Source: a virus
DNA: 56,878 nucleotides
Virus record (IMG/VR): IMGVR_UViG_3300045988_061299
Strand: one strand, 5' to 3'
Position numbers and translations under genes: made by a program. Positions within the stretch are counted from its first letter, which is position 1, and each line of letters opens with the position of its first letter. Below are positions 1 to 56,878 of the stretch, one piece after another. The notes under the pieces are model-generated. The model was not told where the DNA came from and ran no database searches. It was given only the letters and a program-made list of their open reading frames with translations.

Positions 1-135
1 GTAATCTCCGCTACTGCCAATCTGTGCGGAATTTCCACTACTGCCAATCTGTGCGGAATATCCATTACTGCCAATCTGTGCGGAATATCCATTACTGCCA
101 ATCTGTGCGTAATCTCCGCTACTGCCAATCTGTGC
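1..135 (-). repeat. 27-bp tandem repeat, 5 copies, in-frame coding (nonapeptide AQIGS[SN]G[DNY][YS])
   Basis: Hand alignment gives period 27 with units gtaatctccgctactgccaatctgtgc, ggaatttccactactgcc... and ggaatatccattactgcc.... The same unit recurs at 56768..56878. Confidence 0.9.
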
Positions 136-501
136 GAAATTATTGCCATTGTCATTTTCTATACTATCTTCAATTTCCTCAATCTTCGTTTTCTCCAGAG
201 TAAAATCTATGCAAGCCTTAATAAAACCTTTTAAGCCCAACTTGGCTTTAATGTGAAGCTTATTAGTTGCACTCTTGTTTTCTCTTTTAAAAACTTTTCC
301 CAGCGGCTCAACTTCTGCAAATTCTGAAATCTCACCATTCTCGTTTACAAGAGGGTAATAGTCCAGTACATCAAATGGATTTTCACAATAATGCATGACA
401 CCAGCTTCGCATATCTCATTTCCATTTTCTTCATATGTTGTGTTTTCTTCGTACTGCTTACCTTTGCAAGTAAAATCCGGATTAAATGCTTTATATGCCA
501 T
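1..501 (-). CDS. DUF7666-like repeat protein, N-terminal part (gene continues across the window edge into 56519..56878)
   Basis: ATG at 501..499 sits 1 nt after the upstream stop. The translation MAYKAFNPDFTCKGKQYEENTTYEENGNEICEAGVMHYCENPFDVLDYY... is open to position 1 (exactly 167 codons) and ends in AQIGSSGDY repeats. The N-terminal CxxG..YEE..CE.G.H.CENP..VL.YY pattern is as I recall it for this family. Confidence 0.6.
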   Translation of the reverse strand, partial: MAYKAFNPDFTCKGKQYEENTTYEENGNEICEAGVMHYCENPFDVLDYYPLVNENGEISEFAEVEPLGKVFKRENKSATNKLHIKAKLGLKGFIKACIDFTLEKTKIEEIEDSIENDNGNNFAQIGSSGDYAQIGSNGYSAQIGSNGYSAQIGSSGNSAQIGSSGDY

Positions 502-503
502 AA

Positions 504-767
504 TTATTCCTCGCTTTCTTCAAAATGCTCTTTTATATCCAATCCGTCATCATCATACCACTCACACCATTCCTGTTCTTCTTCGTCAAAATATTCAAGA
601 CCAGATGCATTGCAATAGTCAGGCTTTATCTTATTTTCATACTGAAATAAGTCATAATCCCATAATGTATTAAGGATTTTCCAAGCCTGTTCAATGCTTT
701 CAACTTCAACATAAAAGTTTTTAACCGCTCCTACTTGGCAATTATGCCAAACTCTCATTTTACTCAT
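504..767 (-). CDS. hypothetical small protein with a strongly acidic C-terminus
   Basis: 87-aa ORF packed between its neighbours. C-terminus is EEEQEWCEWYDDDGLDIKEHFEESEE. Confidence 0.5.
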   Translation of the reverse strand: MSKMRVWHNCQVGAVKNFYVEVESIEQAWKILNTLWDYDLFQYENKIKPDYCNASGLEYFDEEEQEWCEWYDDDGLDIKEHFEESEE

Positions 768-769
768 GC

Positions 770-2713
770 TTACCCCTCCACAATCTCTAATTTCTCGCTA
801 TCATTGACAATCAGCATAATTAACTGACTATCAACCATATCAGCAACTTTCTTCTGATTAGTGCTGTCAAGGCTCTCCGTGTCGTCCAAGATAATAGGCA
901 CTGACATACCACTAATCTTCTGAATAGAGTTACAAATATCAACTCTGCCTAAAATCCTGTTGCCCTTATTGCTCATAGTTGTAAGAATTGACTTTCCGTT
1001 AACTGTAGGTATGCAAACCGACTTGTAACCGCCAGACTTGTTCAGTTCAAACAACTTCCACTTAACAAGCGAGAAATGGCTGTTAATACTGTCAGACAAT
1101 GTTTCATTCTTTGCCTTGTCCAGTTCGTCAAGCAAATCAAGGATTTTTTCAGCATTAGCCTTATTCTGTTCCTGCGTACGCTGTTCTGCCCTTAATTCTA
1201 CAAGTCGCTGTTCGTCTTTCTCTGTGTTGCTTTCAGCTATCTTTCGCTCACACTCTGACAACTGCTGCCTTAAATCGTTTTCCTGTGCCTTTAATTCAGC
1301 CTTGACACTTGAAATGTCATTAGCTTTGTGCATAGCCTGTTCCTTTTCAGCTATCTGCTGTTCAAGTGCCTTGTACTCTTCTGTGGATGTCACATCAATT
1401 TCCTGCGGAAGTTCGGATAACTGCTTTTCAAGGATATTCATATTTTCAGTATGGGTCTTTAAACTTTCCTTACGCTTTTCTAATTCCTGTTCAGCTTCAA
1501 CTAACAATCCCTTAATTTCATCAAACATTTTCTTGTTTGTATTGCCTTTGTCGGTAATTCTGTTAAGTTCAGCTTCTTTGTGTGCCTTAAAATCTGCTCT
1601 TAATTCCTCTTTCTTATCTTCCGAATATTCCTGTTTGCAATAAGGACAAATAAGGCTGTTTTCATCAAATACACGTTCTTTTTCAGCTTTCCATTCTGCC
1701 CTACTATCTTCAAGTGCTTTCTGATATTCCGCTATTTTATCTTTGTCAAATTCAACAACTTTTTCTGCATTGTCGATTGATTTTTTAGTGTCATCAATCA
1801 CATAGTTAAGGTTGCTAATCTGCGATTCAAGACCTCTCCTAGCCTTGATATTCTCCTCATTAGCCTTGCGTGATAAATCTCCCTGCTTAAACTTCAAATC
1901 AAGAATATCTGCACTAGCCTTATCATATTCAGCTAACAGCTTGTCATTGTCGGTCTGCTTAGCCACACAATTAGCAATCTGCTCTTTAAGGCTATTTCTA
2001 AGCAGTTCAAGGTCAGATGTATCAATATCAGATTTAATCTGAATATCTCTTTCCTTTTCCTTAATCTGTCCGTCAATAACAGGCGATTGCTTGTCAACAT
2101 TAGACGAAATCAATTTATTCATTGAGCGGATTTCTTCGACAGCGTATTTTTCAAGCATTGGTGCTAATTCTGCCAACTCTTTTCTTGACCTTGCCATATC
2201 TAAGTCCGTAACACTTTCAATTAAACTGAAAAGATATTCTCTCATTTCATCTGGCTTTCTACTAAGAAAAGCATTGATATTACTGCAAGCCTTGAACATC
2301 TTCATATTAACGCCCAGATACTCATTAAATGCTGTTAAAGTCTTAGGAACGCTGTTGATGTAATAAGAGTTATTATCACTGACAGTTGTTACAATTTTTC
2401 CATCTTTTACAGCTTCTTTATAAGTACGCTTCTGTACTTTCTTCATAGTGATTTCTTTTCCGTCAACATCAAGTGTAAGTTCAACCGATACGTCCATATC
2501 GTCAACGGGTTTTCCGTCAACTTCTCTTCTGACAACCGGATTATCCTTTAACTCATAATCACAGTTAAATAAGCACCACAGATATGCCGTGGCTATTGTT
2601 GACTTGCCTACACCATTCTCGGCTATAATCTTGGTTATGCTGTAAAAATCAAACTCTGCGTGTGCATAGCACATAAAGTTTTCTAAAACTGCTTTTTTTA
2701 AAAATATTTTCAT
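770..2713 (-). CDS. Rad50/SbcC-like SMC-type ATPase (recombination module)
   Basis: Walker A ENGVGKST lies near the N-terminus. A long coiled coil carries a central CPYC zinc-hook-like motif, and the C-terminus has PIILDDTESLD (Walker B/D-loop). I prefer the start at M15 because AAGGAAAGGG sits upstream of it; the ORF-track start is 2755. Confidence 0.7.
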   Translation of the reverse strand: MKIFLKKAVLENFMCYAHAEFDFYSITKIIAENGVGKSTIATAYLWCLFNCDYELKDNPVVRREVDGKPVDDMDVSVELTLDVDGKEITMKKVQKRTYKEAVKDGKIVTTVSDNNSYYINSVPKTLTAFNEYLGVNMKMFKACSNINAFLSRKPDEMREYLFSLIESVTDLDMARSRKELAELAPMLEKYAVEEIRSMNKLISSNVDKQSPVIDGQIKEKERDIQIKSDIDTSDLELLRNSLKEQIANCVAKQTDNDKLLAEYDKASADILDLKFKQGDLSRKANEENIKARRGLESQISNLNYVIDDTKKSIDNAEKVVEFDKDKIAEYQKALEDSRAEWKAEKERVFDENSLICPYCKQEYSEDKKEELRADFKAHKEAELNRITDKGNTNKKMFDEIKGLLVEAEQELEKRKESLKTHTENMNILEKQLSELPQEIDVTSTEEYKALEQQIAEKEQAMHKANDISSVKAELKAQENDLRQQLSECERKIAESNTEKDEQRLVELRAEQRTQEQNKANAEKILDLLDELDKAKNETLSDSINSHFSLVKWKLFELNKSGGYKSVCIPTVNGKSILTTMSNKGNRILGRVDICNSIQKISGMSVPIILDDTESLDSTNQKKVADMVDSQLIMLIVNDSEKLEIVEG

Positions 2714-2738
2714 AAACAATGCCCTTTCCTTATTAAAA

Positions 2739-2921
2739 TCAATCCGCAACTCCAAGGATTCTAAATACCTCCTCTGTATTAATTACAGAATGTCCTTTTG
2801 CCACACTCGCAAGTACCTCTGCTCTCGTCTCGCAATCTATCAACTCTTCATATCTTGCAAGTGGTACTGTTATAATGCCAGACACCGCACCATGCATTGT
2901 TAATTCAAATTTATTATCCAT
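2739..2921 (-). CDS. hypothetical protein
   Basis: 60-aa ORF in operon context. Confidence 0.4.
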   Translation of the reverse strand: MDNKFELTMHGAVSGIITVPLARYEELIDCETRAEVLASVAKGHSVINTEEVFRILGVAD

Positions 2922-2923
2922 TA

Positions 2924-3553
2924 TTATTTTTCCTCACTTTCTTCTATTCTACTTACTGAAATTTCGTAAGCTGTTCTTATTTCTTCTGTGCCATCATCAA
3001 GTTTCTTTGTGTATTCTCTGCTTTGTAATCTTCCCTCAACGTCAATGCGAGTGCCTACATCAATATTACCTGCATATCTTGCATTTCTACCCCATGTAAT
3101 ACATGGTATGTAATCTGCTTTGCCATACATACGATTAACCGCAATTAATACATCAGCTATCTCTCTGCCTTTAGGTGTTACTCTGTAAACCGGCGGCTTG
3201 CAAATATAACCGCTCAATTTAACATTGTTGTTGAATTCCGGGGCTGATTCACTCTCTTCTTCAACCTCCCGGACATCCCTAGCAAACACCATTATTAAAA
3301 GTTTGCGTTTATCATCTGATATATGCTTATTAAAGGTTCTCACCTGTCCCTTAACTGATATTTTTTTACCTATCTGCAAATCTTTGATTTCTACTAATCT
3401 GTCAGATACAATAATTGGTAGCATGTCCTTTTCGGTGCTTTTTCTGGAACAGCTTAAACGAAAACCATAGAAATTTTCGCCATAATTTTTGTGATTAAGC
3501 TCTGGAGTGCTTGCTATAACTCCGCACAATTCAATTTTGTTATTTTCTATCAT
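2924..3553 (-). CDS. tandem OB-fold single-stranded-DNA-binding-like protein
   Basis: Two SSB-like halves (IELCGVI...VKGQVRTF and LSGYICKPP...VEGRLQSREY) are followed by an acidic tail. Confidence 0.55.
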   Translation of the reverse strand: MIENNKIELCGVIASTPELNHKNYGENFYGFRLSCSRKSTEKDMLPIIVSDRLVEIKDLQIGKKISVKGQVRTFNKHISDDKRKLLIMVFARDVREVEEESESAPEFNNNVKLSGYICKPPVYRVTPKGREIADVLIAVNRMYGKADYIPCITWGRNARYAGNIDVGTRIDVEGRLQSREYTKKLDDGTEEIRTAYEISVSRIEESEEK

Positions 3554-3554
3554 T

Positions 3555-3692
3555 TTATTTTTCCCCTTTCAATTCTGTTGTGCTTACAAATCCGACAATC
3601 TTGCCGCCATCAATTACTGTATACATGTTTTTCTTTTCAAACATATCAATGCAATCCTGTATTGTTATTTCTCTCTCGTTTACCTGTATCAT
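3555..3692 (-). CDS. hypothetical small protein (45 aa)
   Basis: Hand translation gives MIQVNEREITIQDCIDMFEKKNMYTVIDGGKIVGFVSTTELKGEK. There is an ATGA overlap with the upstream stop. It falls below the ORF-track length cutoff. Confidence 0.4.
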   Translation of the reverse strand: MIQVNEREITIQDCIDMFEKKNMYTVIDGGKIVGFVSTTELKGEK

Positions 3693-3970
3693 AGCTTATA
3701 TCTCTCTTTCATTATTGTAGGCAGTTCGTAGCAGTCGATATAATCGTGAATGTCTGCTATGTACTTCTTTTTAAGTTCACTCAAACCACACCCGTATTTG
3801 TGCTTTAACTGCCCTAAAATGTCTCTTACAACCATGCTTCTTAATAGCTCACAATGCTTATTTCTTCCCAAGAGGTAGCTTGTTCTTCTGCCAATGTGTG
3901 CCAGGATTTCAAGTTTTTCTACCTCATTAATCTGCTCTCTTTCGCCTTTTTCAGAAATAATAAATATCAA
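3689..3970 (-). CDS. hypothetical protein
   Basis: 93-aa ORF in operon context. Confidence 0.45.
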   Translation of the reverse strand: MIFIISEKGEREQINEVEKLEILAHIGRRTSYLLGRNKHCELLRSMVVRDILGQLKHKYGCGLSELKKKYIADIHDYIDCYELPTIMKERYKL

Positions 3971-3987
3971 TCTGCTAAAACTCCTTT

Positions 3988-4185
3988 CTAATTAATAAGC
4001 TGAAATATCATTGACACAATAAATAATATTGCTGATAACATCCATAAATATTCAGCTATTCTGCTGCCTCTCTTTGCTTTCTTGTATGCCGCAATAGAGA
4101 CTTCTAAATTGTTTCTTTCTGCTATCAGTTCCTCTACTGATATGCTATACTGTGGTGTTGCCTGTATTTCCTTTTCCATAAACAT
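3988..4185 (-). CDS. small membrane protein
   Basis: C-terminal hydrophobic helix LWMLSAILFIVSMIFQLI. The start may be M3 (4179). Confidence 0.4.
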   Translation of the reverse strand: MFMEKEIQATPQYSISVEELIAERNNLEVSIAAYKKAKRGSRIAEYLWMLSAILFIVSMIFQLIN

Positions 4186-4951
4186 TCTCCTTACTTAAAA
4201 ACTTATTAACAAAATAAACTTGTCCTTTGCCTGTAACCTTTGGCGTGCGTGTAATTCTTACGCTTCCGTCTGGGTTCTGTAAGTTACTTTCCTTTACTTC
4301 AAACAAACCTTGTTCAACATATTTCTGCTGTGGCATATTCCTTGAGGTTCCATACTTCATCAGATAGCCATTGTCACGCAACCAATCAAATAATCTGTTC
4401 TGCCCTATCTTGTAGCCGTTCTGACATATCAATTTTGCTAAATCCCCAACTAAGATTGAAGTATGGCTTGCTGATACTGCGTCTGCGAAAATCTCTTTAG
4501 GTTTCATCTGTTCAATTCTTGCCTGTTTCTGTTCGATTATCTTATCTCTTTCGGCTATCTTGTTATTGGCTACAAGAAGTGCCTTTGCCATAAGTTCATC
4601 ATCAGACATTGTTTCCTGCCCTGCTATGTAACCGCCATTCTTACGGATTGACGGAAGAACTTCTGATGTAACCCAATCTGTAAATCTTTCCGCACTTTCT
4701 TTACGGCTCTGAAAGATTGTCTTATAGAGATTGCTTTCATTAACATAAAGTAACTTCTGTTTTCCGCCTGTCGTAAGGGTATCAATATTACTTATACCCT
4801 TTTCATTAAGTCTTGACTTAATCATTGATGGATTGCTAAGTTCTAATGCCTTGCATACATCAGCTAAGCAGAACATAGGTTCATCATCTTTAGTAATGGT
4901 TCGGATTTCTCCAAACTCTGAATTGCTAAAAATCTGTAGCTCCATAAACAT
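4145..4951 (-). CDS. phage antirepressor (Bro-N plus KilAC/ANT C-terminal domains)
   Basis: N-terminus is LQIFSNSEFGEIRTI..DDEPMFCLADVCKALEL; C-terminus is GDLAKLICQNGYKIGQNRLFDWLRDNGYL. Confidence 0.8.
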   Translation of the reverse strand: MFMELQIFSNSEFGEIRTITKDDEPMFCLADVCKALELSNPSMIKSRLNEKGISNIDTLTTGGKQKLLYVNESNLYKTIFQSRKESAERFTDWVTSEVLPSIRKNGGYIAGQETMSDDELMAKALLVANNKIAERDKIIEQKQARIEQMKPKEIFADAVSASHTSILVGDLAKLICQNGYKIGQNRLFDWLRDNGYLMKYGTSRNMPQQKYVEQGLFEVKESNLQNPDGSVRITRTPKVTGKGQVYFVNKFLSKENVYGKGNTGNTTV

Positions 4952-5044
4952 TCCTTTCTAAATAATGTGTGATATATTCCTTTTAAGGTGCATTTGAGCG
5001 ATTCTGCTCATTCCTATCTGCTGTAACTTGTAGAACTTTATATT

Positions 5045-5345
5045 TATTGATACAATAGAAAGGTGATGGTAGACACTTTCCGAAAGGAGATTGTATGGAT
5101 ACTGTCATAGCATTGTGTATATCAGTGGTCGGCTCATACTTCTGTGGTTTAGACTTCTGCACCCTGTATACTCTTATTTCTATATCAATAGAATTAAATA
5201 AATATGCTAAAGACAAAACTGCCAATCGGTAGGTAATTCACACTTGATACGAACAGGACGCTATCCCTGTCAAAAAGAACTAATGATGTTTGAATAAAAG
5301 TTTGCAACTATTTACCGCTACCATCACTTTTCTATTGCATCAATA
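5045..5345. repeat. 28-bp inverted repeat (26/28 match) enclosing 245 nt of non-coding sequence
   Basis: Arm 5045..5072 is tattgatacaatagaaaggtgatggtag. Arm 5318..5345 is ctaccatcacttttctattgcatcaata. Both lie in a 470-nt coding-free gap of the early-left operon. Confidence 0.85.
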
Positions 5346-5422
5346 TCAAAAATTCTAATCTGTTTGTACTTTGTGCTATAATCCTCTTATTCTATTAGAA
5401 ATTGAAGAAATGTTCTCCATTC

Positions 5423-5566
5423 TTACTCCTTTCTTTCTGTCTTTTCGCTCTCTCTTACCATTGCCATTCCCTCTGCGACACCAAGAATGTAATTTTTCTT
5501 GCTATCATCAAGTTTTGGCAGTGTGTCGGAAAGCTTCTTAATAATTTCCTTTTCCTTTTCACTCAT
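5423..5566 (-). CDS. first early-left gene, small hypothetical protein (47 aa, in the Cro position)
   Basis: The internal ATG (MSEKEKEIIKKL...) is preceded by AAAGGAAG. The ORF-track start at 5629 lies upstream of the predicted promoter. Confidence 0.5.
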   Translation of the reverse strand: MSEKEKEIIKKLSDTLPKLDDSKKNYILGVAEGMAMVRESEKTERKE

Positions 5567-5600
5567 GCAATCACTTCCTTTCTGTTGACCTTGTAAACAT

Positions 5601-5629
5601 AGTATAGTCCCCAAGAAACATTTTGTCAA
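5601..5629 (-). promoter_or_regulatory. early-left promoter: -35 TTGACA, 17-nt spacer, -10 TATACT, with GGGGACTAT operator in the spacer
   Basis: The reverse complement reads TTGACAaaatgtttcttggggacTATACT. Confidence 0.7.
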
Positions 5630-5639
5630 TACTTTTTTG

Positions 5640-5668
5640 TTGACTTGGGGACTATTTTAGTGTATAGT
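5640..5668 (+). promoter_or_regulatory. repressor promoter: -35 TTGACT, 17-nt spacer, -10 TATAGT, with GGGGACTAT operator in the spacer
   Basis: Reads TTGACTtggggactattttagtgTATAGT, back to back with the minus-strand promoter. Confidence 0.7.
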
Positions 5669-5691
5669 AAACATTGAAAGGAGGATTAAAG

Positions 5692-6057
5692 ATGAACGAA
5701 CGGATAAAAGCATTAAGAAAATTCTTAAACATGACGCAAGAAGAATTTTCTAAGCAAATTGGTTTATCAAGAAATTTTATTGCTCAAGTTGAAATTGGAA
5801 CAAAAGTTCCATCCGACAGAACTATTACTGATATTTGTAGAGAATACAATGTCAATGAAGATTGGCTGCGGACCGGCAATGGTGAGATGTTCAAATCAAG
5901 AACAAGAGAACAAGAGATTGGTGCTTTTGTTAATGAAGTTATGGAATTAAACGATGACAGCTTTGAAAAGAAGCTTGTTAGTGCGTTGGCAAGGCTTGAA
6001 CCTAAAGATTGGGAATGTTTGGAAAGCATCGCAAAGAAATTGCTAGACGAAAAGTAA
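5692..6057 (+). CDS. XRE-family HTH repressor (CI-like)
   Basis: HTH is LNMTQEEFSKQIGLSRNFIAQVEIG. GGAGG lies 7 nt before the ATG at 5692. The gene is divergent from the early operon. Confidence 0.8.
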   Translation: MNERIKALRKFLNMTQEEFSKQIGLSRNFIAQVEIGTKVPSDRTITDICREYNVNEDWLRTGNGEMFKSRTREQEIGAFVNEVMELNDDSFEKKLVSALARLEPKDWECLESIAKKLLDEK

Positions 6058-6060
6058 AAA

Positions 6061-6086
6061 AGAGAGGGCTATTCCCTCTCTTTTGT
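6061..6086 (+). terminator. rho-independent terminator
   Basis: AGAGAGGG-ctatt-CCCTCTCT followed by TTTT. Confidence 0.75.
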
Positions 6087-6185
6087 CATGTTACATATAA
6101 ACTTGAATATTTGTTCTAATATCCAGTTATCTTCTATTTTGTTTATTTTTTCTGTTATTATTCGCTTGTAATCCTCATTACTCAT
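6069..6185 (-). CDS. possible small ORF (38 aa)
   Basis: MSNEDYKRIITEKINKIEDNWILEQIFKFICNMTKERE with AAAGGGG upstream. It is short and overlaps the terminator hairpin. Confidence 0.3.
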   Translation of the reverse strand: MSNEDYKRIITEKINKIEDNWILEQIFKFICNMTKERE

Positions 6186-6454
6186 AACTTTGCCCCTTTG
6201 AACCCACACATTTATTTAGTAGCGATAACGCGATTATAGAACATATGTTTGATATTGTCAAGTATGTAGTGGCACTGCCAACGCCAATTAAACAGCACCA
6301 CTACGCCAGAACTTGAAGTGTCTTCTTTTGAAGACATGTTTATTATACATGCTGAATATTAAAATTTCTAATATATAACATCGTAAAATTGCGACAGTGT
6401 TCGACATTTTAAAAATAGTATGTTATAATGCAAGCAAAAACGGAGGGTTATTTT

Positions 6455-6856
6455 ATGGAAGAAAAGCAAAAGATAAGTAAAACAAGCATAATTGCCGCAA
6501 TAATTTTCTTTGCAATAATTATTGTTGCTGTATTACTGTGTTATTTTAGAGTATTTAACGATTATCGTTACTCTGAAAGCGACAGGAAAATGATAGACAG
6601 TGCGATTAAAATTATTGATGATTTTGAAAATGGAACTTTAAGTGCAAAAGAAGCAAGCACCAAAATGGAGAATTTAACAAATTTGGCAGAAAAACAAGCC
6701 GATGATAAAACGCTTTCTGCCGCTTTTTCAAGCGTTGAAATATCACTTTCACTTTCAGATAATAAGATAGTATCGCAAGATTCTAAATCTGAATGGCTTA
6801 AAAATATAAAAGAACGCCGAGAATCATTTGAGAAAATGTTAAAAGAAAAGAAATAA
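6455..6856 (+). CDS. membrane-anchored protein (single N-terminal TM helix, helical ectodomain)
   Basis: GGAGGG precedes the ATG at 6455. TM helix is IIAAIIFFAIIIVAVLLCYF. It is on the same strand as the repressor. Confidence 0.6.
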   Translation: MEEKQKISKTSIIAAIIFFAIIIVAVLLCYFRVFNDYRYSESDRKMIDSAIKIIDDFENGTLSAKEASTKMENLTNLAEKQADDKTLSAAFSSVEISLSLSDNKIVSQDSKSEWLKNIKERRESFEKMLKEKK

Positions 6857-6867
6857 GTTTTTAATTT

Positions 6868-6908
6868 ATACAGGTCTTACATTAAAGCAAGACCTGTATT
6901 TTTGTTTT
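6868..6908 (+). terminator. rho-independent terminator between convergent genes
   Basis: ACAGGTCTT-(10)-AAGACCTGT followed by a long T-run. Confidence 0.75.
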
Positions 6909-8180
6909 TTAAATAAGTTCGCAATCAGTTACATTGACTGCGGCAAACAGTTCTCCGTTATGTACAAGCACAACTCTGTCTCCGCTTTTCTCTGATACTG
7001 TATATTCGTCAAACCAAGCTTTGATAGGTGTGCCGTCATAATCGGTATTGCCGACAAATCTCACTGTGCTACCCTCTTCAATATCTCCGCTAAATGGAAT
7101 ATCTGTAGGCGTATCATCAGAGTTTGCACCGCCGACAAATTCAAGATTAGCAATATTTACAGCAGCTGTGATTGTTGTGCCGATACCTATAACAATTCTA
7201 TCTCCGTCCTCTTCAATTACATCATATTCATCATAATATGTCGCGAATCTCACGCCATCATAATCAATATTATCAAGAATCTTAACTTTCTTGCCGTCAC
7301 CGCGGCTTACTGTATCTGTGTTAATATCGCTGTCATATACGCACTTAACAAGGCTGATGTTGTCTTTATCAATAGCAGCGGTAATTACTCCGTCAATTCC
7401 GATAACAACTCTTCTGCCACTAACTGATAAAACACTGTACTCATCATAGTAAGTATTGAACGGCTCGCCGTTATCATACTGAACGGCGTTGAGTACCTTA
7501 ACTGTGTCGCCCTTATGGAACTTAGTGTCTGGCACTGGCTGATAATCTGGCACTGTTGCTTCTTCGACAACATGGTCTGTGCAATAATCAGTGTAGCAGT
7601 AATTCTGGTCTACTGTTTGTCCGTTAATCTGATTGCTTCTAATGAAGTTGTCTGAACCGCCAAACTGCCATAAATCATAGTCAGTGCCGATATTAGGCTC
7701 TGTATCTGAATATCTTGCCACCCATATGGCATATCCTGCTTCTTTTACTCTGCTTATATCTACATAGTTATTGATGTGGCTCTCCGACGAATATAAGCCT
7801 ACTTTAGTAAATCCTGCTTCTTTCATTTCCCCCATGAATGCCATAACTATATCTGTAAGGTCATTGCCGGTAAGCATTGTTCCCTCTACGTCATAAAAAA
7901 TAGGATAGCAAAAAGACTTACCCACAAGAATAGAAGCACAGTATCTAGCTTCATTTCTTGCTTCATCTTCACTGAATGCGTTGCCGTAGAAGTACGCTCC
8001 CTTGTGCATATCTGCGTCTGACAGCTTGTTATAGCTGTTTTCAAATTCCCTGTCGGTGTAAAGTCCGTCGTCAGCACCACCGCACTTGATGATTGCGTAC
8101 TCAACACCCTCTTCATCTCTTGCTCTTGCAAAGTCAAAATCCCCCTGCCATCTTGATGTGTCAATACCGAATTTTTTCAT
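6909..8180 (-). CDS. endolysin: GH25 muramidase domain plus three C-terminal repeats of about 70 aa (SH3b-like cell-wall binding)
   Basis: GIDTSRWQGDFDF is a GH25 signature. The three repeats follow the pattern G.TV.......YDG......YDEY.V.......RVVIG......AAV. Confidence 0.85.
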   Translation of the reverse strand: MKKFGIDTSRWQGDFDFARARDEEGVEYAIIKCGGADDGLYTDREFENSYNKLSDADMHKGAYFYGNAFSEDEARNEARYCASILVGKSFCYPIFYDVEGTMLTGNDLTDIVMAFMGEMKEAGFTKVGLYSSESHINNYVDISRVKEAGYAIWVARYSDTEPNIGTDYDLWQFGGSDNFIRSNQINGQTVDQNYCYTDYCTDHVVEEATVPDYQPVPDTKFHKGDTVKVLNAVQYDNGEPFNTYYDEYSVLSVSGRRVVIGIDGVITAAIDKDNISLVKCVYDSDINTDTVSRGDGKKVKILDNIDYDGVRFATYYDEYDVIEEDGDRIVIGIGTTITAAVNIANLEFVGGANSDDTPTDIPFSGDIEEGSTVRFVGNTDYDGTPIKAWFDEYTVSEKSGDRVVLVHNGELFAAVNVTDCELI

Positions 8181-8203
8181 ATAATTACCTTACTTTCTGT
8201 AAA

Positions 8204-8428
8204 TTATTGTAAAATTAATTTATCAACTTCAATTTTAAAAGCTTCGCAATCAGCTTCGCAAATTTCTTTGTTTGCGATATATAACTCTTTGTTATTAATC
8301 GTTTGAACTATTGATGTTGAACCATCATCAGATATGTTTGCAGACAAATAAACAACTGCGATATTTTTGCCATTTTCTTCAATTGAACTTGTTCCTGACA
8401 CTGAAATACTTTTTGTAATGTTTAACAT
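8204..8428 (-). CDS. hypothetical small soluble protein (possibly DUF1659/DUF2922-like)
   Basis: 74-aa ORF with no TM segment, paired with a similar neighbour. Confidence 0.35.
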   Translation of the reverse strand: MLNITKSISVSGTSSIEENGKNIAVVYLSANISDDGSTSIVQTINNKELYIANKEICEADCEAFKIEVDKLILQ

Positions 8429-8444
8429 AACTTTTTACCTCCAA

Positions 8445-8651
8445 TTATTCTATAGATTTAAGTAACTTATTTTTAATAATCCCAACGGCATTTATGCAAC
8501 TTTCATCTGTAAGAATTACATTGCCATGTTGATTATTTTTTTTAATTTTACCTGTATCATTGTCTATTTGTGTATAAGTAAAATCTATTCTTTCCCCCTC
8601 TGCGGTTGTTTGGCTTGTAAAACTGCTAATTTTATTAACTATCATAAACAC
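8445..8651 (-). CDS. hypothetical small soluble protein (possibly DUF1659/DUF2922-like)
   Basis: 68-aa ORF with no TM segment. Confidence 0.35.
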   Translation of the reverse strand: MFMIVNKISSFTSQTTAEGERIDFTYTQIDNDTGKIKKNNQHGNVILTDESCINAVGIIKNKLLKSIE

Positions 8652-11600
8652 TCACCTCCTCTCTGTTGATATTAAGATTCTTTTCTTCATCTGCATAAGT
8701 TGTAACGTATCCTTTTTGTCTTGCTATAATCATGCAGTCAAAATATGTTTCAGGCTCTCCAAATACTGTAAAAAACTCTCGCTCTTTAACTACATATAAA
8801 TTGGACTTTTTATTAACTGCTGTAATTAAAATTTGATATTCGCAATCACAGTCTATTGTTTCAATAAATTTCCTGTTTAAATAAACGACACATTTTCCGT
8901 CACTTGCAATTTTACCCGAACAAACGTCTGCAAAATAAGCCCCTGCGGTTTCAAAAGCGTTCATTGCAACGGTGCCAAAATTTTCTGTCTGAACAATTCT
9001 GTTTTTTGTTCCAGTGCATTTAAAATTTCCGTTCCAATCAGCATATATTGCGTCATTATTCCACCCATCTTGCATTGTAAAAACTTTGTCGGATAACCAA
9101 CCTTTGATAACACCGTTTTCATTCTGTACTTGATATTGATGAAATGTAGAAACTATCTTATTGGTACTTCCTAAAAACACTGCTCCTCTATGTGTACTTT
9201 CGTTCTCATTACCAAAATATATGCCTTCAGGCTGAATTTTAATATAATTACGATTTGTCAAATCTAAAGTATAGTATTCTAATCCTGTAGTTTTTGTTTG
9301 AAATTTATCACCACTATTTCCCCACGTTTCCATTAAAATGTACGAACCTACGTCCTTGCCGCTTCCGTCAATAATAACTTTATTATATGCGTTAAGCTTA
9401 CCATCCGCCGTAACATTAAAATCATCTACATATGTCGCTGTCGCTGTCGTGTCTATATGATTAATATTTATAACCTTTGTTGATGATGTCACTGGCTTAT
9501 TAATTGCAATGCCATACGATCCGGCTGAACCACTTAATTTTGCTGAAGAAATATTCCAACCTGCAATAGTTCCACCTGTGAAATTTACAGTTCCATCTGC
9601 CGCAATCTTTGCGTTTGTGCTGTCCAGCACAAATCTGTTTGATTTAAGCGTAATAATGTCTGCACTGGCATTAATTTCGCTTATCAGCTTGTCTTTGTCT
9701 ATTTTTACCTCTAAGCTAGCCTTTGTGGCATAATTAGAGCTTACAGTTGTTAAAATCGAACTGGCTGATTGATTTATTGCAGAATTCACTTGCGTTGTTG
9801 TACTGTATGCTGTAAATTTTTCATCTGTGTCTTCCGGTGCTGGCGTCCAATCTGTGGCTTTGTTGCCGAGTTCAAGTTTAGGATGTTTATAGTATGTATA
9901 ATCACCTCTCGCTGTTGGTTTGACACCTAAATATACAGTTATTGTTTCAGCACCAGACGGTACTGTAAATTTGATTGTAAAGTATCCTTCAGACACATCT
10001 TTCTGTACAATAATGTTATTAGTTCCGCCTTTATAATATCTGACAACAACATATCCATTCTTTGTTCCCTTTTTATTATAACCGGAAAGAGTGTATGTTT
10101 GTTCACTTTTATCAGATGATATATACCAATACGCACTCCACCAACTACTTGTATTAGTTGTAGATATTTTAAAGTAATCATTAGAATCTTTAGTTACGGT
10201 AATATTGTTTTCTTTATGCCATTTTGTCAAATCTGCTGTATTTAACAAAAGATTTCTCCCGCCAATTTTCAAGTCACTGAATTCTTTTTTACTTGTATAA
10301 GTTTCACTTACAGTAGTTTTAAAGCCACTTAAATCAGCTGTCAGTGCTGTCATATTCGCCTGTAAAGCTGTAACTGTGCTTCCGTCTGCTTTTTCGCTTA
10401 TCTTTGTTGTATTGCTGTTTACTGTTGCCGTAAGACTTGTTAAAGATTGATTTAAAGACGTGTACTGATTGCTTATCGTCGTAACTTTTGTATCTACTGC
10501 GGAAATTGAACTATCTGTGTCCTCGGGAGCTGGTGTCCAAGGAGTTGCAAATTCTCCTTCTTCAAATTTGTAGTCCGCGATATATAACTCTGTTCCTGCT
10601 GTCACATTTGACACAAAAAATTCTGTTAATTTGCTGAATACATAATTTACAACAACTGTTGTTTTTATCTCGAACTTTTGCCATTCTGTTGAAACATTCA
10701 CTGTGCTTTTATTAAATCCCGGACTGCTGTTTCCCCACGTTACAGATATTGCTTTATTTGCCTTTAACAAACAAGATTGTGTATATACCTTTTTTTGTAA
10801 ATTCTTTTTGCTTTTTAGACTTGCAGGAATATCAATGTATGCTCCCTGTGAGCCAGCTTCCACATATGTTATCTTTCGAGCTTTTCCGGAAAGTGTGGCA
10901 TTATCAGCAACAATTTCATCTTTATGAGCTGTCGTTGTGCTCTGATACCATCCTAAATACAAATTTCCTCTTGTATAACCTGTATTTTGGAAAAGATTTC
11001 TTCCACCAATCTGCAAGCCATTCACAGCCGTAGTTATATCCTGCTGCCAAACTTTACTTGAAATCGCTCCTTGCACAGCAGTAAGCTGTGTTCCTTGCGT
11101 TGTTACAGACTTCTGTAACTCCGTAACATTTGTAGTCATGTTTTTAAACGCAACATCAAGCGTCTGTTTGTTCGCATCAACATAAATCTTACTGCTTTTC
11201 AGTGTATGGCTTCCGTCTTCGTTAATAACATTAAAAAGGCTTTCTATATTCAGCTTATTTGCCGCAATATTTGCATCTTCCTTTATCATGTCGTTACGGA
11301 TAATCTCACGTTTTACACCGTTTTCGGTTAAACCTAAAGCATCAAACATCAAGTTGCCGGATTTATCCCACACGTACATGTTATAGTCAGAATTGGCATC
11401 TTTACCTATTTGAACTCTTATAATTTTTTTATCATCTTTTATCTGTATCGTATTGTCAGCTATATCAAGATTTCCGCTTTCGCTTAAAATTTCAACAAGG
11501 TTTGTATAAATCTTCCCGCTTGTGATTTTATCTGCGGCTATACTTTCTATCATTGCAGACTTTATCTGTGCATCACCGATAAGACTTACTACAGAATTGG

Positions 11601-12930
11601 AAAACTCTGTAGTTAAAGAACCGCCGGATGCAGAACCAAACATAAGTGTATTGATATTTGCGACTTTAGCTTTTAAATCATCAACATTAAGGTTTCGGAT
11701 TTGCCCCTCTACGACTTCCATTCGTTCTATAGAAGCATATAAAAGATTTGCCTTGTCAACTGTAAGATTGTTTACCTTTAAGTAATCAACATCGCCTTTT
11801 ACGGCTGTGAGATTTGTTATTGTTGCATAAGTAATCTTGGCTGTATCTACATCTAGCTTATTGATTAACGCCTTATTAACAACTAATAAATTTGCGTAGT
11901 AACGCTCCATTTGCTTTGTTATCGGACCGCTGGCGATATTGCTGTTTTCTGTGTCAGATTGACCTATAGATGTAATGGTATCCATTAAGCCACCATCGCA
12001 TTCATGGGTTATCTGCATAATAGGTACTTTGTAATCAACACCACCCTTGTTGACAGTTATAATGTCACCTACCTCTAATCGGTAATCACCGACAAACTTA
12101 ACTGTAAGCGGTCTAAATGTAAAACCACCTATCTTTTTATAGACTTCATCAAGAATTGCTTGTGTCATAAACGGATTGGCAAAACTAAGTCCAGTTGCAC
12201 CGCTACCACTGGTAATCGTGCTAGTTTCCTTATCACCTGACTTCGTATTGTTGCATGTCAGTTTTTGTATGATAAAATCTTTACTTGTTGTGAATGTTAC
12301 GCCCTGCTGATAATACTTATGTCCGTCAAGTACATAATCGCTATCCTTATACCACCTTAATTCAAGGTTTCCATCAGAATTAATTACCGCGTTACAGCCT
12401 TGCAACATAGCCATATAACCGATAATTTCTCTGTAGGTATATCCTTGCGGCTTGTCATTGATAGTATGTGTTGTGACTATATTTGTTGCTAAAGATATAC
12501 CTAACTTACCGCATATCTCATTAAGAATAGCTTTATCTGTGTTAGGAAATGCCATATCCGAGAAGTAAGGCATATCAGCCTTATACATTCTGTCGTATGC
12601 TTCATAGCTTGTGTATTCTCCGTCACTTGTCTGCTTAGTAACTGTAAATATTCCCAACTGAATATACTTAATTTCTGTGCCGACCTTAACGCCCTCAAAT
12701 ATGGTAATTTCTTTATTTTCAAGACTTACTGTTGGCATATAAATAGAAAAGGTAACACTGCTACTACAAGTGTTACCTATCGTAATTTCGTTATTGGGAT
12801 TTATCATGTTTTGGAACTTGAAATTGTTAAGCGTTTCAGTATGTTCTTTTCCGTCAACAACATACTTAGAATAGTACCTTGCACTATTTCCCTTAACAAT
12901 CTCTGTCATAGCTGTGCTTAAATTTTTCAT
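8635..12930 (-). CDS. tail-tip / tail-fibre receptor-binding protein (1431 aa) with two duplicated CBM-like modules
   Basis: Called from its position after the tape measure gene. It has coiled-coil and beta-rich repeats. Each duplicated module starts IGGRNL and ends AT.WTPAPEDTD. Confidence 0.75.
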   Translation of the reverse strand: MKNLSTAMTEIVKGNSARYYSKYVVDGKEHTETLNNFKFQNMINPNNEITIGNTCSSSVTFSIYMPTVSLENKEITIFEGVKVGTEIKYIQLGIFTVTKQTSDGEYTSYEAYDRMYKADMPYFSDMAFPNTDKAILNEICGKLGISLATNIVTTHTINDKPQGYTYREIIGYMAMLQGCNAVINSDGNLELRWYKDSDYVLDGHKYYQQGVTFTTSKDFIIQKLTCNNTKSGDKETSTITSGSGATGLSFANPFMTQAILDEVYKKIGGFTFRPLTVKFVGDYRLEVGDIITVNKGGVDYKVPIMQITHECDGGLMDTITSIGQSDTENSNIASGPITKQMERYYANLLVVNKALINKLDVDTAKITYATITNLTAVKGDVDYLKVNNLTVDKANLLYASIERMEVVEGQIRNLNVDDLKAKVANINTLMFGSASGGSLTTEFSNSVVSLIGDAQIKSAMIESIAADKITSGKIYTNLVEILSESGNLDIADNTIQIKDDKKIIRVQIGKDANSDYNMYVWDKSGNLMFDALGLTENGVKREIIRNDMIKEDANIAANKLNIESLFNVINEDGSHTLKSSKIYVDANKQTLDVAFKNMTTNVTELQKSVTTQGTQLTAVQGAISSKVWQQDITTAVNGLQIGGRNLFQNTGYTRGNLYLGWYQSTTTAHKDEIVADNATLSGKARKITYVEAGSQGAYIDIPASLKSKKNLQKKVYTQSCLLKANKAISVTWGNSSPGFNKSTVNVSTEWQKFEIKTTVVVNYVFSKLTEFFVSNVTAGTELYIADYKFEEGEFATPWTPAPEDTDSSISAVDTKVTTISNQYTSLNQSLTSLTATVNSNTTKISEKADGSTVTALQANMTALTADLSGFKTTVSETYTSKKEFSDLKIGGRNLLLNTADLTKWHKENNITVTKDSNDYFKISTTNTSSWWSAYWYISSDKSEQTYTLSGYNKKGTKNGYVVVRYYKGGTNNIIVQKDVSEGYFTIKFTVPSGAETITVYLGVKPTARGDYTYYKHPKLELGNKATDWTPAPEDTDEKFTAYSTTTQVNSAINQSASSILTTVSSNYATKASLEVKIDKDKLISEINASADIITLKSNRFVLDSTNAKIAADGTVNFTGGTIAGWNISSAKLSGSAGSYGIAINKPVTSSTKVININHIDTTATATYVDDFNVTADGKLNAYNKVIIDGSGKDVGSYILMETWGNSGDKFQTKTTGLEYYTLDLTNRNYIKIQPEGIYFGNENESTHRGAVFLGSTNKIVSTFHQYQVQNENGVIKGWLSDKVFTMQDGWNNDAIYADWNGNFKCTGTKNRIVQTENFGTVAMNAFETAGAYFADVCSGKIASDGKCVVYLNRKFIETIDCDCEYQILITAVNKKSNLYVVKEREFFTVFGEPETYFDCMIIARQKGYVTTYADEEKNLNINREEVSVYDS

Positions 12931-12953
12931 TTTACACCGCCCTTTTGTTTGAA

Positions 12954-13337
12954 TTAATGTTCAATCATAAATTCAATGCTGTATAACTCTGCCGGGCTTA
13001 TATTTTCGCAATTATCAAAAGAATTTACAGGAAGCATTGTCATGTCAGGCACTTCAATTTCTTGTTCATTAATTTCTTTAAATTCTATTGCTAATTTTTC
13101 AAAATTTTCATCTGAAATTTTGTAGTGGTTATCTTCAATAATTGGTTCGCCTTTATCATTTTTGTCGGCATATTTCTTTTTTAAATCGTCAAAAGCCTGT
13201 AATGCCGTTTTATACGGCTCTTCCAGCGTTTTTATATTGCACATAACAGCCATAGCAATTCTGCCGCTTGTTTTATTTTGTGATAACTTATCCAAATTCT
13301 GAAATCTCTGTATTAATTCGCTTGTTTTGAGTTTCAT
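12954..13337 (-). CDS. hypothetical tail-module protein
   Basis: 127-aa ORF, called from position only. Confidence 0.4.
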   Translation of the reverse strand: MKLKTSELIQRFQNLDKLSQNKTSGRIAMAVMCNIKTLEEPYKTALQAFDDLKKKYADKNDKGEPIIEDNHYKISDENFEKLAIEFKEINEQEIEVPDMTMLPVNSFDNCENISPAELYSIEFMIEH

Positions 13338-13350
13338 GTGTAACCTCTTT

Positions 13351-13722
13351 CTATTTCTGTATTAGACTTAATTTTGCTCCGACTATTAATCCGTCCTCGT
13401 TCTTTGCTCTTGTAAGATACGGATATGTCACATCTCCTGTGTATATTGTCATTTCCTTTTGTTGACCACCTAAAAATAGGACTTGTGCTGTTGGGAATGG
13501 GTTATCTATGTCGCTTACCACATTATCAAGTATTAATGCCTGTTCACCTGTTAATGGCGGTAATTGAAGCTCTACTTTGTCTTTAATGTCCACGATTGTG
13601 CCAACCATTTCTCCATAATCGTTTCTTCCTGTATTCTTAGACCATATCTTGTTTCTGCTGTACGTGTAGCCGTTATATGCTACCGGGAATCTAACACCCT
13701 CAATCACAACTGCGTCAATCAA
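13351..13722 (-). CDS. putative small distal tail protein
   Basis: 123-aa ORF with a TTG start after GAAAGGGGTGG. Called from position between the tape measure and tail-fibre genes. Confidence 0.35.
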   Translation of the reverse strand: MIDAVVIEGVRFPVAYNGYTYSRNKIWSKNTGRNDYGEMVGTIVDIKDKVELQLPPLTGEQALILDNVVSDIDNPFPTAQVLFLGGQQKEMTIYTGDVTYPYLTRAKNEDGLIVGAKLSLIQK

Positions 13723-13744
13723 TCACACCACCCCTTTCAAGGCA

Positions 13745-13774
13745 TTAAAAAAGAACGTACCTTTCGATACGTTC
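13745..13774 (-). terminator. hairpin plus U-run directly after the lipoprotein gene
   Basis: Minus sense reads GAACGTA-tcgaaagg-TACGTTC followed by TTTTTT. Confidence 0.55.
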
Positions 13775-13803
13775 CTTGACAAGTTAATATTTTACTAAGG
13801 CAA

Positions 13804-14298
13804 TTATTTTAATAGTAGAGTTTTTACTAAAAGTTTTTTGTCGGATATAAATGGTGTTATTTCCAATGTGACATCATCTTCACTATCTCCTAACACAAAT
13901 GAAGAAGATACTGTTATAGTAACACCTTTTTGAATTTCTTTTCCGCTGTTTTTTGATTCATCATTGGCATGCCACATAGAATGTTTAATTTCAACACCAT
14001 TTTGAAAACAAGTATCATCAAAAGAATAATCAAAAACAGCATTATCATCTGAATTATTAGTAAAATCATAATAAACAACAAGCACTTTTTCACCAAAATC
14101 ATTTTCTGTCACTTCATGTTTTAGATACTTGACAGTTTTGTTTTTATAAGTAAACTCCTCGTCAGATTGACTTTTTGTTTGATTACTATTGCTAAGTTGT
14201 AGTATTGCTTTGTCTATAAGCTCATCTTGTCCGCAACCTATCAGCGTGAAAAGACAAATTGCTATTAAAGCAACTGTCAGCATTGTTTTGCACCTCAT
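13804..14298 (-). CDS. lipoprotein (DUF4352/DUF5067-like Ig-fold) embedded in the tail module
   Basis: AAGGAGG precedes the ATG at 14298. Signal peptide is MRCKTMLTVALIAICLFTLIGC with lipobox LIGC. Confidence 0.7.
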   Translation of the reverse strand: MRCKTMLTVALIAICLFTLIGCGQDELIDKAILQLSNSNQTKSQSDEEFTYKNKTVKYLKHEVTENDFGEKVLVVYYDFTNNSDDNAVFDYSFDDTCFQNGVEIKHSMWHANDESKNSGKEIQKGVTITVSSSFVLGDSEDDVTLEITPFISDKKLLVKTLLLK

Positions 14299-14358
14299 AT
14301 TAAAATACCTCCTTATCTTTTGTGCTTTTAATATATCTTTTTTTGATGTTTTTGTCAA

Positions 14359-17300
14359 TTAATATGGAAAAGCCGCTTGTCCTGTCATATTTGTATAGCT
14401 GTTAGCTTTATCTTGTACCATTGTAAATAGTTTATCTGCGTCACCTTGTAACGTTATGTTTACATTGTTGTTAGCTTCTGACATAGCGGCTACAACCGCA
14501 TTGTAAACCGCTGGATAAACTGCATTAGCAATACCTGTTGTAATTTCTTGCTGATTGGCTACCGCTGTTCTTCCGTCCATAGTGCCAACCATTTCCGGTG
14601 CAACTTCATTAGCAACGAACAATTGTCCTTTGTTTGGGAAGCCGCCGTTTGCGTACCAATCAACACTTATCTTAGGCACTTGAGGTGGCACAAGGCTGAA
14701 TTCGCCATCAATGTCAAAATGTGGCATTTTTATATGTGGGAAATTAAGCCCTAAGTTATCCCACCAATCTTTGAAATTATACCACATATTTCTCACTTTA
14801 TCGGCAAAATTTTCAATTGCCACTGAAATAGCGTGAAGTGAAGGTTTGCTATCCCACCAATTAACTACATTATTCCACTTATCTTGTATGCCTACTCTTA
14901 TTCCATCTGCCATATCACGCCATCTATCTGCCGTAAAGTAAGGTGCTACGTGATTATTCCACCAATCGTAAATTCCGGTTGTACTCCACCAAGAAGAAAA
15001 ATCAGACCATTTATCTTGCAAACTTGACTTGAAGTTATCACCTAATTCATTCCATTTTTCCTTTGTGAACCATGGTGCAACATCATTGTTCCACCAATTT
15101 ACAATAGCTGTATTTCTCCACCATTCGCCAATTTCATCCCATTTTTCTTGTGCCGCTGTTTTTATATTATCTACAGCGTTCTTTGCTTCTTGAACATATT
15201 TGCTGTCGTCAATGTGTGCTAAAAATTCTGTATTAAATTTTACTGATAATATTCCAAATGGTGAAAGAAACGATTTTAGAATTCCCGACATTCCGTATCT
15301 TTCGTAAATTTCTTGCAAAGCCCCCCACAAAAGCTTTGTGTTTGGCTTTGATAAATCAATAATCAAATCAAGTATTTTAATTGCTATTTCTCCAATGTTT
15401 ATCCCATCAAGAAATTTAACTAAATCCCTGCCTAACTCTTCTTCATTTATTGAATCTATGAAACCTCTTGTAAAATCCAATGCACCACAAATGACTTTTG
15501 TAATTATTTTTCCTGTTTGTTCCCACGGGAATGCTTTTATACCTTTACTTATTTGCTTACCTGCGTAAGTGCCTATTCCGTACCAGTCACCTTTTTTTAT
15601 GGCTTTTTCAATCTTATCCGCCCACGCAATAGCCGAATTTTCCATATTGGCAAATGCTTTATTCCAAGCCGCTTCATAATCAGCCGCCGCCTTAGTAATA
15701 TCATCTGTTAAGTCAATACTACTACCGCCACCACCGCTTGAACCCTTGCTTGAGCTTGTATCATCTTGTAATTTATTGATTTCATCAAATCCCATAAGGG
15801 ATAGCGTAGCTTTCTTTGCTGAATCTGCTACATTTTGGTATCCGTCTGAAATATCTTCTAATCCGTCAGAAGTATCTTTGTAACCACTTTGTCCGAAGCT
15901 CTCAAAGTCAATCTTAACGCCCATAAGGCTTGCAAGGTTCACTAGAAGTCGCTTGATTGCAATAGTAACGCCGTTTACAACCGGCATAACCTTTGAAAGA
16001 ATTGGAATAAACAGCTGTCCTGCTACCATTCCGACTTCTTTCATATTGTTGCTGAACTGGCGTAACATGTTACTTGGCGAGTTGATTGTATTGGCTAAAT
16101 CCCCCCACGATACTTTTGATTGGTCTAGTATAGCCAATACTCTTAACTGCTGTTTTTCCATCTGTGTCATTTCTGATACAGACTTAGAAATGCCTAAGTT
16201 ATAAGCATATGTCGCTAATGTAGCATTAGTAATATCAATACCATACTTGTATAATGCCCTTGATTGACCGATTAAGCCGCTTTGTAAGTTCTGTGCTACT
16301 GTTGAATAGTCCACATTAAAAAGTGAGCTTATATCGCCTGCAAGCATTGTCATTGACTTTGTAATAGCCGTTGTCGCTTCACCAGTCTGTCCTAACGAAT
16401 TAGTAACAGAAGCTAACTGCGAAGCATACTGCGTTATCTCTTGTATGTTAAGTCCTAAGTTTTTTGCTCCACTTTCTTCAAGCAAACCGCCTTGAACATT
16501 AACCTTAAGTCCGGATAGTTTTCCAAGAGTATCATTTACTCTATTCTGAAAACTTTCTGCGTATGCTGTTGCGTTATCATATCCGTACTTTTCATAATCC
16601 TTATCCCATTCTGAACCGATTTTACCAAATGCAACTGCTTGATAGTTAAACGCTTCAATATAATCTGTTGTTGACTTGATGGCTTCTATAAGTTTCTTAC
16701 TGCCACGAATTACCATAAAATAAGTAGCATAAAACCTGCCTATTGCACTTGCAAGACTGCCAAAGCCTTTTTTGGCTTTAGATGTACTTGAATAGGTGTT
16801 ATTCAAAGACCTTATTAAACCGTGGCTTGCGGTTCCAGCTTTGCTACCTTGACTAGCAAGATTAGCCAACGCATTAGCCATCTGTATAGTGTTTTCCTTG
16901 ACAGTCGGTGCAGAAGAAAGTTCTTCCATAACTTTCTTTAATTCAACTGCAAGCATGTTTAGATTTGAAGCTGTTTGAGCCGTTCTATTGCCTGCCGACG
17001 CTAATATACCCAATGCAGAAGCAAACTGTATTGTACTGTCTGACACAGTATCTGTTTTAGATAGAGTAGCGATAAGGTTTTTGATATTAGTTCCAAGTGG
17101 CGGCAATGCCGTGCTTGTAGCTTGAGCGTTATTACCGACGCTTGCTAATCTGGCAATAGCATTTACTATCTGTATTGTATTGTTTTCGACGCTTTTTGAA
17201 CTGCTTAATGCTGATGTAAGATTACTTACATTGTTACCTAATTGCGAAAGCCCTGCAAGTTGAGTATTAAAATTAGAATTAGATAACCTTGTAAGAGCAT

Positions 17301-17652
17301 TAATAAAATTAGTTAATCCCTTATTCTCAAAAGAAACGCTGCTAATAGCTGTTACTCCATTTGCCAAAGGGATAAAGGTGTTGGATAACTGACTAATTTT
17401 AGAACTGTCAATTTTACTGAATTTATCAATATTTTTAACAATCCTATTAAAATCAGTACTTTTTATTCTGCTAAAATCCTTTACGCTGCTACCTAATGTA
17501 TTAACATTATTCGCCAGCCCAGTTAGTGAAGAATCATTAACACTTGACAGCGTATCTGAAAGCTTTCCAAGACATATTATTAATTTTTCAACCGAATCAA
17601 CAGCTGGTTTTGATATACCTTTAATTTTGACTTCAAGGCTGTCTAGTTCCAC
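14359..17652 (-). CDS. tape measure protein
   Basis: 1097 aa with helical repeats. C-terminal repeats follow the W..W... pattern (DKWSDFSSWW, WWNN). It follows the chaperone genes. Confidence 0.85.
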   Translation of the reverse strand: MELDSLEVKIKGISKPAVDSVEKLIICLGKLSDTLSSVNDSSLTGLANNVNTLGSSVKDFSRIKSTDFNRIVKNIDKFSKIDSSKISQLSNTFIPLANGVTAISSVSFENKGLTNFINALTRLSNSNFNTQLAGLSQLGNNVSNLTSALSSSKSVENNTIQIVNAIARLASVGNNAQATSTALPPLGTNIKNLIATLSKTDTVSDSTIQFASALGILASAGNRTAQTASNLNMLAVELKKVMEELSSAPTVKENTIQMANALANLASQGSKAGTASHGLIRSLNNTYSSTSKAKKGFGSLASAIGRFYATYFMVIRGSKKLIEAIKSTTDYIEAFNYQAVAFGKIGSEWDKDYEKYGYDNATAYAESFQNRVNDTLGKLSGLKVNVQGGLLEESGAKNLGLNIQEITQYASQLASVTNSLGQTGEATTAITKSMTMLAGDISSLFNVDYSTVAQNLQSGLIGQSRALYKYGIDITNATLATYAYNLGISKSVSEMTQMEKQQLRVLAILDQSKVSWGDLANTINSPSNMLRQFSNNMKEVGMVAGQLFIPILSKVMPVVNGVTIAIKRLLVNLASLMGVKIDFESFGQSGYKDTSDGLEDISDGYQNVADSAKKATLSLMGFDEINKLQDDTSSSKGSSGGGGSSIDLTDDITKAAADYEAAWNKAFANMENSAIAWADKIEKAIKKGDWYGIGTYAGKQISKGIKAFPWEQTGKIITKVICGALDFTRGFIDSINEEELGRDLVKFLDGINIGEIAIKILDLIIDLSKPNTKLLWGALQEIYERYGMSGILKSFLSPFGILSVKFNTEFLAHIDDSKYVQEAKNAVDNIKTAAQEKWDEIGEWWRNTAIVNWWNNDVAPWFTKEKWNELGDNFKSSLQDKWSDFSSWWSTTGIYDWWNNHVAPYFTADRWRDMADGIRVGIQDKWNNVVNWWDSKPSLHAISVAIENFADKVRNMWYNFKDWWDNLGLNFPHIKMPHFDIDGEFSLVPPQVPKISVDWYANGGFPNKGQLFVANEVAPEMVGTMDGRTAVANQQEITTGIANAVYPAVYNAVVAAMSEANNNVNITLQGDADKLFTMVQDKANSYTNMTGQAAFPY

Positions 17653-17666
17653 GATTTAACCCCCTT

Positions 17667-18158
17667 TTATAGGATTGTTGGCGGTAGCCCTCTCTTTTCA
17701 GTCTGTGCCGCCCATTTTTGCTCATTGAGTAACATCAGCTGTAACTCCTTATCATATGTATCTTCTTTGCTTTCTTCTGTTTTTTCTGATAAAATAGCTT
17801 GTTTAGGATATTCAATGTGTAAATCTTTATTAAATGCCGCACCTATTCCGCAAGAAATGGCTGGAATTGCGTAAACTAAAAACCAGTTATACATTTCTGA
17901 ATCGCGATTTTGCTTATCAATTTTTTTGCCTTTTGCGTATAGTAATAATTTTGTAGGTGTCATTTTTACAAAGTCCGAATAACTAACGCCTAGTGAACTG
18001 GCTAAGACAAAGTATTCTTCCCAGATTATTTTGTGGAAGTCTGTTTCTTTAAGTGGTCTTGTGGTACTACTGTTGGCTTCTTCTGCTCCTGTTCCATCTC
18101 TTCTACATTGTTCGCCATTTCCTCTAGCATTGCCGTTATTCCGCTCAACTCGAAAAAA
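17667..18158 (-). CDS. -1 frame extension of the tail assembly chaperone (T part of the G/GT pair)
   Basis: The -1 frame is open from 18161 down to 17667 and overlaps the 3' end of the G ORF. Confidence 0.6.
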   Translation of the reverse strand, partial: FFRVERNNGNARGNGEQCRRDGTGAEEANSSTTRPLKETDFHKIIWEEYFVLASSLGVSYSDFVKMTPTKLLLYAKGKKIDKQNRDSEMYNWFLVYAIPAISCGIGAAFNKDLHIEYPKQAILSEKTEESKEDTYDKELQLMLLNEQKWAAQTEKRGLPPTIL

Positions 18159-18514
18159 CCATCATCTTCCATCGCTTTCTTGATTTCCTCGAACAATGCT
18201 CTGTATCCGTAACTCTTATCCGTCTTTCTCTTCTCTGTAATATATGCTCTAGTAAGTTCCTTTGCTTCATCCATAGTTACAGGGTTATTGTCAATACAAC
18301 CTGCATAAATGGCTAAAATGCAAATCTCTGGCACATCTGCTGTCATATTTGCTAATCCATCAAAAGAAGCCTGTGCAACACTTTTATCTGTCTGTGCAAG
18401 TAAGTAAGAACCATTGACAACAGAAAACATTTTCTGCACTATCTCTTTGCACTCTGCCGCACCAAAAGAGAACTCAACTTTGTATTCTTTTCCATTTACA
18501 TTAATATTCATCAT
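18026..18514 (-). CDS. tail assembly chaperone (G-like)
   Basis: Lies between the major tail protein and tape measure genes. Start is ATGATG after GGAAAGGG. The C-terminus is acidic. Confidence 0.65.
   Translation of the reverse strand: MMNINVNGKEYKVEFSFGAAECKEIVQKMFSVVNGSYLLAQTDKSVAQASFDGLANMTADVPEICILAIYAGCIDNNPVTMDEAKELTRAYITEKRKTDKSYGYRALFEEIKKAMEDDGFFELSGITAMLEEMANNVEEMEQEQKKPTVVPQDHLKKQTSTK
18152..18158 (-). promoter_or_regulatory. candidate -1 slippery heptamer T_TTT_TTC
   Basis: The zero frame reads GGT TTT TTC. The -1 frame stop TGA lies immediately 5' of the site. Confidence 0.5.
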
Positions 18515-18685
18515 AATTTTTACCCTTTCCCACCCTATCACCATATAGGGAAAGGTGCGGATTTTACACCGCACCTACCTTTTAAATTGATTATTCTGTT
18601 ACATCATCAAGATATGATGTGTAGTCGGCTGTTTTGGCGTTTGTGCCACCAATCGACACAGCCTTTGATTTAGTCGATTGGCTTA

Positions 18686-19168
18686 TTATTCCCCCACCTT
18701 TGTTACTGTGAATGTGCCACCAGCACCCTCGACAACTTGAAGCTTGTCTGTGCATTCGATAGGTGAAGTGTTAGGAACTGCTGTTACTGTCATTTCAAGT
18801 ACCGAATCAGTACCAGAAACATCATTAGGCGTTGCTGTTACCTGCCCGACAAATGCGTACTTAGCAACCGCACCTAATCCGTCAGAACCATATAACTGAA
18901 TAATATCTAACTGCTTGCCCTCTGCTTTGATTAAGTCCTGCAAATAAGCCTTTTCAAGGTTTCCTGTGTAAGTCTTAGCGTCAGATGTTTTGATACCCAT
19001 TAAGAATGTCTGTGAATCATCTTCAAATGTTGTACTTTCAACTGTGTTAGGTGCTGATACTGGTGCTGAAATTGACTTGGCCGCAACCATTAACTTGTAT
19101 GAGCCTGCAAAACCATCTTCGCTATGCTCCTTGTAGATAACCCTAGCTTTATAACTTGTACTTGCCAT
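18686..19168 (-). CDS. major tail protein
   Basis: 160 aa, Thr/Val-rich and beta-type in composition. Called from position upstream of the chaperones. Confidence 0.65.
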   Translation of the reverse strand: MASTSYKARVIYKEHSEDGFAGSYKLMVAAKSISAPVSAPNTVESTTFEDDSQTFLMGIKTSDAKTYTGNLEKAYLQDLIKAEGKQLDIIQLYGSDGLGAVAKYAFVGQVTATPNDVSGTDSVLEMTVTAVPNTSPIECTDKLQVVEGAGGTFTVTKVGE

Positions 19169-19223
19169 CGCCTTGTTTACCTCCTAAAAATTTGCAAAAA
19201 AATAAGAGCATTTCTGCTCTTTG

Positions 19224-19640
19224 TTACATTAATCTGTCATTTGCCGCTATCATTCGTCTGAATCTAGCGGTACTCTTGTGTACTTTGTTGCTGATTGAAA
19301 ATTCTGGCATTGCATTGCCTTGAAATCTCATTATCTTGAATGCATCTGTAATTATTGCCATAACTTTGCGGCAATCAGACTTATTTGTGTTAGTTGTAAC
19401 ATCTACTTGGAATGTTGCTAACAAAGCATTAATTGTCTGCCCGTCAAGTGTTTGTCCTTGTTCTATCGCCGGTAACAGATGTATGTATACCGTTGGGAAC
19501 ACCGCTTGACCGCTGTTTTCTCCCTCATTTGTTATAACTATCTTGGGGTACGCTTTCTTTAATTGTGTTAGGGTTTTAGCCTTGACAAGTGCTGTGACTG
19601 TGTTTTCAAGGTCTATCGCCCAATCATTAGCGTTTGCCAT
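19224..19640 (-). CDS. putative tail terminator / tail completion protein
   Basis: Called from position only. Confidence 0.4.
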   Translation of the reverse strand: MANANDWAIDLENTVTALVKAKTLTQLKKAYPKIVITNEGENSGQAVFPTVYIHLLPAIEQGQTLDGQTINALLATFQVDVTTNTNKSDCRKVMAIITDAFKIMRFQGNAMPEFSISNKVHKSTARFRRMIAANDRLM

Positions 19641-20182
19641 TAACTAAACACCTCTTTCGCTATCCGCTTATACTGATTAACAATTTCCATTGTGGCGTTG
19701 TACATAGGCATTGTAGCTTTAACGCCGTGTGTGTAGTGCCATTGATTATCACTTCCAAGGTAATACCACCCATCTTCAAATGCGTGTATCTGCCCCGGAT
19801 ATGTGCCTACGCCTAAGTTGAAATCATTAGCCTTAGGGTTTTCGTTGCCGCTGTTGTAGTAAATACCAGCACCAAATTCAATCGCTAACAGTGTGTAAAA
19901 TGGCTCTCTATCTTCTACCTCAACAGTTTTACCTGTAGCAATTAAAATAGCTTGGTAGCCATCTTGAATAGGCTTTCTGTCAACTCTTAATGTTACTGTT
20001 CTGCCTAATGGACTTTCATTAGCACTCATAATTGCCGCTTTGTCGCCTAATTCTGCTAATCGTTCAACAAGCAATTCGCACTTATACTGTAATGTTTGCT
20101 TATACTGTTGTAGCTGTCTTATTGCCCCTTGTATTGAACTTTCTGATAAAGATACATTAATTGTATGTTTAGCCATAGTCAC
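19640..20182 (-). CDS. putative head-tail joining protein (HK97 gp10-like)
   Basis: Called from position and the N-terminal helical pattern. Confidence 0.4.
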   Translation of the reverse strand: MTMAKHTINVSLSESSIQGAIRQLQQYKQTLQYKCELLVERLAELGDKAAIMSANESPLGRTVTLRVDRKPIQDGYQAILIATGKTVEVEDREPFYTLLAIEFGAGIYYNSGNENPKANDFNLGVGTYPGQIHAFEDGWYYLGSDNQWHYTHGVKATMPMYNATMEIVNQYKRIAKEVFS

Positions 20183-20629
20183 CTACTTTACAACCGCTTT
20201 AAGCATATACTTAGTTGAACACAATGCCGGTTTCGTGCCTACAATCGTGAAGTCCGCTGATGTTTCATCAACAAGGCTATCATCTGTGTATGTAGGCTTG
20301 CTATCAAGCCAAATAAGGTCGCCTTTTTGAACAGGCAACATATTCCTATCTGTCAGTAAAATAGCATCAAAATCAGCGGTATCAAAGCCATATTCTTTGC
20401 TCTGTGCTTCTCCACCGCTGAACGATATGTTAGCTTTAAAATCAACCGGCTCTGAAAAGCCTGTTTTCTCTTCAAGGACTTTGGGTATTTTATTACCCTC
20501 ACTATCGAGATATGGTTCTCCGTCATTATCGGTGTAATAAAGGATATTGCCATCATCATCTCTTTCGTAGATAGTTACAGTTTGTCCTTGAAGCGAATAC
20601 TTCATAGCCTGCTTATTAATATCAAGCAT
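20183..20629 (-). CDS. putative head-closure / stopper protein
   Basis: Called from position only. Confidence 0.35.
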   Translation of the reverse strand: MLDINKQAMKYSLQGQTVTIYERDDDGNILYYTDNDGEPYLDSEGNKIPKVLEEKTGFSEPVDFKANISFSGGEAQSKEYGFDTADFDAILLTDRNMLPVQKGDLIWLDSKPTYTDDSLVDETSADFTIVGTKPALCSTKYMLKAVVK

Positions 20630-20956
20630 TTACTTCACATCCTTGCCAAAACGCTTCCATAAATCGGATAATTTCTCCCAGCCAAACATTGCAACAAACG
20701 CAACGATAAAGCCTGCCATAATAGCCGCAAGTATCATATACCACAGTATCGTCATATGAATGTACTGCATATATGCGATAAACGCCGTAACTGTGATACC
20801 GATAGATAAAACGAACACAATTATGTCCGTAGGTACTTTATTGAATATGCTTATATTCTTGATTACCTGTGTAATTACAGATACAAGAAAAGCAATAGCT
20901 CCGATAATTGCTAATATAAGTGTCATGTTTGCAATTAATGTCTGAATAATATCCAT
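20630..20956 (-). CDS. three-TM membrane protein with a charged C-terminus (class I holin-like)
   Basis: Three hydrophobic helices and the tail EKLSDLWKRFGKDVK. Confidence 0.55.
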   Translation of the reverse strand: MDIIQTLIANMTLILAIIGAIAFLVSVITQVIKNISIFNKVPTDIIVFVLSIGITVTAFIAYMQYIHMTILWYMILAAIMAGFIVAFVAMFGWEKLSDLWKRFGKDVK

Positions 20957-20959
20957 TAT

Positions 20960-21283
20960 CTACACCTCCTTGTCATCATTAAGTCTTGTCTCTATGCCAT
21001 CAATTCTGTGATGCGCCGACTTAACACTTTCTTCAACTTTAATTATCCTACTATCGTGAGAATTAAGCTCTTTCCGCATTTCTGTGACTTCGTTCTTAAT
21101 CTCCGTTGTATTGTTGGATATTGCGTCAAGTTTCATATTTATTCGCGTGTTCTCTTTCACACGTTCTTCAAGTTCTACTCTGTCACTTCGTTTATCATTC
21201 TTAGAGTTGAATGATAAACTGAAAAATCCGAAAAAGACGGAAAAAGCAACTGAAATTATGCTTATAATTACTGCTATTGGCAT
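20960..21283 (-). CDS. N-terminal TM helix plus coiled-coil protein (BhlA/UviB-type holin-like)
   Basis: Start MPIAVIISIISVAFSVFFGFFSL follows AAAGGCGG and is followed by a charged coiled coil. Confidence 0.45.
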   Translation of the reverse strand: MPIAVIISIISVAFSVFFGFFSLSFNSKNDKRSDRVELEERVKENTRINMKLDAISNNTTEIKNEVTEMRKELNSHDSRIIKVEESVKSAHHRIDGIETRLNDDKEV

Positions 21284-21373
21284 TGATATACCGCCTTTCA
21301 TAATTAATAATGGCACACCGCCCACCACCCTTAATGTGTGCCGCCTGCTACCGTATTGGTAACGCACAATCTT

Positions 21374-21751
21374 CTATAAAACCTTAGTAAAAGGAAATAC
21401 CCCGACAAATAAGCTGTCTCTATCTCTCCAAGTTCTGTTGACGCCATTCTCATTGTAACTTGCCATAAATGCTTCACCTGCTTGTGAATGGTCGTAGACA
21501 GCCAGATTAACAATAACGCTCTCAAATTTCTTCAAGTCCTCGGTTATCATTTCGTCTGTGTAGCTGTCAGGATAATTTCTTCTTGCCTTTACATCTTCTG
21601 TAGCCTGTTTAATAAGCTGTTCGATTATTGGATTATTTTCTTTGTTATCGAACACTACCACATCAGATGTTGTTTCATCATCATTTGTGACTGTATCAAT
21701 ATGAAATTGTTTAAGTCTGATTTTGACCTGTTCTAATGTGGTGTATTCCAT
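21374..21751 (-). CDS. head-tail connector (gp6/gp15-like adaptor)
   Basis: The start LEQVKIRLKQ and the later IEQLIKQATEDVKARRNYP are typical of Phage_connect_1. Confidence 0.6.
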   Translation of the reverse strand: MEYTTLEQVKIRLKQFHIDTVTNDDETTSDVVVFDNKENNPIIEQLIKQATEDVKARRNYPDSYTDEMITEDLKKFESVIVNLAVYDHSQAGEAFMASYNENGVNRTWRDRDSLFVGVFPFTKVL

Positions 21752-21760
21752 AACTATCTC

Positions 21761-22117
21761 CTATAATCCTAATTTCTCAATTAACAGCTTCTTTAATTCT
21801 GCTCCTGTGAGTTCTTCTGCATTGTCTATACCTTGTTCTGCAGCAAATGCCTGTAAATCAGATGTAGACATACGATTTATAGCTGTCTTATTCAAATCCT
21901 TGCTATGTTCATTCGGCAAATCTACAGGTTTTACAGAACTATTATTATTCTGCATACCTTTTATTAGCGGTTTGCCGATTTTATTTTCTGTGGTTGCAAG
22001 TTCTCTGATTCTTGACGGAGTTGTTTCTGAACCATTTCTAGGGTATTCATCTCCAACTTCGTATATGTGATTAAAGTCTTGTAAATCCATAAACCTGTAA
22101 ATTACCTTATAACTCAT
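21761..22117 (-). CDS. hypothetical protein with a C-terminal Rho-N/HeH (SAP-like) motif
   Basis: C-terminus is LTGAELKKLLIEKLGL. It follows the capsid gene. Confidence 0.5.
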   Translation of the reverse strand: MSYKVIYRFMDLQDFNHIYEVGDEYPRNGSETTPSRIRELATTENKIGKPLIKGMQNNNSSVKPVDLPNEHSKDLNKTAINRMSTSDLQAFAAEQGIDNAEELTGAELKKLLIEKLGL

Positions 22118-22128
22118 AACAATTCTCC

Positions 22129-23001
22129 TTACGCCGCTTCTGCCTCTGTGATTGTGGACTTGATAATTCCGTCAAGTCTTTCAGCAAAAAGTACAATGCC
22201 GGAAACCACTGTGTCAGAAGCTGTCATATTGCTGTAGTCCGGTGTTTCGTGAATACCAATAAGACCTGTCTGGTCTGATGTAAAATCAAAAGCTTCTCCG
22301 AGATCTGCACCATTAACAGGAATGTAATACAGTACGATATTGTCTTTTGCTGTTGCGTAGATGGTTCCCTTTGGTACTTTGCTGTCAAAAATAACAGTTC
22401 CAAGACCGAGGAAGTTCTCTACATAAGTCATACCGAATGCTGTCTGTAATGTAATCTGTGCTTTAGCAAGATAATCAGCTACATCAAGTGGATTCATAAA
22501 ATACACAGCTTCGATTGAATCGTCTTCAAACTTGACCTGTAACTGTCCCCAAGCCTGTGCAAGTGCTGCCTGAAAGCCTACGCCTGTTGCTGTTCCTGTG
22601 CCTGTTGCAAGGAATGTGAAAAAGTCGCCTCTAATGCCTTTCTGAACATCAAGTAACATTCTGTCAGTTGTCATCTGTACCGCCTGGTCATAGCCTCCAC
22701 TGATAATCGCCTCTGCTGATGTGGCTTTTCTCCACTTCTTCAAAGTGATTTCCTTGTAGTTTACTGCAGCTGTCTGATACTTAGAGAGTGGGATTGTTTC
22801 GCCCTCTGCGACTTCTCCGTTTTCAAGTGTTCCTGTAGCCTTGTAGGACTTTAATGTGTAGCCCGCCTGCTTTGGAATCTTTCTTGTTACTCCAAGTGCC
22901 TCAATTAACTTCTTGATGTTCTCACTAAAAATGTTTACAAACTCAACCTCTCTTGCTCTTACAAGGTCAGCTTTCTTAATTAAATTTTCTTCTGCTGCCA
23001 T
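22129..23001 (-). CDS. major capsid protein
   Basis: 290 aa, located after the scaffold gene, with composition typical of a capsid protein. Confidence 0.75.
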   Translation of the reverse strand: MAAEENLIKKADLVRAREVEFVNIFSENIKKLIEALGVTRKIPKQAGYTLKSYKATGTLENGEVAEGETIPLSKYQTAAVNYKEITLKKWRKATSAEAIISGGYDQAVQMTTDRMLLDVQKGIRGDFFTFLATGTGTATGVGFQAALAQAWGQLQVKFEDDSIEAVYFMNPLDVADYLAKAQITLQTAFGMTYVENFLGLGTVIFDSKVPKGTIYATAKDNIVLYYIPVNGADLGEAFDFTSDQTGLIGIHETPDYSNMTASDTVVSGIVLFAERLDGIIKSTITEAEAA

Positions 23002-23010
23002 ATTTACCTC

Positions 23011-23577
23011 CTAATTAAATAAATCCATATTCATAGCAATAGCTTTTCTACGCTCATTTCTGTCCGGAATAGCCATAATCTGTTCCTTTGTCATGCCGGA
23101 ATATTCTCCCCCTGCATTAACTCTAGGTCTTGATTTCATCCATTCAGCCTGTGCTTCTGCGACTGCTGTTTTCTTTTCAGCTTCTATAATTGCTGCAATA
23201 GTGTTATGGTCTGCGTCCGAAACTGCATCAATCAGTTTTTCTACAGACTTTTCAGATACGCTCTTGTAAGCATTAACCGCTTTAATATGATTAAGTTCTT
23301 TTACAGCTTCCTCATACTTCTCATTCTGTAAGCGTTCCGCTTCTGCCTTAGCTTCCGCTTCCTGCTCCTCGGTTGTCTGCTTTGCTCTTAAAGCCTTGGT
23401 AAGCTCTCCTTTTTCCCTTAAAGCCTTATCAAGTGCCTGCTTTTCCTTGGCTCTGTCTGCCTTTTCTGTAGCAAGCTGTGCCATCAGTTCTTCAACTGTG
23501 GGTGTATTTGGCTTTACTTCGGTTGTCTGTGTATCTGTTGGGTTTTCGGTTGCTGTTGATTTAGCTTCATCTGCCAT
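23011..23577 (-). CDS. scaffolding protein
   Basis: Ala/Glu/Lys-rich coiled coil between the portal and capsid genes. Confidence 0.7.
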   Translation of the reverse strand: MADEAKSTATENPTDTQTTEVKPNTPTVEELMAQLATEKADRAKEKQALDKALREKGELTKALRAKQTTEEQEAEAKAEAERLQNEKYEEAVKELNHIKAVNAYKSVSEKSVEKLIDAVSDADHNTIAAIIEAEKKTAVAEAQAEWMKSRPRVNAGGEYSGMTKEQIMAIPDRNERRKAIAMNMDLFN

Positions 23578-23692
23578 TTTCGTTACCTCACTTTTCTGTG
23601 TTTTCTTGACTTCTCTGTCTCATTGTGTTTTATCCACTTCTCTGTGCATATAAAAAGCCACTGGGATAATTCCCAGTGGCTATATACCTTGA

Positions 23693-25249
23693 TTATTTAT
23701 TTGTTCTGCTCTTATCAATCAGAGGGCTGTTGCTAACTTGGTCGCTCAAGTCTTGCATCGTGCGGTCATTGTTAGTTGTATCATCTTTAATATTGCCCTT
23801 TTGTATTTTTTCAACCGTTTCCTTGCTTGCTTCCCAAACTTCGTTAGGGTCGTCAAATACAGGAATTGCATTAAGTACTTTCCCTCCATTAATGCCTGTA
23901 TTAATAAGTGTTGCTATACTGTTGACTTTTGTTGATAATTCATATAGCTTTTGTCTCTTAATGTTAATTTCAATATCCTCAAGGCTTATAAGCCTTAATG
24001 GACTATCTTGTGGGACATACGGACTTTTATCAATAGCCGCAAGAACTACTTCTAGTTCATCCATTTTGCAGCTTTCGGTTATCATCTGTAACTTTGTTGC
24101 TGCTGCCTCTGCGTGATCCCATCCACTTGCATTACTAGCCGCAACACCTGTTATGTTAGACGCATTGTCATTTGTAAGTGGAACATTGCATTTTTCAAGT
24201 ATCTTGTTTCTGCGATATTGAATGTTATTGAGCATCCCTGTGTAATCGTAATTAATTGCAAGAGATTCAACAATTGGTGTCTTTCCGTCTGCAGATGTAT
24301 AAGTCTGCATCCATTCGCCGGATTTCGGCTTTCTCACAGTTTCTTCAATAGTCTGTGTGCCATCCTCATTGTCTGTAACTTTTCTCTCTACAGGAAAGTC
24401 AACATCGTTTGTATGCCATACCGCCTGCGTATTCTGTTCAACATCATTGGTAAAGTCTGAAATAAGTAAGTTTAGATTATCTAACTCAGACATTTGATGT
24501 TCCCAAACTCCCATGCGGTCATATGCCCTAAAATATTCAACTATAGGCACAATTCCAAGCGGATTTACTTCCCCGCTTCTTTGCTGATGTCTCCACGCTT
24601 CTTTTTTCGTATAATCTCCATTTGCAATCTCATTAAGATTAACTATCTCAAAACGATAATCTTTTGTAAAACAGGTGTAGTAGTTGTTTCCAGTTATTCT
24701 ATCATATCTGTAAGTAACGCCCATCATTGTTCGTTTATCGGAATAATAGCTTGACTTCACTACAAATGATGTTCTTGGGTCTAATATATCTAATGTAAAA
24801 TATGGTTTATTCTTTTTCCATTCCATATTTACATCTACAAGAACATTACATATTGCCCCGATTGTTACATATCTTCCTAAATCTTGTGTCTTTGCCTTAA
24901 TTTTTGCAAGTTCGTACTGTTTGTTAAGCTCTGATATTCCGTCTGCGACGAATTTCTCTTTTCCATCACCATTCTGCACAAGTGAAATAGGATTCCCCCA
25001 AGCGAATGAAGTCCAAAATTCTGATGCTTGATGAGCGACATTATCTATACACTCACAATCAATGTCCGGTCTGTAAGTTTTGGGGTTCTTCCTAATTATC
25101 GGCTGTATTCCTGCATCGTAATCAAGAAGATACTGTATTCTGTTGGCGTTTTGTATGTGTGTTGAAAAGACATCTCTTAATACATCTAACACATTTTCAT
25201 ATGTTATTTCCGGAACATCCGTTGTTAATACAATTCTTCCTGTCTGCAT
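23693..25249 (-). CDS. portal protein (SPP1 gp6-like)
   Basis: 518 aa, called from size and position. Confidence 0.75.
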   Translation of the reverse strand: MQTGRIVLTTDVPEITYENVLDVLRDVFSTHIQNANRIQYLLDYDAGIQPIIRKNPKTYRPDIDCECIDNVAHQASEFWTSFAWGNPISLVQNGDGKEKFVADGISELNKQYELAKIKAKTQDLGRYVTIGAICNVLVDVNMEWKKNKPYFTLDILDPRTSFVVKSSYYSDKRTMMGVTYRYDRITGNNYYTCFTKDYRFEIVNLNEIANGDYTKKEAWRHQQRSGEVNPLGIVPIVEYFRAYDRMGVWEHQMSELDNLNLLISDFTNDVEQNTQAVWHTNDVDFPVERKVTDNEDGTQTIEETVRKPKSGEWMQTYTSADGKTPIVESLAINYDYTGMLNNIQYRRNKILEKCNVPLTNDNASNITGVAASNASGWDHAEAAATKLQMITESCKMDELEVVLAAIDKSPYVPQDSPLRLISLEDIEINIKRQKLYELSTKVNSIATLINTGINGGKVLNAIPVFDDPNEVWEASKETVEKIQKGNIKDDTTNNDRTMQDLSDQVSNSPLIDKSRTNK

Positions 25250-25260
25250 TTCTTACACCT

Positions 25261-25470
25261 CTAATAAAATGTCATACCGCTTGAGCTTCTGCTATCCGGT
25301 ATTTCTTTAATTTGAAAATTGTCATCATCATTCGGCACATACCAAATCCATTTGCCGCAATGTTTGCAACCTAGTTTGTGTGTGCGTGGGTCTTTCTTAT
25401 CTGCCTTAGTTAGAAACTTATGGCAGTTCGGACACATAATTGACTTGTCTTTATTCATATAAAATTCCAT
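25261..25470 (-). CDS. small zinc-ribbon protein
   Basis: CPNC...CKHC motif. Confidence 0.45.
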   Translation of the reverse strand: MEFYMNKDKSIMCPNCHKFLTKADKKDPRTHKLGCKHCGKWIWYVPNDDDNFQIKEIPDSRSSSGMTFY

Positions 25471-25485
25471 ATATTACCTCTTTGC

Positions 25486-25521
25486 ATAACAAAAGCACCG
25501 CCACAATTAAGTAACGGTGCT
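25486..25521 (-). terminator. possible terminator after the sigma-like gene
   Basis: Minus sense reads AGCACCG-(14)-CGGTGCT followed by TTTTGTT. Confidence 0.4.
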
Positions 25522-25604
25522 TCTTGATAAGGAATGTTTTGTTTATGAAAAACAGCTCTGTAATTTCTTACAGATACAGTATATCATTAGTGCAATAGGA
25601 CATT

Positions 25605-26036
25605 CTAGGACAACTTTAAATAACTATTGCCATATTTTTCTTCAAATACTTTTAACGCTCTTCCATGAAGTCTTGTTACATTCCTGTATGAAAAATTCAT
25701 TTCTGTAGCAATTACTTCAAATGTCTTTTTTTCAATGTATCTTGAAAAAAGTACGTTGTAGTAATCTTCATCTTCTATACTGTCTATTTGCCCTATGATT
25801 GTATTTTTCTTATCAATGTATTCATCTATCATTTTATCAAGGTTACGTTCCATTTCGTCAATTTTGGCGTATGTAGTACCTATTTTATCTGGGTCTGATG
25901 ATGATAACACTCTTTCCTCATTCTTTACTGCCGATATGCTGCAAGAAAGCTCTCTAAGTTGTGCTATCTCTGTTAGCTTGTTATTTATCATACGATTAAG
26001 TCTACTGATTTGATTAAGATAATCCTTAGTTGTCAT
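25605..26036 (-). CDS. sigma-70 region-4-like HTH regulator (DUF1492/ArpU-class)
   Basis: YYNVLFSRYIEKKTFEVIATEMNFSYRNVTRLHGRALKVF. Confidence 0.5.
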   Translation of the reverse strand: MTTKDYLNQISRLNRMINNKLTEIAQLRELSCSISAVKNEERVLSSSDPDKIGTTYAKIDEMERNLDKMIDEYIDKKNTIIGQIDSIEDEDYYNVLFSRYIEKKTFEVIATEMNFSYRNVTRLHGRALKVFEEKYGNSYLKLS

Positions 26037-26050
26037 AATAGATTAACCTC

Positions 26051-27775
26051 CTATATTGGGCTTGACATAATGACTGTTTTTTTAACCCGATTTCCTTTTG
26101 TCATCCTCAATGCAAAGTTTGAAAAAACATCTGGAACATCATCAAGCTGTTTCTTCCCTGATACTGAATACTGTTTTAGCAACGACATCATTATTCCGTA
26201 TGGCTCATTAGGTTTGTAAAGTGATGAATCTTTAAAAATAATGTGTTGCAAAATCCAGTTAGAACATTGAAAAATTCTTGCTTCTTTGTTTGTTTCAGTC
26301 GGCGTGTCTGTAATATTACATATCCAACCTACACTCTCTACACGCTTATTAACCTCCATTGCAACCCTGTCGCCACCGGCATTACGCTCAAATTCGCACT
26401 CTTGCACTTTGTTATTTACAAGTACACCTGCGGCATTTCTGTATTGTTCTTCATAATCTGCTGTGTTATCACATACGCAATCAACGCAGTAATAATCTTC
26501 TCCGTGTTTCTGCAATACAGGTAGTACAAAATAATCCGTACCTTTTCCCTTTGTATCACATTGAGCTGTGATAATCTCCGGCTCTCCGTGTGGTAAATTG
26601 AGATATCTTCGGATTTTATCATCTGGAAACAGCAATCCCTCACGCTCTATAGGCTCCTGTTTGTATAAACACCTATAAGATATTTCGTCCATTAAAAGCT
26701 GTTGGTCTGCAAAAAATTCTTTTGTAAATCCACTATACTCATAATCAAAGTTGCTCTCACCTGTAACTGGATTAACATCCGGCACAGCGATAGTTTTAAC
26801 TCTTTTATTTCCTGCGTACATATTTTGTATTCTGCCAATAACATCGTGTACGCTCCAGCGTGTAGCAATATGTATTTCTTTGCAGTTATGTCCGTCCGTA
26901 TCTTGAATTTTTCTTTGTCTGGCATCTACCGCATATTTATCCCATAGCTTATCAAGTACCATAGGATTAAGTGCTTCTTCAATGCCGCCTATCATATCGT
27001 CTACAAGCAAAAATTTGCTTGCACGAACTTTACCAGCATTTTTACTGCCAACAGATGTACATTGTATGCTTGGAAATGGTTTGTATTTACCTACATTGAA
27101 CTGTTCAAGTTTTGCATTTGTGCTTGTGACTGTAAGATTAGGGAAAATTTCATTCCACGCATATTCGTCAGAATTTGTAACAATGTCATACACGCCATCG
27201 TAGTACATTCGTGTAATGTCGCCCGAATGAGAGTAAAAAAGACAAAAGTCATTAGGAAACCAGCCAGCAACTAAAGCATTGAACATTTTTTCAATGGTTG
27301 TTTTTCCTGCTCCTGGTATTAATGACACACACAATATATCGTATTTATCATCAATCATACCTTGCAATGCTTCTGTTAGCCCCATTTTTATAAATTGTTT
27401 GCGGCGTGGCATATAAAATCGCTCTTTAGGCTCTCTTTTCTTTTCAAGATACCTAAAACCGCTGTCAACAACTTTGTTTTGTGCTTCAATCAGCAAAATA
27501 TCGTAAAACCAATTAATCAGCTCATATTCCGTTTTATTTGCAAACGCATACTTCTCTAAATCCCATATCGTTCCACCTGTTTTAGCCGTGCAGAAGCCCT
27601 CTATAAGCTCTTTTGCCCTCTTAGTAAGCTGTAGCCCATACTCAATGTCTTTTTCGCCATTTATGGCTACACTGCAAGCCTCTACATAGGCATTAATTAC
27701 TTGCTCATCTATTCCGTTTTTTTCTATGTAATTTTCATATCCATCAACTGTGGAAATAAGGCTCTGACTAGCCAT
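26051..27775 (-). CDS. terL: terminase large subunit
   Basis: Walker A-like IPGAGKTT. Called from size and position before the portal gene. Confidence 0.8.
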   Translation of the reverse strand: MASQSLISTVDGYENYIEKNGIDEQVINAYVEACSVAINGEKDIEYGLQLTKRAKELIEGFCTAKTGGTIWDLEKYAFANKTEYELINWFYDILLIEAQNKVVDSGFRYLEKKREPKERFYMPRRKQFIKMGLTEALQGMIDDKYDILCVSLIPGAGKTTIEKMFNALVAGWFPNDFCLFYSHSGDITRMYYDGVYDIVTNSDEYAWNEIFPNLTVTSTNAKLEQFNVGKYKPFPSIQCTSVGSKNAGKVRASKFLLVDDMIGGIEEALNPMVLDKLWDKYAVDARQRKIQDTDGHNCKEIHIATRWSVHDVIGRIQNMYAGNKRVKTIAVPDVNPVTGESNFDYEYSGFTKEFFADQQLLMDEISYRCLYKQEPIEREGLLFPDDKIRRYLNLPHGEPEIITAQCDTKGKGTDYFVLPVLQKHGEDYYCVDCVCDNTADYEEQYRNAAGVLVNNKVQECEFERNAGGDRVAMEVNKRVESVGWICNITDTPTETNKEARIFQCSNWILQHIIFKDSSLYKPNEPYGIMMSLLKQYSVSGKKQLDDVPDVFSNFALRMTKGNRVKKTVIMSSPI

Positions 27776-27878
27776 AAAGAAAAGCACCTCCGCCTTTTAG
27801 CAGAAGTGCCTTATAGACCTCTGCCTATAATTGTTTTAGGGTAGCGACTACAATCAATCTGTAGCCGGTAAAATTTTA

Positions 27879-28259
27879 TTAGAGCAATACGTCATGAACA
27901 GCCGGATGCAATCTATTTAAAAGTGCATTATAGCCGTCAATTACATACTCTGCCGGAATCATATATATTTTAATGCCATATCTTTTTGCCGTTTCAATTT
28001 CAATGTAGCATCCGCACCAATCCCATGCCTCGTTTATTCCAATGAATACATCAGCCTGTGCCAGTTTTTTAAGGCTTTCTCCTAAAAACCAAATGGCTTG
28101 ATTGTTGTCTTTCGGTGGGTTATCCTCAATGTAACTGTCGATAAGCTCTAACTCCTTACCCTCGTATATTTCCGCAATCTTTTTCATCTTCTGGATGCTT
28201 GCTTTGATTTCTTCCTCTGTTCTGCCTTTCATCGGCACGCTTACGAATAATTTTTTCAT
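27879..28259 (-). CDS. nucleoside 2-deoxyribosyltransferase-like (DUF4406-class) protein
   Basis: Start MKKLFVSVPMKGRTEEE follows AAAGGAAAA. The fold pattern is flavodoxin-like. Confidence 0.35.
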   Translation of the reverse strand: MKKLFVSVPMKGRTEEEIKASIQKMKKIAEIYEGKELELIDSYIEDNPPKDNNQAIWFLGESLKKLAQADVFIGINEAWDWCGCYIEIETAKRYGIKIYMIPAEYVIDGYNALLNRLHPAVHDVLL

Positions 28260-28289
28260 AATATTTTCCTTTCTGCTGATAATCAGCAA

Positions 28290-28682
28290 TTATCGTTCTA
28301 ATTCGTCAATCCTATTTTCAAGTATTGCCACGCACTCTCTCATTTTTTGTCCGTCCTTTTCTGAAAGACATTCAGCACTAACAGTACCTATTTTCCATGA
28401 TATGTCCTTTAAGTATTGGATTGCATTTTCAACTTTGTTATCATCACGATTAAATTCTTCGCACAAACACTTAGCAATATCTTTAAATGGCTGTGGGTTG
28501 TCTAGCCTTGAATTGGCTTCTGCTATAGAACAATGCTTATATTGTATTATTGCGTCCATTGCAAAGTCTCTATCCAAATTAACCCCTAAAAATCGGTCTG
28601 TAACTGTATTCCATATGGCATACAGATTGTCTACATCATCTTGCAATGCAACTATTAACATAATCTCACTCCTTTTCTTCAC
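28290..28682 (-). CDS. hypothetical protein
   Basis: 130-aa ORF. Confidence 0.45.
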   Translation of the reverse strand: MKKRSEIMLIVALQDDVDNLYAIWNTVTDRFLGVNLDRDFAMDAIIQYKHCSIAEANSRLDNPQPFKDIAKCLCEEFNRDDNKVENAIQYLKDISWKIGTVSAECLSEKDGQKMRECVAILENRIDELER

Positions 28683-28926
28683 TATTCGCTAATGATTTTG
28701 TTTCCTCTAGGATTTTCATTGCTAATGCTCTTGAAAATTCATAATTATTTTTCGGGTATCTTCCTAAGATTGATTTTGCGTACTCATTAACTGCATCAAC
28801 AGAAACATCAATACCCATTACTTTTCCAGATACCTCAACACATTCTGTTCTCTTTTCATTATTTGTGCATTTATTGTCTTTGTTATATCGGCAGGTGGTT
28901 AAGTTGCAATCATTCATTTTTAACAC
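28666..28926 (-). CDS. hypothetical protein
   Basis: 86-aa ORF. Confidence 0.4.
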   Translation of the reverse strand: MLKMNDCNLTTCRYNKDNKCTNNEKRTECVEVSGKVMGIDVSVDAVNEYAKSILGRYPKNNYEFSRALAMKILEETKSLANSEEKE

Positions 28927-29206
28927 ACCCCATTCTGCCAGCTATATAATGACTTCTTGCATCGCAAACTGTCCTACAATCAATAACATTGCCCTTATCG
29001 AGGCAAATCTCAAGATGCTCACATTTATCGCACTTTGTATCTTTCTCTTTATATTTCTTCGGCTTGTATTCCTTAAAATCCTCACACTCACAGTCTAAAT
29101 CTGTGTCATTGCCCTTGCTACAAGTATATATGGGATATTCTTCTCCTATTTCTTCGTCGAAAATATAATCTTCTTCGCTGAATTTGCATTTTGAACAATC
29201 ATTCAT
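28910..29206 (-). CDS. Cys-rich small protein
   Basis: Contains 10 Cys, including CSKC. Confidence 0.4.
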   Translation of the reverse strand: MNDCSKCKFSEEDYIFDEEIGEEYPIYTCSKGNDTDLDCECEDFKEYKPKKYKEKDTKCDKCEHLEICLDKGNVIDCRTVCDARSHYIAGRMGCVKNE

Positions 29207-29444
29207 TTCTCATAAACCTCTCAAAATCTTTCCTGCACTTAGGGCATAAATCAAGTTCAGTTTTACTTGTGATTAATACGACTTCAAACTCTTCAAGCAT
29301 TTTATTCATAGCATTTTCCTTAGTTTCATAATCATAGCATTTTTGCTTTTCTTCCTGAATCGTTCCAGTGCCTCTCCGAATTAGAGTTAGCTTAATTTCT
29401 TTCCCGCACCTGTCGCAAGTGTGCCGTTCTTTGTTGTGTTTCAT
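29199..29444 (-). CDS. zinc-ribbon protein
   Basis: CDRCGK...CPKC motif. Confidence 0.4.
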   Translation of the reverse strand: MKHNKERHTCDRCGKEIKLTLIRRGTGTIQEEKQKCYDYETKENAMNKMLEEFEVVLITSKTELDLCPKCRKDFERFMRNE

Positions 29445-29712
29445 TGTGAATATCCTCCCAAGTTCTGCAAAACTCCTTGAATGTTTTCTTATCCATCAGT
29501 GAAGCTATTTCGTGCAAGTTTACAATGTTGATTTCTGCGTCTTGCTCATATTGCACATTGGCAACAAGGTCTATATTGACCATTGGAAGCCTCCCGGCAT
29601 AATGTTCTATTTTATACGAACTACACAAGCACTGTTCGCCATCAATTGTGACTTTAGCACATCTCGGGTGTCCTTCTATTGGTTCTGCTTTGAATTTATG
29701 TATATTACTCAT
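29392..29712 (-). CDS. hypothetical protein
   Basis: Start at MSNIHKF. The ORF-track start at 29751 overlaps the upstream gene. Confidence 0.4.
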   Translation of the reverse strand: MSNIHKFKAEPIEGHPRCAKVTIDGEQCLCSSYKIEHYAGRLPMVNIDLVANVQYEQDAEINIVNLHEIASLMDKKTFKEFCRTWEDIHNETQQRTAHLRQVRERN

Positions 29713-29905
29713 TCTTCCCCCATAAATTATCTGGTAATTCCTCGCCGCCATATATCTTGTTAGCGTATTTCTTAAATGTCGGTACGCTACAACCTGCTAC
29801 TTTTGCCGCCTTTACTTGTGAAGCCTGCCCTGATATGTATAAGTTAATTGCTTCATAAAACTTATCTTTGTTTAATGGATGTACACCCATAGCCATAATA
29901 ATCAC
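29705..29905 (-). CDS. small HTH protein
   Basis: SQVKAAKVAGCSVPTFKKY. Confidence 0.4.
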   Translation of the reverse strand: MIIMAMGVHPLNKDKFYEAINLYISGQASQVKAAKVAGCSVPTFKKYANKIYGGEELPDNLWGKNE

Positions 29906-30990
29906 TCCTTACTTTCACACCAACTACTCTTACAAGCGTGATTCATAATGTTAATTAAAACCTTTTCAGAAGAAAAGTGAACTAAGCTGTAATCACATTG
30001 TGCTGAAAACTTTGTATTGAAATATTCATCAACTAACATCTTGTAGTCTGTATTATCGTCCATATCACTTATAGCCGCATAATAGGTATCTGTATATCCG
30101 TCACGCTCTATGTCGGTTTCTTTTGTTAAATTATCTACTACCCTTGATAAAACCTTATCTGTTAATGGGTAGTGATATTCTCCAGTACATTCTCCGTGTT
30201 TATCTAAAAAGTATTTAAAGAATGCTTCTACATTTTCTTTGAGTGTTTTATCATTAGTCCAATCATAAGCTATCTTGCCAGCTCTACTTATCATTCTTTC
30301 CTCGGCAACTTCCCAATCACTTTGAGAGTATTCGCTTATCGGCTTAAACTCTTTCACTTTTTTATCTTTGGGTAAAAAAGAATTACATTGTTCTCTGTTA
30401 AGAGAATTACACTCTGTATTTAATGTTCCGTAATTAGTGTTAGGGTAATCATTGTTAGTAATCCCTGTTAAAAGAGTTACATCTTGCGGCACTCCCGAAT
30501 TACACTTTGTGTTATTCCCTTGGGAATTACATTTTGTGTCATTCCCGTTTTTCTCATTTTGCAATTTCTGTCCTTTATCTTCTGCTATAACTTCTTGTCT
30601 GATATTTTCTTCCCATTTTTTAACTTCTGCGTTGATAACATCATAATTAGGTCGTATATGTATAGTTGGCATTGAATTGAATTTGTATTTTGCTGTAATT
30701 ACAAACTTTTTTTCTACCAACGATTTAATCGCTTTGTCATACTGCCTTTCAGTAATCCTTATCTCTTCCCACCAGTCTTTTCTTTGCTTTGCAATCCAAT
30801 ATTTGCCATTTTTGTATATCTTGACTTTGCTTTTATTATCTTTAGTTGGTGCAAACCAATATAAAATTCTTGATAACAGCGTACCCTCTATCAAATCACC
30901 TGTTATGTCAATGTATTTATGGAATGTGTGGTTACACCTTGCTGATGATAGAAAATTAACTTTTGTTTGGATTTCATTTTCTGATAGCAT
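29902..30990 (-). CDS. winged-helix DNA-binding protein (replication-initiator-like) containing internal DNA repeats
   Basis: LLSRILYWF...WWEEIRITERQYDKAIKSLVEKKFV. The central region carries repeated T[KE]CNS peptides. Confidence 0.35.
   Translation of the reverse strand: MLSENEIQTKVNFLSSARCNHTFHKYIDITGDLIEGTLLSRILYWFAPTKDNKSKVKIYKNGKYWIAKQRKDWWEEIRITERQYDKAIKSLVEKKFVITAKYKFNSMPTIHIRPNYDVINAEVKKWEENIRQEVIAEDKGQKLQNEKNGNDTKCNSQGNNTKCNSGVPQDVTLLTGITNNDYPNTNYGTLNTECNSLNREQCNSFLPKDKKVKEFKPISEYSQSDWEVAEERMISRAGKIAYDWTNDKTLKENVEAFFKYFLDKHGECTGEYHYPLTDKVLSRVVDNLTKETDIERDGYTDTYYAAISDMDDNTDYKMLVDEYFNTKFSAQCDYSLVHFSSEKVLINIMNHACKSSWCESKE
30380..30546. repeat. five GA(A/G)TTACAYY repeats, including two 23-nt near-identical units 27 bp apart
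   Basis: Copies start at 30380, 30404, 30474, 30497 and 30524. gaattacactttgtgttattccc versus gaattacattttgtgtcattccc. Confidence 0.8.
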
Positions 30991-31088
30991 ATTTATTACC
31001 TGCCTTTCTGATAACTGCCTTATTAACAAAACAACAAACAGGCACTAAGGCTTGTGCTTTTCGGTCTGCATCACCTAGTTTGTTGTAA

Positions 31089-31160
31089 TCGGATAGACAG
31101 GACTTGAACCTGTGACTACTTGAATAAATCAAGCGTTACTCCCAACTGAACTACTATCCG
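31089..31160 (-). tRNA. non-canonical tRNA-like gene (72 nt); central triplet of the anticodon loop is UUA
   Basis: Acceptor CGGATAG/CTATCCG is perfect. T-arm is ACAGG-TTCAAGT-CCTGT. The anticodon arm is CTTGA-TTTAT-TCAAG, so the loop is 5 nt, or 7 nt if the closing A-U pair opens. Confidence 0.55.
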
Positions 31161-31535
31161 TTGTGCAGTTTCTTGTGTTGGAAAGTATTTATGGCACTTC
31201 ATTACGCTATCTGCCATCCTGTTCGCAAATCAACCAACACAAGCATTTTAATTATTCAGCAGGGATTACTGCAACGCCTGCTTATTCGGGAGCTACCCGA
31301 CTACTTGATGTGGTGTGGATTTGAACCACACATAAACAAGCACTCCTGTCCTTTCAAGCCCCTAGCAATCAGGTATTCCCCTGTGGTTATGCTATGGTAG
31401 ATTCGAACCACTAGCTCATTCTATCTGCTATTAGCGTTTACCCATTCCGCCACACATCAACTTACTCACACCTCTTAACCTAGGATAAGTCTGCAAACAA
31501 CATTACGCACGCAGACCTAAGAAGTGCTTTCAAAA
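31161..31535 (-). ncRNA. unassigned structured RNA block with two orphan T-arm hairpins
   Basis: A 10-bp long-range helix joins 31172..31181 and 31234..31243. T-arm-like hairpins lie at 31314..31330 and 31396..31412. No acceptor stems can be built and there is no credible ORF. Confidence 0.45.
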
Positions 31536-31618
31536 CGCCGATATCGTGAATCGAACACGAACAACATTTCTGTTGGATAGCTTAGCAAGCTGCTGGAATA
31601 CCTTTATCCCATATCGGC
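31536..31618 (-). tRNA. tRNA-Ser(GCU), type II
   Basis: Acceptor is GCCGATA/TATCGGC. The D-stem is 3 bp. Anticodon loop TTGCTAA. The long variable arm CAACA-GAAA-TGTTG is present. T-arm is TCGTG-TTCGATT-CACGA. Confidence 0.8.
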
Positions 31619-31775
31619 AAGCGGTGGTTTTTTACTTGGTTATCACCACCCAAGGATTTTTTAGTCAGCCGCAAGCGGCTCAATCCAGTTCCCTGTACTA
31701 AGTTTAACCGGTATATTGATTAGCACCTGCATTTCTCTAATAAACGCACTAGGGGTGTACTGGCAACATCGCCAA
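31619..31775 (-). ncRNA. unassigned structured spacer between tRNA-Tyr and tRNA-Ser
   Basis: A GC hairpin with a CUUG loop lies at 31667..31680. There are nested CTTGG/CCAAG and GGTGG/CCACC helices. Confidence 0.35.
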
Positions 31776-31865
31776 TGGGGAAGAGAGGAATCGAACCTCT
31801 ATTGTTTACCACTTGGGAACAGATTTACAGTCTGCCGCAACACCGCCAATCGTTGCCGCTTCTCC
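31776..31865 (-). tRNA. tRNA-Tyr(GUA), type II
   Basis: Acceptor GGAGAAG/CTTCCCC has one A-C mismatch. Anticodon arm is GCAGA-CTGTAAA-TCTGT. The variable region is long. T-arm is AGAGG-TTCGATT-CCTCT. Confidence 0.75.
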
Positions 31866-32228
31866 ATATCGTTTTAAAAGACTAGCATTGTGAAAATGTT
31901 ACGATTAAGGTGGATAGTTGATACTGAAAAACAATGCTAGTCTTAATAGCAGTATAGGCTATGACACCTATAACAGGTCGTGGCAAAGCTTGGATGTCAT
32001 TCTACCCGTGCAGTTGGGCTTAAAGAAAGTAGCTTCGCTCGCTGTCTATCCATACAGATAACTGCTGCGCTATAGGTATAACTTAATTTTATTTGCGTAT
32101 TTATAATACGCAAAACCTCACGGACTATCTGACAGTCCTTAACAGCTCTCGCTATGAGGTGAAAGGAGGACTTAATGCTAGTAAACCAATAAGTCCTGTA
32201 AAGGCACAAGTGTAATTAAACACTTGAA
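31866..32228 (-). ncRNA. unassigned 363-nt structured RNA block
   Basis: A 14-bp perfect helix joins 31878..31891 and 31931..31944. A 9-bp hairpin joins 32092..32100 and 32106..32114. There is a GGACT/AGTCC hairpin. No credible ORF. Confidence 0.45.
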
Positions 32229-32300
32229 CTACCCCTGTGGGATTTGAACCCACGATACAGGAATCAAAATCCTGTGCCTTGACCACTTGGCTAAGGGGCA
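32229..32300 (-). tRNA. tRNA-Gln(UUG)
   Basis: The U1-A72 acceptor TGCCCCT/AGGGGTA is present. Anticodon arm is CAGGA-TTTTGAT-TCCTG. T-arm is GTGGG-TTCAAAT-CCCAC. Confidence 0.85.
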
Positions 32301-32305
32301 ATATG

Positions 32306-32476
32306 CTATTCTTTTGTTTCAAAGAGTACTGCATTTTTATTTGCTGTTTCAAGCTCTGTGAAGTTATCCTTGCCTTTTACAACATTTGGATTGCCATTAC
32401 AGGCATTACAAGGCTTTTCACAATATAACTTATGTCTATGTTTGCACTGGTAACAGTGCTTATCCTGATTACCCAT
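32306..32476 (-). CDS. Cys-rich small protein (56 aa)
   Basis: Hand translation gives MGNQDKHCYQCKHRHKLYCEKPCNACNGNPNVV.... There is a TAATG overlap with the mazG stop. Confidence 0.45.
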   Translation of the reverse strand: MGNQDKHCYQCKHRHKLYCEKPCNACNGNPNVVKGKDNFTELETANKNAVLFETKE

Positions 32477-32892
32477 TATTTATCACCTGCCTGTCTGTGA
32501 TTAGCTCTGTAAGAATCAAAGCCATTCGGATAACGTGCTATAAGCTTATCTATGTTTGTCTGCATTACATCATCAAGACTGAATCCGCAAGCTTCGCAAA
32601 TCATAGCAACGTACCACATTACATCGCCGCACTCTTTCTTGAGGTGCTCTAAGTCTATGCCTTTTTCGTGGAATATGCCCTTTTTAACGAGGTCTGATAC
32701 TTCGCCAGCTTCACCAGTTAAACCTAAGACGCCATTAAGAAGTCCTGCTATGTCATTTATGTTGCTACACTTAGCATTGCTTTCTGCCAGAGGACTAAGT
32801 GGAAGCTTACCGGTTAATTCGGTACACAGCCTGTGATGAGCCATTTTATCGTTAGTACGCATAGCCAATTTTTGGTATTCATTGCCCTGCAT
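32476..32892 (-). CDS. mazG: MazG-like nucleotide pyrophosphohydrolase
   Basis: YQKLAMRT...GLTGEAGEVSDLVKK...ECGDVMWYVAMICEACGFSLDDVMQTNIDKL. Confidence 0.85.
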   Translation of the reverse strand: MQGNEYQKLAMRTNDKMAHHRLCTELTGKLPLSPLAESNAKCSNINDIAGLLNGVLGLTGEAGEVSDLVKKGIFHEKGIDLEHLKKECGDVMWYVAMICEACGFSLDDVMQTNIDKLIARYPNGFDSYRANHRQAGDK

Positions 32893-33172
32893 TTATAACT
32901 CCTAACTCTTTTTTATTTTTTAAAATTTTTTGGAATTTACTCGGCTGAATTAGCCGTTTTGATGTGTGTATTCATTGAATATCTTGTGATTAATTAAGAT
33001 GTGTCTATTATACACCTATTTATCAGATTTGTATAGTGGGTTTATTAATTAATTTATATAAGCCTGTAATTAATAATTATATATAATATATGAGTTGTTG
33101 ATAAAATTATATATATTATATTTAAAACATATGCAGAGGGTTTTTTATTTTTGTCGTAATTTGAGGGACTTA

Positions 33173-33207
33173 GTGGGGCGAAATCGAACGCACGTTTTAA
33201 CCCCCAC
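33173..33207 (-). ncRNA. weak tRNA-like minihelix (acceptor-like stem plus T-loop-like hairpin)
   Basis: Minus sense reads GTGGGG-gttaaaacgt-GCG-TTCGATTT-CGC-CCCAC. Confidence 0.3.
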
Positions 33208-33283
33208 CCCTAGAGCCATTCATGGCATACAATAAGAACCGTGCAATTGTCAATATTGCTTGTATGCGTAAAGCTAATAAATC

Positions 33284-33305
33284 CGCTACAATCCGCTTGT
33301 TTACT
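33284..33305. repeat. 22-nt direct repeat, copy 1 (cgctacaatccgcttgtttact)
   Basis: Exact copy of 33395..33416, 111 bp away. Confidence 0.9.
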
Positions 33306-33394
33306 AAGCTCGCAGTTGTTTGATGTTCATATGTTCGGTTTAATCACTTCGTCAAACCCGACTTTCGCGAAGTGATGTTGTCACATATCAAAAA

Positions 33395-33416
33395 CGCTAC
33401 AATCCGCTTGTTTACT
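33395..33416. repeat. 22-nt direct repeat, copy 2, overlapping the terS stop codon
   Basis: Exact copy of 33284..33305. Confidence 0.9.
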
Positions 33417-34125
33417 GACTTTGTGAGGCTTCTTGTACATCTTGCACAATGTTTTCTTGTTGTGCAATTTGACAAATAATAGAGCCTTGAGCGTCGTCAA
33501 ATGTGTTGAGCTGTGGCAGGTCTGACGCTGTCTTAATGACTTTCGCGGTGCTTTCTCTGCTCACGCCTGGAAGATTCCAACCAAAGCGGCGATTCATTAC
33601 AGCCAGCTGTCCGACTGGGTTCTTACCGGACCAGAGCCGAGCCTCTCCGCTAGATTCATAATCTTTTGACAATTTTTCCCACAAATCATAAGCCGATGTA
33701 CTTAGTCTATCCGCCCTTGTTCGTTCATTAGCCCAATTATATATAACTATTTCATTTATGCCAGTTAACTTACAATATCCTGATATAGTACATATTTTAT
33801 TATACTTATAACACAGATATATATAATAGTCTGCTATATAATTAAGATACTCATAATTATAACTATTGCAATTACTATTATTAATATTACTATACTGGTT
33901 ATTATAATTATTATTATTATATCCCTGTAATTTACCCTTTAATTTTAATCTATTAGTACCCTTAAAGGTATTATTGTATACATAAATCAAAGCAGCATAA
34001 AAGAGAGATTGCGGAGCTGATGCCATATCTTCGATGTTTTCGTTTGTGCAGAATCGCTTAAAATGCATATCAATCTCATTTTCAAAAATTTCTTCGCTGT
34101 CTGCTGTTTCCCGTACTTTTTCCAT
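33412..34125 (-). CDS. terS: putative terminase small subunit with an Asn/Tyr-rich low-complexity insertion
   Basis: GGAAAGGGG precedes the ATG at 34125. ISGYCKLTGINEIVIYNW is HTH-like. GKNPVGQLAVMNRRFGWNLPG resembles the conserved TerS motif. Confidence 0.5.
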   Translation of the reverse strand: MEKVRETADSEEIFENEIDMHFKRFCTNENIEDMASAPQSLFYAALIYVYNNTFKGTNRLKLKGKLQGYNNNNYNNQYSNINNSNCNSYNYEYLNYIADYYIYLCYKYNKICTISGYCKLTGINEIVIYNWANERTRADRLSTSAYDLWEKLSKDYESSGEARLWSGKNPVGQLAVMNRRFGWNLPGVSRESTAKVIKTASDLPQLNTFDDAQGSIICQIAQQENIVQDVQEASQSQ

Positions 34126-34335
34126 CTGTTCCCCTTTCCGCCGGAACTTATCCAGCTTATTATTGATATATACTAATAACATAAAAATAACCCAATAACA
34201 ATATTAATATTATCGGGTGTAAATCTTATATTTAATTATTAGCAATATAATAACACAATAAATATAATTAATCAATAGGTATTAAAAAGCGATGTATAAC
34301 AATATACACCGCTTAAAAAGATATAAAGATATATT

Positions 34336-34608
34336 TTAAATTTCCACAACTTTCCCAACTCTGGAATTTTCAAAAATTCCATCGGAAAGCTGTCCTTCGA
34401 GCTCTGTGACACATTCTTCTTCTGTGTCACAGGTGACAGAAAAGACGCTGTATTCGTTTGTTCCTGTTTTGTCGGAATTTTTAATCTCCAACAATCTTAC
34501 TTTTCCGTTTTCAGAAAAATCATATTTGCGTGACTTATTGAAACTCTCACGCTGTCTATGCCCATCTACTCCGTAGACTTTCCATGTTTTTGTCGTCATA
34601 ATTTTCAC
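34336..34608 (-). CDS. hypothetical protein
   Basis: 90-aa ORF beginning TWKVYGVDGHRQRESF. Confidence 0.45.
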   Translation of the reverse strand: MKIMTTKTWKVYGVDGHRQRESFNKSRKYDFSENGKVRLLEIKNSDKTGTNEYSVFSVTCDTEEECVTELEGQLSDGIFENSRVGKVVEI

Positions 34609-34696
34609 CTTCCCAGCCTTTCGGCTGTCCTTTCTTTTAATGTACCTTGATTATATACCGATAGCGTTATATTGTCAACACTATTTTTAGTGTTAT

Positions 34697-34924
34697 TTAA
34701 AAATATTTTATCTTCTCGTCGTCTGTCGGTACTATCTCTATAATATCGCTTGGCTGACATCTTAATATAATGCATATCGTATTAATGGTATCCGTTGTTA
34801 TTCCTTTTCCCTGTCTAATATTCTGCAATGTTGCTTGGCTTAATATCTTATCTTTCCTTATTTTAGTGCTTGTGTATCCTCTGTTGGATAATTCTTTTAA
34901 AATATCGGTTTTATACTTCCACAT
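34697..34924 (-). CDS. XRE-type HTH regulator (second switch)
   Basis: LSQATLQNIRQGKGITTDTINTICIILRCQPSDIIE. The start is ambiguous between 34945 and 34924. 34966 lies upstream of the predicted promoter. Confidence 0.65.
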   Translation of the reverse strand: MWKYKTDILKELSNRGYTSTKIRKDKILSQATLQNIRQGKGITTDTINTICIILRCQPSDIIEIVPTDDEKIKYF

Positions 34925-34957
34925 ATAGACATTATCTCCTTTCATATTATAGATATA

Positions 34958-34986
34958 ATAATACAACTTTTATTTTCAAAATGCAA
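34958..34986 (-). promoter_or_regulatory. promoter for the XRE gene: -35 TTGCAT, 17-nt spacer, -10 TATTAT
   Basis: Reverse complement reads TTGCATtttgaaaataaaagttgTATTAT. Confidence 0.55.
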
Positions 34987-35021
34987 CTAAAAATGTTTTT
35001 ATCTTTTCACTAATTTTAGTG

Positions 35022-35050
35022 TTGACAAGCACTATAATCAGTGTTATTAT
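35022..35050 (+). promoter_or_regulatory. divergent promoter: -35 TTGACA, 17-nt spacer, -10 TATTAT, flanked and overlapped by CACTA-N4-TAGTG palindromes
   Basis: TTGACAagcactataatcagtgtTATTAT. Palindromes lie at 34677..34694, 35008..35021 and 35030..35043. Confidence 0.55.
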
Positions 35051-35159
35051 TAAGCTACAAAATAAATAAGGCGGTTGCCCCGACCAAGGAAACGAACCGC
35101 CACCAATCAAAAAGAAAGGTAAGCCGATTATATCACATTCGGCGAAACGGTACAAGATT

Positions 35160-35414
35160 ATGATTATAGGAACATTAGAAAGCGGCGCAAAATGCGTTTA
35201 CGATATGCCAACGGAAATCGAGACGGCGGCAGAGTTCGAAGCCCTTATATATGGCTATAATAACGGCAGACTTGCAGAAAGCCAGAGAGAAGAACTATAT
35301 AACCAGCCTAAATTATTAGGTTTAAATGGTCCAATGTGGAACGGCTGGGGAACACTTGCAAGCACGGGCGAGACGGTAGCGGTCATCCGCTATGAAAAGC
35401 CTTGCAGATATTAG
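35160..35414 (+). CDS. hypothetical protein
   Basis: 84-aa ORF, first gene of the plus-strand block. Confidence 0.45.
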   Translation: MIIGTLESGAKCVYDMPTEIETAAEFEALIYGYNNGRLAESQREELYNQPKLLGLNGPMWNGWGTLASTGETVAVIRYEKPCRY

Positions 35415-35493
35415 CCGAAACGCTCCAAAATCGGAGCGTCAGCTGCGGACCGGTCGCCGTGGCTCTGATGATGGCAGACCAGAAAGGGAAAAT

Positions 35494-35883
35494 ATGACAA
35501 CATTAAAATTTGAAAATAATAAATTCTATAAGACTTCTACACTATGCGATAAAATAGACGTTTTCGAAATTGTAGATAAAATTCCTATCAACTTTTTTGT
35601 TTGGAATATCGGCGAGAACATGGGCACGCATGAATATATTCCAGTTTGTGAAGATTTACACCATGAAGATAAAGAAAACTTTGAAATAAATACCGCAACA
35701 CTTAAAGCTGTAAAAGTTGCACCGGATGAATGGGAAAAACTCAGCAAAGCAGCATCCTGGGACATTGGAAATCTTAAGCAGGCAGAAAAAGCTATAAAAA
35801 GCAAGCGCAAAGGCTATACAGCAGACAGAAAAAGAGCTGCCGCAGAATTAACAATAGACATTTTCCGCAGAATTTGCGAATAG
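35494..35883 (+). CDS. hypothetical protein
   Basis: AGAAAGGGAA precedes the ATG at 35494 (MTTLKFENNKFYK...). Confidence 0.5.
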   Translation: MTTLKFENNKFYKTSTLCDKIDVFEIVDKIPINFFVWNIGENMGTHEYIPVCEDLHHEDKENFEINTATLKAVKVAPDEWEKLSKAASWDIGNLKQAEKAIKSKRKGYTADRKRAAAELTIDIFRRICE

Positions 35884-35967
35884 TCGAAACCGCCACCCGG
35901 CGGTCTGCAGGAACTGCCCTACCTGCACCGATGAGACAGGGCACACAATGAAAGGATGGTTGATTTT

Positions 35968-36201
35968 ATGGAATTTAGAACATATCAACAGGATTTAGAA
36001 GAATTGAAAATCTCGGAAGAAACTTTTAATAATGTAATTAGTCACATTTATGACAAAAAAGCGGAAGAAATGCTTGCTATTGCAAAAACAATTAAATCGG
36101 GGGCTAATGTTCTTCCAGTAGTAAAGAGAGCTTTTGAGCGTGTTCTTGCAATGCGGCAAGCCGAAAGAAAAGAAGTTTTTGATTTTTATTATAGGATTTA
36201 A
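35968..36201 (+). CDS. hypothetical protein
   Basis: GAAAGGATGG precedes the ATG at 35968. Confidence 0.45.
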   Translation: MEFRTYQQDLEELKISEETFNNVISHIYDKKAEEMLAIAKTIKSGANVLPVVKRAFERVLAMRQAERKEVFDFYYRI

Positions 36202-36220
36202 TGAAAGGGTGATTGTTTTT

Positions 36221-36397
36221 ATGACATTTGAAAAAGATTTGCAGGCTAAAAAGGCGGACGCATTGGCAGCATATAAGGCGGCTAAAGCTGATTTTTTAGA
36301 ATCTGTAACAAGTGAAAATATAAAAGGCAATTTTGAAAAATATAAAATTTTTTGCATCAAAAAAGCCGACTGTATGCGGCTTGGTGTAAGAATTTAG
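36221..36397 (+). CDS. hypothetical small protein
   Basis: GAAAGGGTG precedes the ATG at 36221. Confidence 0.4.
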   Translation: MTFEKDLQAKKADALAAYKAAKADFLESVTSENIKGNFEKYKIFCIKKADCMRLGVRI

Positions 36398-36436
36398 GCA
36401 AGACTAGCGTTCCCGGGGTTCGATTCCCCGGCTTGC
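36398..36436 (+). ncRNA. tRNA-like minihelix: 5-bp acceptor-like stem, 9-nt linker and canonical T-arm
   Basis: GCAAG-actagcgtt-CCGGGG-TTCGATT-CCCCGG-CTTGC followed by TTTT. It starts 1 nt after the stop codon. Confidence 0.5.
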
Positions 36437-36482
36437 TTTTACCCTGATGTCAGGGGGAAAATGAAAATATGGAGGTATAACA

Positions 36483-36869
36483 ATGAATAAAAAATGGTAT
36501 ACAAAAGACTTACCATACAAGACCATTCCAGCTTGTGAAAAAGCATACAAGAACGCTATCAAAAACTTTTTTGATTTTGCTGGAGTTGACAGCGAAGAGA
36601 TTAAAAAAATAAAATGTTGTGTATTTATGATTTTCTGCTCGATTGAGCACGACAGCGAAAATGATGTTAAAAAATTATTGAAAAAGCCTAACAGGCTAGA
36701 AGCATTTTATTTGTTCAAAGAAAACAAACAGAATGAAAAAATTTATAATTTCTCAATGATTAAGGGCGTACAATCTGCGCCCTTTTTGGCTTGTTTGGTT
36801 CTGACTGGTTCGATTCCAGCCGCAAGCATTAAGCATATATTTTTATACGCTTTTCTTTGCGTACCTTGA
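36483..36869 (+). CDS. hypothetical protein; the 3' end is doubtful
   Basis: 128-aa ORF. The last 30 or so codons run through a terminator hairpin and a minihelix and look non-protein-like. Confidence 0.35.
   Translation: MNKKWYTKDLPYKTIPACEKAYKNAIKNFFDFAGVDSEEIKKIKCCVFMIFCSIEHDSENDVKKLLKKPNRLEAFYLFKENKQNEKIYNFSMIKGVQSAPFLACLVLTGSIPAASIKHIFLYAFLCVP
36763..36787 (+). terminator. rho-independent terminator-like hairpin inside the annotated ORF
   Basis: GGGCG-(9)-CGCCC-C-TTTTT. Confidence 0.5.
36789..36827 (+). ncRNA. second tRNA-like minihelix
   Basis: GCTTG-tttggttctga-CTGG-TTCGATT-CCAG-ccg-CAAGC. The acceptor-like stem has swapped strands relative to 36398..36436 (GCAAG/CTTGC versus GCTTG/CAAGC). 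Confidence 0.45.
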
Positions 36870-37443
36870 AAAATTAATATAATAATGCTATGCTTATATA
36901 TAAGGCTTTTGCACCCTCTTAGGTGTACAAGTGTACCCAATCGGGGCGGTGTGCGTTCTGGTAGTTCTCCAGAGCTGGCGACAGCTTTCAACAACTCAAC
37001 AGGCATATTATACCCATTTTATACAACGCTGTTAAAAGTGTTTTAAGGCTGTTTTATTTTATAGGCTTATAAGTCTACACTTACGCAATAAAACCACCGC
37101 ACAGGGCAAATCACAAAGCCACGACACCGAAATTGTAAGGCACACTTACAGCCGCACGGAATCAGTCGTATACTTTAGCTTGTTAAAGTTCTAAAGTTTT
37201 TCGTCAATTTTTAAGGGTAAATCTGAACAAAATCGAGGTCGAAATCTGATAAAAGTTTTCAACCGATTTTTGGATTTTAAAATTGAAAGTGGCGGGGGTA
37301 TCAAAATTTTTGCATTATATTTTTGTGGGGAAATTTTTCAATTTTTTAAGTGAGATTTGAACGAAATCCAAAGCAAATTTTGGGAATTGGCAAAATCGAA
37401 ATTATGAATATAAAATGTCATACCTAGGGGACTATCAAAAAAG

Positions 37444-37590
37444 TTACCTTGAAATTTTGTGACAATATTCTTCTGTATGTATTAATGCCTTACTCGAATA
37501 TCGGCATTGACTAAGTTCATATATCAATAATTCCTTTGTCATAGTCGGATTAGTCCTTTGAATTATTTCTAATAACTCATCAATACTCAT
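37444..37590 (-). CDS. hypothetical small protein (48 aa)
   Basis: Hand translation gives MSIDELLEIIQRTNPTMTKELLIYELSQCRYSSKALIHTEEYCHKISR. There is a TAATG overlap with the upstream gene. Confidence 0.35.
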   Translation of the reverse strand: MSIDELLEIIQRTNPTMTKELLIYELSQCRYSSKALIHTEEYCHKISR

Positions 37591-37910
37591 TATCCTACTC
37601 TCCTAACTGCTCCAAGCACCATATTGACAATATCAAATACTTCGTCGCCATATGTTGCTACAAAATCGCACAATATCTCTTCCTGTTCGATAGGTAAATA
37701 CACATCATAGGACATACAGATTGCGTGACATACTTCGTGTATCAGCACTTTGCGTAGCATAAATCCTTGTAGTTTGTCTGACAGATATATTGTATGCGTA
37801 TTTCTGTCAGTTACACCTAAGCTAATTGTATTGTCTGACCGCCTTAATTCGCTTGAATTTGAATTTTTATATTGTATGTGCCAAATTGTACCATTGATTG
37901 TAAAAAACAT
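37590..37910 (-). CDS. small zinc metallopeptidase (HExxH; SprT/ImmA-like)
   Basis: LIHEVCHAI motif. Confidence 0.6.
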   Translation of the reverse strand: MFFTINGTIWHIQYKNSNSSELRRSDNTISLGVTDRNTHTIYLSDKLQGFMLRKVLIHEVCHAICMSYDVYLPIEQEEILCDFVATYGDEVFDIVNMVLGAVRRVG

Positions 37911-37970
37911 CTGTATGCCTCCTTTCTGAATAAAACAGGCTATGAATATTGCTACCCATAGCCCTTAATT

Positions 37971-38990
37971 TTAAATCCGCTTGAGCTTCTTCATTTTTTC
38001 CTCATATTTCCTTTTACTTTCTTTGTTTTTATCAGGATTATTTTTTATCCACCTTTCTCTTGATTTTCTCACTTGTTCCTTATGCTCTTCTCTCCATTTT
38101 CTATCTTTTTCTATCCTTTTAATTTTTCTTTCTTCTAATTCTTCTGGCGTCATATCTTTAACTTTTTTCTGCATGGGTTTAGTTAAAGCTGTCTTTATAT
38201 CCATTCCTCTTTTTATTCTGCACCTCACTGAATTCATACATTTTATATTATATTCTTCACACCATTCTGTAAGAGTTTTTACAACACCATCAATTTCATA
38301 ATAAGAATTATTAGTCTTATTATTACTTTGAATTTTCATAGATACAAAACGACAATTACTAGGTTCGTAATCACCATTAACATCTATGCGGTCGATTGTA
38401 CACTGTCCTCTTTTTGCGGTTTCATCGTAGCCATTTTTGTAAGCCCAATCAGCAAAATTTTTCAACCCGTTTTCGCCAAGCCATTCATCGCACATTTTTA
38501 TCCCTCTTGCTCCGTAAGTAGAGTAAGAAATATCCTTAATGTTATAACATCTATTATAAATATCTCTGTATATAGTGTAGATTTTTTCTTTTGACATCCC
38601 ATGTTTATAGCTCTTTCTATTTTCTCCTGTTGGGTTTTTACTGCAACCACAAGAATGTACAAGAGGATTATTAAATTCAGAAAGTGTCATTTCTTTTATT
38701 TTCCCACATTGGCACTTGACAACGACTTTGCCGCCTCTGTTATATTGTTTTGCACCTATTATTTCTAATTTATCCTTCTTTCTTCCTATTTCTTTTTTAA
38801 GTTCATCTAAATAAGCACACCCACAAGATTTAATTTTTCCACTTTTTCTAAGAAGATTAGCTTTGTATACAGGGATTATATTTCCGCAATCACATCTGCA
38901 CGCCCATCTCTTCATATTATTTTTCTTATCGTAAACTCCTACCACAGTTAATCTGCCAAAGCATTTTCCAATAAAATCTGTATCGCCCAT
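37971..38990 (-). CDS. Cys-rich DNA-binding-like protein with a K/E-rich tail
   Basis: Two W.C.C.CG...SCGC-type motifs, then YSTYGARGIKMCDEWL...TIDRIDVNGDYEPSNCRFV. I recognise the family as phage-associated but cannot name its function. Confidence 0.5.
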   Translation of the reverse strand: MGDTDFIGKCFGRLTVVGVYDKKNNMKRWACRCDCGNIIPVYKANLLRKSGKIKSCGCAYLDELKKEIGRKKDKLEIIGAKQYNRGGKVVVKCQCGKIKEMTLSEFNNPLVHSCGCSKNPTGENRKSYKHGMSKEKIYTIYRDIYNRCYNIKDISYSTYGARGIKMCDEWLGENGLKNFADWAYKNGYDETAKRGQCTIDRIDVNGDYEPSNCRFVSMKIQSNNKTNNSYYEIDGVVKTLTEWCEEYNIKCMNSVRCRIKRGMDIKTALTKPMQKKVKDMTPEELEERKIKRIEKDRKWREEHKEQVRKSRERWIKNNPDKNKESKRKYEEKMKKLKRI

Positions 38991-39104
38991 TATTTTCTCC
39001 TTACATTAATTAATCTTATATAATATTATATCATTTTAAAAAATTGACCACAAGCAAAAAATGATATAAAATTAAATAATATTAAACAAGAAAGGATTTT
39101 TATT

Positions 39105-39245
39105 ATGGCTACAGATACATTAAAAAATAGAATTAGAATATCTACAACTCTTAAACCTGAAACTAATGATTTACTGAAAAAGTACTCTCAATCAACTCAA
39201 ATACCAATAAGCAAGATAATAGAAAATGCAATAATAAAATATATT
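39105..39245 (+). CDS. ribbon-helix-helix (CopG/Arc-like) protein, 46 aa
   Basis: Hand translation gives MATDTLKNRIRISTTLKPETNDLLKKYSQSTQIPISKIIENAIIKY. Confidence 0.55.
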
Positions 39246-39274
39246 AGTGAGGGCAAATGATGCCCTCACTATTT
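39244..39274 (+). terminator. terminator between convergent genes
   Basis: AGTGAGGGCA-aatga-TGCCCTCACT followed by ATTTT. Confidence 0.7.
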
Positions 39275-39285
39275 TGTGACTTAAC

Positions 39286-39936
39286 TTACAGTTTAGAAAC
39301 AAGTGTACTAAGTTTGGTTCGCATAAGATTACGTTCCTCCGCTGTCATATCGCCGATAAGCTGTGTAATATCGCCGCCAAGCTCCTTGATATAGCCGTCA
39401 AGTGCTTTCATCTTATGCTCCTTATCCTCTGGCGTATTAGCTTTGTGCATTTCTTTTGTTTCTGTGTACATTCTCTTTGCCCTGTCATAGCCACTTTCAG
39501 CGGTATGTGTACTTGTAGGCTCTGTATAGTACATTCTGCCATATTCCCTATCCATATCACGCTCTGGGTACATATGCATATAAGGCGGTTCTTCGTATCC
39601 TCTTCTGCCTACATAAGTGCCCTTGCCTTTAGGGGCATATCTGCCGGTAGTCTTGTATCTGTATTCATCATAGTATCTTCTGCCACTCTCTTCGCCATAT
39701 TCATCTTTTAAGGCTCTAAGTAGCTCCTTGTTGTATTCTTCTTCCTCTTCATCAGCTTTCTTCATAGACTTAACGATAACAGCCTTGTACTCTGCTTCAC
39801 ATAAGTCCTTAATCATATCGACAGCTTCTCCCATTTCCTCTGTATTGACATTCTCAACGCCCTTATCAAGCTCGCCTAAGGCTTTCTCTGTAAGACATTC
39901 AATCATTTTGTGGATTCTTTCAATGTGCATACTCAC
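39286..39936 (-). CDS. cargo protein 5: helical, highly charged, with a Tyr/Arg/Gly/Pro-rich centre
   Basis: 216-aa ORF. The centre reads GRRYYDEYRYKTTGRYAPKGKGTYVGRRGYEEPPYMHMYPERD. Confidence 0.55.
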   Translation of the reverse strand: MSMHIERIHKMIECLTEKALGELDKGVENVNTEEMGEAVDMIKDLCEAEYKAVIVKSMKKADEEEEEYNKELLRALKDEYGEESGRRYYDEYRYKTTGRYAPKGKGTYVGRRGYEEPPYMHMYPERDMDREYGRMYYTEPTSTHTAESGYDRAKRMYTETKEMHKANTPEDKEHKMKALDGYIKELGGDITQLIGDMTAEERNLMRTKLSTLVSKL

Positions 39937-39942
39937 ACCCCC

Positions 39943-40362
39943 TTACGCTTCACGGACAGCAATTAAGTTGCTGTTCTGAACCTGTATAGCCTGTGTAGAT
40001 GTATTCTGCACTGCTACTGTACTGCAACAGCCACAAGGTACATCGACGTAGGCTTGTGCTGATACATTAAATAAGTTTTCAACAGCGGCTGGTGTTACAA
40101 TCATTCGTGTTGACTGTAAAGGTTCTCCGTCCACTGCGATAGCAAGTGAAATGGCTTCCACTGTGCCGCCTGTAGGTATCTGAATATTGCCGCTATAGGA
40201 TACCAAAAATCTCGCTCTACACTGATTTGTAATACCTCTTAACTTGATAATTCCGCTTCCTTGTCTGTGTACGATACACTTACTACCGCAAACTGCTGTT
40301 TCTGTAAATGCAACATCTTCTCCGGCAGCAACTGTTTGTAATGCGATTCCTGTAATTTCCAT
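39943..40362 (-). CDS. cargo protein 4: C1q/TNF-like (BclA C-terminal domain / BxpB-like) beta-sandwich protein
   Basis: GAGAGGT precedes the ATG at 40362. The pattern VAFTET...GIIKL...RFLVSYSGNI...ISLAIAVDGEPL...VQNSNL resembles exosporium TNF-fold proteins. Confidence 0.45.
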   Translation of the reverse strand: MEITGIALQTVAAGEDVAFTETAVCGSKCIVHRQGSGIIKLRGITNQCRARFLVSYSGNIQIPTGGTVEAISLAIAVDGEPLQSTRMIVTPAAVENLFNVSAQAYVDVPCGCCSTVAVQNTSTQAIQVQNSNLIAVREA

Positions 40363-40537
40363 TGTCTTTACCTCTCTTTCTAAAAAATAAGGGCAAACCA
40401 TACAAGTCTGCCCCATGCTCCCGACATCAATGTCGGTACCAACGTAATACTGCTTAGCAGACATAATCTTTCGAGTTTTCTTTCGAGTGGAAGTCAAAAG
40501 CACCCAATCCGATTAAGATACTTGATTATTCAGTTGT

Positions 40538-41323
40538 TTAGCAGCCACAACCTGTATTACATCCGCATCCATAAGCATATCCGTAAAGGTTGCTTGCCGG
40601 GAAGGATGGTACTGGCGTAGGTCTTACAGCGTCAATAATCTGATTTGTCTGTGCTGCCATTGTGGTAGTCAGAAGTGCATTCTGTCTATCCTGTGAAGCA
40701 GCTCTGCGTAAATCATTATTCTCTGCCTGTAATGTTGCAATCTTGTCATTAGTCAGGAAATCAAGAATAGCTCTCGTTCCTGCCTGCTGGCTGTCAATAA
40801 TATCTCTTGCATTATTATTCATAGTGTTCTGTAAAGCACAGGTGTTGGTTGCCATATTGTAGTTTACACCCTGAATAGCTTCTCTTGTCTCACAGCAACA
40901 GTTTGCAAGCTGTGACTGTAAAGCGTTTGCATTCTGCATATTAGCGACTGTATCAGCGTTAATAGCCTGCTGGATGCCGTAGCCTGTCTGCATGATATTA
41001 GTGTTAATACCATTAAAGCCTGTGAGCATACTGTTATTCATAGCGTAGAATCCATCACAAAGTCCGTTGGAAATGCCATCTAACTTACTGATAACTGCCG
41101 AATTGTCGAAGCCTCTCTGAATATCAGCCTGTGTAGCCGCTGTTGCAACATAGCCACCGCCATTATTGCCGCCAAAACCGCCAAATCCACCATTACCCCA
41201 TCCAAAGAGTAAAGCAAATACAACGATTATCCAAAGCCAGCCGCCATCAGCCCAGCCGCCATTATTGCTGTTGCCATCAATGTTTGCTACAAGTGGCACG
41301 CTGGCACAATTTGAATTAAACAT
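40538..41323 (-). CDS. cargo protein 3: Gly-rich TM segment, Asn/Gln/Ala-rich region with CCCE, and a C-terminal GCGCNTGCGC tail
   Basis: GGAGGT precedes the ATG at 41323. The N-terminus NNGGWADGGWLWIIVVFALLFGWGNGGFGGFGGNNGGG is YjcZ-like. Confidence 0.55.
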   Translation of the reverse strand: MFNSNCASVPLVANIDGNSNNGGWADGGWLWIIVVFALLFGWGNGGFGGFGGNNGGGYVATAATQADIQRGFDNSAVISKLDGISNGLCDGFYAMNNSMLTGFNGINTNIMQTGYGIQQAINADTVANMQNANALQSQLANCCCETREAIQGVNYNMATNTCALQNTMNNNARDIIDSQQAGTRAILDFLTNDKIATLQAENNDLRRAASQDRQNALLTTTMAAQTNQIIDAVRPTPVPSFPASNLYGYAYGCGCNTGCGC

Positions 41324-41393
41324 ATTAGTTACCTCCATTAATTTATTCATAAAGATGTCACCCAGGTAATTTGCAAAGACATCTAATATGCTA

Positions 41394-41624
41394 TTAATTA
41401 TTAAATCTGCTTTTTATCTGATTAAATACATCATCTGCATTTAATCCTTTTTCTTTACATAAATTTCTAGCCATCTGTTCGATACCTTGCGTATTGCCTT
41501 GCTGTGCCATTTGCATTGTGTTTTTCATCATTGGGTTGCTCATAAGCTGATTGTTTCCCATTATCTGCTGTATAAATTGTTGAGGACCACCTCTCATCAT
41601 TTGAAAAAGGTTAATTGGGTTCAT
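41394..41624 (-). CDS. cargo protein 2: small Met/Gln/Asn-rich protein
   Basis: 76-aa ORF with a 4-nt overlap with the upstream gene. Confidence 0.5.
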   Translation of the reverse strand: MNPINLFQMMRGGPQQFIQQIMGNNQLMSNPMMKNTMQMAQQGNTQGIEQMARNLCKEKGLNADDVFNQIKSRFNN

Positions 41625-42142
41625 TCTTCATCACCGCCCTTGCTTTGAGTTCTCGAAGATTTTCTTTGTGTTCCTAAAGATTTATCAAATCTATCTTCTA
41701 ACTGCCCTATTTTCTCTGATAACTCTTCAAACTTATTTAAGAATAGCTGTGTGCTTTCGTCTGACAGGGTAAATTTAGCGTTTTCTGCATTAGCCATAGA
41801 ATTTACTGTCTGATTATCTTTAGGGGCTGCATAAGGCTTATACACAATTGTCTTAATTGTTCCGTCGGCATTCCAACCCTTAACATATATCTCCGACATA
41901 TCCTGCTTCGGGAAAAATGCCATTGAGCCATCCATAGGGACCTCGTTAGCGTTGATATTTTCAACTGCCTGCACTATTCTTCCATTAATGCCTGCTATCT
42001 GCTGTGGCATAGGTTGTTGGATTTGTGGTTGTATCTGTTCCTGCGACTGAAATCTCTGTATATTTGCCACAGGGTTGTATTGATACGCTCCATATTGTGG
42101 TAAATAATTATTCATTATAGGTGTCTGATAAGGATTGTTCAT
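41621..42142 (-). CDS. cargo protein 1: Gln/Pro/Asn/Tyr-rich N-terminus, beta-rich core, C-terminal coiled coil
   Basis: 173-aa ORF beginning MNNPYQTPIMNNYLPQYGAYQYNP.... Confidence 0.55.
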   Translation of the reverse strand: MNNPYQTPIMNNYLPQYGAYQYNPVANIQRFQSQEQIQPQIQQPMPQQIAGINGRIVQAVENINANEVPMDGSMAFFPKQDMSEIYVKGWNADGTIKTIVYKPYAAPKDNQTVNSMANAENAKFTLSDESTQLFLNKFEELSEKIGQLEDRFDKSLGTQRKSSRTQSKGGDEE

Positions 42143-42260
42143 TGTCCGCCTCCTCTAAAACCTCTTCAATTGCGTGGATAACAAGAGATAATGTTACTAA
42201 GTCAAGTTTCTGCAATTCTTCTTTACCCAAAATCTTTTCTCTAACTTCATCAGAAAACAT
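42108..42260 (-). CDS. possible small acidic ORF (50 aa)
   Basis: MFSDEVREKILGKEELQKLDLVTLSLVIHAIEEVLEEADNEQSLSDTYNE with GAGGT upstream. It overlaps the next gene by 35 nt. Confidence 0.3.
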   Translation of the reverse strand: MFSDEVREKILGKEELQKLDLVTLSLVIHAIEEVLEEADNEQSLSDTYNE

Positions 42261-42295
42261 TCGCATTACCTCTCTTTCTGATTATATTTTGGCAT

Positions 42296-42328
42296 AAAAA
42301 AAGAGAAGAACATTATCAAGTTCTTCTC
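42296..42328 (-). terminator. rho-independent terminator downstream of int and attP
   Basis: Minus sense reads GAGAAGAAC-(8)-GTTCTTCTC followed by TTTTTTT. Confidence 0.75.
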
Positions 42329-42373
42329 ATATTTACATCACGCAATATCTCTTTTATTTAATTGTCTTTATCT

Positions 42374-42648
42374 GTACACCATCAAAATTTCCGTACACCA
42401 TTTTTACACCATTTTGCCATTGAAATACATAGAAATACGTGGATTTTTGTGGCGTAAGTGTTTTACTTTTGCAATTTAGAAAACCGCACTAAACACCGCA
42501 TTTATCGCGGTTTTAATCAAGATTATACGGAGTTATCTGATAAACATAATAAGTTTCTAAAATATTATACATTTTTAACTCTCCAATCCGCATAAACGCT
42601 ACATTTCTTAATTCTGAATGGTGTATATTTACACCACATTTACACCAC
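42374..42648. other. putative attP region with six TACACCA-type arm repeats
   Basis: GTACACCAT at 42374 and 42393. TACACCAT at 42405. An inverted copy at 42618..42625. TACACCAC at 42630 and 42641. An 8-bp inverted repeat AAAACCGC...GCGGTTTT lies between them. Confidence 0.5.
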
Positions 42649-43827
42649 ATATTTCACAAAATCAAGAACCTTATTGTCGTTCTTAACAATTCTTTCAATG
42701 TCATCACTTGCTTTCTGTGGCATAACATGTGTGTATAAATCCATTGTCATTTGTAATGTTGCATGACCTAAATATGATTGAACAACTTTCGGTTGAACAC
42801 CTGCTTCAAAACACCTTGTCGCAAATGTATGTCTCAAGGTATGTCCGCTGAAATCTTCCATTTCTTCATCAAAAGAACGGACAAGATTTATTGTGTCTAT
42901 AACAGATTCAATTGCAGCACTATATAAAACCGAATTAAGTGGCGTGTTAAATTTTGTCGTGAATAAATAATTATTCTGTTCCTTAGGTCGCTTGTTTGCA
43001 ATTACATATTTCTGCCTTATCTGCCTTTCAAGATATTTCCGGCACGAACTGTTTATAGGTACTTTTCTAATACCTTTTTCCGTTTTAGGCTCTTCTAAAT
43101 GAAATTCCTTATGCTCATCATCAAGATATTTCTGGTACACAAGGGTTTTTGATACGTTTATCAATCCATTTTCAAAATCAATATCATTTTCCGTTAAAGC
43201 AAAAAGTTCTCCCGGTCGCAACCCGGTATTAACCGCAACATTAAACAAATTATCATAGAACGTGCCAGCACAGCATTCAAAAAATGTTTCCTGCTCTTCA
43301 GCTGACAATGCTCTAGCAAAAACTTCTTTATCCGCTCTTATTTTAACACCTTTCGCCGGATTCTTAGACATCAGTTCATCTTCCATTGCTCTTGAGAACA
43401 TGTCAGATGAAATAACTTTGATTTTGCTCTGCCTTTCATATCCATAGCCTTTATCTTCGGCAATGTCAATTAAATTTTGAATATCTGACTTAATAAGAGA
43501 GTTTATATTGCGGTTTCCTAAAAAAGGTGATATATTTTTAGTGTATATGTGAGTGTATTCCCTAAGCGTATTAGGGCGTACACTTCTCTTTTTGTATACC
43601 TCTACCCAGCGGTCAAACCAATCATCCAGCTTGATATTATCTCTTATGCTTTTAAATGACTGATTTTCGGCTATTGCAATTGCAAGTTTCTTTCTTAATT
43701 CTGACAATTTATCGTCATAAATACTTTTTCTCTGGCCAAATCTGTCAACATACCTGCCACAATATTTACCATTCTTTCTTTGACTTATTCCATTACCTAA
43801 TTCTTTTCCTTTTAAATCTTTTCCCAT
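42640..43827 (-). CDS. int: tyrosine integrase (Int-Tn-like N-terminal arm-binding domain)
   Basis: GGAAAGGAG precedes the ATG at 43827. Motifs are GKYCGRYVDRFGQRKSIY, GHTLRHTFATRCFEAG and LGHATLQMTMDLYTHV. Confidence 0.85.
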   Translation of the reverse strand: MGKDLKGKELGNGISQRKNGKYCGRYVDRFGQRKSIYDDKLSELRKKLAIAIAENQSFKSIRDNIKLDDWFDRWVEVYKKRSVRPNTLREYTHIYTKNISPFLGNRNINSLIKSDIQNLIDIAEDKGYGYERQSKIKVISSDMFSRAMEDELMSKNPAKGVKIRADKEVFARALSAEEQETFFECCAGTFYDNLFNVAVNTGLRPGELFALTENDIDFENGLINVSKTLVYQKYLDDEHKEFHLEEPKTEKGIRKVPINSSCRKYLERQIRQKYVIANKRPKEQNNYLFTTKFNTPLNSVLYSAAIESVIDTINLVRSFDEEMEDFSGHTLRHTFATRCFEAGVQPKVVQSYLGHATLQMTMDLYTHVMPQKASDDIERIVKNDNKVLDFVKYVV

Positions 43828-43913
43828 AAATTCTTTAGCTCCTTTCCATAAGTAAAGAGCTATTGCGTAACAATTAAATATTACTACACAATAGCCCATA
43901 TTTCAATATATCT

Positions 43914-44312
43914 CTATATTCCGTTACTTTTTTCTATATAACGCTCAAACTCTTTTCGCTTAACAAGCCGCTTGTTTCCAACTCTTAAAACAAAAGGGCA
44001 GTTAATTTCATTAAGCATATTGCTGATTCTATTAATCCCGATATTGCTATATTCAGACGCTTCTTCAACTGTTAATGTGACTTTCTCCCAAATAGGTATG
44101 CTTTTAACCATGTCATCAGCCCTTTCTATCTTGATTTTCATGTCCTTAATTCTTCTTGAAATCGTTGCTTTAGATAACATAAGTCTTTGACTAACCTGTT
44201 CTAAACTCATATTACCCACAAGCAACTTGAAAATTCTTAGTTCCTCTTCTGTGAAATTGGCATTTTCAATTATTTCATCAAGTTCCGGCTTAGTCAGTTC
44301 TGAAAACTTCAT
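43914..44312 (-). CDS. sigma-r4-like HTH fused to an excisionase-type (MerR-like) HTH
   Basis: LSLEQVSQRLMLSKATISRRI plus LTVEEASEYSNIGINRISNML..FVLRVGNKRLVKRKEFERYI. Confidence 0.6.
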   Translation of the reverse strand: MKFSELTKPELDEIIENANFTEEELRIFKLLVGNMSLEQVSQRLMLSKATISRRIKDMKIKIERADDMVKSIPIWEKVTLTVEEASEYSNIGINRISNMLNEINCPFVLRVGNKRLVKRKEFERYIEKSNGI

Positions 44313-44327
44313 AAGCCATACTCCTTA

Positions 44328-44594
44328 TTAAAATTTTATTCCTGTTTCCTTTTCTAACTGTTCAATTAAATCTTTTGCATTTATATATCCATCATTGTAT
44401 GCTTCTATAATCTCATGTATCTCGTCTACAAGTTTTTCCAATCTTTTGCTACCAAATCCAAATTTGTCATGCAAAACCCAACAAAAAATTATTAAAGCTG
44501 ATGTAAAACTTTCTTTTTGTTGCCTGCTTTTAATTCTATTTTCTTGAACTCTCATCATTTGCTGTTGAAATCTTCGTTGTTCTGGCTTGCTCAT
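44328..44594 (-). CDS. hypothetical protein
   Basis: 88-aa ORF. Confidence 0.4.
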   Translation of the reverse strand: MSKPEQRRFQQQMMRVQENRIKSRQQKESFTSALIIFCWVLHDKFGFGSKRLEKLVDEIHEIIEAYNDGYINAKDLIEQLEKETGIKF

Positions 44595-45207
44595 TTTTTA
44601 TCCTCGCTTCCTTGCTTTTCTTTGCATAAACTAAAGACTTAATGTAATGCTCTTTGCATAATTTTGAATGATTATAAACCGGCTCACCGCAAAACCAGCA
44701 TTTGCCATTCATTACCCATTCGCGTTTAATATCAAGTTTGTAATTTTTCTTGGCATCTCTTATTCTTTTTTTGATTTTCTGCTTATTGCGGCACTTGGCA
44801 CATGTCTTAAAATTCTTGTCACTTTTAACCTTGCCACAATATACGCACAAACCATTAGCAGCTCTTTTTTCACGTATTTTTTTCTGCTCGATTCTATCTT
44901 TTTCTTTAAACTTTTCGGGATTCAAATTATAACGTGTCATTCTTTTTGCGTATCTCTTGGCTGAGCATTCAATGCATTCTTTTTCGTCGCCAAATAAATT
45001 GTTTTTACGGCATATAGGGCATATCCCATTTTCTTTATACCAACTAATAAGTTCTCGCCTATCTTTGTTTGCTCTGTCGCGGCATTTGCTACATTTAACC
45101 CCAGCAATATCAAGTGGTTTTCCACAATTTATGCATAATCCAGCTTCTTTTCGCCTGTAATACATTCTCATTTGCGGACTAATTGGCGTTGCTTCCACTA
45201 AAATCAA
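44536..45207 (-). CDS. multi-zinc-ribbon, Lys/Arg-rich protein
   Basis: At least five CxxC pairs. The start is TTG at 45207 or an internal Met. Confidence 0.45.
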   Translation of the reverse strand: MILVEATPISPQMRMYYRRKEAGLCINCGKPLDIAGVKCSKCRDRANKDRRELISWYKENGICPICRKNNLFGDEKECIECSAKRYAKRMTRYNLNPEKFKEKDRIEQKKIREKRAANGLCVYCGKVKSDKNFKTCAKCRNKQKIKKRIRDAKKNYKLDIKREWVMNGKCWFCGEPVYNHSKLCKEHYIKSLVYAKKSKEARIKNEQARTTKISTANDESSRK

Positions 45208-45866
45208 CCTCGCATTCTGTTAATTCTATCTTGCACTTCCTTAGGTGCTTCAATATATTCTTCTGCGTTTGTATTTTGACCGATAAGGGCATTTTCTTTA
45301 ATTTGTAATGCATTTATATCTCTTTGGAATTTTTGCTCGATTTGAGCCTTGTACGAATTTGTATTCGTTTTCTCGATGAGTGATTTGATATTGTCTGGCA
45401 TACGATTTATTTCATTCGCACGCTTAACAACTGTTTCGTAAGTTCTTAGAAAATTTGATTGTATTACTGTTTCTATCGTCTGATAATCTGATGTCGCCCA
45501 GTTTTTAAGGTTGTCAGGCATCCCAACTGCTTGTCTGACTAACAGTGGCAGTTTGTTAAATTCTTCAACTGCCCCATAAGTACCATTCCTTAAAGCCTTG
45601 CTAACCAATCCCCAAGCTGCCATTCCGTCAAGTTCCTGCGGCTGTGATACAAGTTGTATTTTTGCAACTATTTCTCCTACGCTTGGTGCGAATCCGCTTG
45701 TATCAGATGTAACATATGCTTTTAAAGCTATTGATACTTGATTGTAGCTGTATTCGTCTAACATCATCTGCCACACATCTACTGTCTCTGATAGGTTGTT
45801 AGGCTTGTAGTTAGGGTAGCAATCACACATAATGCGGATAATTTTAACTGTTTCTTCTCTTGTCAT
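45204..45866 (-). CDS. replicative helicase loader/inhibitor (G39P-like)
   Basis: N-terminus MTREETVKIIRIMCDCYPNYKP...VDVWQMML..Y is typical of the family. Confidence 0.5.
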   Translation of the reverse strand: MTREETVKIIRIMCDCYPNYKPNNLSETVDVWQMMLDEYSYNQVSIALKAYVTSDTSGFAPSVGEIVAKIQLVSQPQELDGMAAWGLVSKALRNGTYGAVEEFNKLPLLVRQAVGMPDNLKNWATSDYQTIETVIQSNFLRTYETVVKRANEINRMPDNIKSLIEKTNTNSYKAQIEQKFQRDINALQIKENALIGQNTNAEEYIEAPKEVQDRINRMRG

Positions 45867-46023
45867 TACTACCTCCTTTCAATTGATTAGAAATAGTATC
45901 TAATTTGTCGCATATAATAGCACTATTAATTGCTATTGTTCTTAAAAGTGATTCAACCGTTCCGTTGTGCGGATAATCGTATCTGAAATTAATTTCATTA
46001 AGTGTATCATCTAATCTGCTCAT
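45844..46023 (-). CDS. hypothetical small protein
   Basis: A G-run RBS precedes the ATG at 46023. Confidence 0.4.
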   Translation of the reverse strand: MSRLDDTLNEINFRYDYPHNGTVESLLRTIAINSAIICDKLDTISNQLKGGSNDKRRNS

Positions 46024-46045
46024 TCTTACTGCCCCCCCTTTTTTT

Positions 46046-46807
46046 TTACACATTATCCCAGTCAATAGCACCCTTATTGAAATTTTGATTGCCCTGCTTA
46101 TTAGAATTATCTTCTTTCAGCTCAAACAGTCCTTGCCAGCAATGGTCTACGGATTGATTAAGGATTTTAACTGCCAAATCATTATCTCCACCCGATAGCT
46201 TTTCAAGAGTATTCATAGCTCTATGCAATGCCTTGTCGGTGCATAGAGGCTTCTTAATTCTCTTACGCATTGTCACATATTCGTTGAATGCTTCATTAAG
46301 CAATTCATCGTTGGGATAATAGCTTTTCTTTTTGGATATTGATTTATCAATATCTTTTTCTATATTCTTGTCTTTTTTAATTTCTTCCGTTCTTTCATTC
46401 TTACTTTCTTTTAATATAGAGTTTGTTAGTAGAATGTTATCTGTTTGTTGATTGTTTGTTAAGTTGCTTGTTATTTGTTTGTTATCTTGCTTGTTATCCG
46501 TTTGATACAAATTGTAGTTAACTACAGTAAATATCGTGAATTTGTTTGTTGCTTTGCTTGTTATTTCGCCTGTTAATTGTAAGTGTTTTAGTGAGGTACG
46601 AATTTCCATTACAGACAAATTAGTTTCTTTTGATAATTCAGATATTGAAGAGGGGAAAGACCCTCTTTCAATTATCTTGCCTTTATAATTTCCGTCTTTC
46701 CAATAGGCATTTATCAACATATACATAAAAAGTCTGAATGTATTAATATCGCTCCACCATTCCCACTTTAAAATCTTTCTGTCAATTTTAATAAAATTGC
46801 CTGCCAT
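46046..46807 (-). CDS. phage replisome organizer (DnaD-like)
   Basis: FIKIDRKILKWEWWSD...TFRLFMYMLINA...SISELSKETNLSVMEIRTSLKHL, followed by a Gln/Asn/Thr-rich linker. Confidence 0.6.
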   Translation of the reverse strand: MAGNFIKIDRKILKWEWWSDINTFRLFMYMLINAYWKDGNYKGKIIERGSFPSSISELSKETNLSVMEIRTSLKHLQLTGEITSKATNKFTIFTVVNYNLYQTDNKQDNKQITSNLTNNQQTDNILLTNSILKESKNERTEEIKKDKNIEKDIDKSISKKKSYYPNDELLNEAFNEYVTMRKRIKKPLCTDKALHRAMNTLEKLSGGDNDLAVKILNQSVDHCWQGLFELKEDNSNKQGNQNFNKGAIDWDNV

Positions 46808-46835
46808 AATTACCTCTTCAAGTTCTGTCTATTTC

Positions 46836-47027
46836 TTACTTTACTAAATCGTTAATATTAACCCTAAATCCGTCAAACTCCTTACCTTTGCTTCTATTGT
46901 AAGTGGCTGTATCAAAGAACATTAAGTTGCCCTCTCTGTCCGTTGCCATACTCACACCATTTCTTGTAAGACTGCCTTTGAGTAGACCAAGTAGAATCTG
47001 TATTTCTTGCTTTGTTTCGTCTTTCAT
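46836..47027 (-). CDS. hypothetical small protein
   Basis: 63-aa ORF. Confidence 0.4.
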   Translation of the reverse strand: MKDETKQEIQILLGLLKGSLTRNGVSMATDREGNLMFFDTATYNRSKGKEFDGFRVNINDLVK

Positions 47028-47878
47028 ACTGTATCTCCTATAAAATCACTTATATTCATTTGGCTGTCCTTTTCAAATACAAGCATTTCATTCTTTGCAC
47101 GCTCGTAAAAGTTTCTGTCAATTTCAAATCCATATGCACTTCTGCCTAATTCGTGTGCGGCTCTAAGTGTACTACCGCTTCCACAGCAAGGGTCAATAAC
47201 CACATCTCCCTCGTCTGTAAAAATCTCAATCAGTTTCTTTAATACCGATACAGGCTTTTGTGCAGGATGAATTTTAGGAATATCTTTACTATCTTTATCC
47301 CAAGTAAACCAGTTAAATACCATATGTCCTGTACCTCTGATATTTTTTCCATTTTCATCAATCTGCAAGCCATTTCGGAATTTCGGTAACTTGTTTCGGT
47401 ACAATACAAGTGCATATTCTGTAGCACCAACAATACGCATATTAGCTTTAAGCACCTGCGGACTGTAATTCTTGCAAAACACAAGCGGTATGTAATTAAC
47501 AAATCCGTGTTTCTTCGCCGCCGCAATCAATGTCGACAACTGCTCAAATGCGCAAAACACAATCATACAAGGGCTATTACTGCTTCTGCCCCTTGCAATA
47601 GGCTTTGTGTCCTCTTTTTTCAACATTTTTGAACAAAAATGGAAGTATTCATACAAATTAAAGTTAAAATCCGAATTAAAAGCCGCCTTTTTAGCAAGTT
47701 TGCTTTCCCCATTCTTATTGTCGCCGCCGTTGTACCACATAGGGTTACTACCATAAAAGTTAGTGCCAACATTATATGGAACATCAGCTACAATCAACTG
47801 CGCTGGCGGTATTGCATATTTCTTGTAATTCTGCATAGAATCACGATATATCTCACATTTAATTTTCTTCTTATTCAT
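47024..47878 (-). CDS. DNA methyltransferase (beta-class N6A/N4C)
   Basis: Motif IV ADVPYN is N-terminal and motif I IDPCCGSGSTL is C-terminal. Confidence 0.8.
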   Translation of the reverse strand: MNKKKIKCEIYRDSMQNYKKYAIPPAQLIVADVPYNVGTNFYGSNPMWYNGGDNKNGESKLAKKAAFNSDFNFNLYEYFHFCSKMLKKEDTKPIARGRSSNSPCMIVFCAFEQLSTLIAAAKKHGFVNYIPLVFCKNYSPQVLKANMRIVGATEYALVLYRNKLPKFRNGLQIDENGKNIRGTGHMVFNWFTWDKDSKDIPKIHPAQKPVSVLKKLIEIFTDEGDVVIDPCCGSGSTLRAAHELGRSAYGFEIDRNFYERAKNEMLVFEKDSQMNISDFIGDTV

Positions 47879-47942
47879 TTCATCACCAAAAGGAAACCTC
47901 GGTTTTATGTCCGGACAACCTATTCCTTTCTTTGATTTCTAG

Positions 47943-48179
47943 TTAGTGCATACCCATACTTCCAAAATCCTTTAATGGGTAATCGCACTTATGATTATTG
48001 GCAAAAACTTTAACCAAGCATTTTCCATCACTCATTTTAAACTCACAATCTTTGCACCGAAATATTAAATCTTTTTTAACTTCTGTTTGTTTACAATTCA
48101 TACACCAATTTTTGGTAAAAATGTCAAGTCCATGTACCGCTTCTGTTATGTTATCAGCATTTACCTTTGTAAAACTCAC
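47943..48179 (-). CDS. Cys-rich small protein
   Basis: CMNC...CKDC...C...C pattern. Confidence 0.45.
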   Translation of the reverse strand: MSFTKVNADNITEAVHGLDIFTKNWCMNCKQTEVKKDLIFRCKDCEFKMSDGKCLVKVFANNHKCDYPLKDFGSMGMH

Positions 48180-48197
48180 TCTAAATCGCCTACTTTC

Positions 48198-49010
48198 TTA
48201 TCTCCAATTAGTTCCAATAGTTCCATCAGGATGAATAATAATATTTGAGTATCCATCTTTGTAATCATTGTTTCTCTGCTGCCACATATCCCCTAAAGTC
48301 AATCTTGCGTGTTTACCCATGTAGTCAAATGTCGCATATGCAAAGAAATCACCAATTCTAAAGGTATGAATATCAATATCATCATCATTCTGTAAATCAT
48401 TCCATATTTTTATAGGATAATCTTTCTTTTCAAGACCACTTAAAAATCTGAATGAAAAGCTGTCAGCGTCTTTGTGCATAAATTCTTTTATAAAATCTAT
48501 GCTTGGATTTTCCACAACAGTCTGCAATGTACAGTTAGGGAAGTTACTCGGATTTGCGTGTACATAATCGTTATGAGACAGATTTATGTGGCATAATCCG
48601 TTTAACTCTCTTGTATATCCTGCTGTGTTTACAGAACAAAAAACATTGTTGCTAAGTTCGTTGTATATATCTACAAGCCGTTTAATGTGCTGTGGATAAA
48701 GTCCCGGCTCTCCACCTGTTATAGTAAGCCTTGCGTTAGGATGTTCGCTCAAAACTGCTTTCAATGATTCAATCTGCTTATCAAAGTCATTTTCTCCTGC
48801 CATTGGATTCTGCCTTTCTAAACAGAATGGGCAACTATACGGACACTCCTGCGTTGTTATAATCTGAACATTGATACGATAGTAAAGCGGAACTCCCAAT
48901 GAAGTCCTCTCTTTTCTGCTATTCAGTCTATATCGCAAGTCATTGTTCATTTCTTTTCTTATATCCTCATAAGAGTTAATATGAGGAATGCGCTTCATTT
49001 TCTCACTCAT
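48198..49010 (-). CDS. radical SAM enzyme of unknown specificity
   Basis: The CPYSCPFC (CxxxCxxC) cluster motif and the ITGGEPG SAM-binding motif are present. No SPASM-type extra Cys cluster is seen. Confidence 0.75.
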   Translation of the reverse strand: MSEKMKRIPHINSYEDIRKEMNNDLRYRLNSRKERTSLGVPLYYRINVQIITTQECPYSCPFCLERQNPMAGENDFDKQIESLKAVLSEHPNARLTITGGEPGLYPQHIKRLVDIYNELSNNVFCSVNTAGYTRELNGLCHINLSHNDYVHANPSNFPNCTLQTVVENPSIDFIKEFMHKDADSFSFRFLSGLEKKDYPIKIWNDLQNDDDIDIHTFRIGDFFAYATFDYMGKHARLTLGDMWQQRNNDYKDGYSNIIIHPDGTIGTNWR

Positions 49011-49036
49011 GGACTATTTCCTTTCTTAGATTTTTC

Positions 49037-49216
49037 TTAGTTTTTCAAAACTTCTTTCATTGCATTAGCCATATCACAGATACCCTTGATATAGCCTATA
49101 GTGATTGTTCTGTAGCCGTCATCACATTCGGTAACATTATTGTCCACAAAGTCAGTTACTATGTCGTCAATCAACCTTACTGCTTTGTGATTTATTCCGC
49201 TTTCATCAATCTTCAT
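49037..49216 (-). CDS. hypothetical small acidic protein (59 aa)
   Basis: Hand translation gives MKIDESGINHKAVRLIDDIVTDFVDNNVTECDDGY.... There is an ATGA overlap with the upstream stop. Confidence 0.4.
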   Translation of the reverse strand: MKIDESGINHKAVRLIDDIVTDFVDNNVTECDDGYRTITIGYIKGICDMANAMKEVLKN

Positions 49217-49809
49217 TCTGAATCACTCACTTTCAATAAATCCATAAACTTCTCATACTGCTTCTGCGACACCTTATTATTTACTTTATCTTCTCTCAAT
49301 TCGATTTTAAGGTGCTTTTCTGCTATATTGGACAATTCCCTTGCAAGGTTCTTTCTGCCCTGTTGTATGCCCTGTAAATAGCCTTTAGAGGCTTTCCTTT
49401 CGCCTATCGAACCACTATCACGATTTCCACCCTGCCCGCCAATGCTAACATTGCGTAGCTGATAACCATTATCGGCATACAGCTTGATGTAATACTTTTC
49501 CTTTTCGTCAAGCTGACTTTCGGGAAAATTCAGAAATTCAACTCGCCAACCATAAGGATTATCCTCTGAATATAGCTTATGTTTGCGTAGGCTCAAATCT
49601 ATGTGCTGTTCATAACCTACAAGGTGGCTTGCCAATCTGCTAAGTGTATGTACCGCCTGTCCGATATAAGCGTACTTAAATCCGTTTTCATCTTCTCGGA
49701 GTAGGAAGTATATCCCACTCCTGTCATTCAACTTTGGATTCAGCTTCAATAGTCGCTTTTTATTTTCCTGTTCTATTGCCTTGGCTCTCGCTATGTTCTG
49801 ATAATTCAA
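49213..49809 (-). CDS. GIY-YIG nuclease
   Basis: GIYFLLRED...YAYIGQA...R...H followed by YYIKLYADNGYQLRN. Confidence 0.7.
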   Translation of the reverse strand: MNYQNIARAKAIEQENKKRLLKLNPKLNDRSGIYFLLREDENGFKYAYIGQAVHTLSRLASHLVGYEQHIDLSLRKHKLYSEDNPYGWRVEFLNFPESQLDEKEKYYIKLYADNGYQLRNVSIGGQGGNRDSGSIGERKASKGYLQGIQQGRKNLARELSNIAEKHLKIELREDKVNNKVSQKQYEKFMDLLKVSDSE

Positions 49810-50228
49810 GAATTCCCACCTGCCTTTATTTCAAACGGATTCACAAAATTATCAATAAGTTTAGCTCCCATACTAAAAGCTGTTGGTTGTTCATCCCTGT
49901 CTAAATCTAATTTTTGACCACAGCTCGGGCAGTAATCATATCCATCACCCTCATATGTCGGTTTCTTAGCTATCTGCTTTTCTCTAGCTTCAATCACACT
50001 CTTAAATGTAAAACCTTTCTTTACACATTCATCTTCAAACTGCATATAGTTTTCAAGAACTTCTGTTGTCATTTTGCGGTCAGATAGCTTCTTGATTGTT
50101 TCAAGTGCTGATATTGCATATCCGATAGCATCCATAGTTTCATAATCAGGATGCGGTTTCCAAGCGTGTTTTAAATATTCAAAATGCTGCTTTAGTTTAT
50201 TTATTGCTTCATTCTCTGTCATACTCAC
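49806..50228 (-). CDS. hypothetical protein with a zinc-ribbon motif
   Basis: 140-aa ORF containing CPSCGQ. Confidence 0.45.
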   Translation of the reverse strand: MSMTENEAINKLKQHFEYLKHAWKPHPDYETMDAIGYAISALETIKKLSDRKMTTEVLENYMQFEDECVKKGFTFKSVIEAREKQIAKKPTYEGDGYDYCPSCGQKLDLDRDEQPTAFSMGAKLIDNFVNPFEIKAGGNS

Positions 50229-50234
50229 ACCTCT

Positions 50235-50666
50235 TTAATTGAATGGTAATCCCTCGTCAGCTACACCATCTGGAATTGACATAAAGCTGTCATTACTGCT
50301 GTTACCGCCCATAATTCCATTACTGTTATTGCTCTGCTGATTAGTACGGCTTTCGCAGAACTCGTGTCTTTCAACAACACAATCATTAGTGTAAACTTTC
50401 TGTCCGTCCTTGTTAGTGTAGTTGCCTGTCTGCCATCTACCCTCAACGATAATCTTAGTGCCTTGATGTAAATATTTCTCTGCAAACTCTCCATTCTTGC
50501 CAAATGCAATACAATTAATAAAGTCTGCTGCCTGTTCGCCCTCTTTCTTAAAAGTTCTGTCAACAGCTAATGTATATCTTGCAACTGCCATGCTTCCGTT
50601 GTTGTCCTGTGCGTATCTCACGTCAGGATTTCGTGCCACTCGTCCACATAAAATCACACGATTCAT
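50235..50666 (-). CDS. ssb: single-stranded DNA-binding protein
   Basis: MNRVILCGRVARNPDVRY...GRWQTGNY with the C-terminal acidic tip DEGLPF. Confidence 0.9.
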   Translation of the reverse strand: MNRVILCGRVARNPDVRYAQDNNGSMAVARYTLAVDRTFKKEGEQAADFINCIAFGKNGEFAEKYLHQGTKIIVEGRWQTGNYTNKDGQKVYTNDCVVERHEFCESRTNQQSNNSNGIMGGNSSNDSFMSIPDGVADEGLPFN

Positions 50667-50678
50667 TACTTTTCCTCC

Positions 50679-50852
50679 TTACTTTCCTTTTACAGCCAAA
50701 AACAAATTTGCAATAAATACCACAAATAAAATTATCTTAAATGCTATGTTAATACCTAATATACAAGCTATCCATGATATGACAAAGCTTTCTACCAAAG
50801 AGATGCCTAACTCAATAAGTACAAATAATAAAATTGATAAAATATAATTCAT
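50679..50852 (-). CDS. small two-TM membrane protein (57 aa)
   Basis: Hand translation gives MNYILSILLFVLIELGISLVESFVISWIACILGINIAFKIILFVVFIANLFLAVKGK. Confidence 0.4.
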   Translation of the reverse strand: MNYILSILLFVLIELGISLVESFVISWIACILGINIAFKIILFVVFIANLFLAVKGK

Positions 50853-51019
50853 TACTTTTCCTCACTTTCTTCTACATAATCATCCCAAGCTTCATTAAGC
50901 ACCTTGGCTCCATCATCGTCATCCGTAACAATAATCGTGTACTCGCCTATCTTAGTCGAGATAAATCCTGCATTGCTATCTTTAAGCATTTGAATTAATG
51001 AATCAATTAACCCGCTCAT
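50852..51019 (-). CDS. small acidic protein (55 aa)
   Basis: Hand translation gives MSGLIDSLIQMLKDSNAGFISTKIGEYTIIVTDDDDGAKVLNEAWDDYVEESEEK. Confidence 0.4.
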   Translation of the reverse strand: MSGLIDSLIQMLKDSNAGFISTKIGEYTIIVTDDDDGAKVLNEAWDDYVEESEEK

Positions 51020-51021
51020 CT

Positions 51022-51486
51022 TTATTCCTCACTTTCTGCTAACTCAAATCTGTATTTCTGTTCTGCATTAGGATATTTTTCCTTATCAACTTCACTCATA
51101 AACATTTCAAGAGGTCTATTCCAGATATGCCCCTCATATTCATAAACAACTGTCAGTTCTTCTGTTTCAGTATGTCTTGATACGCCTATTACTGTTACGA
51201 TTTTACCTAGCTTGAAATGCTTATATTTCTCACCTTTCTTAGGCAAAGGTCTGTCAAATTCTGTCCTGATATTGTCTTTATTGAAATGCCTTGTGAGTAA
51301 TGCGAGGTCACAGTTCGGCACATCTTCGCCATCAAGTTTAAAATCTTCTGACCGCTCAACGTGCAATTGCTGAAACTCTCCGTTGTCACTAATGGTTTCT
51401 TTCAAAGCTAATGCAAAATTTTTTTCGCTATATGGTACGCTGTCTACATCAGCATAATAACCACTAAATCTAAATATTCTCGCCAT
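51022..51486 (-). CDS. DUF1653-domain protein
   Basis: C-terminus is YKHFKLGKIVTVIGVSRHTETEELTVVYEYEGHIWNRPLEMF. Confidence 0.55.
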   Translation of the reverse strand: MARIFRFSGYYADVDSVPYSEKNFALALKETISDNGEFQQLHVERSEDFKLDGEDVPNCDLALLTRHFNKDNIRTEFDRPLPKKGEKYKHFKLGKIVTVIGVSRHTETEELTVVYEYEGHIWNRPLEMFMSEVDKEKYPNAEQKYRFELAESEE

Positions 51487-51487
51487 A

Positions 51488-51928
51488 TTATTCCTCACTT
51501 TCTAATAATTCGGGATTGTCAAAAATGTTGCCGATAACTGCTATTTCAAAACTTCTCCAAATGTATAAATCCCACTTTGTACCGATTTGGAATATGTCTG
51601 ATTTGACACAAATCCAAGAGAACTGATAATAGTTATTCTGCCAAAAGGCTTTATAACAATTACCTTCTTTATCTCTGACAATGTCATTCTCCCAAATCAG
51701 CTTACTGTTCTTGTCTTTTAAGCCTGTGCATCGACAGATTGTATCTGGAATTACTTCGTGCATCACGATTATTCTTCCAATCTCATTCTTAACATTTACA
51801 ACATTGCCTACAGGATGTATGTAATACTTTTCATTGGAAACAATAAGATTTCCAGTAACCCAAACATTGTTAAATTCTCCTTTTTCTTTTGGAGTTGTCT
51901 TAGCTTTATACAAATATATATATTCCAT
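51488..51928 (-). CDS. YopX-family protein
   Basis: AGGAGAG precedes the ATG at 51928. C-terminal hallmark is IGNIFDNPELLE. Confidence 0.7.
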   Translation of the reverse strand: MEYIYLYKAKTTPKEKGEFNNVWVTGNLIVSNEKYYIHPVGNVVNVKNEIGRIIVMHEVIPDTICRCTGLKDKNSKLIWENDIVRDKEGNCYKAFWQNNYYQFSWICVKSDIFQIGTKWDLYIWRSFEIAVIGNIFDNPELLESEE

Positions 51929-51936
51929 ATTCTCTC

Positions 51937-52314
51937 CTATTCCGCTTCTGATTGAAGCCATTCTAAATGCCTTGAATAGCAACTACCAAGTGACGGACAA
52001 TTATCCTTGTCATTACAATTAGCAAAGCAATTATCACATCTTGATTTATTAAACAATAGTTCTGCCAACTCTTCATCCGACATTTTCCTTATCCTGTCGG
52101 CATTGGTTGTTGTGAATTTAGATGAAGTAATCTCCATTGTCACGTCCGTAATAAGTCCATCCCCATAACCATCTAACTTTACAGATTCAATACTGCCGGC
52201 AAAATTGCCATTTAGAGATAAATTCAACATTCTTGGTTTTCCTGTAGCACCACCATATCTATTTCCTTCTGTATCAAGAATTTTTATCAAATCACTAACT
52301 GTTACAGTTTTCAC
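51937..52314 (-). CDS. hypothetical protein
   Basis: 125-aa ORF. Confidence 0.45.
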   Translation of the reverse strand: MKTVTVSDLIKILDTEGNRYGGATGKPRMLNLSLNGNFAGSIESVKLDGYGDGLITDVTMEITSSKFTTTNADRIRKMSDEELAELLFNKSRCDNCFANCNDKDNCPSLGSCYSRHLEWLQSEAE

Positions 52315-52317
52315 TTC

Positions 52318-52572
52318 TCAATTCTCCTTTCTACTGTCACATCTGCAACAAGGCTCATTATCTCTTGAATTGCTGTTGTGCTGGCAATTGCAAGAAATCT
52401 TTTCTTCACTGTCATCAAATGTTTTTAAAAACATTTCAGCAATTTCTTTCTCGTATCTACCACACATACCTTTGCAATCAATATCCGCGATAACCCTTGA
52501 AAAGAAATCTTTAAATTTATCCCCGATATAATCATCTGTAAAATTATTGGGTATGTTAATTTTAATTTCCAT
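52318..52572 (-). CDS. hypothetical Cys-rich protein
   Basis: 84-aa ORF. Confidence 0.4.
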   Translation of the reverse strand: MEIKINIPNNFTDDYIGDKFKDFFSRVIADIDCKGMCGRYEKEIAEMFLKTFDDSEEKISCNCQHNSNSRDNEPCCRCDSRKEN

Positions 52573-52924
52573 CTATTCCACCTCTCAATTCTTTCAGTTT
52601 TTCTTCGGCTTCGGATTTTGTGAGAAATACTGTTTTGCCGAACTGATTAAAATTAAGTCTAGCTCCCATATAATCATATACAAAACGCTGTAATGGTCTT
52701 ATGTCGAAACCGTAAACAACTAATTCATTTATTGTATTCTTATCTGGGTTAATGCAATATACTGTGTCTCCCACCTTGCAAGACAACTTGATAAGTCTGC
52801 CCTGTTCTTCTAAGTCCTCGTAATCAGCTAATTTTTCCGCAGCTAATATATAATCGTGATTTTTTACCCACACGCCAGATTCTCCATCTGGAACATCATC
52901 AATTCTTTCTGTTAATCTCTCCAT
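52562..52924 (-). CDS. hypothetical protein
   Basis: 120-aa ORF. Confidence 0.45.
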   Translation of the reverse strand: MERLTERIDDVPDGESGVWVKNHDYILAAEKLADYEDLEEQGRLIKLSCKVGDTVYCINPDKNTINELVVYGFDIRPLQRFVYDYMGARLNFNQFGKTVFLTKSEAEEKLKELRGGIDGN

Positions 52925-52946
52925 TACTGCTCCTTTCTGACTTTAA

Positions 52947-53141
52947 TTATTTTTCTTGTTTCTCATATTCTTCCATAGTTGGTCTTTTTCCATCTAAATC
53001 ATCCCAACTATAAAGCTTGTGATTTTCGTCCTGCCATTGACTTTTGTAGCAATTTCTACAACTACACCTGCCACTTAACCAACGCATTTCTCCGTAATAC
53101 TCTGGCTTTCCACAATGCTTGCAAATTACAATTTTATCCAC
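52947..53141 (-). CDS. zinc-ribbon small protein (GTG start)
   Basis: GGAG precedes the GTG at 53141. Contains CKHCGK...CSCRNC. The longer track ORF would overlap the upstream gene by 71 nt. Confidence 0.4.
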   Translation of the reverse strand: MDKIVICKHCGKPEYYGEMRWLSGRCSCRNCYKSQWQDENHKLYSWDDLDGKRPTMEEYEKQEK

Positions 53142-53154
53142 ATTCTTCTCCTTT

Positions 53155-53484
53155 CTAAAACGGACACGCATTTTTACTTTGCATTTCATTAAGCATATCT
53201 TCCATTTCTTTAATAAATCCATCAAAGCAATGCTTTATAAATTTTTCTTCTTCCGAAGTGTACGATTTTCTTAAACCACAATACCCAAAATCTTCATACT
53301 GGCATTTATAGCAGTAATCAACGTGAAGTATCTTTGTTGCCTGCGAATACAATTCCCACATTTCCTCGAAATTATTTCTACACTTTGATTTCTTGGCTTT
53401 AGAGATGTAATGCCTTAATGCGTTTTGTTCTGTCATATATTTTTCGCCTGTAATCAAGTTTGTATATCTACTCAAAACGGACAT
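53155..53484 (-). CDS. hypothetical protein
   Basis: 109-aa ORF. Confidence 0.45.
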   Translation of the reverse strand: MSVLSRYTNLITGEKYMTEQNALRHYISKAKKSKCRNNFEEMWELYSQATKILHVDYCYKCQYEDFGYCGLRKSYTSEEEKFIKHCFDGFIKEMEDMLNEMQSKNACPF

Positions 53485-53497
53485 TCATCTCCTTTCC

Positions 53498-53848
53498 TTA
53501 ATCATCTTTCAAAATACTCATATCGTAGCCACTTTCAATGAATTTCAACGTCTTTTTGTGATTGCAAGCATTACCCAGGTATGTATAAATCTTCTCCATG
53601 TCTTTCTCCGAAAAATCTGTACCAAGGTAATCATTTACTCCTGCAAGGATAAAACTGTGAAATTCATCATTTTTTCGCTTTATACTGTATGGTTCTGTCT
53701 TGTAAGCAGGTCTTGAAAGCCACTCTAAAACCTTGCATTTAACATCTTCCTTGTCGTTACAATCTCTTAAAATAAAATATGTATTACTTACGATATGTGC
53801 TATAAACTCTCCATTATGGTTAATAACGCTCCTTGGAAAGCAATCCAT
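53498..53848 (-). CDS. hypothetical protein
   Basis: 116-aa ORF. Confidence 0.45.
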   Translation of the reverse strand: MDCFPRSVINHNGEFIAHIVSNTYFILRDCNDKEDVKCKVLEWLSRPAYKTEPYSIKRKNDEFHSFILAGVNDYLGTDFSEKDMEKIYTYLGNACNHKKTLKFIESGYDMSILKDD

Positions 53849-53874
53849 CAGTTCTTTTATATCATCCCAATTAC

Positions 53875-54603
53875 TTAAAATGGTGGTTCATCTCCTTTCC
53901 TTAAAATCCAACTCTTACCCTGTTCCGCAACGTCCACATTCGCCACATTTACAGCATTTTTCATCTTCTCGATAAAACTATCCTTATCAGCATTTTCACT
54001 TGATAAATGGCACATTATGACGTTCTGCAAGTTGTCTGAATCGTTTGCCTTAACAAAATCACAGGCGGTATCAATGCTTAAATGACCTCTGAAAACGTGA
54101 TTAGCTTTCGGATTGTCGGTATCAACTAAATCCTTGTCATAATTCACACCTAAGAGAATGTGGTTTATGCCCTTAAAACGCCACTTAATCAGCTCTGTGT
54201 CGGTTATATAAAGCAATCTACCCATTTCTTTATGCGTGATTAAAAATCCGTAACAAGGGCATTCTGTTCCATCTGCGTTAGTATGTGTCCATCTGCCATC
54301 TACTGTTGTTAAGTCAAATGCTCTTACAGTAAAATAAGAATTTGCTAGAAACTGATTCATAAGTAAGGCTTTGTATGGCTCACATATAGGAATACCCATA
54401 GTTTCAAAATCTTTTACCGACTTGCTGTGGTCAAGGTGTTTATGGGTGCATAACACACCCACAACATCTTTAATGTTCCAATTCAAGCCTTTTTTTATCT
54501 CCTTAATCGGTATTCCGCAATCAAGGATAAGTACTTCTCCACTGTCGGAAGTTAAGGTGTAGCAATTACCTGTACTTCCTGTTGCGATACATTTAAGTTT
54601 CAT
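53875..54603 (-). CDS. MBL-fold metallo-hydrolase (recombination-associated nuclease candidate)
   Basis: HKHLDHS (HxHxDH) motif. Confidence 0.8.
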   Translation of the reverse strand: MKLKCIATGSTGNCYTLTSDSGEVLILDCGIPIKEIKKGLNWNIKDVVGVLCTHKHLDHSKSVKDFETMGIPICEPYKALLMNQFLANSYFTVRAFDLTTVDGRWTHTNADGTECPCYGFLITHKEMGRLLYITDTELIKWRFKGINHILLGVNYDKDLVDTDNPKANHVFRGHLSIDTACDFVKANDSDNLQNVIMCHLSSENADKDSFIEKMKNAVNVANVDVAEQGKSWILRKGDEPPF

Positions 54604-54769
54604 TCCTTAATTTCTCCGCATCTTCTCTTAACATTATTTTGAATTTTCCACCACACTCACAAACAGCTTTTGCGTCATAAACATTCCAATTTTCATTAGA
54701 ACGTGATTCATCTTTTTGCTGTGGTTTTCCGCACAATTCGCACGCAATTATTATTGGATTTTGTTTCAT
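54593..54769 (-). CDS. zinc-ribbon small protein (58 aa)
   Basis: Hand translation gives MKQNPIIIACELCGKPQQ...CECGGKF.... There is an ATGA overlap with the upstream stop. Confidence 0.4.
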   Translation of the reverse strand: MKQNPIIIACELCGKPQQKDESRSNENWNVYDAKAVCECGGKFKIMLREDAEKLRNET

Positions 54770-55083
54770 ACTTCCACCTCATCATCTTTCGGGAACTGAA
54801 AGAATGGCGAATAATAATAATAACCCCCATCCCTGTATATTCCCTCATTCTCGCTTTTAAAGAATGTTTCTCTAAGCATTTCCATAGCCTTTAAAGCCTT
54901 TTCTTTGCTTGAATACTCTGCTAGCTTCGTGCCGTGCGGTGCGGATATGTTGTGGCAATAAATACAAGCATATTCCACATCTTTGCATTTTCCACTTGCT
55001 ACGCTCAAAGAAAAGAAATTGTACGGCACATCTATTGTTTCGTCTTGGCTAATTATTCTCATAAAACTCCTTTCTGACATCAA
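54766..55083 (-). CDS. hypothetical protein
   Basis: 105-aa ORF. Confidence 0.45.
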   Translation of the reverse strand: MMSERSFMRIISQDETIDVPYNFFSLSVASGKCKDVEYACIYCHNISAPHGTKLAEYSSKEKALKAMEMLRETFFKSENEGIYRDGGYYYYSPFFQFPKDDEVEV

Positions 55084-55444
55084 CTACATTGCACTTTAAT
55101 TTGTAACCCAAATCATCAATCGGTGGTCTCTTGCTCGGACAGCAGATAAAATCTCTACAAATCCTTGGTCTGACCGAATAAATCTCGCACTTTTCCTTTG
55201 ATTTATCATCATTAAGGAACGGACAAGTCATATCCATTGTCGGTGTAGCTGTCGGATAATTATGCCTACGTTCCTTGATATGATGTTTTTTAATGTACTT
55301 GTGGATTGTTGTAATTTCATCTTCCGTCATAGGAAGTATGTTACTGCAGCAATTACCGCATTGAGTACATTCTCCATTACAAGTCAAATCATATACGCCG
55401 CTATTCATATCAGACATCATCTGTTCTAAACTCGCTGATTTCAT
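55049..55444 (-). CDS. YkgJ-family cysteine-cluster protein
   Basis: AGGAG precedes the ATG at 55444. Motifs are CTQCGNCC, CPFL and CRDFIC. Confidence 0.55.
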   Translation of the reverse strand: MKSASLEQMMSDMNSGVYDLTCNGECTQCGNCCSNILPMTEDEITTIHKYIKKHHIKERRHNYPTATPTMDMTCPFLNDDKSKEKCEIYSVRPRICRDFICCPSKRPPIDDLGYKLKCNVVDVRKEFYENN

Positions 55445-55448
55445 AGGC

Positions 55449-56516
55449 TTACTCCTGCATAAATGGTGGCAACGTGCTGTCTGTTTGTTCTTCTGTTGCT
55501 TCTGTGGCCGTGGTGTCAACTACATCTGCCTTATCTTCTATAAACTCAACAGTATTAGCGTTTTCAGCAATTTCAGCCTGTGCAACTTGATATACCTCGT
55601 CCATTTCAATCTGTGCCTGTCTAGCCATAGGATCATAGTTCTTAGGGTATTTCCTTGTAGCGTTGTTGCACATTTTTCTCTGAATCATACTCTCTGGCGT
55701 ATCAAGCCAAGCACCGCTGATGAATGGTCTTGCAATTTCACATTCAAGCATTTCATCTACTGTCTTGCATGCTCTTAAAGCATTAAGTATCTCGTCTTTT
55801 TTAGCCTTAATTTCTGCTTTCTGCTTTGGCGTAGCCTTATATCTATCCTCGCATACTCCAAAGGTACTGTTCATCATATTCTGCTTTACATGAGCCAACA
55901 GATTAACCTTAACACTATCCCTGTCAGCAGAAAGATATGTAACCGTTCCGTCTAACAACTTAACAGGATATACAACTCTTACCGCCTTATCGGATAACCC
56001 TTTTTCTTCCCATTCTGGTTCTGTAATAGAAAGCCCTTTGTGTTTAGGCGGAATATACACATCTCCCTCTTTGATAACCCAATATGGATAAACTGTATCA
56101 ACATTCTTTCCATAGTTAGATAAAAGTGAATCATAGCCTGTTCCCTCAATTCCCATTTCAACCTGTTTCTGCCATATATCTTTACCTGTCTGTGGGTCAG
56201 TGCCTACTTTTACATTTCTTAACTGGAAATAACACTCCCTTGGATATGCACTAGCATTTAACTTAAGACTTGCACAACGCTTGACAATCCCCCTTAAATT
56301 GCTTGTATCAAGATTACCCATATTAATCTTAGGGTCATTCTTAACAAGATTAAATATGCTTGTCATTGCTTCCATAGCACACTCTTTAGCATAATCATCC
56401 ATATTCATTCCGCAAGACTTGTAATCATCAATGATAAGACCTGTGATTGCATTACTCCACTCACTTAATGATGTTGTAAATGCTTTCTTTTCTGCAACTG
56501 CTGTTGTTTCTGCCAT
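55449..56516 (-). CDS. RecT-like single-strand annealing protein
   Basis: Called from its position beside the Rad50-like ATPase, MBL hydrolase and SSB genes. The core reads YFQLRN...GIEGTGYDSLL. The C-terminus is acidic. Confidence 0.55.
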   Translation of the reverse strand: MAETTAVAEKKAFTTSLSEWSNAITGLIIDDYKSCGMNMDDYAKECAMEAMTSIFNLVKNDPKINMGNLDTSNLRGIVKRCASLKLNASAYPRECYFQLRNVKVGTDPQTGKDIWQKQVEMGIEGTGYDSLLSNYGKNVDTVYPYWVIKEGDVYIPPKHKGLSITEPEWEEKGLSDKAVRVVYPVKLLDGTVTYLSADRDSVKVNLLAHVKQNMMNSTFGVCEDRYKATPKQKAEIKAKKDEILNALRACKTVDEMLECEIARPFISGAWLDTPESMIQRKMCNNATRKYPKNYDPMARQAQIEMDEVYQVAQAEIAENANTVEFIEDKADVVDTTATEATEEQTDSTLPPFMQE

Positions 56517-56518
56517 AA

Positions 56519-56878
56519 TTAGTTTTCCTCCACTTCTTTAAATTCGCCATCTACTAATTTGTAGAATGTATCTTCTTTGATTCGCTCTCCGTCAACATAT
56601 TCGGTCTTAACGCATTTAGGAATCCAAATGCAGAAACCTTTTTCATCTTCATCATCCGTTCTTACCCATTCAGCAAGTGTTATCCAGCTACCTTTTTTAG
56701 CTTTTGCCCGCGACTGATAGCCTGCTGCCATAACAACTGAATGTTTACCCTTGGATGTAATTTTTGCGTAATCTCCGCTACTGCCAATCTGTGCGTAATC
56801 TCCGCTACTGCCAATCTGTGCGTAATTTCCACTACTGCCAATCTGTGCGTAATCTCCGCTACTGCCAATCTGTGCGGA
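56519..56878 (-). CDS. C-terminal part of the DUF7666-like repeat protein (continues from 1..501 across the window edge)
   Basis: The frame of the listed ORF 56519..56731 stays open upstream through the repeats (SAQIGSSGDYAQIGSSGNYAQIGSSGDYAKITSKGKHSVVMAAGYQ...) to the window end. It is in phase with 1..501. Confidence 0.6.
   Translation of the reverse strand, partial: SAQIGSSGDYAQIGSSGNYAQIGSSGDYAQIGSSGDYAKITSKGKHSVVMAAGYQSRAKAKKGSWITLAEWVRTDDEDEKGFCIWIPKCVKTEYVDGERIKEDTFYKLVDGEFKEVEEN
56768..56878 (-). repeat. 27-bp tandem repeat, about 4.1 copies, same family as 1..135
   Basis: The last 30 nt (gtaatctccgctactgccaatctgtgcgga) are identical to nt 1..30. Confidence 0.9.

What the first reader, a model, noticed from the sequence alone, without database searches (positions are those of the whole stretch)
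31161..32228. About 0.9 kb of ornate non-coding RNA-like sequence interleaved with the phage tRNA genes
The interval 31030-32305 has no credible ORF and lies on the transcribed (minus) strand between a winged-helix gene and the Cys-rich/MazG genes. I can fold only four cloverleafs (72, 83, 90 and 72 nt), which leaves blocks of 375, 157 and 363 nt unexplained.

These blocks are full of perfect helices that are unlikely by chance:
- 31878-31891 with 31931-31944 (14 bp);
- 31172-31181 with 31234-31243 (10 bp);
- 32092-32100 with 32106-32114 (9 bp);
- a GC hairpin with a CUUG loop at 31667-31680;
- a long bulged hairpin at about 31470-31520.

Two hairpins, at 31314-31330 and 31396-31412, have canonical T-loops (GGTTCAAATCC and GGTTCGAATC). 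No acceptor stem can be paired for either. A D-arm-like GCGG-AATGGGTAA-ACGC with a matching 5' strand (TGATGTG) sits 150 nt upstream of the complementary 3' strand (CACATCA).

Large ornate RNAs such as ROOL and GOLLD are known to sit next to tRNAs in Firmicutes prophages. This could be one of them, a split or rearranged tRNA, or an undescribed RNA class.
Basis: partly seen in the sequence, partly recalled or inferred. Interest (0 to 1): 0.75.

Follow-up and report, generated by a model that had tools for sequence, protein, structure and literature searches.

The report
Phage island of novel structured RNAs
Between the tRNA genes of this common gut phage lie several conserved folded RNAs that no catalogue holds, including one in the genomic slot that a related prophage fills with the mysterious ROOL RNA, and tRNA look-alikes whose anticodon arm is replaced by interchangeable inserts.

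Summary

The interval is a minus-strand island of structured RNAs in a temperate phage of a Lachnospiraceae-type host. It holds three ordinary tRNAs (Gln, Tyr, Ser) and these further elements:
- **A ~360-nt multi-domain RNA (31867-32227).** It opens with a 44-nt three-way junction that covaries strongly. This junction follows tRNA-Gln in hundreds of gut viral contigs. In a Lachnospira intestinalis prophage and 28 contigs it sits directly before a full-length ROOL RNA. The window's RNA fills the same slot but is not ROOL.
- **A 155-nt tRNA-like "shell" (31305-31459).** Its acceptor, D and T arms are conserved and covarying. Its anticodon arm is replaced by one of at least 12 unrelated inserts.
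- **A second tRNA-like gene (31089-31160).** It has a 5-nt anticodon loop and ARAGORN miscalls it a suppressor.
- **Structured spacers**, one with a pseudoknot.
- **An int-alpA RNA.**

None except the tRNAs and int-alpA matches Rfam 15. Function is unknown. The best guess is that tRNA-processing enzymes release these RNAs as stable products.

The parts
32228..32301 (-). Canonical tRNA-Gln(UUG). It is the first gene of the island.
   Evidence: ARAGORN; Rfam tRNA 66.3 bits. It is always first in related arrays, in many covarying sequence versions that keep UUG.
31867..32227 (-). About 360-nt multi-domain RNA (the 'ROOL-slot RNA', L-type). It comprises the trailer hairpin, the pyrimidine tract, the three-way junction, P3, the central domain and the closing helix with its U-run.
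   Evidence: MFE z=-4.9. Over 14 relatives, 96.7% of cells are paired and 9 pairs are compensatory, against 28-47% in slid controls. No Rfam match.
32206..32226 (-). Hairpin directly after tRNA-Gln (CAAGUGU/ACACUUG).
   Evidence: MFE. Relatives replace it with other hairpins at the same place, such as GCAAGUA/UACUUGC and UCGGGG/CCCCGA.
32161..32197 (-). Hairpin AGGACUUA/UAAGUCCU (32167-32197), overlapping an exposed pyrimidine tract CCUCCUUUC (32161-32169).
   Evidence: Inverted repeat I11; coordinates. The tract is conserved in the S, M and L families but is only CU-rich in the Lachnospira type.
32116..32159 (-). Three-way junction: P1 CCUCA/UGAGG, U, P1a AGC-GAGA-GCU, GUUAA, P2 GGACU-GUCAGAU-AGUCC, G.
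   Evidence: Model R1 scores 68.7 bits. Over 31 distinct sequences, 99.3% of cells are paired, 9 of 13 pairs are compensatory, and covariation is 0.557 against at most 0.10 when slid. A model built without the S family finds the S-family copy as top hit in 10 of 10 loci.
32092..32114 (-). P3 hairpin (UUUGCGUAU/AUACGCAAA).
   Evidence: Exact helix. Three of its pairs are compensatory in relatives (helix 4).
31948..32066 (-). Central domain. A long-range helix AGCAGU/ACUGCU encloses a hairpin (32047-32060), a 14-pair interrupted helix (32032-32046 with 31972-31989) and a further hairpin (31954-31971).
   Evidence: RNAalifold and pair counts. G.U is the dominant pair at two positions, which fixes the strand.
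31878..31944 (-). 14-bp closing helix with a 39-nt loop, followed by UUUU.
   Evidence: Exact. Relatives keep it as GACUAGCAC/GUGCUAGUC or ACUGGCACUUUG/CAAAGUGUCAGU followed by U6-7 (read by eye).
31775..31866 (-). tRNA-Tyr(GUA), class II, with an unusual 5-bp D stem.
   Evidence: ARAGORN. It is 81-86% identical to annotated tRNA-Tyr genes of Aeromonas phages. Rfam scores it 28.9 bits, just under the cut-off.
31620..31774 (-). Structured spacer B, present in only some relatives. It contains:
- hairpin 31761-31774
- stem 31720-31726/31695-31701, whose loop carries the palindrome ACCGGU (31707-31712)
- GC hairpin 31667-31680
- an H-type pseudoknot, S1 31650-31654/31635-31639 and S2 31644-31647/31623-31626
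   Evidence: Indel among relatives. Over 9 sequences, 98.7% of cells are paired and 3 pairs in the stem are compensatory. One relative compensates the pseudoknot stem as GAGUG/CACUC.
31535..31619 (-). tRNA-Ser(GCU).
   Evidence: ARAGORN; Rfam 45.1 bits.
31462..31534 (-). Long bulged hairpin between tRNA-Ser and the shell RNA.
   Evidence: MFE. One compensatory change occurs in the inner stem (C-G to U-A), and there are also uncompensated changes.
31305..31459 (-). tRNA-like 'shell' RNA. It has a 7-bp acceptor stem, a D arm with GGG, a 6-bp T stem with loop UUCAAAU and discriminator A. A 98-nt insert (type 1, itself containing a T-loop hairpin at 31396-31412) stands in place of the anticodon arm.
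   Evidence: At least 12 insert types (85-201 nt) share one body. All 22 distinct 5' halves keep the D stem, in five different sequences. Default ARAGORN and Rfam do not call it.
31161..31304 (-). Spacer with three hairpins, including the 10-bp helix 31172-31181/31234-31243.
   Evidence: In 26 variants some changes are compensatory (GCAGG/CCUGC to GCAAG/CUUGC), and some mismatches are uncompensated.
31089..31160 (-). Second tRNA-like gene. It has the body of a tRNA but a 5-bp anticodon stem closed by a 5-nt loop, UUUAU. ARAGORN calls it tRNA-Stop(tta).
   Evidence: In relatives the same body carries UUCAU or UUUGU loops, tetraloop versions (80-83 nt) or a 139-nt insert version.
31018..31085 (-). 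int-alpA RNA (RF02996). It lies 3 nt after the last tRNA-like gene and just before the 375-aa gene.
   Evidence: Rfam 53.3 bits against a gathering score of 35.8. It holds the same position in every related array tested.

Best explanation
The interval is a minus-strand island of structured non-coding RNAs in a temperate siphovirus-like phage of a Lachnospiraceae-type host.

**Contents.** Three decoding tRNAs (Gln-UUG, Tyr-GUA, Ser-GCU) are interleaved with these elements:
1. A ~360-nt RNA. Its conserved 5' module is a pyrimidine tract plus a 44-nt three-way junction that trails tRNA-Gln. Its 3' module occupies the slot that holds ROOL in a related prophage.
2. Two tRNA-shaped RNAs that cannot decode. 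One has a 98-nt insert instead of an anticodon arm. The other has a 5-nt loop.
3. Structured spacers.
4. A terminal int-alpA RNA.

**Inferred mechanism.** The island is transcribed with the tRNAs as a precursor. RNase P, RNase Z or exonucleases, and the CCA-adding enzyme cut and finish every tRNA-shaped body. This releases the flanking ornate RNA and gives the inserts a stable, nuclease-resistant tRNA chassis.

**Evolution.** The central inserts and the post-junction module are interchangeable cassettes. They are swapped by recombination within the near-identical flanking tRNA-body and junction sequences.

**What the RNAs do once released is not shown.** I think a ROOL-like role is most likely for the large RNA, and a decoy or protein-binding role in tRNA-centred phage-host conflict for the shell cargoes.
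For: **Shown**
- All listed helices are exact and in excess over shuffles.
- The three-way junction has 99.3% of cells paired over 31 distinct sequences, with 9 of 13 pairs compensatory. No shuffle in 500 reached this, and slid controls score at most 0.10 against 0.557. A model built from two families finds the third family at the expected place in 10 of 10 loci.
- The junction lies 47-67 nt after tRNA-Gln in 52 of the 57 loci where an upstream tRNA is in view.
- Full-length ROOL (357.6 bits) lies immediately after the junction and before tRNA-Tyr in a Lachnospira intestinalis prophage. Twenty-eight viral contigs carry a 98-99.8% identical copy in the same place.
- The L-type structure is 96.7% paired, with 9 compensatory pairs and G.U as the dominant pair at three positions. 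This places the RNA on the tRNA strand.
- The shell body is the same in phages whose adjacent protein is 59-99% identical, and carries at least 12 unrelated inserts.
- The D stem occurs as GCG/CGC, ACG/CGU, UGC/GCA, UAC/GUA and AUG/CAU. One T-stem change is compensated.
- The shortest version is a perfect class-II cloverleaf with a 3-nt loop.
- The second body shows the same pattern.
- The array is mosaic, with breakpoints at tRNA ends.

**Inferred**
- Co-transcription.
- Processing by tRNA enzymes.
- Stability conferred by the tRNA body.
- Function of the released RNAs.
Against: - There are no expression or processing data, so every step after 'conserved structure' is inference.
- The equivalence with ROOL is positional only; no homology was detected.
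- Several alignments were fitted to the model whose pairs were then counted.
- Variation within the L-type central domain, spacer B, C1 and C3 is shallow. C3 shows uncompensated mismatches.
- The pyrimidine tract that resembles an anti-Shine-Dalgarno sequence is not conserved in the Lachnospira type.
- The shell has a 6-bp T stem (7+6 = 13 stacked pairs), which is not the standard RNase P substrate geometry.
- The terminator-like closing helix with its U-run could end transcription before the downstream tRNAs.
Confidence: 0.62

Rival explanations
1. The shell (31305-31459) is a real tRNA gene interrupted by an intron. The intron is removed by self-splicing, or by an endonuclease plus RtcB-type ligase, to give a decoding tRNA.
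For: ARAGORN in relaxed intron mode can force a tRNA-Thr(AGU) with an 81-nt intron. A closing stem flanks the insert in several types. RtcB, annotated as 'tRNA-splicing ligase', is encoded by Dulem virus 39 and at least 18 related contigs.
Against: - The forced model lacks U33 and puts the intron at 33/34.
- The 12 insert types leave no common anticodon stem-loop after removal.
- The shortest members, with no room for an intron, have a 3-nt loop (type 6), and the sister family has 5-nt loops.
- No group I intron or other ribozyme match appears at E<=10.
- The window phage has no RtcB.
Confidence: 0.1
2. The blocks are decaying remnants and recombination scars of duplicated tRNA genes in a fast-shuffling tRNA array. 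They have hairpins but no function of their own.
For: - The array is highly mosaic, with modules gained and lost at tRNA boundaries.
- Block B starts with a near-copy of the 5' end of tRNA-Ser and is absent from most relatives.
- The type 1 and type 5 inserts contain T-arm-like fragments.
- C3 and C1 carry uncompensated mismatches.
Against: - Pseudogenes would not keep shell halves near-identical while a neighbouring protein drops to 59% identity.
- They would not show five compensated D-stem versions.
- They would not keep 99.3% pairing with 9 compensatory pairs in the junction across hundreds of contigs.
- They would not conserve distinct insert families with internal covariation, as types 9/12 and 5/10 do.
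Confidence: 0.1
3. The large RNA is a divergent or miniaturised member of ROOL (or GOLLD) that the Rfam models fail to recognise.
For: It holds the same slot as ROOL between the junction and tRNA-Tyr. It has the same kind of context, a phage tRNA island (PMC12286853, PMC5737381). It has a closing helix followed by a U-run, as in the ROOL locus.
Against: No ROOL or GOLLD match appears at E<=10 in a 1.7-kb search with permissive filters, nor in 27 related loci at gathering score. Neither blastn nor nhmmer finds similarity to the related prophage's ROOL. At about 250 nt it is less than half the ROOL model length of 574.
Confidence: 0.06
4. The signal belongs to the DNA or to the opposite strand. 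One version is a replication origin or protein-binding region next to the replication-initiator-like gene. The other is a plus-strand leader or riboswitch ending in the strong Shine-Dalgarno sequence GAAAGGAGG plus ATG.
For: - The 375-aa downstream protein weakly matches replication initiation O-like families.
- On the plus strand, GAAAGGAGG (32161-32169) is followed 5 nt later by ATG.
- A hairpin would sequester part of that sequence.
- Six-nt palindromes occur in spacer B.
Against: - The plus-strand ORF is 5 codons in the window. In relatives it is 3-20 codons with unrelated sequence (read).
- G.U is the dominant pair at three positions and frequent elsewhere. These would be A.C mismatches on the plus strand.
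- The tRNA-like bodies and the U-run after the closing helix make sense only on the minus strand.
- No iteron-like direct repeats are present.
Confidence: 0.06

Closest known systems
ROOL RNA (Rfam RF03087)
   Same: A large, multi-domain RNA of unknown function in phages and prophages beside tRNA islands (PMC5737381, PMC12286853). In a related Lachnospira prophage and 28 viral contigs, ROOL lies in exactly the slot the window RNA fills: after tRNA-Gln and the three-way junction, and before tRNA-Tyr.
   Different: There is no covariance-model match and no sequence similarity. The module is about 250 nt, against 574 model positions. Different helices are predicted. Whether it forms oligomers is unknown.
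GOLLD RNA
   Same: A large ornate phage RNA near tRNAs. tRNAs are sometimes embedded in its variable region (PMC12286853).
   Different: No Rfam match at E<=10. It is far smaller than the ~800 nt of GOLLD.
Phage T4 RNA C and RNA D (species 1 and 2 stable RNAs)
   Same: Small stable RNAs encoded inside a phage tRNA cluster whose roles remain unknown (PMC3014915; annotation). T4 rnaC (139 nt) ends in a canonical T arm, CCGGGUUCGAAUCCCGG, and its ends pair. It is therefore a tRNA-cluster RNA with tRNA-like termini and a large non-tRNA middle, like the shell.
   Different: No sequence similarity was found (one search returned only tRNA matches). No clear D arm or 7-bp acceptor stem was seen in rnaC. 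No family of swappable inserts on one body is known for T4, to my knowledge.
Engineered 'tRNA scaffold' for recombinant RNA expression
   Same: The same design principle. A foreign RNA replaces the anticodon arm of a tRNA, so that the cell's tRNA enzymes process and protect the chimera. This rests on my knowledge of the Ponchon and Dardel method; PMC3753655, a later paper from that line of work, appeared in the listing and was not read.
   Different: That is a laboratory construct. Here the arrangement is natural, conserved and diversified. Processing has not been shown.
tRNA-like domains of tmRNA and bacterial Y RNA (YrlA)
   Same: tRNA mimicry (acceptor/T-arm or T/D elbow) joined to a non-tRNA module (bioRxiv 10.1101/312249 for YrlA, cited from its abstract as listed).
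   Different: ARAGORN at default settings and Rfam find no tmRNA or Y RNA. There is no G3:U70 pair and no credible tag reading frame. In YrlA the RNA ends lie in the Ro-binding stem, not the acceptor stem (from my knowledge).
int-alpA RNA (Rfam RF02996)
   Same: A true member lies at 31018-31085. The new three-way junction has the same topology: a closing stem, two hairpins, and a 5-nt G..AA joiner.
   Different: The junction model and the int-alpA model do not cross-hit. The junction sequences differ (GUUAA against GAAAA).

Membership tests
ROOL (RF03087) | Match to the Rfam covariance model at or above the gathering score (99.1 bits) | tested here: not met
   The window gives no hit at gathering score or at E<=10. 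The positive control, L283, scores 357.6 bits.
ROOL (RF03087) | Sequence similarity to a bona fide ROOL from a related phage | tested here: not met
   blastn (word size 7) and nhmmer give nothing better than E~0.1-4.
ROOL (RF03087) | Location in a phage or prophage beside tRNA genes | tested here: met
   It lies between tRNA-Gln and tRNA-Tyr in a temperate phage, the same slot as ROOL in L283.
ROOL (RF03087) | Homo-oligomeric RNA-only cage | not testable with these tools
   This needs cryo-EM or native gels.
GOLLD | Match to the Rfam covariance model | tested here: not met
   No hit at E<=10.
tRNA (RF00005), for the shell 31305-31459 | 7-bp acceptor stem, D arm with GG, T arm with a UUCRANY loop | tested here: met
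   TGATGTG/CACATCA, GCGG-AAUGGGUAA-ACGC, GUGUGG-UUCAAAU-CCACAC. The D stem covaries in five versions. The T stem is 6 bp rather than 5.
tRNA (RF00005), for the shell 31305-31459 | Anticodon arm with a 5-bp stem and 7-nt loop (U33, purine 37) | tested here: not met
   It is replaced by a 98-nt insert, and relatives carry 11 other inserts or a 3-nt loop. Default ARAGORN and the Rfam tRNA model do not call it.
tRNA (suppressor), for 31089-31160 | 7-nt anticodon loop with U33 and purine 37 | tested here: not met
   The stem CUUGA/UCAAG closes a 5-nt loop, UUUAU. The Rfam alignment deletes 2 loop positions. Relatives carry UUCAU or UUUGU loops, tetraloop forms or a 139-nt insert on the same body. 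The window's ORFs are intact under the standard code.
tRNA with group I intron | Match to the group I intron model, and the same mature anticodon arm after excision in all variants | tested here: not met
   No intron family at E<=10. The insert flanks differ between types.
tmRNA | Detected by ARAGORN or Rfam, with a tag ORF and G3:U70 | tested here: not met
   Not found at default settings. Only a low-threshold 'permuted' call appears. The third acceptor pair is A:U.
HDV-like theta ribozymes next to phage tRNAs (PMC10879173) | Nested double-pseudoknot ribozyme starting within 5 nt of a tRNA end | tested here: inconclusive
   No HDV-family Rfam hit at E<=10. I saw only simple hairpins after each tRNA. 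The published RNArobo descriptor was not available to run.
int-alpA RNA (RF02996), for 31018-31085 | Match to the Rfam model at or above 35.8 bits | tested here: met
   53.3 bits over the full-length model.

The most novel reading that the evidence does not exclude
This abundant gut-phage lineage runs a natural 'RNA cassette' system.
- **tRNA chassis.** A tRNA body, with acceptor, D and T arms kept near-identical, serves as a processing and stability chassis. At least 12 unrelated RNA modules are swapped in at the anticodon-arm position.
- **Junction leader.** A conserved three-way junction after tRNA-Gln serves as the common leader for interchangeable large RNAs, one of which is ROOL.
- **Implication.** The window's 250-nt module would then be a functional alternative to ROOL. 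The shell cargoes would be fast-evolving effectors, such as decoys or inhibitors in tRNA-targeted phage-host conflict.
Probability: 0.35. Interest if true: 0.88.

Novelty: new variant of a known kind. Interest (0 to 1): 0.78.

Why it matters
- **New handles on ROOL.** ROOL and GOLLD are among the largest bacterial and phage RNAs with no known function. This locus links ROOL to a conserved, strongly covarying leader motif behind tRNA-Gln. It also shows that other RNAs can take ROOL's place. These alternates can be compared with ROOL, and one host, Lachnospira intestinalis CLA-AA-H89B, is a cultured strain carrying the junction-plus-ROOL prophage.
- **A natural tRNA scaffold.** The tRNA-shaped shells look like a natural counterpart of the engineered tRNA scaffold, and a modern relative of the unexplained T4 RNAs C and D. 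The diversity of their inserts suggests an arms-race function.
- **Annotation pitfalls.** ARAGORN calls the 5-nt-loop tRNA-like genes suppressor, selenocysteine or leucine tRNAs, which could wrongly suggest stop-codon recoding. A GenBank relative annotates hypothetical proteins across its RNA island.

Tried and rejected
- **Rfam.** Rfam 15 at gathering score and at E<=10 on the window, and at gathering score on 27 related loci, found only tRNA, int-alpA, Hammerhead_II and RAGATH-27, plus ROOL in L283 alone.
- **GenBank phages.** blastn with the 1.3-kb region found only tRNA-sized matches. The ROOL locus of L283 found nothing.
- **Bacterial genomes.** An exact search for the shell's 3' half in 185,579 species genomes gave no match, so no host tRNA of origin was identified.
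- **Recoding.** The standard code already gives tightly packed ORFs.
- **Theta/HDV-like ribozymes after the tRNAs.** I saw none, but no descriptor was available.
- **ARAGORN relaxed, intron and tmRNA modes.** These gave forced, non-canonical models only.
- **A pseudoknot between the pyrimidine tract and the P1a loop.** It was not consistent across families (checked by eye).
- **A plus-strand small ORF behind GAAAGGAGG.** It is not conserved.
- **MAFFT alignment of the S-family junction with L and M.** It misaligned. A covariance model was used for the alignment instead.
- **int-alpA supplement.** The supplement of the paper that described the motif is not held.
- **An apparent resemblance between the window's central domain and the 3' part of ROOL.** It was not significant.
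Full report
**1. The observation**

- The three perfect helices (14, 10 and 9-10 bp), the GC hairpin with a CUUG loop, the bulged hairpin and the two T-loop hairpins were all reproduced.
- ARAGORN finds four tRNA-type genes on the minus strand: Gln 32228-32301, Tyr 31775-31866, Ser 31535-31619 and 'Stop(tta)' 31089-31160.
- Perfect stems of at least 9 bp number three, against 0.36 +/- 0.67 in 200 dinucleotide-preserving shuffles. A 14-bp stem never arose in the shuffles.
- Folding energy is far below shuffles for 31867-32227 (z = -4.9) and moderately below for 31161-31534 (z = -2.4). It is not below shuffles for 31620-31774 (z = -0.7).
- No ORF above 79 aa overlaps the interval.

**2. Setting**

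The window reads cleanly in the standard code, with genes packed on the minus strand. It encodes:
- a large terminase and an SPP1-type portal
- an integrase, an antirepressor, RecT and a DNA methylase
- a MazG protein and a 56-aa Cys-rich ORF just upstream of the island
- a 375-aa protein just downstream, with a weak match to replication-initiator O-like families

The nearest GenBank phage is Dulem virus 39, from lemur faeces, with 82% terminase identity. A prophage with 82% terminase identity lies inside a 486-kb contig of Lachnospira intestinalis CLA-AA-H89B. The host is therefore probably a member of the Lachnospiraceae. Hundreds of related contigs exist in IMG/VR, mostly from human gut samples.

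**3. The island is mosaic**

I compared the 1.3-kb region with 160 related loci. Modules are gained and lost with breakpoints at tRNA ends.
- tRNA-Gln plus about 290 nt of the trailing RNA (to 31935) forms one module. In other relatives the shared block continues through tRNA-Tyr.
- Spacer 31620-31774 is an indel.
- tRNA-Ser through the end of the tRNA-like shell forms another module.
- The last tRNA-like gene and int-alpA form the final module.

tRNA content differs widely between otherwise similar phages.

**4. The RNA behind tRNA-Gln (31867-32227)**

In 152 related loci, tRNA-Gln(UUG) is the first gene. It is followed by at least 211 nt of non-coding sequence. Three families of this trailer occur:
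- S, 211-258 nt
- M, 344-354 nt
- L, 361-451 nt (the window is L-type)

All three share the same order of 5' elements:
- a hairpin just after the tRNA
- a second hairpin
- an exposed pyrimidine tract (CCUCCUUUC at 32161-32169)
- a three-way junction at 32116-32159

The junction reads: P1 (5 bp), U, P1a hairpin, GUUAA, P2 hairpin, G, P1'.

*Evidence for the junction*
- I built a covariance model from the L and M families only (R1). It found the S-family junction as the best hit, at the expected place, in 10 of 10 S loci.
- On 11 distinct sequences from all three families, every cell pairs and 9 of 13 pairs show compensatory change.
- A pattern search then found at least 120 further viral contigs with a fourth subtype, whose joiner is GAUUAAA.
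- On 31 distinct sequences, 99.3% of cells pair and 9 of 13 pairs are compensatory. The covariation score is 0.557, against at most 0.10 when partners are slid. No shuffle in 500 reached it.
- These alignments were fitted to the model, which favours it. The slid controls and the cross-family detection argue that the signal is real.
- The junction lies 47-67 nt after tRNA-Gln in 52 of the 57 loci where an upstream tRNA is in view. In Dulem virus 39 it follows tRNA-Ser(UGA) instead.

*The rest of the L-type RNA*

Downstream of the junction the L-type RNA has:
- a variable hairpin P3 (32092-32114)
- a central domain closed by AGCAGU/ACUGCU (31948-32066)
- the 14-bp closing helix (31878-31944), followed by a U-run

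Over 14 L-type relatives, 96.7% of cells pair and 9 pairs are compensatory, against 28-47% pairing when slid. G.U is the dominant pair at three positions. On the other strand these would be A.C mismatches, so the RNA is on the tRNA strand. The closing helix persists in three different sequences in relatives (read).

**5. The link to ROOL**

No Rfam family other than tRNA and int-alpA matches the window interval, even at E<=10. The Lachnospira prophage differs. Its order is tRNA-Gln, hairpin, CU-rich tract, three-way junction (R1, 44.9 bits), and then at once a full-length ROOL RNA, followed by tRNA-Tyr. The ROOL match is 357.6 bits, E = 8e-84, covering model positions 1-574. Twenty-eight viral contigs carry a 98-99.8% identical ROOL in the same place. 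About 65 others carry a ~105-nt RNA there.

The junction is therefore a shared leader, and what follows it is exchangeable. The window's post-junction module (about 250 nt) fills the ROOL slot but is not ROOL. It gives no model match and no blastn or nhmmer similarity to the related ROOL. It is also less than half the length of ROOL.

**6. The tRNA-like shell (31305-31459)**

*Anatomy*
- TGATGTG pairs with CACATCA as a 7-bp acceptor stem.
- A D arm follows: GCGG-AAUGGGUAA-ACGC.
- The 3' part is a T arm, GUGUGG-UUCAAAU-CCACAC, then discriminator A.
- No CCA is encoded.
- The 98 nt between the D and T arms contain no anticodon arm.

*Comparison*
- Across related contigs the two halves of this body are almost invariant, but the middle comes in at least 12 unrelated types. 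Total lengths run from 85 to 201 nt.
- All 22 distinct 5' halves keep the D stem, in five sequence versions. One T-stem change is compensated.
- Minimum-energy folds of all 12 types form the acceptor stem and the T arm.
- The 85-nt type is a perfect class-II cloverleaf whose 'anticodon' stem is closed by three nucleotides.
- Insert types 9/12 and 5/10 are homologous pairs with covarying internal stems (by eye).

*What it is not*
- ARAGORN finds the element only in a relaxed intron mode. The forced tRNA-Thr lacks U33 and has the intron in the wrong place.
- The 3' half has no exact match in 185,579 bacterial and archaeal species genomes.

**7. A second tRNA-like body**

The gene that ARAGORN calls tRNA-Stop(tta) (31089-31160) has a 5-bp anticodon stem closed by a 5-nt loop. 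Relatives carry the same body (CGGATAG...CTATCCGA) with:
- loops UUUAU, UUCAU or UUUGU
- tetraloop-like versions of 80-83 nt, called tRNA-Leu
- a 139-nt version with an insert

The 139-nt version has a D arm very similar to one found in the first shell family. I do not think these are suppressors.

**8. The spacers**
- **Spacer B (31620-31774).** It is not unusually stable. In nine variants, however, it keeps a stem with three compensatory pairs (31720-31726/31695-31701) and an H-type pseudoknot just before tRNA-Ser. One relative re-pairs the second pseudoknot stem as GAGUG/CACUC. A loop hexamer stays palindromic as ACCGGU, UCCGGA or UCUAGA. That hints at loop-loop dimerisation, which is speculative.
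- **C1 (31462-31534) and C3 (31161-31304).** These are hairpin sets with some compensatory and some uncompensated changes.
- **int-alpA (31018-31085).** It closes every array tested.

**9. How it most likely works**

*Shown:* conserved, strand-specific RNA structure; tRNA-shaped bodies without anticodon loops; exchange of modules between conserved flanks; and positional equivalence with ROOL.

*Inferred:* the island is transcribed with the tRNAs. RNase P and the 3'-end enzymes cut at every tRNA-shaped body. This frees the large RNA and leaves each insert embedded in a stable tRNA chassis that receives CCA.

I favour two roles.
- A ROOL-like role for the large RNA.
- A binding or decoy role for the shell cargoes. 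Three things point that way: their diversity looks like an arms race, part of the lineage carries the RNA repair ligase RtcB, and the phages carry their own tRNAs.

None of this was tested.

**10. Comparison with known systems**
- **ROOL and GOLLD.** These are the closest in kind, being large phage RNAs beside tRNA islands (PMC5737381, PMC12286853). Membership fails the model test.
- **T4 RNAs C and D.** The shell resembles these stable RNAs from the T4 tRNA cluster, whose roles remain unknown (PMC3014915). T4 rnaC ends in a canonical T arm and its termini pair.
- **The engineered tRNA scaffold.** The resemblance here rests on my own knowledge.
- **Rejected or unresolved.** tmRNA, Y RNA and group I intron readings fail their tests. 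The theta-ribozyme reading is unresolved, because I could not run the published descriptor.

**11. Limits**
- There are no expression data.
- Several pair counts use model-fitted alignments.
- Variation inside the L-type central domain and in the spacers is shallow.
- The ROOL equivalence is positional.
- The anti-Shine-Dalgarno-like tract is not universal.
- The literature search was limited to open-access text and found no prior description. A description elsewhere cannot be excluded.

Noticed in passing
window 35413-35483 (+): A type II hammerhead ribozyme (Rfam RF02276, 49.1 bits against a gathering score of 37), about 3 kb from the island and on the opposite strand. Copies also occur in related loci L118 and L189.
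   Followed up: no
window 31018-31085 (-): An int-alpA RNA lies 3 nt after the last tRNA-like gene and closes every related array tested. Its topology (closing stem, two hairpins, 5-nt G..AA joiner) mirrors the new three-way junction at the start of the island, but the two models do not cross-hit.
   Followed up: partly
window 31089-31160 (-); L003, L041, L004 and other related loci: ARAGORN names one and the same tRNA-like body tRNA-Stop(tta), tRNA-SeC(tca), tRNA-Gln(ttg) or tRNA-Leu(caa/taa), depending on a 5-nt or tetraloop-like loop. Such calls could be mistaken for evidence of stop-codon recoding.
   Followed up: yes
L120 4599-4672: In one related contig the genuine, canonical tRNA-Gln has anticodon UUA instead of UUG. 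It would be a plausible real ochre suppressor inserting glutamine.
   Followed up: no
L281 5960-7165 (Dulem virus 39); L039 7843-9048 and at least 17 other loci: An RtcB RNA ligase gene lies between the RNA island and the terminase in one sublineage. It is absent from the window (no tblastn hit at E<=1).
   Followed up: partly
L281 3533-3616: Dulem virus 39 has a RAGATH-27 RNA (77.2 bits against 76.1) in its tRNA island. A 68-nt element with a 9-bp terminal stem and a T-loop-like GGGUUGAAUCC lies between its two tRNA-Ser genes.
   Followed up: no
window 31707-31712 (-): The loop hexamer ACCGGU stays palindromic in relatives as UCCGGA and UCUAGA (double changes each time). One intermediate, UCCAGA, is not palindromic. 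This could be a kissing-loop dimerisation site, or a DNA-level site.
   Followed up: partly
window 32161-32169 (-): The exposed tract CCUCCUUUC equals, to my knowledge, the anti-Shine-Dalgarno tail of Firmicutes 16S rRNA. Its complement on the plus strand is a perfect ribosome-binding site followed by ATG and a 5-codon ORF. The tract is only CU-rich in the Lachnospira-type relatives.
   Followed up: partly
L281 4170-4274 and neighbouring small CDSs (PP511791.1): The GenBank record of Dulem virus 39 annotates short hypothetical proteins across the non-coding RNA island, and no tRNA genes in that stretch.
   Followed up: no
window 32306-32476 (-): A 56-aa Cys-rich ORF (CxxC...CxxxCxxC) lies between MazG and the island in the window. 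In the MazG-anchored relatives the array starts at the same ~160-nt distance after MazG, so the ORF is probably conserved there, though I did not verify this. It could be a zinc-ribbon nucleic-acid-binding protein linked to the island.
   Followed up: no
window 31305-31330 (-): The shell's T stem is 6 bp, so acceptor plus T stem stack to 13 bp rather than the canonical 12. That geometry is otherwise typical of tRNA-Sec (from my knowledge).
   Followed up: no

Follow-up and report, generated by a model that had tools for sequence, protein, structure and literature searches.

A conserved gut-phage accessory cassette beside attP with a predicted TNF-like protein and a candidate attenuator RNA

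A compact minus-strand gene block lies beside the integrase and attP of a virus recorded in IMG/VR (IMGVR_UViG_3300045988_061299; the whole analysed stretch of 56,878 nucleotides is called the window here), and it raises the question of what such a block does for the phage or for its host. The original prediction, made from the sequence, had described five genes of lysogenic-conversion cargo that might remodel the spore or cell surface. Here, we show that g0-g5 and c9/c15 make up a self-contained accessory cassette, of which the block is the core, and that this module is carried by thousands of gut phages.

Extent, position and distribution of the cassette

ORF analysis of the window revealed six genes in the minus-strand block 42260-39286. 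The five ORFs proposed before (g1-g5) were all found on this strand at the expected coordinates and are real, but a sixth gene (g0), which overlaps the beginning of g1 and has conserved counterparts in relatives, had been overlooked, and the module is larger than the block itself:

42108-42260, minus strand: g0, 50-aa acidic helical protein with its own RBS
41621-42142, minus strand: g1, 173 aa, phrog_21718
41394-41624, minus strand: g2, 76 aa, Met/Gln/Asn-rich
40538-41323, minus strand: g3, 261 aa, phrog_16490
39943-40362, minus strand: g4, 139 aa, phrog_20016
39286-39930, minus strand: g5, charged, with helical ends and a Tyr/Arg/Gly-rich centre
37971-39260: inserted pair (Arc/RHH gene and HNH endonuclease) that breaks the conserved g5-c9 junction
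37444-37910, minus strand: c9 and c15, conserved downstream module members in this clade

In relatives, the module runs on past g5 with a small HExxH protein and then a 48-aa protein. Their counterparts in the window, c9 (37910-37590, 106 aa, HExxH, weak SprT-like/M78 matches) and c15 (37590-37444, 48 aa), are parted from g5 by the inserted Arc/RHH gene (39105-39260, plus strand) and HNH endonuclease gene (38990-37971, minus strand, 339 aa). The extended module of relatives also includes c4, a putative small peptidase with Cys-His-Asp, and in other clades the g2 slot is taken by the related c6 family (phrog_22984). When only related loci with enough flank were considered, g1, g3, g4 and g5 occurred in this order in 60 out of 65, and the gene order was retained across highly diverged phages, which bears out the expectation that these genes co-occur elsewhere. 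Two start codons are available for both g3 (41350 would give 270 aa) and g5 (39936 or 39930 to 39286, giving 216 or 214 aa); the exact 261-, 139- and 214-aa products of g3, g4 and g5 have been recorded elsewhere, which supports those starts. The g5 gene is tightly coupled to g4, with a gap of ∼12 nt.

The region upstream of the block contains the integration functions:

42371-42412, minus strand: three direct repeats (A)TGGTGTA, with two further copies at 42625-42647
42513-42554: attP core, an exact match to the 3′ end of host metA (HTS)
42640-44312, minus strand: Tn916-type integrase and Xis region

Contigs identical to the window were found in both circular form (Xis-Int-g0...) and integrated form (host metA directly upstream of g0). 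They differ upstream of 42513-42554 and are identical downstream, the order being Int, core and g0 in the circle and host metA, the 42-nt core and g0 in the integrated prophage. These contigs demonstrate attP and attL, and place the module as the first unit inside attL, in agreement with the predicted site at a prophage end. A 45-aa ORF at 42513-42650 is a phage-borne copy of the metA gene end. The Tn916-type integrase is encoded at 43899-42640, and the ORF at 44312-43914 encodes a Tn916 Xis domain fused to a sigma-r4/GerE-like HTH. Considering the Tn916-type Int/Xis, the (A)TGGTGTA repeats are probably arm-type integrase binding sites. The proposed role as lysogenic-conversion cargo held only in part: the position of the cassette fits it in this phage, but in other phages it follows the lysis genes, lies within the cluster of head genes or is found amid early genes.

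Public metagenomes contain, for g3 and for g4 alike, at least about 8,000 family clusters at 90% identity; neither family has a name or a Pfam domain, and no paper on either could be found. A module with g1, g3, g4 and g5 is present in Butyrivibrio virus Ceridwen, a phage of Butyrivibrio fibrisolvens that is virulent according to its authors. The very large g3 family also extends to C. perfringens viruses, to crAss-like and Bacteroides phages, where g3-like modules come with analogous partners, and to archaeal gut viruses, with a homologue in viruses of Methanomassiliicoccales. The occurrence of the module in virulent phages argues against a function in lysogeny only.

Promoter-like element, flanking hairpins and leader RNA

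The following elements appeared to set the cassette apart from its surroundings or to divide it internally:

42303-42328, minus strand: terminator-like hairpin with T run, parting int/attP (in the lysogen, host metA) from the module
42281-42301, minus strand: promoter-like motif TTTTTTATGCCAAAATATAAT (TRTG-n-CAAAAT), an extended -10 without -35
40363-40537, minus strand: structured g3-g4 leader (P1, AUG linker, P2, extra hairpin, terminator hairpin, U run and RBS)
39245-39271, both strands: bidirectional terminator-like hairpin common to g5 and the convergent RHH gene

A further terminator-like hairpin lies within the g3-g4 gap (40414-40390, minus strand). It should be noted that the terminator scan gave five sites in 5.2 kb versus 2.8 ± 1.9 in shuffled sequences, so that the count alone is weak evidence and the real support comes from conservation. 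The hairpins with T runs are kept in relatives, many of which have an equivalent of 42303-42328 with a different sequence, and the predicted insulation by terminators was supported in this way. Upstream of the module, a hairpin followed by T7-ATGC(C/G)AAAATATAA is conserved whether the module adjoins int, follows lysis genes or sits in a head-gene cluster. The motif TTTTTTATGCCAAAATATAAT occurs once in the window, and in IMG/VR the module directly follows 66 of the 70 occurrences that have enough downstream DNA; among viral contigs, the motif belongs almost exclusively to the module. By inspection against promoter consensus sequences, the upstream element reads as a housekeeping-type extended -10 rather than a sporulation-sigma promoter, and no sigma-E/sigma-K type promoter was recognisable in the upstream region of the module.

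The g3-g4 gap is exactly 175 nt long and, as predicted, contains ACTCGAAAG twice, both copies being carried by an inserted loop of P1. Its folding was more stable than that of shuffled sequences (z = -3.0). Terminator-like hairpins were present in 31 of 51 g3-g4 gaps compared with 10.7% of random segments, and in most loci the stem ended ∼23-41 nt upstream of the g4 ATG. A covariance model of the leader gave 34 matches, every one immediately upstream of g4. In the alignment, which had been fitted to this model, 97% of cells were paired versus 76% in shuffles, and compensatory changes were observed in 20 of 21 pairs; for the pairs of the terminator, the figure was 10 of 11. The gap holds a covarying three-hairpin RNA that ends in a terminator, and the earlier proposal of a leader at 40363-40537 was well founded. 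The conserved GC-rich hairpin with its U run leaves no room for a downstream promoter, as expected of an attenuator; brief inspection revealed no consistent alternative antiterminator pairing. The window copy is a divergent variant with two insertions (15 bits against a model built from another clade). No Rfam 15 family matched positions 39000-42700 of the window at E≤1, and the best match of a canonical leader copy (locus L077) scored 22 bits, where the gathering score is 50.

Features of the encoded proteins

The compositional features originally described for g1, g2, g3 and g5 were all recovered in the translations. In the g1 protein, a Gln/Asn/Tyr/Pro-rich N-terminus is followed by a small, conserved core of beta type (WVxGE...YxKSxDxxG in relatives) and by helices at the C-terminus. 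The g3 protein carries GGWADGGW...GWGNGGFGGFGG, a CCCE motif and a GCGCNTGCGC tail; it consists of a Gly/aromatic-rich hydrophobic segment, ∼160 aa of long helices, the invariant CCC (C142-144) and a PxPAY and Cys-rich tail, the helix map being taken from the secondary structure of a poor AF2 model (pLDDT 46). No positive charges flank the hydrophobic segment, so that its membrane insertion and topology are guesses. The likeness of this segment to YjcZ turned out to be compositional only: g3 had no match in NCBIfam or Pfam, the YjcZ model included (E≤1 or E≤0.1). A hydrophobic, signal-peptide-type N-terminus was absent from all module products except g3.

The TNF/C1q-like fold suggested for g4 was confirmed by modelling. 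The AF2 monomer model (pLDDT 89.4, pTM 0.82) begins its fold at residue 2 of 139, and the top 18 Foldseek matches in the PDB were the F-BclA C-terminal domain, ExsFA, BxpB and BclA (E 2e-8 to 1e-5, TM 0.70-0.77); weaker matches included phage fibre and spike knobs. On the basis of this model, g4 is confidently predicted to be a stand-alone TNF-like jelly roll of the BclA-C/ExsFA/BxpB type. At the sequence level, 4 of 77 g4 family members matched Pfam PF18573 (BclA_C; best E 5e-07); the window g4 had no match to this model at E≤1, and profile searches of PDB sequences found nothing. A GCC motif of the protein is invariant. All of the 150 best family representatives are short (83-196 aa), with the domain occupying most of the length, and neither collagen-like GXX repeats nor an N-terminal exosporium-targeting segment is present in g4.

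Possible functions and comparison with known systems

We tentatively favor, with a probability of about 0.4, an accessory module that is transcribed autonomously and whose products build a Cys-cross-linkable protein assembly anchored in the membrane, with g0-g3 in excess over g4-g5. Host RNA polymerase would transcribe the cassette on its own and the leader would pass only part of the transcripts onward; such partial read-through would produce the excess, as in an operon that encodes a major structural subunit together with several minor ones. Since g3 alone has a hydrophobic N-terminus of the signal-peptide type, the parts should meet in the cytoplasm. There, the Gly-rich segment of g3 may enter the membrane and g3 may form an oligomeric coiled-coil stalk, with a g4 trimer as an ExsFA/BxpB-like cap or socket and the Gln/Asn-, Met- and Tyr/Arg-rich proteins (g1, g2 and g5) as matrix or chaperones. 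The invariant cysteines (CCC and tail of g3, GCC of g4) could then lock the assembly via disulfides or metal. The outcome would be a coat-like cross-linkable assembly on the membrane of the lysogen or infected cell, and the pay-off might be surface/envelope remodelling or protection.

The presence of the cassette in virulent phages and beside head genes would equally fit a virion role. The g3 and g4 proteins and their partners might be late products that end up in the particle or on its surface; they might, for instance, decorate its capsid or tail with a TNF-like knob or be packaged in the capsid and then ejected with the DNA, and the cysteines might harden the particle outside the anoxic gut. 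TNF/C1q-like knobs are common in phage fibres, to which the weaker Foldseek matches of g4 belong, and the absence of signal peptides is as expected. At least 10 loci have the cassette flanked by an SPP1-gp7/MuF-type minor capsid gene on one side and by the scaffold/major capsid genes on the other; in the crAss-like cr116_1, it is flanked by a terS-like gene and the capsid gene. In addition, homing endonucleases are concentrated in its vicinity, as is also seen near conserved phage genes. However, ∼12 kb separate the cassette from the packaging genes of this phage; it lies amid early-type genes and is equipped with a promoter-like element and terminators of its own, an unusual arrangement for virion genes of temperate phages. 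The hairpin and promoter motif are kept even inside head clusters, and PHROGs lists all module families as unknown and none as structural. A virion role seems unlikely. We regard it as quite unlikely that g3 and its partners, made from the prophage or early in infection, act at the membrane to block entry or development of other phages, or as an abortive-infection effector. The position beside int/attP with a promoter-like element and terminator-like hairpins of its own does resemble many superinfection-exclusion and defence cargoes, the main product is of the membrane type, and the extended module has putative small peptidases (the HExxH protein c9 and, in relatives, c4). Nevertheless, PADLOC 2.0 gave a single match (g3, ZorA tail, E 0.0044, 13.8 bits) that amounts to coiled-coil noise; the gene order and motifs are far more conserved, and the spread over host phyla far wider, than those of known exclusion genes; and low-complexity Gln/Asn/Tyr-rich partners are atypical of defence systems.

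The spore-surface reading of the original prediction, in which the products would be assembled by the mother cell onto the forespore of a sporulating Lachnospiraceae host and alter its spore surface, was weakened and now appears improbable. It would account for the exosporium proteins being the best structural matches of g4, the coat-like compositions of the partners (Cys-, Tyr/Arg- and Gln-rich), the lack of signal peptides (as for mother-cell-assembled proteins) and the site at a prophage end; in 43 of 84 loci, a lone GerE/sigma-r4-like mini-regulator precedes the module, and gpr and spoIIP adjoin the prophage on the host contig. On the other hand, the distribution conflicts with it, since g4 modules occur in the virulent phage of B. 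fibrisolvens, g3-like modules in phages of Bacteroides and a g3 homologue in viruses of Methanomassiliicoccales, the latter two hosts being non-sporulating. The promoter-like element reads, by inspection, as one of the housekeeping type, and g4 lacks both the collagen-like stalk and the exosporium-targeting extension. The module is probably not specific to spores.

As a decidedly long shot, the module might be a coat-like assembly kit shared by gut viruses across phyla: a membrane-inserting coiled-coil major subunit, a TNF-fold cap, a prion-like and Tyr/Arg-rich matrix and small peptidases, with cysteines that cross-link on leaving the anoxic gut and subunit ratios set by a previously undescribed cis-acting RNA class (attenuator or put-like antiterminator). 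If true, it would be a new phage-built cellular or particle armour common to Clostridia phages, crAss-like phages and archaeal viruses. The module is one of the larger gut-phage 'dark matter' blocks with a fixed architecture, and its leader may represent a new structured regulatory RNA. An effect on the surface/envelope of abundant gut Clostridia, or on the stability of their phages, would make the module relevant to phage-host dynamics and gut transmission. Experimental handles include the cultivable carrier Ceridwen, Lachnospira lysogens whose att site is mapped and an isolated phage of Bacteroides that has the g3-type variant.

Several known systems share parts of this design. Superposition of the g4 model on the C-terminal domain of BclA and on ExsFA (BxpB) of the Bacillus cereus group (PF18573; PDB 1wck, 7r1m, 8d02 and 9h38) gave TM values of about 0.7-0.77 and E of 2e-8 to 4e-6, and g4 is similar in size (∼135-150 aa) and stands alone like ExsFA/BxpB. 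However, identity is only 9-14%, the window protein lacks a Pfam match, and the collagen-like region and targeting segment of BclA are missing. ExsFA/BxpB binds a fibre protein by its N-terminal peptide, and its gene lies with exosporium genes under sporulation control. In contrast to BclA and ExsFA, g4 is phage-encoded in a phage gene context with no exosporium locus, always follows a coiled-coil membrane-type protein and has the invariant GCC. Cys-rich cross-linked spore-layer proteins (ExsY/CotY, CdeC/CdeM) and the YjcZ family of B. subtilis resemble g3 in its Cys-rich motifs and Gly-rich hydrophobic segment, and the Tyr- or Gln-rich partners recall coat proteins, whereas g3 is mostly coiled coil, matches none of these sequence families and belongs to a family that reaches phages of non-sporulating hosts. 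Terminator-based cis-regulatory leaders include attenuators, riboswitch expression platforms and HK022 put-type antitermination RNAs. The g3-g4 leader is similar to these in its two conserved hairpins and single-stranded linkers before the terminator hairpin and the next RBS, and in its strong covariation, but it fits no Rfam family, and the window copy has two insertions. Finally, morons were reportedly described by Juhala et al. in 2000 as promoter-gene-terminator units at prophage ends. The module is like a moron in its flanking terminator-like hairpins, its own promoter-like element, its attL-end position and its variable location in phage genomes that are otherwise unrelated; it differs in having six to eight genes in fixed order with an internal structured candidate attenuator, and in its conservation over thousands of phages, virulent ones included.

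A six-gene block at one end of the prophage

Inspection of the ORFs in the window identified six closely spaced genes on the minus strand between 42260 and 39286, which we refer to as g0-g5 in the order of transcription. The original prediction had described five genes here; all five were found, and their products showed all the compositional features it had named, but the count has to be raised by one because the small g0 had been overlooked. The block, the terminator-like hairpins returned by a hairpin scan and several landmark genes are listed below.

Features of the block and landmark genes in the window
42260-42108, minus strand: g0, 50 aa, with its own RBS, overlapping the start of g1
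42142-41621, minus strand: g1, 173 aa
41624-41394, minus strand: g2, 76 aa
41323-40538, minus strand: g3, 261 aa; the second ATG has the better RBS
40362-39943, minus strand: g4, 139 aa
39930-39286, minus strand: g5, 214 aa
42328-42303, minus strand: terminator-like hairpin
40414-40390, minus strand: terminator-like hairpin
39245-39271, both strands: terminator-like hairpin
5674-6057: CI-like repressor
6909-8180: endolysin
22129-23001: major head protein
26051-27787: large terminase

The remainder of the window is a siphovirus-type genome that also carries antirepressor, SSB and replication genes. On the 5' side, the block is preceded by a Tn916-type integrase and by an ORF (43914-44312) in which a sigma-70 region 4/GerE-like HTH (residues ~10-65) is fused to a Tn916-type excisionase domain (residues 69-129). 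Just upstream of this fusion gene lies a 223-aa ORF (44536-45207) with repeated CxxC pairs (zinc-ribbon repeats), for which a contig look-up gave a faint DZR family mark; the ORF has no PHROG match. On the 3' side come an Arc/RHH gene on the opposite strand and the genes for an HNH endonuclease (339 aa), c9 (106 aa, with an HExxH motif) and c15 (48 aa). g5 and the RHH/HNH insertion share the bidirectional terminator that follows g5. The exact 261-, 139-, 214-, 173- and 76-aa products are present in public collections, and a protein identical to g2 has been named from a Lachnospira eligens MAG.

The exact g1 protein was found on two types of contigs. Contigs of ~57 kb, the phage form, have the order Xis, Int, a 45-aa ORF, g0, g1 and so on, the same as in the window, and one of them is identical to the window across the 2,600 nt compared. 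Contigs of 87-266 kb carry host genes (cellulase, rpsT, gpr, spoIIP, ligA and metA/HTS), followed by g0, g1 and the rest. Both forms converge to identity from TTATTATGTTTATCAGATAACTCCGTATAATCTTGATTAA onward (window ~42554-42513), which is the 3' end of metA; thus, the phage integrates at the end of metA and brings a replacement end with it. The attP of the window is real, with its core at ~42513-42554, and the 45-aa ORF after the integrase gene (42513-42650) is the phage copy of the host metA (HTS) 3' end. The block is therefore the first unit of the prophage at the attL end, and in the lysogen it lies directly 3' of metA in the same orientation, with two hairpins in between. Five copies of an (A)TGGTGTA direct repeat, at 42371-42412 and 42625-42647, flank the attP core and are probably arm-type integrase sites. 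In other clades, TGTCGC or ATGTC repeats occupy the same position.

Conservation, slots and spread of the cassette

Relatives of g4 comprised more than 5,500 clusters at 90% identity, and at least 8,000 clusters by profile search; g3 relatives also amounted to at least 8,000 clusters. None of these g3 and g4 clusters carried a name or a Pfam domain. Co-occurrence in other genomes, which the original prediction had put forward as a check on the operon, was analyzed by clustering the ORFs of 80 genome loci and 4 phage records, and the order g1, g3, g4, g5 was kept in 60 of the 65 loci with enough flank. The remaining positions behave as slots. In the g2 slot there is g2 or a member of the Q/M-rich c6 family, which is related to it (59 loci); ahead of g1 there is g0 or c4 (126 aa, phrog_3754, with invariant Cys, His and Asp and no family match); and after g5 there is c9 plus c15 or a member of the 108-aa c7 family (38 loci). 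A stand-alone sigma-r4/GerE-like HTH protein (66-90 aa) was encoded 5' of the cassette in 43 of the 84 related loci, with the integrase, where present, located between it and g0; it is a possible regulator of the cassette.

The genomic placement of the cassette varies. It lies beside int in the window and in Dulem virus 39, between the lysis genes and int in Dulem virus 33, 3' of the lysis genes in Butyrivibrio virus Ceridwen, between a MuF-type minor capsid gene and the scaffold/capsid genes in Dulem virus 35 and ~10 genome loci, and among early genes in some phages. For several contigs with the cassette (L047, L025, L033, L044, L058 and others), the MAG of origin bears a label such as Methanobrevibacter, Alistipes, Alloprevotella or Akkermansia; these may be true hosts or the result of mis-binning of phage contigs.

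The cassette is an insertion hot spot: in many relatives, homing-type endonucleases and other cargo are found within it or at its flanks. In the window, g5 and c9 are separated by an insertion (37971-39260) of the Arc/RHH gene (plus strand) and the divergently placed HNH endonuclease (phrog_374); in close relatives, g5 and c9 are direct neighbours. Elsewhere, g3 is split by a NUMOD1-type homing-endonuclease ORF (L005:1701-2564), and a C5 DNA methylase (L013:8819-9931) or a radical-SAM-like ORF (L015:8973-9932) is found between g3 and g4. An ORF clustering with the HNH endonuclease of the window occurs between g4 and g5 in Ceridwen (L001:8494-9288), a putative ORF of this type occurs between g2 and g3 in Clostridium perfringens phage CPD1 (L181:4122-4745), and an annotated I-HmuI endonuclease lies just 5' of the g3-like gene of Bacteroides phage C3_41T2LP (L183:2770-3390).

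The reach of g3 extends beyond phages of Clostridia. In tblastn searches, relatives spanning as much as 92% of g3 were detected in crAss-like phages, in an isolated Bacteroides uniformis phage, in C. perfringens phages and in viruses assigned to Methanomassiliicoccales; those of the crAss-like phages are annotated as 'spike protein/glycoprotein' or 'viral fiber'. The g3 HMM matched the relatives from these groups at 1e-18 to 5e-42. Carriers include crAss-like cr116_1 (L180), C3_41T2LP and Methanomassiliicoccales virus vir215 (L182); in vir215 the g3-family gene adjoins a reverse transcriptase, a DGR-like context. CPD1 has clear homologues of g1, g2, g3 and c7, and its g4 slot holds a different Cys-rich protein. 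Downstream of the g3-like gene, Bacteroidota phages encode a beta-rich Cys-containing protein, a beta-domain plus coiled-coil protein, a mini-protein rich in Arg, Asp and Tyr, and a small peptidase with HExxH ('PolyVal'), a set that is compositionally analogous, and not demonstrably homologous, to g4, g1 and g5. Since hhalign of the g4 profile against the g4-slot proteins of crAss-like and C. perfringens phages was not significant, we do not claim homology for them. Pfam searches of the g4-slot and partner proteins returned only DUF7841, for one Bacteroides-phage neighbour.

The leader RNA and the promoter-like motif

The original prediction had noted a repeat and a terminator-like stem ahead of g4, and both were borne out. 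The 175-nt gap between g3 and g4 contains ACTCGAAAG twice and is more stable than its shuffles (z = -3.0), and a terminator-like hairpin was present in 31 of the 51 g3-g4 gaps of 60-400 nt, compared with 10.7% of random segments of equal length. In most loci the terminator stem ends 23-41 nt before the ATG of g4, which leaves no space for a promoter 5' of g4; g4 and g5 are ~12 nt apart. Single-sequence folds of diverged leaders gave a common layout: hairpin P1, an AAUG linker, hairpin P2, an AUA(A/C)UGU linker, the terminator hairpin P3, a U run and the RBS.

With a covariance model seeded with six hand-checked leaders, 1.27 Mb of sequence yielded 34 matches at E<=0.01, every one on the coding strand and directly 5' of g4. 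In the alignment of these matches, which was itself fitted to the model, 97% of the cells pair (76% in shuffles and 37-68% with slid partners), both sides vary in 20 of 21 pairs, and the covariation score is 0.68 vs 0.27 when shuffled. It should be noted that RNAalifold on plain MAFFT alignments recovered the terminator helix only, P1 and P2 requiring the hand-checked seed and the covariance model. No Rfam family matches the leader.

The leader in the window is a divergent variant. It scored 15 bits (40374-40467) against the distant-clade model, and because that model detects it weakly, its membership rests on the P1-AUG-P2-AUUAC-P3 layout shared with short relatives. Close relatives with 124-nt leaders have this plain layout, to which the window adds an insertion in the P1 loop with the ACTCGAAAG repeat and an additional hairpin, CCGACAUUGAUGUCGG. 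In some close relatives with leaders of 199-230 nt (L130, L105 and L101), the P1 loop is enlarged by runs of short AACTCGA/TTTAATC-like units, of which the duplication in the window is a small version.

A conserved leader peptide starting at the AUG between P1 and P2 was considered and rejected, as the mini-ORFs vary in length and sequence among clades. This AUG runs in frame into g4 only in the clade of the window (40464-40363), which accounts for database gene calls of 173 aa and 184-186 aa for g4; in other clades it opens mini-ORFs of 3-10 codons, and the extension of g4 is not conserved. Candidate mechanisms for the leader are leaky termination, an attenuator controlled by a protein or ligand, and put-like antitermination.

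The first cassette gene is preceded by a hairpin whose sequence varies and then by T7-ATGC(C/G)AAAATATAA. This motif reads as TRTG-n-(C/G)AAAAT, that is, an extended -10 without a -35, and from its sequence we infer promoter activity. The window has a single copy, and so does each of 18 genome loci, where it stands immediately 5' of the cassette in every case. Its exact 20-mer was found in 95 stretches among 2.9 million viral contigs; 70 of these extend 700 nt or more downstream, and in 66 of the 70 the cassette (g0/g1 to g5) follows at once. Cassettes of the g0/g2 type and of the c6 type are both represented among the 66, as are at least eight different hairpins upstream. By eye, no convincing sigma-E or sigma-K promoter pattern was seen upstream of g0 or g4. 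Overall, the cassette is solidly established as a mobile, self-contained unit that has regulatory elements of its own and is strongly conserved.

Protein features and possible roles

None of the six proteins had a usable match in Pfam, NCBIfam, PADLOC or the PDB sequences, and g0, g1, g2 and g5 had no informative matches. Profile searches of g1, g3, g4 and c4 against the PDB yielded coiled-coil or chance matches only (for g3, HA2 and ATP synthase b at E ~0.1-0.3). The model of g4, built from a 116-sequence alignment of database matches, was confident (pLDDT 89.4), and its best PDB matches were the F-BclA tip domain (E 2e-8, TM 0.75), ExsFA, BxpB (TM 0.77) and BclA, followed by EDA/TNF-family ligands and, more weakly, phage fibre knobs. 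The predicted structure thus makes a solid case for a BclA-C/ExsFA fold and upholds the likeness to TNF/C1q-type BclA and BxpB domains proposed originally. The BFVD matches of g4 came from uncultured phages and were stand-alone proteins of 135-142 aa; some of them bore the label 'BclA protein'. Pfam BclA_C was matched by 4 of 77 g4 relatives. A library clustered at 50% identity contained 905 matching representatives, of which the best 150 were all short (83-196 aa), with the domain making up most of their length. C112-C113 is invariant in g4 and C48 nearly so.

The monomer model of g3 was poor (pLDDT 46). Its predicted secondary structure was consistent, with a hydrophobic helix at residues 30-40, further helices at 77-103, 120-140 and 158-233, and a disordered Cys-rich tail. 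C142-144 is invariant, and ENxxLxxAASQxAQN, PxPAY and the GCGC tail are conserved. Among the products of the block, only g3 has a hydrophobic N-terminal segment.

Because a coiled coil, invariant cysteines, low-complexity partners, small putative peptidases and a lack of signal peptides occur together, we tentatively suggest that the products may form a self-assembling, cross-linkable structure that would be assembled in the cytoplasm, with g3 as its anchor (probability about 0.4). The position of g3 before the conserved terminator-leader and of g4-g5 after it is the layout that would be expected for a major subunit and its minor partners.

Other roles were also considered. That the cassette products act in the virion seems unlikely, and a part in exclusion or defence is a weaker candidate still. 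The spore-surface role suggested by the original prediction agrees with the fact that the best structural matches of g4 are all exosporium proteins, that a GerE-like mini-regulator is often adjacent to the cassette and that the host has sporulation genes. However, the module is also present in Ceridwen, a phage regarded as virulent by its authors (PMC7372960), a g3-type module occurs in Bacteroides phages, and archaeal viruses have a g3 homologue; we therefore consider this role quite improbable. No paper describing any part of the module came up in literature searches, and none of its parts has a family name or an Rfam entry. That the module represents a new type of phage-built assembly common to gut viruses has, in our view, a low but real probability. 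In kind, the module resembles the moron-like accessory cassettes of phages, and it combines features of known kinds, namely a BclA_C-fold protein and a terminator-based leader.
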